Of a stretch of DNA of 64,000 nucleotides, positions 1 to 64,000 are shown one piece after another. Source of the DNA: Bispira polyomma (lineage: Eukaryota); assembly GCA_965649765.1 (NCBI GenBank), contig OZ287752.1, positions 35,402,001 to 35,466,000 on the forward strand. Reading direction: 5' to 3'. The stretch's first letter is position 1. Each line of letters begins with the position of its first letter. Both the position numbers and the translations under genes were made by a program. The notes beneath the pieces are model-generated. The model searched no databases, was not told where the DNA came from, and saw nothing but the letters and a program-made list of their open reading frames with translations.

Positions 1-1069
1 CTATCTAGCACCGTTTCCAAGATAACAGACATTTTCCAAAAGACGCAGAAATTCAAGATGGCCTCCAAAATTAAAATTTTTTTTGAAAGTTTATAATAAC
101 CAAATACACCCTGTGGGTCAAAATTGAGCTCGAAATCGCTCTATCTAGCACCGTTTCCGAGATTATGGATGTTTATAAAAAAAAATGAATTTTCAAAATT
201 TTTGAAATTGAAATCGTTTTATATCAGTAACGATCGCATATTTTTGGATGGGTAAAAAATAGATAAAAATTCAGGCTATTCTTTAAAAGTTACGCGCTGC
301 ATGTACTGGTCTGAAATTAAAAATAAATCCTCACACGCTCTAAAAAGCACCCATCAACACTTTTTTTTCCCATTCTGTACGATCGACCCTGTCAATCAGT
401 CAATTATCACCAGATTGATCTAAAAATTTACGGACATCTATGCTTTGGTATTTGCAATGTGCAAGCCAAATTTCATTGAACTATGACAAGTACTTCAAAA
501 GAAAAGTTGATAAAAGTGCAAGATAGAGCAAAATGGAGCAAAATACTCATTTGAAGTACTCAGTACTCATTCAGTACTGGACTTAGAACTGTGAGATTTT
601 TACATCATACATAAAATCAAAAAGTAGATGAATAACTTATACCAAGAAAAAGCCGAAATCCCAATAGTTTCCGAGATAGCAAAAAAGTACCGATTTTTCG
701 CATTTCAAAAAAATTCGATCGGTTGGCAATCGGTCAATTATCATCTGATTGATCTCATCAGCGTCTTCCGTCCTGAAAATTGCCTTACCAAGGTACATAC
801 CAAATTTAATTGAGCTATGATAAATACTTTCTGAGAAAACCTAGTGAAAAGCACTTTTACACCCCTAGGGTCACCTGACATTTAAGTAGGCCAAAGTTCA
901 GAGCCAAAAATTTGAAAAAAATTTCCCACTCCTGGTTAAGAGAACTGCCAAAAATAATTTTGATGCAGATAATATTGAAGGAGATATTCAAGGAAGACCA
1001 TGCGGCGGCGGCGGCTAGGAAACCAGGGGTGAAACCAAATAAGCGCCTTTTTCAAGGGACGCTTAATTA
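1..1069 (-). mobile_element. Helentron-associated (HINE/DINE-1-like) non-autonomous element, partial copy running off the window start
   Basis: Reverse complement of about 11028-12110. It has the AAGCGTCCCT subterminal repeat (AGGGACGCTT on + near 1055-1064), a (GCG)n tract and ~140-bp internal subrepeats (ctatctagcaccgtttcc at 1 and 141). Confidence 0.8.
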
Positions 1070-1090
1070 TGAATTTTTAAACCTGAATTA

Positions 1091-1608
1091 CCGGTTCCGC
1101 TCTCCATCTCGCCTATGTTTGCGTAAACGCCTATCCCCAACTTTCCAAATATTATGGAAACGGCCAATTAATTTTGCAAAAAACGTATCATATAACAACA
1201 AATACCATAAAGAAACTATCAAAAATCGATGTTTTTATATGCAAAACTTTGTAAAACATACCAGTTTAAGGTAACTTGGTCATACAAACAGCCATCATTT
1301 GCGCTTCCTGTTTATACTAAGAATGGTGACGTTTTTTCACCTGGGAGCACCTGTAATTTCCGGTACACAGTTGGAGATAAAAACAACAAAATGGGCTGTT
1401 TTTCGCAAGAAATTATATGGTTTTGTTAATTTTTTTATTTCACAGATAAAATAGGTGATTTTGATGTACTTTATGTCATTTTATAGTGTTTATATGGATC
1501 GAAACGAAAAACAAGTTCGCGTAACGGCCCATTCTCGCAAACGCCCACCCCCAACTTCTTTGAATTTTCATCGTTTTCGCCCCTGGGCACTTCCGAGAGC
1601 GGAACCGG
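1091..1608. mobile_element. MITE, Tc1/mariner-like (TA target duplication)
   Basis: Perfect 14-bp TIRs CCGGTTCCGCTCTC (1091-1104) / GAGAGCGGAACCGG (1595-1608), flanked by TA on both sides; no coding capacity. Confidence 0.8.
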
Positions 1609-1788
1609 TATTGTGTCAAAAAGTACAGTGAAAAGATAAGCATATTGTAGTAATCTTACAGTAATTTAGAGCGATTTTTAAAAGAGAATTACACTCATCG
1701 AAAATATACATTCTAAATGTAAATTTATCAGTAAAACAAGCAATAACTGGAACATTGAATAATGAACTTTAAACCTGTGTACATTTAA

Positions 1789-2652
1789 ATGGGGGGTTCC
1801 ACATTCATGATTTAGTCCTCGACCTTCCCGACTTTGTGATCGATAACAGGAAAACTGGCAAAATATATAGGTCGGGGATGAAAACGGGGTGATCGGAAAG
1901 GTCGGAAAGAATATCAAAAAAGTTTGATATTTTGTAAAAGTGTCTCAACTTGTGTCCCCGACCTATAAAAACGAAAAGGTCGGCTTCGGCGAATAAGTTC
2001 GATCCTATTGGCGATACGTTCTGTCGGATAGGTCTTAATACCACTCTAGGCCTGTCCTAACGCTGGCCCGTTAAAAGGTATAGGTCAGGGGGCGAAAACG
2101 GGGTGGTCTGGAATGTCGGGAAGAATATAGACACATATTTTAAGTCTAGTTTATCATTTTGTTAGTCCCGGTAACGGAAATCAGTTTAAAAGTTGTTTAC
2201 CTTTGCGACATCAAACCCACTTCCGGTGCAGTTTATGTACGCGATCGATGAATTTATTTGCTGTTATTTACAACAAACTTTCATCAAAATGACGTTTAAG
2301 CAGGTATTATTTCTTTTATTTCATTTACAATAACCTCATTTTGTCATCTATATTATACCATACTAAGATTTTTTTATACGTTCGATCTTTATGGTCGGGG
2401 ATATGAATCTGTCAGATCGTACTGCTGATAAGTTCGATCCTAGGGTGATACGTCAGATCCTATCACCAGTAAAGTAAGATCGGGGTCGCGGGCCCGTCAA
2501 AATGAGGCGCAATCAGTTAGATTAGCAAGGTCGGGACACATTGTCATTTTCCCGCCCAAAAAGTGGATTTCACTGATTTTTTCGCCCCGACCTTCCAGAC
2601 TTTAAAATCGGGACCATTTTGCCAATCAAACTTGAATGTAGAACCCCCCCCC
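1789..2652. mobile_element. Non-autonomous DNA transposon with TTAA flanks (Kolobok-like)
   Basis: TIRs GGGGGGTTCCACATTCA (1791-1807) / TGAATGTAGAACCCCCC, 1 mismatch. TTAA at 1785-1788 and 2653-2656. Internal duplicated motifs (aggtc.gggg..gaaaacggggtg; ataagttcgatccta). The superfamily call is inference. Confidence 0.65.
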
Positions 2653-2880
2653 TTAAAATTAACATTGAATCATCATCATGCGAACTAATTATTATGCAGT
2701 TCAAACATTTAAGATCTCATCTTAAGTTTCCAATTTTAATTCAATCTCAAGTTTGGTTAGTTTTACTGGCCAATCTCAAGTTGGGCTAGCCCATCTTTAG
2801 ATTGGCCAAAACGGAAGTTGGGCTCCAGCATATATACTTCCAATCAATCCAAATATGTATGTGTCTAGTGGTTTCCTAGT

Positions 2881-2903
2881 TGTGTGTGTGTGTGTGTGTG
2901 TGT
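2881..2903. repeat. (TG)n microsatellite
   Basis: About 11 TG units, seen directly. Confidence 0.95.
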
Positions 2904-3814
2904 TCAAAGCTCTCCCTAATAAAATGAGAACAAGTGGTATCAGGACCAAGTGAATGTTACAGTCTGAAATTGGTTTACAAACCTGTCTCTTTGTGTGTTA
3001 AATGGCTGAAAAATGGCTGTTTCTCCTTCAATTCTGGTTGAATTAACACAAATTTACAAACGGTGCCTCTTTACAACCAACTTAAGATGCATGCCAAATA
3101 TGAAAACAGAGGTCCTTGTGAGTTCTGAGATTACGTTGTCCCAAAATTGTTGCTAGGCTGTTGCTAGGAGGAGCCATTATATCATATTAGGTAGGGGATT
3201 GTAGCGCCAGATTTTTACTCTATTTTTTCCTTGGGGGATGAGGGGGGGGGGGGGGGGGGGGCAGAGTGGATTTGGCAAGGGGCATGCTATATTTTCACCT
3301 CTGCTTGCCAAATTTTTACTTCCTAAATCATAATGGCTATATGGGCATAAGACAAACTAGTATAGATCAATAGCAGGTAACACTGTGGTGTGTGGGTTTT
3401 CATTTATATATGATGGCAAATTAATCTAGATAGTGACCCTATTATTATAATTTATTTAAGAGCTTTGAAAGTTATTGTAATGTAATTAGGTTGGTTAAAA
3501 CATTAACAAAAAACACTGTTTTTATTGAACTAAGAATATTGTTTTAAAATGATTTTTATCTTTCCCATTTCTGTACATACAAATCTCCATTTACAGGTAT
3601 GGTTACATTACCAATAACATAAATATATTTACATAGGAAATCCAAATTTTTAAAGAATAGAGGAGACAGGATATAGATATAAATATAGATATAAAACAGA
3701 CAGATTAAAGAGAGGCCTAATATAGATATAAATATAGATATAAAACACAATGTCAAGATAATCAAGTAATTGACCTATCTATTTACATATACAATACACA
3801 TACATAAATCTTTG

Positions 3815-4130
3815 AAGTTAACTAGATTACTAGATAATTGGCTTCTTATTGTGGTATACACCACAAAGCTGAATTGATCACTTAATGTGGCTTCTCATAC
3901 TGAAAGTCATCAGTACCTTGATTACTTGATTGTTGGATTAACTGGATTACTAGATGATCGAATATGGATCCTGATTGTGGTAAATACTACCACAACGCTG
4001 GCTTGATTACTTATTAACTGAGTGTGACTTCTCATAGTAAATGTCATCAGTACCTTGATTACTTGATTGCAAGTGGCTTTATATAATATAGGTAACCAGC
4101 ATTAAGCTTACTTGATTACTTCACTAAATG
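3815..4130. repeat. Degenerate tandem duplication, ~137-bp unit
   Basis: gtcatcagtaccttgattacttgattg at ~3906 and ~4043; ttaact.gattactagat is also repeated. Confidence 0.7.
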
Positions 4131-5384
4131 TGATTTATCATAATGTGGTAGGCAATTTTTTATGATAACTTCAGGAAATACCCTTCTGAAATTTTCTTGA
4201 TAGTGGCTTCTTACTTTTAAATAGTAATATTAGACACAGACTTCTCATGAAAACTGGACAACCTAAAGTGCATATAAAGAGGTGCTGTAAAAGTTAATTT
4301 CATTATATTTTATGTGTTGTTAGTTAATGAAAAAGTTGGATGAAGTGTTTTTTTTTTAATTTAAGTATCACTATTGGAATTGTTTATGCAAGAACTTTAA
4401 TTATACTTATAAAAAGACTTTAAAAAAAAGTTTATTGCATAATTGAATTTAGTGAATACACTGAGAATGATGGAAACTTATCCAGAAATGTCTAAACATC
4501 AGCAGTATTTTCACCCTGCTTCCGATGCAAGTCAAGGGTTGATGTACCCTCAACAACCATTATATAAAAACTCGCCTGCCTCTTATCAGTACCAGCCACA
4601 CCTCCCAAGCCTTCTTCAAGTCATCCCATGCCATATTAACAACCAGTAATTTTGCAATTATAAATATCACCCAAAATACCAATAACAGTCTCCCCACATA
4701 ATCTGTCAATAAATCCACATAATGTATTATCACTCTGATTGTAATTGAAGGAAGTCAGTGGTAATCAGTGTAATTGGATTAATCTTGATAAAAGCATCCA
4801 AGGGGGGGCAGTTTCTGGTAGGGGGGGTCAATATTTGGCAGGTTGGTTGCCATATTATCCCCCTCTTAATCCTCCTATTGTTGGGGGGTGCAAAATTTGT
4901 TTGCCAAATATCACCCCCCCCCCCCCAAAAAAAAAAAAAGAAAAAAAAAGAGGGGAGTAAAAATGTGGTAGGGGGTGATTTCACGGCATTACACCGGTAT
5001 TATGAATGCCCGTGTAAATTATAAGTGTAAACTCATTTCACCACTGTAAATTTAATTGTGCGAATCTTGCTAGGCGAAAGAATAAACTTCAAATAAAAAC
5101 TGAAGCTCAAGCCTCAACATACATGTCAGTAATATTGTAAGCTGTGTAGCAAAAATCTCTGCAAAGTTTAAATGATTTCTGCACACTAAAAAAATGAAAA
5201 AAATTGGAAAAAAGGAGTTTGTGGGAAACTTCACCAAACATATAACTCTAGTACTGTGATCAGTTTTAGGGCAAAAGTAAGGTTGACCAGTATCATACTG
5301 TGAATTATTTGCAAAAAGGGTGTAAAAGTAATAAATTTTTATCCTTTTATGCTCTAAATGACCTTGACGTAAAAATAAGCCTTA

Positions 5385-5802
5385 GTGAGCGTTTCCATGC
5401 AGGCAACTTTTTGAGGCGACCAGCGGACGGCAATTCTATTGGTTTCAGTAATTTATGACCAAGTGTTTCCATGTGAGCAACGCCGACGAGCGACGGGCAA
5501 TGCCAGGCGATTTTTTCGGTTCCAGAAGCGAAACAAATTGCCTGGCGCCGCACGTCACCATATAAACATTGCCGTATATATATAAATAACTAAGTAAAAA
5601 TTTAATGAAAATATAGTGAGAAAGCCTATTTTATCGAGTATATTGTGCTTTTTGTTGCATCAAAATCGGTTGAGAAATGGCTAAAATATTCAAGATTAAA
5701 TACAGGTATCAATTTTTCTCAAATAATTGTATAAAAACTTAAAAATTGCCACTTTGACGTCGGCTGGTCACCTCAGAAAGTTGCTTGCATGAAAACGCTC
5801 AC
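5385..5802. mobile_element. PIF/Harbinger (Tourist-like) MITE
   Basis: ~45-bp imperfect TIRs GTGAGCGTTTCCATGCAGGCAACTTTTTGAGGCGACCAGC... / ...GCTGGTCACCTCAGAAAGTTGCTTGCATGAAAACGCTCAC, with TTA duplicated on both sides (5382-5384, 5803-5805). Confidence 0.8.
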
Positions 5803-5986
5803 TTAAGGTCATATTTACATAGTCCTGACCTTCATCCACAACTACACCCTGACCCACATACCAACTAAGGATCAATGTTTTTTTAAAGTTAGAGCCAGGA
5901 CATCATTGCTATACAGCAAATATCGCTGCACCACATGGCTCAATCCAGAGCAATCTTTAACTTTCAACTGAGGATACAATGATATG

Positions 5987-6261
5987 CAGGGGCGTAGCTA
6001 TCATTAACGCCAGTACGCTCAGGACTACCAATTTAAAAAATAATCAATTTAAACTTCTTTTTATTCTGTTTGTTTTATTAGTAACATAGATTCTTGTTGT
6101 TCAATAAAATTTTATTTGCTACTCCCCAATTAAACCACAATATTATGTTAATACCCCCCCCCGCCCCCCCCCTCGAATTGAATTTTTTGTAGGACAAAAA
6201 AGAACCTGATACATTGGTTTAATTTGGGAGTACCAAATGAAAAATCCTGGCTTCTCCCCTG
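5987..6261. mobile_element. Short MITE with CAGGGG termini
   Basis: CAGGGGCGTAGC ... GCTTCTCCCCTG, with ATATG on both flanks (possible 5-bp TSD). Confidence 0.55.
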
Positions 6262-6745
6262 ATATGCTTAACAGCTTTAAGTTTGTATGTGATTTTAATT
6301 AAAGAGAAAGATTCAATATAAGTCAAAACATGACCATAAATTGTAAGTACATCTAAAGATGGTAATTTTACTAATTTAACTATGCGGACATGGATACAGG
6401 TAAAAATGCGGCAATAATTTGCGGATACAGATAACAGATATGAGCATGGTTAGATGCAAGACAGGTCTACTTAACTTTATTCTATTTCTGGGCTAAACAT
6501 GCAGCGGCATGGAAGAACCTTGTTGGGAAATACATTAAATTTTGTGGACTCAACTCATACCAACAGGCCAAGGGTTGTGCATTCCAGTTTAATATCTGGG
6601 TTTTAACTAAAAATTACAAATAATAAGTTTGTTGGAACAAAAACCTGAATTTTTTTTGTTACAGAAGCAACACTATACGAGGACATTGTACCCCGTTTAT
6701 CGCCTGTGTGGAAAAAAATAATACTAAGTATTATATATTCTGTAC

Positions 6746-6830
6746 ATTTATGAACACGACTTTTCTGTTCCTGTGTTCGTTCTTCAGATTCAATTATCTG
6801 GTTGAAAAGGTCCTGTAGTCCGGCAGCCAT
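6746..6830 (-). CDS. Probable first coding exon of a CCDC172-like coiled-coil protein; remaining exons not found and probably left of the window
   Basis: MAAGLQDLFNQIIESEERTQEQKSRVHK resembles the CCDC172 N-terminus as I recall it ([22 protein letters not shown]). Candidate phase-1 GT donor at 6745. A GCGC-rich promoter-like patch lies just upstream (6860-6900). Confidence 0.5.
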
Positions 6831-8779
6831 ATATTTCTACTTAACAGACTACCTTTAACAGCGCACACGCATGTGCTCACATCGCGCACAGAAAGCCCGC
6901 GAAACAAAGGAAACAAACGAGGTGCATGGTAAAGTTAAAAATGTAATGAAGTTTATACTTACCGGTTATAAGTATGAGAATATCAATATATATTCCGGAA
7001 GAAGATAAAAAGTATGAAGAGGTTGAGTAATGTTATAATAGATTGATAAAATATTGCATCATATCATTGTTGCTTGTTAGTAGACAACCTTTAATGGTCC
7101 AAACTTTGTTCATAAACAACTACATTTGAAATAAACGTGAACTTTTTTATGATGCTTACAACAACATATGCAAATGATACAATATTAAGAAAATAATACA
7201 ATGCAAGGTAAAGGTATATATGATATATTAATTGTCTTAAATACAGTTGAAACAGTTAACATAATCTTGCCTCAACTATATGATCTTAAAAATTCTCCTT
7301 GATAAATAAAAAAATTATAATCGAATTTTGCTTGTAAATTATGAGTCTTATACCATAATGGCTTCCCTTTTGCAATTCCTCCTGAGTGAAGACCGAAAGT
7401 AAAGCAAGGTACACCAACACTAGCCATATTAATTCATTTAAATAAATCATCTTATGATTAGTGTACCTGAATTTTACAGGAAAATATATACCAGAGTCTA
7501 GCCGATAACAAATGCTTTCCAACAGCTGAAAATAAGTGAACAGAAAACTATCTCTTCTCAGAATCTATCACTTAGTCTGTTGCTCACAGACTAACTTCTC
7601 TTTTTTAACCAATAAACTTAAAATTACATTGTCTTCATTATAGCATAACACAAAGAACATGTATATTAATTGCAACTATAACATATATATAGTTATGAAA
7701 TATAGCAGCAAATCCTCTGTGCCCGATTAAACATAATATACTAAAGCAACTGTTAAAACGCTGCAACACATAGTATTTTTATAATATTTTTTGGACAGCA
7801 ACAATTGCAACTTGTGGGGAATTTTACCACTGCTTTACAATTACTTATAATTAGTAATTTTTTAGATTACGCAAGATTGGTGGCTTTGTGATGATCATTT
7901 TTCATCCTTAAGATTTTGTTGCTTATTTTGGTGTGACGTAATTTCTTAATTATATTATAAGCTATTGCTGTATCTGAAAGATCCAGTTAAAGCATCTTAT
8001 TTCTTTTGACAACTGTATCTGTGGCATCTGTAGTTCTGGGGGTAACTGATCCAAACATTGTTTTCAGTTAATAATTGTTCTTTTACACAATGTTACTTTT
8101 AAATTCTAATAAATTTTATTATTTCAAGTAATTTTCAGTTTAACATTAAATTGTGTTTGATTTGTACTAGTGTGTAAAAAGGGTAACAGCAAAATTATTT
8201 TACTACCCGATACCAGGTTTGAATGAATTTGAAATGGAATGGCAAATATTGCATCTCCCATATATAACCACCATATGAGCATTTAATAAATAAACTCCAA
8301 TGTAAAAACTTGCATTTTTAACAATTTTTGATATTAAAACAATATATTTACAAGCATTTTATTGAAATCCTTTGTGAAACCTATCACAAAGTTCACCAGG
8401 AGAGCTTTCTGGTGGTACAAAAACGAACGTTTTAGGTAAAGTATTTATATATAGTTGGTGCACTGTATATCAAGCATATAAGCAAGTGCATAGTAACTGA
8501 CAAAAGTTAATAGTACTTAACAAAAATATATCTATTTTAATATACAAAATTACAAATTAGTTTATATTGTTCTTAATTAATTATACCAGAAAATATTTCT
8601 ATTTTTTACCAAAATGCTCCTCGATAACCTATCCACTGATTATACATATAGTCATAGCCAATTTCATTACCCCTATTCCAACTTCTGAAAGCATCGCACC
8701 CAAGTACACCCATCGCACCACCAGATCACCCATCGCACATCCATCAAACCCGATTTCTTGCGTTTAGTACCAACCTTCT

Positions 8780-8964
8780 GGGATTTCCCCTTGACTGGTT
8801 TCGAAAACGAAAGTTTTTTTGGGTGCTTTCACCAATATTTTTGCTACCAGCATATCTGTTTGTAAACATTACCAAAGTTGTGACTCACGCTCTTGCAAAA
8901 AAATGTAATCATCGCTAAATATAGACATTACACTTTGTAGTCAAGGGGCTGTAGACGTGACTCA
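8780..8964 (+). promoter_or_regulatory. Proximal promoter motif cluster of the RING gene: NF-kB-like, IRF-like and two AP-1 sites
   Basis: GGGATTTCCC (8780-8789), GAAAACGAAAGT (8803-8814), TGACTCA (8881-8887 and 8958-8964), all within 290 bp of the ATG at 9067. Confidence 0.5.
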
Positions 8965-9066
8965 AATACTGCGGTAGAAATTAATGTTTAGATCAGCAAT
9001 TTATATATTTAAAAGCAGTATATATATAGTAGTAGTCACTATATAAAGAAAAATCCAGTAGAAAAT

Positions 9067-9317
9067 ATGGCAGAGGCTGTTTCGTCAAGTTCTTCAAGAT
9101 CGGAGACACCACCACCCACTGAAAGAAATATTGCTCAGGAAGGACACAACAAAATGTCTGACATGGAGCCAACAGCCGAGGATTTAAGTAGACAACAAAC
9201 GAAGATGGCAGAATTAGAACACGATGGAACTCGGGATACTGCAGCATGTAGCTCTTCATCCACTGGGGCTACCGCTTTTGAAGGAGCATTAGATAAACTG
9301 CTGGAGAAACAACGGAA
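9067..9317 (+). CDS. RING E3 ligase gene, coding exon 1
   Basis: ATG at 9067, MAEAVSSSS...LDKLLEKQR; donor AA|GTAAGT (phase 2) joins in frame to exon 2. Confidence 0.85.
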
Positions 9318-10023
9318 GTAAGTGTGCAAAAGTATTCTATATGTGTAAAATTACGATTTTCATAATTATTTAATTGAAAAAAAAACCCCCCAAAACAGTT
9401 GTTTCAAATATGTAAAACAGCAATTTTTATTGGTAGAAAATAACAATATTGTTAGTATAATTAAACAAGAGCAATATAAACCGATTGGTGTATTAAAATA
9501 AATATTTTTTTCGTAAGGTACTATTATTTTTAGTCGGTAATTAATGTGTGATTGCTTACATCCTCGATATACGTAGCAGTAAGATACGACCGTCTGACTT
9601 TTTAGCAGGGATCGCTAGCAATAGTGCACGGATACGCGATTTTTACTACACCGTCCTATCCTAGGGCAATGATATACAGTGCACCACCTATAATAATAAT
9701 CTTTATATATAGTCATGGGTAAGTAATCCAATCATATCCCAATGGAAGTAAACAACCCGGTATATATTCCCTCATGCACGACATGAGAAAGTTCAGTTTC
9801 TTACATGAAACAAGAGAGGCTTTCTCTTTAGCATAACTTGTATAAAAATCTGCCATTGTTAATAAAAGATCAAGTAGAACGTGTTTTTTCTGAGCTAGTG
9901 TTTGTTTCAATAATAGAAAGAGGCATTTTAGTCCAAACAAGTAGTGAAGTCAACAGTTAATAGAGGTATGTGCTACACCATATCTATATGAACTACAAAA
10001 TACACAACTGTATTTTCAAATAG

Positions 10024-10614
10024 TGAGTTGATGTATGAGCTGAGACGTATCCAGCATGGTGACAGGCCAGTGACAGGTCAAGGAAACAAGGAAGCTGTAG
10101 AGCAGTTCTTTACACGAGCATTAAACAGTGATACAGACGACAGAACAGAGGATCCTGAACGAAACCGACCCGATAATGTGATCGTAGAAGTAAACGCTTT
10201 GGTAGAACGAAGGCCTGTGTCCTCCCTCCTGCACAGCACTGGATTTAGGAGGTCCTTAGAGAATGCTCTAAGAGGGGCCATAGGAGGGGGATCATTAAGG
10301 CGGACTACTAGGGCACCACAGAGGTCTGATTCCCCTGCAATACCTGTGCCTGTTGCACCTTCTGTGCCGGCATCTGGTGAGGCACAGGTGAATGAGGTAG
10401 TAAGGCAGAGGCATACTGTAGCCACATCAGAACAGCATGTTCAAAGTACACAGGGGCGCAGTATCCCACAGCCACAGGAACAACAGGGTAGAGTACAAAA
10501 TGTCCAAGTGTCCAGGTCAGTGGACAGTAGTAATCCAGAACTGCCCAATGAGAGTCAGTCATCTGGGTCTCCAGCTCAGGCATGGCTGCAGCAATTGCAA
10601 CAGCAGCAACAAAG
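10024..10614 (+). CDS. RING E3 ligase gene, coding exon 2
   Basis: Acceptor tattttcaaatag; reads (N)ELMYELRRIQHGDRPV...VEVNALVERRPVSSLLHSTGFRRSLE...QQQQQ; donor AG|GTAAGT (phase 2). Confidence 0.9.
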
Positions 10615-11027
10615 GTAAGTGTATGAAATGTTGGCGGATTTTTTGTTAAATGTCTCTCATGATTGGAGATCGAGTTGGTCTAGTAGTGATTACATGTACC
10701 AAGTTCAGTTCCAGGCACTTGCACAATGGCTCATCAGCATCCCATTTCCTTTCTCATGATGACAAATTCTAATTAAGTTGTAGGAGTATTTTTGATGCTA
10801 TATATAAATGCTGCTAATAAATAATAAATTATTTACAAAACCAGAAATTGTGTATTACCTTTTAGGCATGTATATTGTTAAATATGGTATTTATTTCATG
10901 ACAAGGTTAAAAAGTAGTGGTAAAAGGGCAAGTTTAAATGGGACATTCCTTTACATTATTTTGTTATGAGATATTTTATGTATGATATAGATACAAGATT
11001 CATGGTTCAAAACTTTAGTTATTGTAC

Positions 11028-12393
11028 TAATTAAGCGTCCCTTGAAAAGGGCGCTTATTTGGTTTCACCCCTGGTTTCCTCGCTGCCGCCGCCGCGGCCT
11101 GTGCCGCCGCCGTCGCATGGTCTTCCTTGAATATCTCCTTCAATATTATCTGCATCAAAATTATTTTTGGCAGTTCTCTTAACCAGGAGTGGGAAATTTT
11201 TTTCATATTCTTGGCTTTGAACTTTGGCCTACTTAAATGTCAGGTGACCCTGGGGGTGTAAAAGTGCTTGTCACTAGGTTTTCTCAAAAAGTATTCATCA
11301 TAGCTTAATGAAATTTGGTATGTACCTTGGTAAGGCAATTTTCAGGACGGGAGACGCTGAGATTAATCGGATGATAATTGACCGATTGCCAACCGATTGA
11401 TTTTTATTGAAATGCGAAAAATCGGTACTTTTTGGCTATCTCGGAAACTATTGGGATTTTGGCTTTTTCTTGGTATAAGTTATTCATCTACTTTTTGATT
11501 TTATGTATGATGTAAAAATCTCACAGTTCTAAGTCCAGTACTCAATGAGTACTGAGTACTTCAAATGAGTATTTTGCTCTATCTTGCACTTTTATCAACT
11601 TTTCTTTTGAAGTACTTGTCATAGTTCAATGAAATTTGGCATGCACATTGCAAATACCAAAGCATAGATGGCCGTAAATTTTTAGATTAATCTGGTGATA
11701 TTTGACTGATTGACCGGGTCGATCAATCATACAAAATGGGGAAAAAAATGTGTTGATGGGTGGTTTTTTGAGCGTGTGAGGATTTTTTTTATTTTTAATT
11801 TTAGACCAGTACATGCAGCGCGTAACTTTTAAAGAATAACCTGAATGTTTATTTATTTTTTACCCCATCCAAAAATATGCGATCGTTACTGATATAAAAC
11901 GATTTTAATTTCAAATATTAAGGTTTTTTTTTTAAATGTCCATTATCTCTGAAATGGTGCTAGATAGAGTGATTTCGAGCTCATTTTCGACCCACAGGGT
12001 TGATTTTGCTTATATGTGAAGTTTTAAAAAATTTTCAATTTTGGCGGCCATCTTGAATTTCTGCGTCTTTTTCGAAAACGTTTGTTATCTCGGAAACGGT
12101 GCTAGATAGAGCGATTTCGAGCTCCTTTTCGACTCATAGGGCTGATTTTCCTTTTGTGTAAATTTTTGAAGTAATTTTTGATTTGGGCAACCATCTTCAA
12201 TTTCTGCGTCTTTTTAGAAAACGTCTGTTATCTCGGAAATGGTGATCCTTTTCGAGCTTATATTGACCAAAAGTGCTGATTCTGCTTATATGTCAACTTT
12301 TAAACAATATCAAACCTTGTACACTAAACAATTTCATTATTATTTCAACTTTAGGGACGCTTCGTTTTTGTTATCAAAAACCGTTTTCTAGTT
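11028..12393 (+). mobile_element. Apparently complete Helentron-associated (HINE-like) element in intron 2
   Basis: 5' subTIR AAGCGTCCCT (11033-11042) with an adjacent inverted copy and a (GCC)n tract. ~142-bp tandem subrepeats start at 11943, 12085 and 12228. 3' subTIR AGGGACGCTT (12353-12362), hairpin GTTTTTG-TTAT-CAAAAAC (12364-12381), terminal CTAGTT. Confidence 0.8.
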
Positions 12394-12467
12394 AACTGTT
12401 TCATGTATCACCAGTTTAGTGGTGTAATGTTTGTAACTTAGTGTTGATTTTTTTTTTTTTTTTTCAG

Positions 12468-12615
12468 CCATACTGGTCAAGAAAATGTGTGGGATCAGAT
12501 AGAGGAGGTACACAGGGAGGAGCTTATTATGGAGATTAGTGAATTGGTACAGCGACAGCTGGTGACAGACACTCTACACGGAAACTTCAGGAATGTACTG
12601 GAAAGGAGGATGAAT
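12468..12615 (+). CDS. RING E3 ligase gene, coding exon 3
   Basis: Long poly-T/CAG acceptor; (S)HTGQENVWDQIEEVHREELIMEISELVQRQLVTDTLHGNFRNVLERRMN; donor GTAAGT (phase 0). Confidence 0.9.
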
Positions 12616-13512
12616 GTAAGTGGGACATAAAATGTTAAATTTATGTCAGAAATAGAATACAAGATGTCAAAATCTCACTGTGTCAAAAATAAAATTGAAC
12701 CCCTTTGTGTCCAACCTTTAGGGACTAAGAGAAATAAGTCTTCTTAGGCAGGATCTCCACTTAACAGGGTACATTTTTAAAGTAATTTGGGCCTTCAGTT
12801 AGACACAAGATGTTTTTCAATATCAAAGTGAAATGATTAAACAAAGTTCTCCTTAAAAGAGGTTCTACTGTATGTACATAAATATAGGAAATTGTATATC
12901 CACCCATCAAACATAACATGCTACATCAAAGTTTACTGCATGCCTGAACACGGATTTTTTTTACAGTTCTAAATTTATAACAGCACTGCTAACAATTCTG
13001 GGAAAAGATCGCTCCATAGTCACTTCCTTCAATACAAATAATAATGGCTGTTCTTATAATAAATATATAGTAAATATGTAACTACTCTATGTTGAAAAAA
13101 CACATTTAGATTAATTGCAATACAAATTCACCAATATATGTAAACTAAGGGGGCGAGTGTTACTCATAATGCATGGCACAAACTCTGTGACCCCTCAACC
13201 ATAAAACGGTCTATGGTATACTAGGATATGTAGCTAGCCTCTACAAAGGTTCCGGTTTTCTGTATAATAGTGCAGAGTTAAGAATTCTAGTTACCAGTTC
13301 TAGTTACCAGAATGCTCAGTTTAATAACACATAATTTGCTCTTAGAAATCTTGGCATTTCACATGAAGATCCTGTTTATAGCTTTGGACGTAGAGATCTA
13401 CTTCTGGCATTGGAACATGCTCTTTGTTTTCTGGTTGAGCATTATGGGCCTTGTGAACCTTAAGCAAGGCTAACAGACAGCTTAATAATATTAGTATTAT
13501 TCTCTGTTACAG

Positions 13513-13713
13513 GAAAGGCTGCAAAACGTAGGAGCAGATGGTCGCAGAATACAACAGTTTGTACAGTCTATCCCTCAGTCCTCAGTCCATGTAAGGAATG
13601 ATTTCTCCAACTTAGGGATCAATGTAGTAGATCCAGTGGAGAACCTGTCCGACCACCTGGATGAGATGTCTGTGATTAGTGCCACAGCAGCAGTCTCAGT
13701 ACCTTATGCACAG
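13513..13713 (+). CDS. RING E3 ligase gene, coding exon 4
   Basis: Acceptor tctctgttacag; 67 open codons, ERLQNVGADGRRIQQFVQSIP...VPYAQ; donor CAG|GTAGGG. Confidence 0.88.
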
Positions 13714-14295
13714 GTAGGGTGAAATGATCAAATTAGTGGGTAAATTGTTTATGGATATTGACAATATTGTTTGGGTTTTTATTTGAGCCCTTACTGCAAG
13801 TTCTATTAAAATCAGTGGTAACTTTGTCTGGGTTATTTCCATTCATATGTCGTATTAAGTTTGAGACCTTCGAAAAATATGAGCCTTCTATTATCAGAAC
13901 AGAACCTTGCTGTTATGTGTTTGGATTGTAGACAGATTCTACTAGATGCCAAATATCTTCCTATATTATTTTATAAAATAAGGTTATCAATATTTTTACG
14001 GTTTTGCTATCTTGGCAATTCTAGGTTTCATGGGCAGGTCCCCACGCCCCTAAAGCTTGAATTAATTTAGCGGACACTGTCTTTCTACCTACTGTAAACA
14101 AAATTCATGCCAAAAAAAGCAGAAAAATTCTCGCTTTTGAATGGGATATAAATTTTTTAATACAGCATATAATATTCTATTTTGTAAAATTAGATTCAAG
14201 TAGCAAAATCTTGGGTAGGTACCCGGATGGATGTCTATTAAAATCACTAATATTTAATATTTAAATATGTAGCATAAAGAATATAAAATTTGCAA

Positions 14296-14433
14296 CTGTA
14301 TCTGAAATTCACCACCTAGAAAATTTTTGTGATTATTTTGCCCCACTTACCTAACTTCTGGTTATTTTTTGCCATTTTTAATTGATTTTGCTTAAATTTT
14401 TTTAATTTTAGGGGTGGCGAATTTTAGATACTG
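14296..14433. mobile_element. Small MITE in intron 4
   Basis: Imperfect ~21-bp TIRs CTGTATCTGAAATTCACCACC / GGTGGCGAATTTTAGATACTG. Confidence 0.55.
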
Positions 14434-14500
14434 TGGAAAATTTTAGATTCCTTACTTCACTTGTATGTATGAATTTTTATAAGTTTATGTTTTGTTGCAG

Positions 14501-14648
14501 AGTAATCTGGCCATGACCAGAGAGATTCACAGTCTAAAGAATCAGATGAAAGAAATGATGAACATGATGAAGTTGAACTTTGACCTCACCATGGATGTGC
14601 AGAGGTCAGTGCGACAGGAAATGGCCGCCGCGATGAACGCAAGTACTG
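14501..14648 (+). CDS. RING E3 ligase gene, coding exon 5 (coiled-coil-like)
   Basis: Acceptor ttttgttgcag; SNLAMTREIHSLKNQMKEMMNMMKLNFDLTMDVQRSVRQEMAAAMNAST; donor G|GTAAGC (phase 1). Confidence 0.92.
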
Positions 14649-15114
14649 GTAAGCTTTCACTTGTTATTTTCTACTTGGATTACATTTAAATAACAAGATA
14701 AATTAATATGTAAGAAAAAGAAGTTCTAAAGATTTTTAAATGTAGAGTTGGTTGCACTCCTTCAAAGTATAAAGAGGCCATCTGTATATATACAAAGATA
14801 AATATGCCAACTTCAAGTGTATAAAACGTCAAGCAAGATGCTGATATTGTAGAAAATTGTGTAGTGCATGTAAACCTTAAAATCTTTGTAGTTTCACCAT
14901 ATCGACATAATAACAAATTTATTATTAGCTTAGTTAATAAATTTGTGAATTAAAAATGTGGTAAAACATTTGTAGAGGTTTAATTTTTCTGTTTACAATT
15001 AGAGCTTAAGTACTGTTCATGCAACATTTTTATGTATCACCAGATGGTAAAACTGGGAATTGAAACAATAAATATTTCTGTAAATTCCTTGTAATATCTT
15101 GAGTTTTCAGTATA

Positions 15115-15291
15115 CAGTCAAACTTGTATGTAAAAACCAACCCAAAGAAACCCTCTTAAGTGGTCTTTATTGACAGTTGATCTTTGTATAGAGGTTCAGT
15201 GTTTATTCACAATAGTCTTTGGAAATTAAATTGTGGTCTCTATACAGAGATGGTCTCGTTATAGAGGTGTGCTTGTGTACAGGTTTGGCTG
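15115..15291. mobile_element. Tc1/pogo (Tigger-like) MITE in intron 5
   Basis: TA|CAGTCAAACTTGTA ... TACAGGTTTGGCTG|TA. Confidence 0.7.
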
Positions 15292-15500
15292 TATTGGTAC
15301 TTAGTGATTATGTGTACTTGTTGAAAATAATAGGTAATACATATATTTACTGATTATGCATAGTTACTGTGACATACCTATGTTTTTATACAGGTACACA
15401 GTCCCCACTGTGGCGTCCCAGCCTGCCAATGGCACCGGATGTATTTACTGACTATACATACATGTGTATTTACTGTAATATATACATGTATATTGTACAG

Positions 15501-15730
15501 GTACAGACACAGTGCCCACTCCAGCCTCCCAGCCTGCCAGTGACACCGAGTGTCTGATCTGTCTGGACAAAGAAGTGGACACAGTCCTCTACCAGTGTGG
15601 TCACATGTGTGTGTGCTATACTTGTGGGATGTCCCTCAGACAGAGGGGGAGCAAGTGTCCAGTGTGTAGAGCACCTATCAAAGACATCATCAGGGCTTAT
15701 AGGTGTAATAATACTAGGGAGGAGCAGTAG
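15501..15730 (+). CDS. RING E3 ligase gene, last coding exon with a C3HC4 RING (Neuralized/zf-C3HC4_3 type)
   Basis: Acceptor tattgtacag; CLICLDKEVDTVLYQCGHMCVCYTCGMSLRQRGSKCPVCRAPIKDIIRAY; TAG at 15728-15730. The six exons sum to 1569 nt = 522 aa + stop, with consistent phases. Confidence 0.93.
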
Positions 15731-15821
15731 ACAGAGGGGTAGCAAGTGTCCAGTGTGTAGAGCTCCTATCAAAGACATCAGCAGGGCTTATAGGTGTAAA
15801 AACAGCAGGAAGAAACAGTAG
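15638..15821 (+). repeat. 91-bp tandem duplication of the end of the RING exon
   Basis: agacagagggg.agcaagtgtccagtgtgtagagc.cctatcaaagacatc... at 15638 and 15729. Confidence 0.9.
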
Positions 15822-16719
15822 ACAAAAAGAGAGAGAGGGTGATATAGAGGGTGTAAGTACAGGGATTTTATATAGCAAACTTTTGAAGTTTTGTTAATAG
15901 AAGGTTCATCAAATAGTAAAACCATTTCTGTGTAAAACAATAGGGAAACATAAAGGTGGTGGGAGCGGAATTGAGTTCATAAAATAGATTCCTTACCCAA
16001 TTGTACTAAAGTGAGGCGTTTTTTCTTGATTTCCTGTAAAATTAGGTTGTACATAAAACTCTCAGTGCTGGCGCTGTGAGGGAATGAGTGTTTGTGTGAA
16101 AAGAAGATTTAAAAGTAAAGTTTGGGTTGTGTTTTAAAAAAATAAAATTGCTGTGTATCTGCATATTGAATTATTTTGATTATTTTTCTGTAGTTTCTAT
16201 TTTTACACTAATAGAAAGTACTTTGTGATCATGAATGCTAATAACATAATTTGTACAGATAATTTGGGGTTGTATGTGTTGTTATAGGTATGTATGAGAT
16301 GATTCTCTGTATTAGTATTTCAGAGCGTGCACAAAAATAGATTTAACAAAGTAATAATGAAGATCTTTTTAAAACAGTTAAAAAAGTAGTAACTAGTAGA
16401 GTGCATAAACTTTTTGTAAATCAGATCATTGGTTTTGCATAATTCTAGTGGAAAAAAGACAAACCAACAGAAACAGGCAAAAACATTACCTAATTTAGGG
16501 AGGAAATAATATCGCTACTGATGCCTCATTGCATACATTAGTAACCCAGAGTATAGCAATACTTGATGTTGTGTAAGAAATTGTACCAGTGCTGAGACAT
16601 GTGTAGATAATTACCTTCTATCTGTCTCTCCAAAGAATCTTGTCTCAAAGCAATTAAAAGAAATACAGTAAATACAAAAAATTTATTTTTTCAAAGGTAA
16701 ATTATAAGGTGAGGGGGTT

Positions 16720-16863
16720 TGTACGAATAATAGAAGGTTCATAAAATAGATGAGGCAGTTCTGTATAAAACAATAGGAAAACATTAATTTGGCAGAGTGA
16801 AAGTGAGTTCATGAAATCCAATGTTTGGATAATAGAGCCTCGGATAATAGAGGTTCTACTGTA
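16720..16863. mobile_element. Fragment of the CAGTAGAACCTC-family pogo-like MITE (another fragment at ~15880-15990)
   Basis: Ends in GGATAATAGAGGTTCTACTG|TA; internal sequence matches the 28688-29138 copy. Confidence 0.65.
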
Positions 16864-16976
16864 TGTGTTCTGGTAGAAAGTCTGATTTTACAGAATATAT
16901 AATACTGCATGGAATTCAGTTGTTAAATGTAATATATCAACGATGCCTTGTATTGTCGTATTTCTTGTGTACCATA

Positions 16977-18116
16977 CAGTGTCGGTGCGAAATTCCCAGT
17001 GGCTCTGTGGCCGGAGGCCACCGCTTTATGAGAAGGGCCACTTCCTTTCAAAATCCGGTGGCCCATTTGGCCACTTTATTTTCGGGGCTTCAATTTTTTT
17101 TTTATTATACACGCTAACAGTAAAATTGGTGTACCAGACTGTTCCATTTTTTTCGGCACGCATGCGCAGATGAAATTTTACCGTGAACTTTTTTATTTTA
17201 CAGAATAGCAAGGATATGGATGGGAACTTATCTTATTGTTAAATAAAAACAATATTTTATGTAGTTGTAAGTAGTGTTGTATGTAATCTTTATATGTTCT
17301 AATTAAAAGTGAATTTTATGCATATTTTAACTTCATCTATTATCGCCCAGTGCTCTCGCTGCTAAGTGGCTAGCCTCGTCTTTGCTAGTGCTGTAATTTT
17401 CGAATTTTCACCTCATCTTGTGGCCCTTTCTTTGGGGTTAAATAACTGGGCTTGCTTTAATATTAAATTTTGAATTTAGTACAAAATCAGTGTTTCACAG
17501 TCAACTCGAGCCCTATTGCCTCCTTATTCAAAATAAATAAGAGGGCTGATAAATTTTCAGCCCATCATTACGCTCTCTTTGGGTTTAAATAACTGGGCAG
17601 TAGGCTTGCTTTAATCTAACTGGTTAGCCTTGTCTTTGCTAGTGATTTATTTTTCATATTTTTACCCCATCTTGTGGCCCTTTCTTTGGGCTTGAATAAG
17701 TAGGGTTGCTTTAATTTTAAATTTCGAATTAAGTGCAAATTCAGTTTTTCACAGTCAACTTGACCACTCTAGTCCCCTTATTTGAAATAAATATATATAA
17801 TAAATACATTTTCGGCCCATCTTCTGGCCCTCACTTTGGGGTTAAATCACTGGACTTGCTTAATTATTAAATTTCAAATACAGTCAACTCGACCCCTCTT
17901 GCCGAGGGGCTGATAAATTTTTTTTGGAAATTACACAATATGTATTTTATTATTCATTAAAGATTTTGTTCTAAGTCGTATTCTGAAAAATAAATTTATA
18001 GCTTAATTTTTCATCACCAAGTATTAGGTTACCTGATTCTAATCCGGGCCACTAAGCTATAAAATATGGTGCCCAAAGGGCCTGAACACTTTTTTTTTTG
18101 TGAAGTTCACACGCTG
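16977..18116. mobile_element. Degenerate non-autonomous DNA element with internal ~253-bp duplicated blocks
   Basis: CAG...GTGCGAAATTC / GAAGTTCACACGCTG degenerate termini; repeated block tggctagcctcgtctttgctagtg...cacagtcaact at ~17368 and ~17621, partial third copy at ~17818. Confidence 0.45.
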
Positions 18117-19031
18117 TACAGTGATATGACTTTGTTGTTACATTAATATGTTAGTGAATTATGTTAAACTGCTGATTCACGCTAACATAGAATTCTATTG
18201 TGATGTTATAAACTGATGTAACTCTCCTTGCTACATTTGATCTGCTAGTAATGTTTATAAACTGAATGCATTTAACACAACTATGCTATCGTGTTCGTTT
18301 TCATATTTCTGATCTTTTAAAAGTGTTTATGTTATAGCAGATCAGTAAAATGTGTGTATATAATGTTTGTTATTTAAGTAGTTAAATTGATATTTACTTC
18401 TTATTATTTGCAAAATAATAAAATAAAATATGCAATAAAATTTGAGTTTTAGTTGTCATTTACATGCATTTTAAATAATATAGTAATACTGTTTCTCCGT
18501 ATACCAGAGACTTTTAACACGTCCTTAACCTTGGATTAATCAAGCTGAGGCATTTGACCACCAAAATCTTGTCAGATTCAAAGGTAAGATGGTTGTCATG
18601 CTGACTCCATGTGGGGTTGGCTGTTTGATAACATGGCCCCTGTTCTTTATTAAAGTAAGAGGATATCATATTCTGGCCTTTCACAAATTTATAAACCCTT
18701 TTCAACACCTATATTGTTCGCTAGCAGTCAATAGTGTTCGTTATTCACAGAAACTATGTCGGCATGCAGTCAAAACACCTCAAAGCTATCTTACTTACCT
18801 TTGGTCTACTGCATTTAAAAATTGATAGGACTGCACCATTCTGTGTTTAACAAATTATACATCGGACTGACTGTTATGTAATGCCAGGAGTCGTCTGTGG
18901 TGTGTTTTAGGGACTCTATGAAACTTGTTTCCACAGAATTACCTTCAGTTCATTAAAATACTATTTCTTATTATTTCTAATAGAAACTTTGCAGAGTTTA
19001 GTAGAAAAATGTTCATAATCTAGAATACCTG

Positions 19032-19204
19032 GCAGAAAGAACTTCTGTTATCCGAATATTTTATTTTATGAACTCATGTTCACTCTTCCAAAGTTATATT
19101 TTCCTATTGTATTATACAAAACGGCCTCCTCTATTTTATGGACCTCCTATTATCCAAACAAAATCTTGACCTCCCACCATGTTTGGATAATAGTGGTTCT
19201 TCTG
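19032..19204. mobile_element. CAGTAGAACCTC-family MITE, opposite orientation to the 16.8-kb copy
   Basis: cagaaagaacttctgttatcc ... ggataatagtggttcttctg|ta. Confidence 0.6.
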
Positions 19205-20134
19205 TACAACATGTACATAAGAGGTAGACTCACAAAATCTTGTCAAAGTTCAGTGTGTCTTCATTATTAGATATTCCTTTTCACACCCCCCATCCCCCCA
19301 CCCCCCAAAAAAAGGGGGTATATTCAAATTGCATTACTATGATCAGCAGTCGCTTGTAAGTATTAGCCGCATGAGCAAGGTCAGGCTTAGTGTTGCGACC
19401 TTAAAGTGTGAAGGTCAAATTGGGTTTATAAGGTAGGTTTGGATGAAGTTGCAGAGAGTGAAAAATATGATACTAGGTTTGGGATAAGTTTTATTTACAC
19501 TTTGCCTCTATATACAACTTTACATAAACATTTTAGTTTAGCGGGTAGGGGGATGGGTATTGTCCTTATCTGGGTTATATTTGAGGATTTTCGTGTTTGG
19601 TAGAAACATTTAGTTGGGGGCAACAGTTGTGCAATACCGTAGTCTAACCTCAGTAACCTTTGACCTTAGAAATAGGATCCCATCCTTGTTTACACTAAAT
19701 CATGAAAATTACTTTTCACTGGAAGTTCTACAATGTCATGATAGGACATTTTGTTACCCTTGGTTTTGGAGATATGTTTGCAGCCAAAAATCCTTGTTTA
19801 GACTGAACTACATGTGACAGGAAGTTTTTATTTTGTAGAAATATTCTCTGGGGTACGTATTTCATAGTCTTATCTGATTTTGACCGTTCTTTGGAGTTAC
19901 GATTTTGACCTGAAAATACTGTGTCTATTTTATCTCAGCTGTTACTTCGTACTTTCTACAGTAGGTTCTGAATTGGTACAAAGGTTGGTTGTGATGCACC
20001 ACAGTGAAGAGTCAAACTTTTTGTTTTAGAGCTTTAATGGAGATTCCAATTGTGATCTCTGCTAGCAAGTGCTGAGTTAAGAGTCCAGCCAATTATAATG
20101 TTGTGTAATATTCAAACAAGGGTAACTATAATAT

Positions 20135-20648
20135 TTAACCATTCAAAACTACCTATGCAGGGTTATTTTTCTCCTGGGTTGTCGCACAAACATCACTCCT
20201 TACCTGAAAAATTACACTGGCTGCCCATTCAGTCTCGTATTTTGTTCAAGATTCACGTTACCACTTTTAAAGCTGTAGTCACTCATCAGCCCCCCTACCT
20301 TGCTTCCCTTCTTTCCTTCAGTAACCATAAGAGAGGCAACAGACTCTGTTTCTTTGGTCAGGCCCATCAGGAAGGCAGGATCCAATGCTTTCTCCACTGC
20401 AGCTTCATTGTTATGGAACAGTCTCCCAGTTGATCTCAGATCAGTTGATACACTTATCGGTTTTAAGAAAAACTTAAAACCTATCTTTTTAAACTTGCCT
20501 ATCCACCTTACCTTCCCTCGTGCACGCTCCCACTTCCTTCCTTATGACTTTGCTATGTCCATGGACTTGACGATTGGATCAAAGATTCTGCTGTTGCGCT
20601 TTAGAAGATGCCTAGCATCAATAAAGCGTGTTAAAAATTCATAATAAT
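20135..20648 (+). mobile_element. L2/CR1-type LINE 3' fragment
   Basis: LHWLPIQSRILFKIHVTTFKAVV...LLWNSLPVDLR...FKKNLK; close to the 3' end of the 50650-52760 copy; (AAT)n tail. Confidence 0.88.
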
Positions 20649-20755
20649 TTTGTATACATGTATATACCACAAGTACAATACAGTCGGTGACCGACACTTG
20701 ATTTTAGCTCAAATGGAGTTTTAAAACTAGCACAACCCTCCATAAAAATGCTAAG

Positions 20756-21004
20756 TTCGAATTTGGATATTTAACGTCCACTCTAGTACCTGTTTAGGTT
20801 ATATTGGGACGGGTAGTTGGAAACGCTGGAGGAAACACTGCATACAGTTGATTAAGGTTCTGCACTGATACCAGCGGCCCACAGTAAGGAACTAACACCT
20901 CTCCCACATAGGCATCGACGGGATTCAAACTCATGCCGCCTAGAGGTGAGAGACCAGTGATTGTAAAGCGCAATGCTTGCTAATCTCAAGGCCACTGCGG
21001 CCCC
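20756..21004 (-). mobile_element. tRNA-derived SINE (family A)
   Basis: A/B-box head on the - strand; 16-bp TSD CCATAAAAATGCTAAG (20740-20755, 21005-21020). Confidence 0.9.
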
Positions 21005-24000
21005 CCATAAAAATGCTAAGAGCACATCTGTTATATAATATAAAATTGTGTGACCACAGTTATCAAGAAAACAATAAGAGCCCTAGCAAGTATTTCAACC
21101 TTAAAGGGTCTGTCATTTTTTCCAGATTTGTTTGATGAATTGATTTAAATTTTGCATGTCTAGAGCACACCTTTTCCCCTTTCATTTTACATTACTTTGA
21201 TCAAAACAAATGGGCTTTGTAGCAGATTCTGTTCTATTTGAATGTTCAGTGCATTTGCACACTCTATACTTGTTGTTACTGCACTACAAATCACTCAATG
21301 ATCACAGCATTGAAAACTATGTATCTTCTCTTCTATTTTCTATGTCTTTTGAAATATATCTATGTGACCACCATGCAGACCTGCAAACATCTTAACCTGG
21401 AGTATTGTAATGTTGAATAGCTATGACCAAACTATGAAACAAGAAGCTTAAGCCAATTGAAGTATTAAGTCAATTAGGAGGTCCTGACAAATCAGCAATT
21501 TTTTATTACCAGTTGACAGGATTGTGGGTGGACAATAGAAAAACACTGTGTTTTATATTTTCGTCAAATTGATATTAAGTTTAGTGTTTCTTTTTGGAGC
21601 TTCAGGCCAGTATGATTCCTGGAAAATATAGTCAAATGAAAAGGCTTGAATATTATCTGTAGTACAGAGAGCTTATAATTTGCAGAAAATAACAAATACA
21701 GTAGATATAGTAAATGTCAAACTGATGGATAATCCTAGCTATGAAAGTCTATATCTATCTTGTCTATAACTTTTCAAATTGTACTATATATATATATAGT
21801 CACTGTGTTGTGTTTTCTTATGTTGACAATATCATTCTTAGAAAATAGCTGCAATGGCTCGTGTTGGGGACTGATAATAGCACACTTCCTCTCTGAGAAA
21901 ACTTTTATTCACTGCAAAATAAACAATTATTATTATTATACAACATTTATATATTCATTATATTTAACAATAACAATAACTAAATCAGTATGAAGCAAAC
22001 ACCTTAAATTACAAACTCACAGTAAACCAGTTTACCATAGAAAGTTATTAAACTGAAAACAAATTAAGAAAAACATATATTCTTTAATGTTTTCAGATCA
22101 GAAAAAATTACAGTATTGACAATGTTTTAGTATTCTTATTGTATTATTGATCCTTGTCTTTTCTTCAATGCACTAAAAAGAGAACTGTTATACATTTGTT
22201 TTGGAAAAACCTACATTCACACGACACCCAAGTGATTACAATTGATTCTCTGTCAAGCTTGACATATGTACTGATTATTATTGACAAGATTTACAAGCAA
22301 GAAGAATTTTTGCAATCTTTTTAAAAGTTCAATTTTTGTGTTTACTTTGTACAGTGTCCACATATATGAAACATCTTGAACCTCAACCTTACAATGATCT
22401 CCAATTATCATTGTGTACAACAAATGTATAACAAATCTGGCTACATTTTTGAGTTCCTCACTGAAAGCTCTATAAAAATGAATGGCTATATATGTCTGGC
22501 TTTTTCCCATTTATAAGAAAATGTCTTATTTTAATTAATTGAGTTTAAGCATGAGTATAAGCTGACTTAAGGGCTTTAAAGAAGTAAGGCACCATTAAAA
22601 AAATATCACAAGACTGATATCTTTGAAACAATTTCTTGTCTACATTTACAGATGGCATGTGGTAAAGCAGAGAAATACTGTATACATGCCAATGTTCATG
22701 AGAAAATAATTGTCGCTATAATTTTAGCTTCAATGAGTAATAGACTATAGTGAACATTAATTCCTAGTGAACATTTTAACTTGTATTGATATTTTAACCA
22801 AAAATTGTCAATAGTAAAAAATATCTCCAGTGAATTTCTCAAAAATTGTTCAAAATTAGTGAAATTTCCTTCCAGCTAAAATTTATACTTCTACAGTCTG
22901 TCCATTGCAACTTTAAAATTACTGTATAAAAATTGATTGTGTTTTTGTGTTTTTAACAGACTAGTTGTGTTGCTATATTCTGAATAAAATACATCAAACA
23001 GCGACTGTTGCAGTAGTTGTAATATGGTATTATTCAATTCTAAAAATAGTTTATTGTACTATATTCTCCTATTGGATTAACTTCAGTATGAAAGACGAAA
23101 TGTACCAGTGATGAAAATATTTTCATTGATAGAAATATTAAGGATAATGTCAAATTATTGGCTATATATGCAGTAGAACCCTGCATATTCTAATATCTCT
23201 GCTTGCTCTAATAAGTGGGATGTTCTGACACACATATAGGATACTTGCATATATTGTGATGGGTACAGGTGAACCAGAAGACAAACACTTAGTTTGGTTC
23301 AGATAATCCGGATTTGGGGCTAAACAGAAGTCATATAGGCATGCAGTGTGTTCTGATGATGTACATTTGTAAAGAATTTGTGAAGAATCATGCTCAGGTA
23401 TGTGGTAACAGAAATAGTTCATATTTAAGACTTGTAGAGTAATTGTCTCTATTTTAGCTAATGAGCTTAGATAGTGAAAGTTAATTCCCAGTGGACATAT
23501 ATTTTAATATTTTGCCTAATTATATTAAAGATTAATGTACATTAATATTTTCACAACTGAATCTTATTAAAAACACCAGTTAGAATTAATTGCCATCAAA
23601 ACTTCCACTTATACAGTACTTTCCCCTGTGTCTTACTAAATTTTTGAATACTTTTAGTACAACATACATGTCCTGCAATTTATACAGAACTATATTTATC
23701 TATTGGATGACCAAATTATTTAGCTCAACCTAAAAGAGTGAAGTTATAATAATGATGGGCAATGGTGATGTCAGAAAAGTTAAAAAAAAAATAATCAATT
23801 AGTAATGTCCAATTACCAAAAACGAAAATCTGTTTTAATACTAATTCACATTTTTACAGCAGTGTTGTTTTCTCCTGCTCAGGGTTATTGACCAGTAATT
23901 ACCCTGTGTATAACGGCACTAATAACATATATGACTAGGGCAATACTTATTTATACATGTTGGATATAGAAAAAGAAGTGAGTTTTAGAAAAAAAGTATT

Positions 24001-24434
24001 ATACATAAATTGATGGTGTAAATGAAAACTCTGTTGCAGACATTACTTGACAAAATGCCCAAAGTTTTTTTGACCCACTATAATGAAGTAGAACAAAAAT
24101 ATAATTACTTCTATTCCATTAAACCCTGGCCTGTCTTAACATAAGATGGACTTTATAATTGATTTCTTATCTGTTCTGACATTAATCAACTTTAATTACT
24201 GCATGTTCCCCAATTGATCATCTCTTCCTCTTCATTGATAAATTTCAAGTATTCAAGGATTAAAAAAAGGCAAACCTATCTATCTTTAATGCACACAATA
24301 TGTAAATCATCACAAGCTGGTCACTTTTTAAAGATGACTCTTTTGTTTTATTGTTATATCTAATCTATTTGGAAGTAATTTTTTATTTTATTTTTTTCTG
24401 AAAATAAATGTTTTCAACAATCTTTTTTTAATAA

Positions 24435-24890
24435 ACGTCGATCTTGCTAACTTTATATTCGCGACTTCAAGAAAATTAGAAAACACTTATCTCATCAAAC
24501 TGCCACAGTGATATCAAATGTACTCGTCAGAGGTCGATTGGACTACTACAATTCTCTGCTTCTTGGACTAACAAAGTTCCAGCTGCAAAGGCTACAGTCA
24601 ATCTAGAATCACTTATGCAGAGTTATGTGCCATGTGGGACCTAGTGTCAATATGACTTCTTTTCTCAAAAGGCTCCATCGGCTAGCTCTCAAGTACTGCA
24701 TCATTTTCAAGACCAATGTTACTACATACAAAGCTGTAAACCTATGTCAGCCCTCATATCTTGCTTCATTGTTGTCTTTCAGCAGGCTTACCAGGAGAAA
24801 CAGAATTTCAGTCTCTGATACCAGAACCAGTTAACATATTAGATCTTATGCCTTCTCTGTTGCAGCACCTGCCCTATAGAATAATTCACT
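24435..24890 (+). mobile_element. Decayed L2/CR1-type LINE fragment
   Basis: Conceptual translation KIRKHLSHQTATVISNVLVRGRLDYYNSLLLGL...LQRLQSI*...KRLHRL...PSYLASLL matches the LINE ORF2 C-terminus. Confidence 0.75.
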
Positions 24891-24894
24891 AACA

Positions 24895-25266
24895 AATATA
24901 CGATCCCAGGAAACACTGGCTTTAAAAGTAACCAAAATATCACATCATATATCAATTTATCACATAAAATAGTATACCACACAAATGATCTAGTGACTAT
25001 ACTATTATGTAAATTGAGTAGGTTCTTACTCCTTAGTAGTTGCTTTTTAAAACAGTATTGCATCCCTTTCTATGATTCAATATATGATCCTGGGAAACAC
25101 TCTCTGGCTTTAAAAGTAACCAAAATATCACATCATATATCAATTTATCACATAAAATAGTATACCAAACAAATAATCTAGTGACTATACTATGATGTAA
25201 ATTGAGTAGGTTCTTATTCCTTAGTAGTTGCTTTTTAAAACAGTATAGCATCCCTTTCTATGATTC
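24895..25266. repeat. Recent 2-copy tandem duplication, ~188-bp unit
   Basis: ctggctttaaaagtaaccaaaatatc...gcatccctttctatgattc at 24916 and 25104, nearly identical. Confidence 0.9.
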
Positions 25267-25384
25267 TACTTGAGGTTGGACTGAACCCTTTGGACCTCAA
25301 GAGAAAACTACTACTGGGAAGTGAAAAAAATTTTTTAGGTGATAGGTTACAGATAGCTAAAGTCACTAAAACACACACTACAGA

Positions 25385-27043
25385 CTTCTTCTTTGACCAG
25401 TTTGCTTTCCTTTTTTCAGACAAAATTAGGAAAATTAGAGATACCTTTGTTCTTTCTGGCACTGAAAATGATGTTCATCCTCTTTCTGATCCTCCAGAAA
25501 TTACTGCCTTTACCAGATTCTCTGAAGATGCTGTTAATACTAATAATCCTGCATGTTGGATCCATTACCAACATCTCTCATCAAGGAATATAGTGATATA
25601 CTAACCCCATCAATTACAAAGCTTGAAAACTGCTCACTTATTGAGGGACATGTACCTGATGGTTTCAAAACTGCTGTGTTTAGTCCTCTTATTAAGAAGG
25701 CTTCACTTCCAGCTAATGATCTAAAGAACTATCGCCCTGTATCTGGTCTTAGTTTCATATAAAAACTGGTTGAATGTGTGGTTGCAAAGCAACTGTTAGA
25801 TTATATCCATGTCCACGACTTATATAACCCATACCAGATCTGCAGATAAAACAGGCCATTCAACTGAGACAGCTCTCCTGTCCATAAAAAAATGAAGTTC
25901 ACTTATCTTTGTTAAGAAGCGAACCTTCTGCCTTGGTGTTAATCGACCTCTCTGCTCCTTTTGACATCATTGATCATTCCACTCTTCTGAGTTGTCTTGG
26001 GACTTGGTTTGGAGTTGGGAGCTTTGTTCTTAAATGGTTCACTTCCTACTTAACTGAGCGTTCTTAGTCGATAAAAATTGGTTCTACTTTGTTTGATCTT
26101 TGTAAACTCTTGTTTGGTGTTCCCTAAGGTTCTGTTTTGGGCCCTTTGTTGTTTTCATTGTACACTGCACCTCTCAGTTTGGTAATTGGCAGATACAAAG
26201 GTATTAAATTTCATTTTTACGCAGATGACCCCCTAATTTAGGTGCACTTATCCTAGGAGAATACATCTGCTGCCTTTGAACAGTTGAACAGGTGCCTTAA
26301 TGATGTAAAAGAGTGAATGTCAACAAGTAAACTCCAATTGAATCCTGACAAGACTGAGTTTATACTCTTGGTTCAAAAAGACAGAGGTATAAGTTGAAAG
26401 CATGTTCCTCAATTGACATCCTGGGTAGCCCCTTCTGCCCAGCTGATTCAGTGAAGAACCTGGGCGTGTGGTTCAACTCTGATTATCTCTTTTTTCCACA
26501 TTTTCGGAGTGTCTGCAAAAGTTGTTTTGTGTAACTTCGGGACTTCAGACGTATCAGGTGCTTTTTACTCATGATGCTTCTTTCCTTGTGGCTAATGCTT
26601 TTGTCAGTAGTCGGTTGGATTATTGTAATTTACTTTTCAGGAGTCTCTCCAGGTTCAATCTACACAAATTACAATGTATTCAAAATAGTCCAGCTAGAAT
26701 TGTTTCAAACACCAGTTGATTGGCTTCCTGTTGAACAGTGCTCAATGTTTAAACAGCTACACTTGTTTATAAGTTTTTTCACCATAGTTTCCCTAAGTAT
26801 TTTGCCCCATATCTTTCATCTTACAGTAGTTCTTACAATACCAGGCACAGTCATAGTGGTGGTAATTTCCTTATTGTTCCAAAGTTCTACTCGTCTACTC
26901 AAAAGTCAGTTAAACAGCTTGGTTATAGCTTTGCTTTTGATGCTCCCATTGTTTGGAAGGCTCTTCCTGATGTGATTTGTGCATTGAGTCCCTTTCGCAA
27001 AGGAGAGATTAAGTGCTATAAAAGTCTAATTACAATTACAATT
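25385..27043 (+). mobile_element. 5'-truncated, decayed L2/CR1-type LINE (RT pseudogene)
   Basis: [40 protein letters not shown] (26218-26229), SRLDYCN, with stops and frameshifts; (ATTACA)n tail. Confidence 0.9.
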
Positions 27044-28687
27044 CTGGCATTCAATAATGGCCTCAAGTATAATGTTTTAAATGGGTGATTGTGCTGTACT
27101 AAAAATATGCTGTTGCAGGGAACTGAAGAAAACTCAAATAATATTTTTTGGGTGTTGACTGCTTGCAGACAGACAAGCTCTGCCAGTAACAAATGCTGTT
27201 CGATGCTAATAAGGGTTTATACCTACCGATTTTAGGAGGGCTTTGTGACAAAGGGGCCTGGTATACCATGATTAAAATGTGACACAAACATAATGTCATG
27301 TTGCTGCACTGTGTAGACAAAATCACAATATAATTTGGACATGAATCCTTTTATCTGCAATTAAATAACATTTATTCCACAGTCTTTTTGTTGTATTTCA
27401 ATCAATCTATCAATGTAAAAGTAGTTGACTGGAACATTTGCAGAATGTATGTGTACGGTTGGGTAATGATTTAAAAATATTCACTAAATTGTAGTTGTCA
27501 CAGTAAACTGAAACCTAAGTTACAAAAACAATCCATAATATTTTAATAAAACTCATCTAAATTTAATTATCAGACATTTGGCTACAGTTACTCTTTTTAT
27601 TATTTTGTATGAAAGCCTCTGAACTACACAATAGCCGCCATCCTTCAAGGCATGCTTTAAACCCTGGGGTCTGCATGTAAGGTTTTTTGGCGTTAATTTC
27701 GCCACTCTTTCTGTAAAGCCTGTTCAAGTTCAATTAAATTTGAAGGTTTTACATCTCTTTTTAAAAGAGAATTGCTTAATGTCTGTCACTCAAAGAGCCT
27801 GAATTAGGTTAGCATCGAGGAAATAGGCAAATAGGCGAATACAATTTTCTCAAATTTAGAGGTGTATATCTAGAATTTTACCAACCCTCCCATTTTGGAA
27901 AAATTAAAGTGTTACATCAAACTTACATTTGTAGTATATATGCTAAATAAATTATGCCTAAAGGTTAAGTGACCTGAAACAGGTGAAAATTTAATAAAGA
28001 AATTACTTTGGGCTTGATGAATTCCCAGCTTTCAAATCAATTTGTTCCCATTAAAAACACCAGCTCAGTAAAAAATTTTTTTAAAAATAAGAACCTTTTT
28101 TCATTTTTGCACTCATTGTCCCAAATGTGATTTATCTGTTCCTGCCACTTGCATTGTGTGCTGTAATTGCATGACATATATCCCACTAAGAATAATCAAC
28201 TGTAATTTTTGGGGGGGTCTTATTTCTGTACTATCTAATTGCCTGACATGTTTTCTTTTTGGTCGTCCCTCTGTTTTTAAAAAACTATCTCTCTTGGTTG
28301 GTCTCTTGGTGTGTTTTTGGGGGTTTGTAAAATTTGGATTTGTGTGAGGTCTTAAATGAAGTTATCCTTGCGTCTTTGCAAAATTTTATAGTAGCTTATT
28401 GGCATACAATAGGTAGATGTTGCTGTTTGTAGCATTCGTGCAGCTTATTTGGTGTGATAAAAAAATTCCATCTGGTGTTAAAAATACTTAAATTTTAATA
28501 TTATTTGAGTCAAGTTCTATATCTGAAGTTGTAGCAAATGAAGATAGACAATTAAAAAAAAAAAGTTATTAAACAAATGAAAACCCAAGAAGTTTCAACT
28601 GTTGTACATATATGCCCAATGGGGTCAAAAGTAAGATATTCAGATACTAAGCCCCCAATTACCATGAAATGTAACGAGTCATGTATA

Positions 28688-29138
28688 CAGTAGAACCTCT
28701 ATTATCCAAATATGTGGGAGAGAGAAAAAGATTTTGTTTGGATAATGGAAGGTTCATAAAATAGAAGACATATTGCTGTACAAAACAATAAAAAATTATA
28801 AATTTGGGAGAATGCAAACGAGTTCATATTTGAATTGGGATATTTAACGTCCACTCTAGTACCTGTTTAGGTTATATTGGGATGGGTAGTTGGAAACGCT
28901 GGAGGAAACACTGCATACAGTTGGTCAAGGTTCTGCTCTGAAACCAGCAGCCCACAGTAAGGAACTACCACCTTTCCCACATAGGCATTGACGGGAGTCG
29001 AACTCGCGCCGCCCAGAGGTGAGAGACTAGTGATTGTGAAGCGCCATGCTTGCTAACCACTAGGCCATTGCGGCCCCAAACGAGTTCATATTATCAAATA
29101 TTTAGATAATAAAAGTTCATATAATAGAGGTTCTACTG
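28688..29138. mobile_element. Tc1/pogo-like MITE (CAGTAGAACCTCTATTAT TIR) interrupted by a SINE
   Basis: TA|CAGTAGAACCTCTATTAT ... ATAATAGAGGTTCTACTG|TA. Confidence 0.85.
28831..29077 (-). mobile_element. tRNA-derived SINE (family A), full length
   Basis: A box in GGGGCCGCAATGGCCTAGTGGTTAGC, B box GAGTTCGACTCC; 15-bp TSD AAACGAGTTCATATT (28816-28830, 29078-29092). Confidence 0.92.
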
Positions 29139-31591
29139 TATTTGGCGGGGTTCTGATGTTACTATCTGTTGTTCTTACTTAGATGATACATAAATAATGA
29201 ATAAACGAAAAAGATATACGTCTGAGCAGTACCTTGTCACGGTGAAGGTTATCATAGTTTAGAATCTTTAACTCAAAACCAGAAAATAGTTTCGTCCAGT
29301 CGTCTGTTAATATAGTGAGAGTGGGTTAGATTGTCTTTAATTTATTATAATTTCGCTCCAATTACATCTGCAAACTGATTATAGAGACAACCCACTTTTT
29401 AAGTCTATTCTGTTTAGGCATGTTGATGTTAAACTACAAATATTGCTGATACGAAATGGTTAACAAGGACAAAAGAAGAAACATGCACAATACACATGAA
29501 ACAGAAAGTTGCAAAACAACAAAGCAAGCAGTATTAATGAAAGTTAACACTGTTTTGTTTGGTTAAATTACAATGTTATAGTCAGAAGTCAACGGCTTTA
29601 TGACCAAAAAGACAATTTTTATATGCTGATGACATAATACTAATGTCAACAAAGGCTAACGTAAGGCTATACTCACCTGCCCTTTGATATTTTCTTGAGG
29701 TATAATTAATGACAAGCCACAGATCATGACTTCGGCTTCTTGTTCCTGCACCTCCAATCAAAGTAAAATTGCCGGCTTAGAATGGGATATTACGATTCTT
29801 ACATGACATATTAAAATAAATACCTAATTCTTGAAATATTAAAATTTAATTGATGTTACTAGAGGTATTATTTAATCAAGCATAAGAAAAAGTATGGATA
29901 AAAGGAGTTTCTGTGGTTCTGACATTGTAGTCTTAGATTTACCTTTCTTCAGCGCCAATCAGAATCGGTGAAACATCATCATCTTAGAATTCTGCTAATA
30001 TAATATATGTAAGAGTGACAGTTAGAACATATTCTTAAGAGTCAACTTCTATGGTAAGATACCTACTGCTCTAAATTGTGTTATGTATTTTGGTGAATAA
30101 CCAGTTATAAATTCCCCTTTGTATTTGAACATTTAGTTTTTGTTACATTTTTGTAATTGCATCATATTAAATATTATTGAAGCATTATATAGCTCCCTAT
30201 TAGTATACCATCCTCTAAGTTGATCATTTTCTGAAAGAGATAGTCCTCCATAGGCTCGGTTGTCATCAGTAGGCAATGACATGTTCCCATCCCTCCCAAA
30301 GATGTATCCCACCAATAAACCTTGCGGCATTAGCAGGAGTCGAACTAGGGAACTTTCCATAATCAGACCAATTTCTCAAAAGCGGGAGTCAAACTGGGGA
30401 CCTTCTTGAACACCAGACCAACTATCTAACAACTGAGCCATAGGAAACCATTATACCATTATAGTCACATATCACATTATGAATTTTCAATAAAAATCAA
30501 TAAAAGTTAAGTGCTTGTTCTTACTGACTGTAAAAAAACATGTTGGGTGTCAACACATTATATAGAGGGACAACATGGTGTAAGTCCACAGTCACCAATG
30601 TTTGATGCAGGAAAGCAGGTTTATATGCTTCTTAAAAAGCAATCCAATAACACAAATGGGTCTTTGTTTGCTCTTTCTGTGTGAATGTTGACTCTAATTG
30701 AGGATACTTATATACACATAAATGGGCACAGACCACCACAAAAAAACAAGCAGCTTTAGTACAAACACATTACCAGGGGGGCACCAAATATTTAGTAAAG
30801 GAAAATATAGAAAAAGGAAAATAATTGTTTATGATCATGGGTGAGATATTACTGTGAAAGTATTGTGTTGAATATTGTAGGGACAAAACAGCAGACATAA
30901 ACTAAACAAGAACATATCATCTATATGTAGCTATGGTGTCCGGCTCATTATAAGCAAAATTACGAGAAAATATTGTGTTTTTTGCTGGTTCTTATGGTTT
31001 TTATACAAAAAATGTCCTGATTAATTGTAAGCAGGACTTATAAATCTATTTGTAATGGACAATTTGTTATCTTTCTCTTCTGCTACAATATTTGGTTATC
31101 AATAACTAATGATTTGTTGTTTTAACATTTATATTTTGATCATTGGATATTCCACACAAATAGGCTTACACGACATGGATATATGAGGACCTTGTACAGT
31201 AGACATATATAAAGCTTTCTTCAGGGACAGCTCAAGAATCTGTAACATAAATCATATACAAGTTCTATCAATAGTATATTGGATAAAACTGCAAGGAATG
31301 GGTAAGTTACAAAATTATAAAACAAGGACCACATCTATACACGACAAAGTACACATTTAATTTCATTCTATATAATTATGTATCATATTCAAGAAAAATG
31401 GTCATTTTATTACATAGGAGAATTTATTCAAACTATGACTGTTAACACTTATTTTGGGCATCAGAATGAACCAATGAAGAAATGTTCAAACACGAGTGAT
31501 GGGGAGAATATGCAGGTACTTAACGTTGTAATACAAATACATACAGATTGAAAATTATACATAAAATAAAGAGTTCTGACTTACATTGATT

Positions 31592-31830
31592 GTGGCCTAG
31601 TGGTTAGAGTGTCGGACTTTGGATCTGAGTGATCTTCGCTGCAGGCCTGAAGATTATACCCTTGGACAAGGTACTTTACACAAAGTTGTCCCATCTCTAC
31701 CCAGGTGTATATAATGGGTACCTAGCGGCTAATAGTTGTTAGTCTTTGTGAGTCGTTTGTGGCAGCATGACTAGTATGCCTCCTGAGGGAGCTGAGACTG
31801 ATCAATGGTCATAAAGAGTCATTTATAAAA
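31592..31830 (+). mobile_element. Older tRNA-derived SINE with a CORE/Deu-like central domain
   Basis: gtggcctagtggttagagtg head; cccttggacaaggtacttt; ctctacccaggtgtatataatgggtacc. The domain name is from recalled motifs. Confidence 0.6.
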
Positions 31831-32994
31831 AAAATCTATCAAAACGTTTAAAGAATTTACCTTAAATTTACATGTACATATCTTTATATTGAATGATAAT
31901 AGGCTTTTATTGGCCAAAATCCTCATTTGTATCAAACCTTACACATCTGAAAATTAAGGAGCATTATTTTTTAAATATAAAAGATACTATTGTCAAAGAG
32001 CACTATGTATATTTCTATAACCACATGAACCAGAATCAAAAATTCCATTTCATCCTCAAGGTACCCTGAGGGAATTTCGGGTTCTGTATTGGTGATGGCA
32101 ACAGGTCAGGCCTCTTGATGGTTTAACTTGATAGAATTGGACACTTTCCTCTTTTCGTTGAGTCCCCCATGTACAGACACACATCAGCTGTGGTTCTGTC
32201 TCTCTCAGGCCACATTTTTTCTGAAATGCTATTTTTTCTCTGTACTTGATGTTTTCAGGGGGAAAGGTTATCAGACATTTACTTTTGTGTAAAACATGGC
32301 ATGATTTCTCCTGAGAACCGCCCGAGCCCCAAACGGAACGTTGGGCCTAGCCACAGTCCCATTTCAATCATAAAGGCGCATGGGCCAGAAAGCATAAACT
32401 GCCCCGGGGACAAAGGACTTTTCTCAGAATTAAGTAAATCACATTAACTTAATGAATTCCCATTTTATGAGTGTCATAGCAATAAACATACTGGCATATT
32501 GGTATGAAATAGCTGTATATGCTTAAAACTACTGATAGGGAAAGTGCAAAGTTTCCTTGAAAATGAGTTAATGCTGCTATATATACTTTTGATCTAGCCA
32601 TACATGAATATCTTAACAAAGGCATGTGTTGTCATGTTTGATAATGTAATTACATTTACAGCCCTAACATTTTATATTTTTCTCGTTTTTTGGTGTGTTT
32701 GTGTAGTGAATGACAGATGATGTAACAATTCTCCGGAAGAAAAGATATGTTGGTAAGCATCAGTTATGCATTGATGAGATATTTATATCCTTAAATGCTT
32801 TTCAGTGCTAGTGCATCAGGTTTTTAATAAAGTTGTAACAGAAAGACCTTGTTTATGGTTTTTTTTATTCAGATGTAATACAGTGTTAATATTGTACAGC
32901 AGCAAAAAAATTATGTATGTTTATTTGAGAAAATTACATTTAAACCAGGACTTGTGCCATAAACTAAATAGATTTTAGTTATGTGTCCTTTATG

Positions 32995-33556
32995 CCTTGG
33001 TCCAACCGGATGTACATTAGGTTAGGTTAGTTACGCAAGGGTCATGTAAACAGTTGATGTAAAATCTCATGGAAAACTCTAATTAGTGTCATTTTCTCCA
33101 CGTTGAAGGCGTCAACAGAAGTTGAAATTCATGTATTAGTATGTCAAAAGCTATAAAGTGTCGCAGGCGATGCATAAGTTCACGTTAAAGTAATTATTTA
33201 AACACCCGTATGACACGTACGAGTACGCCAATACACGTTAAAGGCTGTCATTTTTTACCTTTAAGTACGTTTTATTACGTTAAACCACGTTATTTACACA
33301 CTGTGATGGATATCCACGTTGCCCCATGCAAATTGTCGCAATGAAAGTTCACGTTTTAGTGCGTCACATTTTTCCATCTCTTGCGTGTCTAAATTTCAAA
33401 TGCACGGTTTGAAATTACAAATTTCTTGCGTGTCAGCTCTCACGCCAGATTATGTATGCTTATCTATATTATGTCAGCTCCCGCAAATACCACGTAAAAC
33501 CTACGCAAAAATTAATTTTCAAACAACTCCTAACGTGAAGGCCGGTGGGACCAGGA
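32995..33556. mobile_element. MITE with GGTCCCACC-type TIRs (Harbinger-like)
   Basis: ccttggtccaaccgg ... ccggtgggaccagg; related to 44700-45195. Confidence 0.6.
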
Positions 33557-34620
33557 GAACCATTGGCGGGGAGATAAAAAACCCGAAAGGTTCTCCACAG
33601 GATTTCAAGATGAAAACTTGAACTCTATATATGTTATTTATATGTTAATGCGAGACTTTACTGCTTTGAAATAACTATTTTTTTTCTGAAGCTTATACTT
33701 TTTATTAAAGAAATATACACAGACAACCTCCATATAACATTCATTACCATATATTTCAAAAGTTAATGTTATTATTGGTGATATAGACGAATAATGCCAA
33801 ATATATAATATTTGACCAAATACATAGAACACGACAATGTACACATTTAATTTCATTGAAAAAACATTTTTTTAAAAATGTTATAGTGCTTAATACATTT
33901 TAAAATCAAATGAGACGGTATTTTTATTTTCTATTACACAATTCCATACATTATTGCAATGTCCATTCTGACATTTTCAAACCGGACACAAGTAACTTTG
34001 TCATCTGCATATAGTAAAAGATCTTGCATTGCAAGTTAGTTTTCTCGAAGCAGCATCAGATCATTAATGATGCCAAAATACCAACAAGTATCATAAAGAA
34101 GTACCAAAGTGCTGGGACATGGTCAGACAGGTTTGGCTGAGGGACCAGAGGGCCCTTACTTGAGTCCAAAAAATTGGTTTTATTGATCAAAGCGTGAGCT
34201 AAGGACCATAATGAGTAATCCCAAGTTTGCATTACTGATGATCAAAGTTCTACCCACGACACCTCTCTTAATTAGCCTGGACAAGGCTGTGTATGGGTGA
34301 TTGCAGTTGCAAATGTTTATACAGCAAAATTATTTTGTAAAAAATATGACATATTATGATGTCATATTATTATAGATCTTTAACATTTCGCTTAATGCTT
34401 ACATAGTTTATTTAATAATAATTGGAACAGTTGTAAATATGGCCCAATTGGTCTTACATTGTAAAATGCCACCTACATAGACATAAGACAAAAACACCAT
34501 GGTGCTATCTACAAATAGCAGACTATTGTTAAGAAAACTATTGTCAACAAAACGACAAAATGCAATAAAAAATGTTGGCCTATACTAATATGATGACCAT
34601 GTAGTCTCCCGTTGCCTAGA

Positions 34621-34875
34621 GGGGGCCGCTATGGCCTAGTGGTTAGCAAGCATTGCACTTAACAATCACTGGTCTCTCACCTCTGGGCGGCGTGAGTTTG
34701 AATCCTGTCAATGCCTATGTAGGAAAGGGGTGGTAGTTCCTTACTGTGGGCCACTGGTTTCAGTGAAGAACCTTGATCAACTGTATGCAGTGTTTCCTCC
34801 AGCGTTTCCAACTATCCGTCCAAATATAATCTAAACAGATACTAGAGTGGACTTAAATATCCAAATTCAATTCAA
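34621..34875 (+). mobile_element. tRNA-derived SINE (family A) inserted in the head of an older SINE
   Basis: Same sequence as the 20.8-kb and 28.9-kb copies; (TTCAA)n tail; imperfect TSD cccgttgcctagagg / cctgtggcctagagg. Confidence 0.88.
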
Positions 34876-37249
34876 TCCTTTTTTACCTGTGGCCTAGAGG
34901 TAGGGGAGTTTGTATGGTTATTGGAAGGTTCCCGGTTTAACTCCTGCTACTGCTGCAAGGTTTATTAGTGGGATAACATCTTTGGGCAAGATTGGAACAT
35001 GCCATTGTCTACTGATGGCGACACAGCCTATGTTGTAGGATACATGGTGGCTTCATTGATTCAGTTGTGGTGCTTTAGAATATGCCTCGCATCAATATGG
35101 CGTGATAAAATATATTGTATACAATACAATACAAAAAATAAACAAAGACATTAGTTTTAAAACAAGTACAAAGTTTGGCCTGTGCCAGGCTAGCTCTCTA
35201 TCTTTCACCACTTTATTCAGCCAAACGGGGCTGATTTGGCTCCACTTGCAAGTGTAAACAAATAGCATGTAACCTAATTACTGCTCTCCAGGCTGGCAAC
35301 CCTCCAGAAATAACACTGAAATGTGTTTGGGGGCTCAGCAGCCAGTCAAGAGGGAGGTTGCAGAAATATCCTAATTACATCAAGTAATTTCATTGTGTGA
35401 CCATCTGACGTCCAACTGCTTTCTGCATATATATACTTCTTCATCCTAAATGGTTAGGCTCACATTGTGCCCACATACCATTGTACCTTCAGTGCCTTTA
35501 ATGGGCAACTGCTAGACATTAGAAAAACACTTTATCAATTGCAAATTAAATATACCGACGTTAAAAACTGGGAATTAAGGTTACCCCTAAACTTTTTAAA
35601 CCTTCGCCCATCTGGATGGCCCATAAATCTTAGATGAAAATCCAATATTCTTTGTGAAGGTGGTTGTAATTTAATAATTACACCTACCCTTTTTGTGTAA
35701 AGGCTAACCTTAATGTTACTGTAAATCTAAATATACTTAATACCATTTTAAGCATACACAGTTTTGTTTGATTTATATTTTGCTCTCTGCGTCACTGCTG
35801 TCTTTAATATTTTGGGTAACACTGGTCAGATATCATAACTAATTTTTATGGAATTTTATATATGTGTAGGATTACATAGCATTGCATACACAAACGTATC
35901 AGTTTCTCTGGTGAAACTTTTAGCATGTTCCTATTTATTTCTCCCTCACCCCTCCCATTATACTGGACACATTTCACATTTCATGTTCCTTCCTCATTCC
36001 TATTCTCTGGGGGGCAATATATGGTTTTAATCTCACCGTCTCTTTCCAGGAAAAGCCACTGTTGGGTGCAACTAGTTGGTGCAAATGAGTGAGTTGCATG
36101 TCTTGATTAGTGTAACCAAGAGTTTCTTACTGCTTACTGACTTTAGTCAGGAAACTGATGAATCAAGCAACTTACATTGTACTTTACCATCAATTTGCCA
36201 AGAAATGGTGAAAAGTAGTTTAAACTACAAAATCAAGAATCTAAATATATACTGAAGTGATGTGTACCATAGCTGTACAACCCATAACAAAGCACTAGAT
36301 TTTTAGTTATAGTGTCAACTAAATAAATTTGAGGTAAGAAGTAAAGTTTCTTGAACCAAAGGACTTTTGTTGTAAGGATGTAAGTTATGGGCCTCATTGC
36401 TGATAGGGTGTGGTTTTTTATATGGTTGGAAACATTTAAAAATTGGTCCATTTTCTGTTAGGTTTTTGCATTTTATGGTGTGGTAGCAAACAATGTGATC
36501 AACGACAATTAAATGTATGGCATAGCTTTAACTGTTACAGCACACAAAAAGGAGAAACCTTTTGAATGATGTGTATGTGTAAGGCCCTATATTTCAAATA
36601 GGGAAAAGTCACATTCAATTTATAGTGACTCTTCCCCTTGGACCTTTCAGTCCGATAATTTAAAGCTACATAGTGCATGTATATATTGCTCTAATTGAGT
36701 ATGAATTTAGTTTAGTTTTACATCGCAGTTTTGGTCATATAAACAATGGTCAATGGTGGAAGAACCCATATGGCAAATACCTGACAAACTTTCCCACATG
36801 AAAGAACATAAGGGATTCAAACCCACATTGGCTAGATACTGCCAACAGTAGGCCACCACAACCCTCTTATTTCTAATTGAAGTAAGAATATAATATGAAA
36901 ATTAAAAATACATGCGAGTTTACCATATGTGCCATTTGTACCTAAATATTTACATGTCTCATGTTTACCGACAAACTTATATGTCGAACCAAAAAAATTC
37001 CTTCCTGGAAGTCGATTTTCCATATGGCTGATTTGTAAGTGTACATTTGTAATGCTACTGTATATTTATACCCTTTTCTCAACCTTTTCAACTTGTAATA
37101 ATAGATTAGTTGTTAATGTAAAATTAATTGTTTAGCTTATTGACAAGAATCCTTAAAACACTGCTGAGGGTTCGATATGTTTGTCAACTAAATCAACATG
37201 CATTATTTGAAATGCTTTACTGCACTATTAGAGACATAAATAACAAATA

Positions 37250-37540
37250 ATGGTATGCTTGCATTTAGCAAATTGATAAAACATCGCCTGTGCTAAAAAG
37301 ACAATCATGTCAATTCAATTCTACCTGAATCTGCAAAAGTATTGATAAAAAATAAAACTTTTATCTGTACTTGGAATGCTATTATGTCAAATTTAATTTT
37401 ACCTGAATCTGCAAAATTACAGACAAAAATAACTGTCGATGTTATGCTTACATTTATCAAATTGCTAAAATACATAAAATTTGATTTGCAATTTTAAAGC
37501 AATAATGTCAAATTTAATTCTGCCTAAATTTGCAAAAGAA
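37250..37540. repeat. Degenerate short tandem repeats
   Basis: atgtcaa.tt.aatt.t.cct.aat.tgcaaaa occurs three times. Confidence 0.65.
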
Positions 37541-39479
37541 TGGAACCCAAAAAAATTTTAAAGTTTACTTTCACAGAAAGAAATCTTGTATACATATTCA
37601 GTAATATGGTTAAGGTACTTTCTTAAGCCATTGTTTTGTTAAAAGAACACAAGTAACCGTGGATGGCCTTCCTCTTGCAATTTTCCTATTTTAATAAAAT
37701 AGATCCCCACTTTGCAGGGTGACAAATGCCAAACAGAGAAGTCTTTCACAAAGGGGGTAGTAAATAAATTCCATGGCAATCAGTCTTCATTTTGAAAACT
37801 CCTCCTTTCATTAAGAGAGCTTATTGGCCATCTTGCAACCATATCTGTGGTAAAAGGCCAGGGTATGTGGTTGAGAGAAGAAAGGGCCTGCATGCTTAAA
37901 GGTATCCTAGTCTTAACTCTTAGTCTTAGTGCAAAATGATGTATATAAAGAATTTTTAATATGAATACTACAAAGTTAAATCATCTAATGTTTTGAACAC
38001 AATGTTAAACAGACGAGGTGGTGTACTTAAAACAAAAAATCTAAACTTACTGTCAAATAGATCTTTTACTTCCTTTCTTAACTATGGCAGTGCCATTGCT
38101 TCAGCTCTTAACTTAAATGTTACAGGAGACTCACACACAAATTGAGGGTTTAAGAGAAAACTGCCAAGGAATGAATTAGTTGAGCTGTTCTCCTGTTCCA
38201 TCAATATTTATCAAGGCTTCCAGGTTTAATAATCTAACAATAGGCACTTGATGATATCAGATATGACTGGGAGTGCAGTTGTCTGTTAAAATATTTGATC
38301 AATGGCTACAATCCGGTCTGTCGCCCTCGTTGATTATTTGTGTTCCGGTTTTGATGTTTACCCAACAGAGGTACCGCAAATAAAAGTGTGAGAAGACTAA
38401 AAAAAGCTTGAAAAGAAAATCGGTATGTGTATTTTGCGATGAAGGACATTTAGGATGAAGGAAAAACAGTCCTTTGTAGTTATAGCAATTGTTTTTTAAT
38501 CTGCTGAGAGAGGGGATTTCTTGGTTAAAATATCTTTATTGACGAAGTGAGGTAATTGGACAAACTTCTCTGAAGGAGATGTGACTACAGGAAAAGGTAA
38601 ACAATAATTTCATGTGACTGGCTGAAGTGGAATTAATTCACAGACTGCAGAATGTCAATGTAACAGGAGATGTCAGTGTGCTACAACATAGAATGAGTAA
38701 GCAGTACACACATTTATAGAATATCGAAGGGTTTTGTTGTCATTTTAGTGAAAACTATTGTTGTTTTTTTGCTGATGAAGTAGAACTCTATACATTAAGC
38801 AGTATCTAGTTATTATAGGTGGATAAGTCTTTCATGAAATATACTTTTTGGTTGTAGTGTTTTCAGAAATGTTAACCTAGTTTTAGATTGACTGAAAAAT
38901 GTGCATAAATGTTTTTATTTACATAACACATATGTACAAGAATTACTATCACATTTAGAAAGCAATGCAATAAGCTGTCAATGATTAACGTAGGGTCACT
39001 TTATTGCCTTCTAGATGTACTACAGATTACACATATTTTTGTTATTACAGTATTCAATCAATGTTTGTTTGGTTATGTGCATTAGATCTTTAGTTATTTT
39101 TGAGTCGTTTTGATTCTGTAAAACTTTGATCTTTTAAACCTTGCTTTTAAAGATCTGCCTACACAGCTGATTCAGTGTATAGTATTTCACGAAACAAGCA
39201 TGTCTAAGTCACCCATTCTATTTGTTTGTGTCAGTTTAGGATTTCAGCTCTTTGGATCTGAAACGTCACAAAACGTCACAATTGACTCCCATTTATGAAA
39301 ATGACGTCACTTTGACACAAACCACGTTTTCAGTTTATATTGCCTTTATACGTTGTGAGACGTTAGCACGTGTAGGTGTGACTGGGCCATTAGTACTTCC
39401 TATGTCGGAGTGTAGTAGTAAAAATATTAAAAGTGCTTTGTTCTGGCAATGGTTGATAATAACGTCGAAAGTAGAAAAG

Positions 39480-39699
39480 GGCTCTCGGTGGTCTACACAC
39501 AACACTCGCCTTTCACCTCTGCAGTCATGGGGTCCAATCTCAGCTCTGGCATTTATGTGGAAAACTTGGTAGTAGACATGCTGAAGGTCAGTAGTTTGCA
39601 GAGCAGAAAACGTTGACTAGCTACCCTTGCTCTGATTTACTCTACCAGTAAACTTCTCATTGTGATATAACAAGACATGTTGAAAGCAGTGTTTTAACG
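39480..39699 (+). mobile_element. Diverged tRNA-derived SINE (relatives at ~47115-47330, ~53060-53230, ~59200-59410)
   Basis: tRNA-like head followed by tatgtggaaaacttggtagtaga..gctgaagg, shared with the 53.1-kb and 59.2-kb copies and similar to the family A body; the 47.1-kb copy is more distant. Confidence 0.55.
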
Positions 39700-39884
39700 N
39701 NNNNNNNNNNNNNNNNNNNNNNNNNNNNNNNNNNNNNNNNNNNNNNNNNNNNNNNNNNNNNNNNNNNNNNNNNNNNNNNNNNNNNNNNNNNNNNNNNNNN
39801 NNNNNNNNNNNNNNNNNNNNNNNNNNNNNNNNNNNNNNNNNNNNNNNNNNNNNNNNNNNNNNNNNNNNNNNNNNNNNNNNNNNN
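39700..39884. other. Assembly gap (185 N)
   Basis: Run of N. Confidence 1.
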
Positions 39885-52760: not shown

Positions 52761-54809
52761 TGGATGTTTGATTAGATTAGTTTCCAGAAATAGAAACAAA
52801 TTATCAAAAGAATCTGTAAATAATGTGGCTAATGCTTTTAGTAGTATAAGATGCGACTATTGCAATTTGATGTTTTTAATTCTTTGATGTCTTTGTGCTA
52901 TTACAATTAAATGTATAAGTTGTGTATGTCCAGCTTTTGTTTTGTATTTAAAACTTTTTTTTCAGACAAAGGCTAAATTAGGTGACGAACCTACATTGGT
53001 AACATCAAATACTTTGAGTACCGGGATACATTTTATGTGCACAATTGAGGCTCAGTTTTGTGTAAACATAGCCCTGTCACCTCCCACTTCTCTCTTGGTT
53101 TGAATGTTTGATTTTGCATATATGTGGAAAACTTTGTAGTAGATTGGCTGAAGGCCGATACTTTATAGAAATCTTAAGCAACTACCCTGTAACATTTTTC
53201 GTCTACCAATAAATTGCAATATAATACGCAGTTTTTAAAATACGTGTAGCACCTCAAAATTAGCAGCAAACAAGAAAGTTTTGGATTAGATGGAATATTT
53301 TATTTTAAAACAATATGTACAGATATAAATTAAACAATTTAAATCACAATTTTTGATCGAGTGTGCACCATTTGGTTGAAAACAAACATACAAATATTTT
53401 GATAATTTGAGCTTGATAGGGGTTGCTTAAAGCATTCTATTCTGTTAGCTAACTTTGTTAAAGTCAAAGGAAATCTCAAAATAACAAAATGCCTAATGCC
53501 TTACTGGTTACACAAACAACCATTGTGATAAAAATTTAGGATACGGGATTCCTTTCAGTTTTAACATCAAATAAAAGGTCCTGGGAAGTCTGTGAACCAT
53601 TTCAAATACATTTACACAACACCTGAATACCTCTAGTCTAGTTACCAAACAGCAAGTGGTTTACCATTAAAACTCTTACCAGCCTTTTAAATATTTTTTG
53701 CTAAACCCTTTCGAAAAAAGACTACTTTCTTTGGCATTTCCTCCAGTAATTTACTGGAGTAATAGCTATTTGTAAGACACATATTAATGAACTTAAATTG
53801 GGAAAATTACTTTTACATTAATTTTTTATTTTACATTAAATTTTTAATTGCTAACATACTAACCCATTTTATTAAAAAAAGACAACAGCTGTTACCTGGC
53901 AAACATTTAGTGTTGTATATTTTGCATTTCATTGTATTTTATAATTAAGTGTTCAGTTTGTTTGCAGTTAGGAGTCAGAAACACCATTGACCACACAGTG
54001 GAAATTTTACAAAAAAAAATAGCAATAATAGATAGGTGTTAGAGGTGTGATTATGTGTGTTATGACAATTGTAAGTAGAAACTCGAGTTAGCAAGTAAAT
54101 GTTGGAGCACCAGTGTGACATGCTTAATAACTATTACTGCCTTGTAGGAGACACCATGTAACTGTACTAAAAATCAATGACAGATGAGCTGGTTTGCCTG
54201 TAAATGGCATCAATTCTTTATTCTGTTGTTTTAAAAAAAATTAACAGCAGAAAATATTTCCTGCCAAAGTGATAAAGTAGACCTCTCTGGTTTTGGAAGA
54301 AAAATCAAACAAGCTTGGAAAAGAGATGCTGATGAACATTTTGCTTGCCCTAACTAAATTTAAAGATTAGATGTAAGACGTTAATACAAGAGAATCCATC
54401 CATTGAATAGGCCTTTTTGTGTTCAAATAAAGAAAAGCTTTAGCCACTTTTTCCCGTAGGGTTCGCCCTGATTCTGGTTAACAAACCGTCGGTTTTTGAG
54501 AATCTACATCTTAGAGGACGTTTCTAAACTTTCATCTGCTTTATAAATCCTTTAATTTTTAATTATTATTGATGCTAGGCACATTTTAATGTGCAAACAG
54601 CAAAATCGATAAACCAAGCGATAGTTCGAAAAGCACAGGTAATTCCCAATAAAGGATGTCGGGTGTGTTTAATTATTATTGATGCTTCTTTGATTTTGTA
54701 TGAAGCATTTATATAGCACCAAAATGTATGACATTGTATCCGTTAGGCACTTGTTCTCCAAGATGAAATAGTCTTATAGCATAGTATTGTATTTAATTGT
54801 CATCAGAAG

Positions 54810-55378
54810 GCAATGGTCTGTTCATGTTCCAGACTAAGAGCAATGGATCTAGAGCTTTTTCAATTGTTGCTCCTATGTTATGGAATAGTCTCCCTGTTGA
54901 GCTTAGATTACTAAAAACACTATCTGGGTTTAGAAAAAAAACTTAAAACTTACCTATTCAAACTCACTAATCCCCTTAAGTGTTCCCTCCCTGTGTGTAC
55001 ACCCCGGCATCTTTTCTTACGACCTGGCTATGTTTTTGGATTTGAATTTGGATATTTAACGTCCACTCTAGTACCTGTTTAGGTTATATTGGGACGGGTA
55101 GTTGGAAATGCTGGAGGAAACACTGCATAGATCAAGGTTCTGCAGTGAAACTGGCGGCCCACAGTAAGGAACTACCATCTTTCCCACATAGGCATCGACA
55201 GGATTCCAACTCACACCGTCCAGAGGTGAGAGACCAGTGATTGTGAAGCGCAATGCTTGCTAACCGCCAGCTATGGTTTTGGACTTTTTTGGATTGGTTA
55301 ATTGATTTTGTTGTTTTTTGATAGATGCTTTGCATCAATAAGGCGTATTAAAAATGCACAATGCAATACAATACAATT
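54810..55378 (+). mobile_element. L2-type LINE 3' fragment interrupted by a SINE
   Basis: GSRAFSIVAPMLWNSLPVELR-like translation; gcatcaataaggcgtattaaaaat + (CAATA)n tail. Confidence 0.75.
55041..55269 (-). mobile_element. tRNA-derived SINE (family A), slightly 5'-truncated
   Basis: Near-identical to the other family A copies; 14-bp TSD gctatgtttttgga / gctatggttttgga. Confidence 0.88.
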
Positions 55379-56349
55379 GTGTGGAAAAGCTTGAATGAAT
55401 TGGTTATCATTTTACACTACTCATCTGATACCAGCTACAGTACTACTCCAGTTTTGATACAATGGTACCTTTAAATATTAAGCAGACCCAAATCATTTAT
55501 CTTCCTGTTTCAACACTGACATAAATCTTCATGAAGTCAGCCCTCAATAGATAGATTTCCATTTGATAGATGACTTCTAATCCCAATCCTCCCTTCCACT
55601 GTGTCTCTCCCTTAACCCACCCACTACAGTATGCTTCATCACTCATTGGATAAAGTAAATATCAAACATAGCTTGGCTCTTAAACCAGTCATTTGTTTGG
55701 GAGCTTTTAAATATAACTCCCTCTGAATAGCCCATGGGCTTTTAACTTGAACTTAAGGAAATGTAGGGGATGGGCTCTAACGAGAATGTGGTTTTAATAT
55801 TCAAAATTTTAACAGTATTTATAGAAAACTAGGGGTGGGCTCTTATAAAAGCATGGGCTATATATATATATATGGTAGAATTGCTTGATAAAAACCTGGA
55901 CTGGTACTTAATAACTTTACAGTATAATTTTCACTGCCTACCAATTATCGCCAACCCCACAAATAAAGTGATGATAAGTCTATCATCAGTAAAAAATGTT
56001 TTTCTAGAATAATTGTGGCAACTTTAAAAAACAATATACCAACATGTAGTTACCAGCAGTTTATTAGCTTTACAAAGGCACTTTTCTGCGAGTTATTTAA
56101 GGCTTAACTATAGGGTGATGAATAATTAGTAACTGGTGACAATTGGACTACAGAGCAGTACAGCTCTAAATTTGTGCACACAGACTGTCCAAAGGAAGAC
56201 CAAATGTGGTCTTTAATATAATATAGGTGGTCATTTAGAAAAAATTCAAAATGTAAGGTAATCAGAAGCAATGGAACTGGAATTAGTAGGTGGGATAGTT
56301 GGGATCTTCTTAGGGCAAGCGTCTTGGATATATGTAGACACAGCCTTTA

Positions 56350-56521
56350 TAAGTAGTGCATCTACACATTGATAATCCCTAACATGCTGGGAGAACAAGA
56401 TTCTGTTTAGATGTTAGAAGGTTTATAAAATAAAAGAGGCTTTTTCTGTGTAATATAATATGAAAAATATGAATTTGGCTTAGTGAAAATTGATAAGTTA
56501 GGATAATAGAGGTTCTACTAT
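56350..56521. mobile_element. CAGTAGAACCTC-family MITE, diverged
   Basis: Ends ggataatagaggttctacta; internal tagaaggtttataaaata matches the other copies. Confidence 0.55.
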
Positions 56522-59500
56522 ATAAGTTTGACTGTTTGCAATTATTTGAGTGCATGGAAACACATAAAATGAGTTATGTACATCATGTAGAAACATATAA
56601 TATAAATAGTTTATATATTTTATATGGGAAATAGATTATTATTTACAACATCATGTGTGACATAGATATCAGTAAGCCATTTGCTCAGCTCATTTTGTGT
56701 GACTGATATGATGTCACTCTTTATGATAAATATTTATATTATAAAAGTGTCACCCATAAAATAAATTAATATTTATAAATAGACTGTCTTCCTAAACACA
56801 AAACCTATTTCAGAGAGGGTGGAATGATTAATGTTTGTAGGGGTAAACAGTTCTTAATATAGTATCCTTTTTTTTTAAAAGCCACACTGCTTTGATTAAT
56901 TGATAAGGTTATTTTGATGAAAGATATTTTAGAAATTCTTTTGTTTCTACACCAGAAACTGACATTTTAAATTGTTTTTAACACGAAATTACAAAGCAAA
57001 ATAAACATTACATATGGTTAGACCTTTGGGCCAGTAGCATATATCGTGAATTTTATTTTTGATACCATCAGTTTAAAATGGAAATGGAATTAGCATTTCA
57101 TACTTCTAGATGAAACCAAAAATTAAATAATACTTAAAGAAGACAAAACAAAAACAAAGTTGCTGATAATGTGTGATAGACCAGTCTTTTACTGTGACCA
57201 ATGTGTCTCTGTAGTGACGTCATCACCACCCCCACCCCATCATCATAAATTAGTAACCATTCCTACACTGTGAGGTTTACCCTTAAGGTCAAACTTAATT
57301 AACACACAGACTGACTATGTCTGATTTTAATCCATCTCCTACTTTGGTTGGTAAAGGTTTAAAATATACCCCCACTGATTAAAAAAGTAGGTATATTAAA
57401 AATGGATTTGATGGCATGGTTCCAATACCTAATAACCAACAAGCTGTGGGAATGGCAAAATTGGCAGTGGATTTGCTGAAGGGCGGTGCTTTGCTGTGCA
57501 GAAAACACTTAACTGCTGTCGTCCACCAATAAACTGTCCTGCTTTGACATGATACTCAGTTATTGAAAGCGACATTTAACCAAAATAAATAAAGAAATCT
57601 ATATGAACGACAATAAAGCGTTGATTCTTGGGAATATGGTCACATTATCCAAAAAAAAAACTAGAATTACTGATATTTATGCCATGTATGGTTTTATTTC
57701 TTGTTATGCCTGCAAAAAAAAAGGCACAATTTAGACCAATTTTGCTAAAGTACCTTACTTTTCTTCACTTTTTTAAAACATCGTCTCAGTCTTTAATCTT
57801 CCCCTTTGAGGTACCATAAGAATTAGATATTATTTGTGTAAAACACATACCTCTACGGCTTCATTTGGTGCAGACTCTGTGATGTTCTGGTCTGATTTTG
57901 ATTATGCTGTGTGGAAATACCATCTTTTACAGACATTGACTGTAGTTGATGAGTTAGGAAAAGGCTAAAATACTAAATGACAAATGGCTGGCTGATACCG
58001 TAATATCTTCAAAGTATGCTTCATGTCTTTAATATAGAGATATGTCAACAACCAAAGTTGTCATTGGGTACTTTTAATGACAAATATATATTTATTTATT
58101 TACTCTTATACTTCAATTTAGTGGCATATACATGGGAAAATAACATCATATTCACTCATTTAAAAATAATCTGTAATTTAACCTTATTGAGTTAAAACTT
58201 TTTGTAAATGAAAAAAATTTCAATTTTAATAGACAACATGTAGGTTTGTGATATAATTAGCTAAGTGGGTAGTTTTTTGGTCTTGGTTGAACGTTTGTGA
58301 GGTACTTGCCATATAGTTCAGTGGTACTGGTTTGCACCCCCAATAAATTTGGCTGTCACAAATGTGACCAAAGATGTTCAAAATGACATGGAACCCAAAT
58401 GAAATAGTCAAATTCAAAACATTCCTGATAAATACAACACTGCAAGACCTCCCATTACTAAAACCCCAACGACTCAAATGAAGTATTGCTGTTATTTACT
58501 TTACAAACAAATAACCTATACGTGTAACTATTTATTTTAATAGAGCTTTCAGCGCTGAATTCAAATATGTAGTCAGATGTTAGCTATGTTTACTCCTGTC
58601 AGAGGAATGAATGCTGATTTACAGATTTGGGCTTTTTAGTCTGGGGTTGAGTTGAGCACTTGTGTTTAAGTAAGGGTACAGGGGCGGTCTGCTGCGTGTG
58701 CAGTAATTGTATGGAATACAGTAGCACACATATCTACAGTTCAGACGAGAGGCCTTGTATATATGCTCAATTACTCTATGGACTAATCTAAATCCCATTG
58801 TGTAAATGTGTCTGGAAAGTTTCCGGCTTCTCATGGAATGGAGGGAAAAACCCCAGCATATATTTAAAGCATTTCCTTTTTTATTGAGGCTTTCTCCGAA
58901 CAATTTAAATTCATATTTCTGGAATTTAATGTTAATTCATACAAAACAAAAAGCCTATTTTTTGCTGAAATACATTTTTCTTCAATCATCAGCACAAAGT
59001 GTATACTCATTTACAAGGAATTCGTTGTTGTACATGGAATTATAAGTGTATAGTCAATTACATAGAATTCTCTTTTGTACATTGAATTACACAAGTGTAT
59101 TCCTAATTGCATGGAATTACTTTTCTTTTAAATAAGCCAGATCAGCAATTCAAATGTGTACATATATAATGTGGTATCTGTTGGTTAAAACAAAACACTC
59201 AATGGTTTAGTGGTAACACAGTTAACTTCAAACTCTGTAGTCGTGGGTTCGAATATTGGTCCTGGCATGTATGTAGGAAAATTGGCACTAGACTTGCTAC
59301 GATGATTTGTTCAGCAGAAAAGCTTGAAACTAACTAGCCTACTCTAATTTTCTCCACAAATGAACTGCCCTTTGTAAAATGATGCAAAACATGCTGAAAA
59401 CTAAACCTATCCTCATAAATCACTAATACAGCACGAATATTGTAAAGATAATTAGTTAATAATATTTTTGTGAAAACCGTTTACTGACTGCCATGATTGC

Positions 59501-59725
59501 CTATGTTAGTATAGTGCTTGATACTATGTGCATTAATTTTCAGTTTTAAGTGATAAGGAAAGTCGCAATTCTTTGCGAGACTTGGAAATAACTGTTCTAT
59601 CATCGCCACAAAATTTGCTTACTTATCCCGACCAGACATACACACTCCAAATGCTAATTTGCCTGCTTAAAAATGCGACCTTTTGACAATTGCAGCAAAG
59701 TAGTCTAGTTACCATATTAAGCCTG

Positions 59726-60844
59726 TGTAACAACCCTGTTTAGCCCAGCTGACCAAATTAAGATATAAGTCTCAATAAAGTATCAGTTCGCGTTGTGTTC
59801 AAATAGGCAGGTCGCCAGATAACAGATTCGTATAGGCAAGGTCACCGAATAAGCTGGGGGTTATTGAAGCCTGGATCAATAAGCTCATCAAAGATGACTT
59901 TTAATTACAAATTAAGAACAACAAAATTAACTTCAATATGTATATTATAAATCAAAAAGTGTACATATAATTATACGGTACAATAACCCGGAAAAACAAC
60001 AATATAAATGCACCAGTCCTGTGTACTTATATAAATTTAAGACAGCTAGGTGGCAGTGGCAAAATACCAAGAACAACACTATATATTCTACAATTAATGT
60101 CAGCCTATTTAATGACAGTCTATATAGTTCAACAAGCTAGGCCTGACAAAAAAAAAACATACCGCCTGACAAATATTCAAGTTACATTATAATAAACACC
60201 TAGACCGGCGATGCAAGGCAGCAAATTACATGTGTCTATATGAGTAATTATTAATTACTATATCTCACAACTAAAATATACCACAAGTTGTAAGAACTGT
60301 CAAAAACATGAGGTTTTGTTGATCAACAAAAAGGGAGGGAAAACCCCCAATCTGACAATAATTAGCAAATAAATAGCAAAACCTCAATTAAATTGGATAA
60401 AAGTTACACACTATATTTGAATACATTAATGACATAAATTAAGAGATTTGGAACCGAAAAGAATGAACTGAACCGGAACCGGAACTTCGGGATGTGAATC
60501 GGCTGTTTCCGGAAGAAAAAGCCCCCCACAATGCATCACTCGGCTCGCGAAATGGCCTGAACACCGCTCGGAAGACACCGCCCTAATAGTAAACAACACC
60601 GACCAGTGTATATATAAGGTGATGACGTCATCACAAGATGGCGGATCTCACTTCCGAGAAAATATTGCAAAACAGATGAAAATGCTGCGAATTTAGTGAA
60701 TGACAACCTTATTTTGAAGTAAAATACTAGTATATACCTAACAAACTAGCAATTTACCAATTCTCGCTTCATAACTTCCATTAATAAGAGATATATCGTA
60801 AGCACGAGTCTCCAATTAGTACTCGCGATGACTGGGTCATCACA
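59726..60844 (-). repeat. Putative 3' LTR (~1.12 kb)
   Basis: Begins TGTGATGACC immediately after the PPT and ends GGTTGTTACA (imperfect terminal inverted repeat). The 5' LTR is outside the window, so the distal boundary is inferred. Confidence 0.7.
60609..60644. promoter_or_regulatory. LTR U3 promoter-like cluster: TATA-like run, 16-bp CRE-core palindrome, YY1-like motif
   Basis: TATATATAA (60609-60617), GTGATGACGTCATCAC (60619-60634), AAGATGGCGG (60635-60644). Confidence 0.55.
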
Positions 60845-60857
60845 CTCCCCCCTGCTT
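60845..60857 (-). other. Polypurine tract
   Basis: AAGCAGGGGGGAG on the - strand, directly before the LTR TG. Confidence 0.85.
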
Positions 60858-61417
60858 ACACTCTGTTATGCCCTCATAACAATAACTCACTAAAACAGCT
60901 GACTACATGCCCAAAGTGGCACCTCTATAATTACATAAAAACATTATGTACTACATATATATATATATATATATATATCATTAAAACATAATCAATACTG
61001 ATATTTAGTTGTTCATAAAAGTTCATAAATCACAATTAAAAATTGTAAAATGTCCATTAAATCTGAAAAAGAAAAATGTGACTTAATCCAAGTCAATAAA
61101 ACATTAAAAAATGTAAAGTACCCTTTATACAACTGCACTATAAGGCATTTAATGACTTGGAATACATCACTTATCTGTTCTCTTGAAATACAGATACTGA
61201 CAACATAGTAATACTGTTAAAATGCAAAATTTGAATAAAATAAGTGATAAATAAGTGTCCTCGTGTGACACTATAAAAGGTTAAACTTTTGACATCTGTC
61301 AAAAGTGTAACTTGACATTTAAAACATTAATACTTGACATGAATTTTGAAATTTTGGTAAATACCCCATTTTAGAAGTGAAAGAAAATAATATAAATCCC
61401 CCCAAATTTAACTAAAT

Positions 61418-62350
61418 TTATTCTTCCCCCAAATTAAGACAGTCTCCCAAAACCATTTCCTGATAACTGAAAGTATCGACATCGTCCAAAACACTCTTGC
61501 CCTTTACCATTTGTCCTTTCAACTTCCTGATCTCCTCCTCCATCCTCCGTCTTTCAGAACGTTCTCCCTTAAGTTGCTCTGTCAATCCTTTCTCCCTTAG
61601 TCTTTGTTCTTTTACCTCCAGCTTCTTTAATTTGTCCTTTGCACACTTTTCCTTCTGTGACCAGAACTTCATTTTTTCCTTGGCCAACAAAATGTCTCTG
61701 ATCAGCTTTTTTTTTTCTTCTGTTTCTGCTGTGCTCAGACATGCACCTACTCTCCCGGCATGTGGCTCTGGGACATCTGGCAACATTGAGTGGTCTTGTT
61801 CTTCAAGGTGGACTTCCACATCTGTTTCTAATACATCTTCTTTTGTAATTTCGACTTTTACAAATTTGGGGTCGATATCCATAACGGATTGGCATGGCAC
61901 TGTCTCCGAAATGATCGGCTTGTTAGTGCCAGCCACCGACTTTGGCTTTGGACCCACAAATTCTCCTGGGTTAAGATATGTTTTATTTGCCACAATTTTC
62001 ATTCTAAGGTTCTCCCCTGAGCTTGAAACTTTGGCCTCAGTAACATTTAAATGATGTATTTTGACCAGATGTCTTTCCAGGTCGTATGGCCTTTTGAATG
62101 TCCTACAAGAAGTGCCTGTGGTGCACTTGTACAGTGTAATGAAGGGTGAGTGGATATCAGCCCAGTGCCTGCTTAAGGCAAACTTCTGTCCAAAGGACGT
62201 ATTACGGCGTAGACAGTCTGGTACCAAACAGCTGTACCTTCCTCCACTCTTGTTCCAGCCTCGTTTGGCGATGACCTCGGCCCCTCCACCTTTCTCATCC
62301 ATCTCATCCTCAAAGGCTCCCAAATCGAATACGAACTCGTTGACAGACAT
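61418..62350 (-). CDS. Retrotransposon accessory ORF (env position): two C2H2 zinc fingers, acidic linker, coiled coil, 310 aa
   Basis: C-x4-C-x15-H-x4-H (CLVPDC...RHWADIH) and C-x5-C-x11-H-x4-H (CTTGTSC...RHLVKIH); K/E-rich heptads at about aa 210-280; AAAACAAAATG start context; upstream splice acceptor. Confidence 0.85.
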   Translation of the reverse strand: MSVNEFVFDLGAFEDEMDEKGGGAEVIAKRGWNKSGGRYSCLVPDCLRRNTSFGQKFALSRHWADIHSPFITLYKCTTGTSCRTFKRPYDLERHLVKIHHLNVTEAKVSSSGENLRMKIVANKTYLNPGEFVGPKPKSVAGTNKPIISETVPCQSVMDIDPKFVKVEITKEDVLETDVEVHLEEQDHSMLPDVPEPHAGRVGACLSTAETEEKKKLIRDILLAKEKMKFWSQKEKCAKDKLKKLEVKEQRLREKGLTEQLKGERSERRRMEEEIRKLKGQMVKGKSVLDDVDTFSYQEMVLGDCLNLGEE

Positions 62351-62410
62351 TTTGTTTTACTGAAAACATAATACAGAAAAAAATATTAGGCTGTGTACTA
62401 CACCTGAGCC

Positions 62411-64000
62411 CTAATATTCCTGCCCTAAACTGACTTGAACTGATTTATCACTATAGTCACCCTGTAATAACCAGCTAACTGGAGTATCACTGTGAGAATA
62501 GTTCTTAATGTGGTCTATGTGTACAGTAATAGGCTGAGAATTTTCCTCTTTTTGTATTTGATAATTGAGTTCTCCTAGTTTAGAAATCACCAAGTACGGA
62601 CCTTTCCAACCCCGACCAAATATGTCCCTATTGTCAGGTGGATAAAAGACCCACACCCAATCACCTCGCCTGAAGCTTCGTGTCTGAGTGTTCATGTCAT
62701 ATGTCCGTTTTTGTCTGACAGCACTTTTGTGTAAATTGTCTCTAGCTATCCTATAGGCAGTTTGCATGGAGTTCCTGATCCATTCTACGTACTCAACAGG
62801 ACATGTGGAAACCTCAGAACCCATTTGTCTGTCCCCGTACAGGATATCTACAGGTAACCTTACCTCCCTTCCAAACATAAGAAAGTTTGGAGTAAAGTTT
62901 ATACTTTCTTGTATAGTCGATCTGTAGGCTAAGAGTAGGTACGGCAAGTAATCGTCCCAGTCACTCCCGAAATCACTCACTACAGCCCTTAGTAACTGTC
63001 TAATTGTCCTATTCATTCTCTCAACCAGTCCGTCTGATTGTGGTCTATAACGTGATGTTCTAGTCTTTTCTATGTCAAGTAACCTACACATTTCCTTAAA
63101 AAGTAGCGACTCATAATTTCTACCTTGGTCTGTATGAATCACCAGAGGGACACCATATCGGCAAACCCATTGTGTAACAAGTATGTCAGCCACTATTTGT
63201 GCAGTCTGATCTGGCAAGGGATATGCTTTCACATACTTAGTAAAGTAGTCCACTACCACTAGAATGTAATTATTCCCATTCTTACTTGTTGTTACAGGAC
63301 TGTCAAGGGGGTTACCTACTAACTGTTGCTTAAGGGGAGCCCTTTTTGGGTTATGACCTGCCTTATAGCTTTCACAAACCTTACAAGTTTGACACGAACT
63401 GACTATATCCCGTTTGAAACCTGGCCAATAGAACCTACCACGAAGGCTACACACAGTCCTCCTGACCTCAAAATGACCACTAGTTCTTTTACTATGCAGT
63501 TGCTCAAACAGCTGCTTCCTAAAGCTTCCTGAAACGACATACTGCATTACTTGGAACTTCACTAGAATTACCAGGAACCCATTTTCTATACAGAATACCA
63601 TCCTGAATGTCTAACACTGACCACTGAGCACAAAGAGCCTTATATTGCCTACTATGCCCACTGATTTCTGCTTTCTGTGGTTTATCACCTCCAGCAGATT
63701 TAAGTTCTAAGAGTTTACTGATATCATCATCTTGGTATTGAAATTGCCTCAACTCATCAAGTGACCACCTATCAGTCCAATTACTCTGTTGGGAAGTTTT
63801 AGCCTTATTTCTACCTGTAGCATTATATCTGCAGCCAGTCCTACTTTGAGTAGACTCATTGTGTTTTACACCGGAGTCCAAGGAACCACCTAACCCAGTC
63901 CCAGTCGCTATGCTGGGACCCCCACTAAACTCATTAGTGCTTGTAAGGGTCCTACTCCCCTGGGTTTTAATGTCCCCCCTTAACCTGACTACGTGTAACT
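62411..64000 (-). pseudogene. pol: Gypsy pol 3' part: RNase H-integrase linker and integrase, frameshifted near 63550-63570 and with an internal deletion
   Basis: Open frame VTRSQ...QYQDDDI...DGILYRKW from the window end shifts into LH...GH...YWPG...CQTC, VVVDYFTKY, HTDQGRNYES, PQSDGLVERMNRTI and WKGPY. Confidence 0.92.

Follow-up and report, generated by a model that had tools for sequence, protein, structure and literature searches.

LTR retrotransposons are thought to depend on host transcription factors, and self-encoded regulators are a mark of complex retroviruses, with CERV of the Cer1 element as a rare retrotransposon case. As described in the accessible part of the source, CERV is a non-Env 3′ ORF of a Gypsy element of Caenorhabditis elegans, expressed from a spliced mRNA; its 517 aa include a Cys-rich, possibly C4, finger, coiled coils and a ring-forming domain, and the protein exports RNA, regulates the expression of its own element and has no obvious homology outside Caenorhabditis (PMC10309623). 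Foamy viruses, which are retroviruses with an internal promoter, encode the transactivator Tas 3′ of their structural genes, and Tas binds and activates its own LTR, according to the available sections of the source (PMC12789967). In errantiviruses this position is occupied by env, expressed from a spliced subgenomic RNA, and its start can come from an upstream exon, either as a short peptide exon or as an AU dinucleotide (PMC12992720, PMC13524379). Family-specific ORF3s located after pol have been described in LTR elements of bdelloid rotifers and also in Penelope-like elements; the types comprise GDSL esterase, DEDDy exonuclease, coiled-coil and transmembrane proteins, and in the accessible portion of that paper the words 'zinc', 'C2H2' and 'finger' have 0 occurrences (PMC5408684).

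The element described here runs past the end of the window, the whole stretch of 64,000 nt of Bispira polyomma DNA that was analysed; all window coordinates below refer to minus-strand features. It is a full-length, tRNA-His-primed element of ~10 kb, and its LTRs and target-site duplication (TSD), gag-pol order, primer-binding site (PBS) and polypurine tract (PPT) identify it as a Ty3/Gypsy LTR retrotransposon (Metaviridae). The 3′ LTR (59726..60844; 1119 nt, TG...CA) is directly preceded by the PPT (60845..60861) and bordered by a 4-bp TSD (59722..59725) with one mismatch (CAAG against CAGG), and the TSDs of four other copies are exact, at 4 or 5 bp. The Gypsy integrase frame (62408..63610, stop codon 62410-62408) combines H2C2, the rve core and a GPY/F-type C-terminus, Pfam reporting H2C2, rve and p58 C-terminal domains, and upstream of it a pol fragment in another frame occupies 63519..64000. 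Past the window end follow gag-pol, the tRNA-His PBS, an 18-nt match to the 3′ end of the host tRNA-His plus CCA, and the 5′ LTR (about G000:C5:35470483-35471733), which contains a TATA box and the donor candidate AAG/GTACATCC, where the slash marks the splice boundary. The LTR pair is 98.4% identical (1099/1117 aligned bases), and a 110-nt block of the 5′ LTR, with a second TATA box and the donor candidate, is missing from the 3′ LTR. In the window copy gag and pol are interrupted by stops and frameshifts and the third frame, ORF3, is open; Pfam on a family-B copy whose pol is open gave the order of gag followed by PR-RT-RH-IN. Among the closest pol relatives that have names are Pinctada imbricata proteins (58%). 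Assignment to the chromoviruses was rejected, as the integrase stops before ORF3 and Pfam reports no chromodomain. An Rfam search gave no match. Elsewhere in the window, 50662-52718 contains broken LINE-type RT frames.

A U5 motif, CACAACGCGAA (59787..59797), is complementary to the anticodon arm of the host tRNA-His and constitutes a candidate second primer-annealing site. Complementarity of 11-13 nt to this arm recurs in the LTRs of families A-E (defined below), the motif matches the genome 172 times and its reversed control 6 times, and it was not found in unrelated His-primed elements. This pattern suggests two-part primer binding.

ORF3 (61418..62350) encodes 310 aa from an ATG at 62350 to a stop codon at 61420-61418, within a stop-to-stop frame of 62356-61418, and the PPT lies ~560 nt downstream. 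The initial annotation had reported exactly such an uninterrupted 310-aa ORF inside the element, before PPT and LTR, and had correctly placed it on the strand of the integrase; the gap between integrase stop codon and ORF3 start measures 57 nt. Two C2H2 fingers and a long coiled coil, both noted earlier, were recovered in a protein that comprises an acidic N-terminus, the double finger, a linker modelled with low confidence by AlphaFold2, the coiled coil and an acidic C-terminus, the two ends carrying net charges of -6 and -7. The finger Cys and His residues are nearly invariant across 45-50 aligned homologues, the Pfam C2H2 match being weak for the window ORF3 (E 0.22, below the cut-off) and above the cut-off for family D, and the long helix spans aa 207-289 (61484..61732). 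A SUMO-consensus VKVE proposed from the single sequence did not hold up: of the first 20 alignment rows just 7 retain its Glu, and KVNF or KVQF stands at the site in several homologues. The reported absence of Env features stands, with a maximum Kyte-Doolittle 19-mer of 0.52, no RX[KR]R motif and no signal peptide. An errantiviral identity was likewise rejected, ORF3 having no Baculo_F match where the control L141 matches at 6e-23. True Baculo_F env genes of this genome belong to a separate tRNA-His-primed lineage (L129, L141, L142, L144), in which most of RT seems to be missing from L129, L142 and L144.

AlphaFold2 modelled the double C2H2 module together with its C-terminal NxxY/FxxP tail (61937..62269, aa 28-138) at a pLDDT of 95.8. 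The best fold match is the Tramtrack fingers on DNA (PDB 2drp; Z 6.3, rmsd 1.5, 63 aa), although a Z this modest is also reached by common arrangements, and function does not follow from a shared fold; CTCF (Z 5.5), Kaiso and ZFP57 fingers are also among the neighbours. Tramtrack and ORF3 have in common the geometry of two tandem C2H2 fingers plus an extra N-terminal strand, at ~25% identity, whereas ORF3 adds a helix, a strand and the NxxY/FxxP tail outside the match and, unlike Tramtrack, has no BTB domain. On this model, ORF3 is predicted to contain a Tramtrack-like double C2H2 module. Full-length fold searches returned no match at E ≤ 0.001, only generic long helices.

Self-pairing of the C-terminal region was predicted with a score of 0.54 against 0.00 for the best control, the runs agreeing in at least 96% of contacts at a pLDDT of 79. 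The pairing mark appeared in 21 of 30 pairs and 0 of 23 single chains of a microbial benchmark and in 17 of 29 pairs and 0 of 30 single chains of a eukaryote benchmark; in animals it marked 7 of 16 pairs, and 1 of 7 without an older relative. The contact pairs 216-241 and 227-227 imply an antiparallel register, with a predicted homodimer interface at aa 202-255. ORF3 is therefore modelled as an antiparallel coiled-coil dimer, a predicted arrangement that could bridge two sites.

The host genome contains 131 matches to ORF3. Locus checks covered the 30 best loci and a selection of 40 regions, with some overlap, and placed the ORF directly behind the integrase in 63 of these 70; the remaining 7 show no upstream pol match, or a deletion or insertion between the two. 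One family C copy stops after the integrase, without ORF3 and without a 3′ LTR. Six families were distinguished in this genome, with identities to the window ORF3 of 90-97% (A), 57% (A2), 45% (B) and ~30% (C and D/E). Of 20 weak genome matches, several were discarded because they belonged to a Penelope-like ORF or to ordinary finger genes of the host. Beyond this genome, ORF3 has 66 protein matches at E ≤ 0.001; none of the 10 clusters looked up was named, and the database searches gave no named match to set beside CERV. The sole outside case that could be placed came from a single-protein scan: a metagenome contig of another organism (L186) encodes a 360-aa homologue (30% identity) in the layout Gypsy integrase C-terminus, acceptor, ORF3 homologue. 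Alignment-based scans of metagenome and viral contigs yielded no ORF3 relative, the ESM Atlas only generic C2H2 clusters below 0.9, and a search for longer fused forms of ORF3 one generic finger protein only.

The initial annotation had named loss from other copies, neutral decay, a one-off capture and a separate insertion as grounds on which its claim would fall. Other copies keep the ORF after the integrase, and six families in this genome together with the same layout in the unrelated contig L186 make it no isolated event; a host gene or separate insertion was rejected, since ORF3 sits inside both LTRs. Taken across these copies, the sequence evidence indicates that a Gypsy LTR-retrotransposon lineage has conserved ORF3 as a third gene. 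Where synonymous sites are unsaturated, pairwise ORF3 dN/dS is 0.19-0.36; between families synonymous sites are saturated, and ORF3 pN is 0.17-0.47, about twice that of the integrase. Shared variants have a lower pN/pS than singletons in ORF3 (A 0.26 vs 0.53, B 0.44 vs 0.56, C 0.14 vs 0.39) as well as in the integrase (0.58, 0.25 and 0.18 vs 0.80, 0.71 and 0.53 for A, B and C); within-family pairwise dN/dS of the integrase was left out, owing to out-of-frame stretches and different copies. Given this difference, selection acts in the replicating lineage, and the ratios indicate that ORF3, rather than decaying neutrally, is under purifying selection, as is any element gene. The ORF3 and integrase trees both split (A,B) from (C,D,E), E grouping with D in the former and being weakly placed within that group in the latter. 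This agreement indicates that ORF3 co-diverges with the integrase, families A-E being one clade and so not independent.

Family C copies near contig starts (G000 C3, C7, C8, C11, C13, C15; 80-215 kb) are near-identical and probably represent subtelomeric duplications. A decayed family C ORF3 at L104:6446-7100 shows the first Cys pair of finger 2 grown into a long CTK tandem repeat.

An integrase search extended the comparison to 20 sister loci (L146-L165) of about ten families, with integrases 40-58% identical. Each of the 20 carries Cys/His fingers in a 3′ ORF, which is broken in some, and in an unrooted tree the sister families join A-E in a group separate from the env-bearing and Gmr1-like controls (support 87/94). 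The ORF3 profile scores 7 of the 20 sister ORFs at E 1e-5 to 1e-7, values that generic fingers could give. Most sister 3′ ORFs lie behind an acceptor-like tract and several have no ATG; four families share a CxHG...CxxC end in place of the coiled coil. One sister Gypsy family (L162, L165; G000:C3:35131284-35141283 and C8:57648590-57658589) has LTRs of ~270-310 nt that enclose a 3′ region of very large size, in which a TatD DNase domain (Pfam 4e-39) accompanies a single finger; no paper in the literature searched combined TatD, gypsy and LTR retrotransposon. A further retroelement family (L111, L114, L118-L122), which we take from its motifs to be Penelope-like, has a conserved ~279-aa two-finger C2H2 ORF right after the RT frame, with no homology to ORF3 beyond generic fingers.

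A splice acceptor is predicted at 62360..62385, where a pyrimidine tract ends in an AG at 62361-62360, 9 nt before the ATG. The strength attributed to it from the sequence is borne out by comparison, as it ranks first in pyrimidine content among 56 YAG sites of the 7.7-kb element body (sites without AG in the preceding 18 nt), and in 60 of 74 loci scanned the ORF comes after an acceptor pattern specific to its family. In family C, ATG GCA GAG directly follows the acceptor AG. Families D/E start the frame at AG/GCAGAG without an ATG of their own, and an upstream exon ending in ATG is therefore predicted. The LTRs contain such a candidate: ATATG/GTAAA stands ~120 nt behind the TATA box in 5 of 5 D LTRs scanned and ATATG/GTAAATAT ~135 nt behind it in the E LTR, the D and E LTRs having just one 24-nt blastn match in common. 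Joined from LTR to acceptor, D/E would read MAEEI, like the MAEVN of family C. Families A and B share AG/GTACATCC at LTR position ~433, ~57 nt behind TATA, and the alignment of their LTRs opens exactly at this donor with a 250-nt block that is 67% identical. By an approximate donor matrix, D LTRs contain 6-8 further donor candidates, some of them stronger, and family D has an internal Met 16 codons in. Three sequencing runs are DNA-like, with even cover and raised LTR depth; they contain no acceptor junction and are uninformative on expression. From the missing ATG of families D/E and the ATG/GT donor in the LTR we infer that ORF3 is likely made from a spliced RNA joining a short LTR exon to the acceptor behind the integrase.

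Residues at the base-contact positions of the fingers allowed a DNA target to be predicted. Across 45 aligned rows, finger 2 has Arg-1 in 34, Asp3 in 31 and Arg6 in 25, and the counts for finger 1 are 36 for Arg6 and 19 for Ala3; all three finger-2 residues occur together in 12 of 37 single-module proteins vs 1 of 39 modules of long array proteins. In these long proteins the same double-finger module is repeated in tandem (P0014, 17 copies; P0028, 9; P0017, 4; P0042, 3), in most cases lacking Arg/Asp/Arg, and no specific Pfam family was found in those scanned. By the recognition code, the predicted specificity of the ORF3 fingers is GCG-GTN, of which GTN is the reading that we presume for finger 1. 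For GCG, the accessible parts of the sources pair RSDDLVR with this triplet in a design table and include a RADR/GCG crystal complex.

Of all 1,024 5-mers, CGGTG, a repeat that had been noticed ahead of the unbiased count, shows the strongest enrichment in the LTRs of A-D, with 17 sense matches in the four family LTRs against ~2.2 expected. It accounts for 21 of 240 CG-starting 5-mers vs 1 of 76 in control LTRs, these controls being CpG-poor (2-11 CpG vs 14-41 in ORF3-family LTRs), and hardly occurs in 7 control stretches taken from unrelated His-primed elements. The matches cluster in U3 and around TATA, all in sense orientation in A and B and in both orientations in C and D, and the E LTR has two just behind its TATA box. 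Three repeats in the window U3 (60601-60597, 60580-60576 and 60566-60562) are candidate sites for ORF3 binding, and a CRE-like TGACGTCA occupies 60630-60623. In sister families G, H and H2, whose fingers read R-x-D-D-L, the repeats are TGCGGT or GGCGGCT. GCGG and GCGGT are not enriched in the A-D LTRs, and the 5′ G predicted from Arg6 is therefore not kept. Family M has no Arg/Asp/Arg, yet shows GCGG repeats (8 vs 2.4), as does family F (3 vs 0.6), and Asn3 in finger 1 of H predicts A where C is seen. We regard the CGGTG repeats as a lead to the ORF3 target, not a demonstration.

The initial annotation proposed a spliced, dimeric nucleic-acid-binding regulator rather than Env, a view supported by its fit with the acceptor and donor anatomy, the structural model and the dimer prediction; among the three functions it allowed (transactivator, RNA-export factor, anti-silencing factor), the evidence favours DNA binding at the LTR. 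On balance we lean towards ORF3 being a dimeric two-finger DNA-binding regulator of its own LTR, made from spliced RNA. LTR transcription would yield genomic RNA and a spliced RNA, and since the latter would skip the PBS, the ORF3 gene would work as a regulatory switch comparable in function to foamy-virus Tas. Repeats of the CGGTG type around the TATA box of the element's own LTR would be the target of the dimer, which, once bound, would raise or, less likely, lower transcription. Activation is probably the outcome; it is the least certain part and rests on the acidic and aromatic termini, the acidic ones resembling, as we assume, activation domains. A host factor could instead explain the LTR repeats, and U3 is also present in RNA, where the same repeats could be bound. 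That ORF3 is an export factor of the Rev/CERV kind, which binds unspliced genomic RNA and licenses its nuclear export, we consider unlikely. An element with donor and acceptor must get unspliced RNA out, and CERV, in the accessible account, sets the precedent of a multimeric protein with Cys finger and coiled coils from a spliced mRNA; the A/B block from the donor onward is a possible response element, the A/B repeats all lie on the sense strand, and TFIIIA-RNA is among the weak fold matches (Z 2.8). Yet the conserved residues occupy the canonical base-contact positions -1, 3 and 6, the C/D repeats occur in both orientations, for the most part in U3 and around the TATA box, and DNA complexes head the list of fold matches.

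Occupation of the same CpG-containing LTR repeats could also serve an anti-silencing or chromatin function, by which the LTR would be kept unmethylated, insulated, or repressed to limit copy number. CpG in every candidate site, the CpG-rich LTRs (14-41 against 2-11 in controls), the position of several sites on or just behind TATA, the CTCF, Kaiso and ZFP57 fingers among the fold neighbours and a KVxF motif in several homologues, which presumably recalls PP1 docking, all agree with this function; Pfam detected no chromatin-reader or enzyme domain, however, and the acidic termini look more activation-like, so that we hold it to be improbable. Tethering of the integration complex or cDNA ends to chosen DNA or to the nucleus would suit a predicted DNA-binding dimer encoded beside the integrase and co-diverging with it, and family C copies do cluster near contig starts. 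It is nevertheless very unlikely, given that TSDs are unrelated sequences, that the clustered copies, being near-identical, resemble segmental duplicates, and that the repeats lie in the promoter rather than at the LTR ends. Least credible is a passive captured fragment of a host zinc-finger gene, or an Env substitute. A host origin is plausible from the tandem arrays of the module (17, 9 and 4 copies) in long proteins, but the passenger reading is already largely refuted by purifying selection on shared variants and by retention of ORF3 while synonymous sites became saturated, and an Env substitute is opposed by the absence of a transmembrane segment, signal peptide and furin site.

If ORF3 regulates its own LTR as favoured here, the element would possess a self-encoded DNA-binding promoter switch, which was not found described for LTR retrotransposons in the literature searched, with positive or negative feedback built in. 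This would reverse the familiar picture of host zinc fingers silencing retroelements and would provide natural finger/site pairs, a claim testable with a 110-aa domain and a short oligonucleotide; solo LTRs with such sites could bring host genes under element control. More tentatively, there may be a large invertebrate Gypsy lineage whose members each encode their own spliced C2H2 transcription factor, with helices co-evolving with the repeats of their own LTR; in the one genome surveyed, the lineage comprises six ORF3 families and about ten sister families with other finger ORFs.

Non-Env third ORFs are thus already known from CERV and the rotifer ORF3s, and it is a C2H2 ORF3 that was not found described in the accessible texts. 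Mollusc, annelid and metazoan env surveys reported none in the parts available, in agreement with the initial annotation, which did not recognise ORF3 as a characterised family, within a search scope that lay outside Repbase (which may annotate the ORF), most subscription journals and supplements. ORF3 and CERV are alike as non-Env 3′ ORFs of Gypsy elements; by their descriptions, they are set apart by the two C2H2 fingers of ORF3, with DNA-type recognition residues and a predicted dimer, and by the greater length, ring-forming domain and possible C4 finger of CERV. Errantiviral env shares the position of ORF3 and, in drawing its start from an upstream exon, behaves as inferred for D/E ORF3, whereas ORF3 has no signal peptide, furin site, fusion peptide or transmembrane helix. 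To our knowledge, Tas is not a C2H2 protein, and it differs further from ORF3 in belonging to a retrovirus with an internal promoter. It is nonetheless the functional analogue of the explanation favoured here, regulation of the element's own LTR being shown for Tas and predicted for ORF3.
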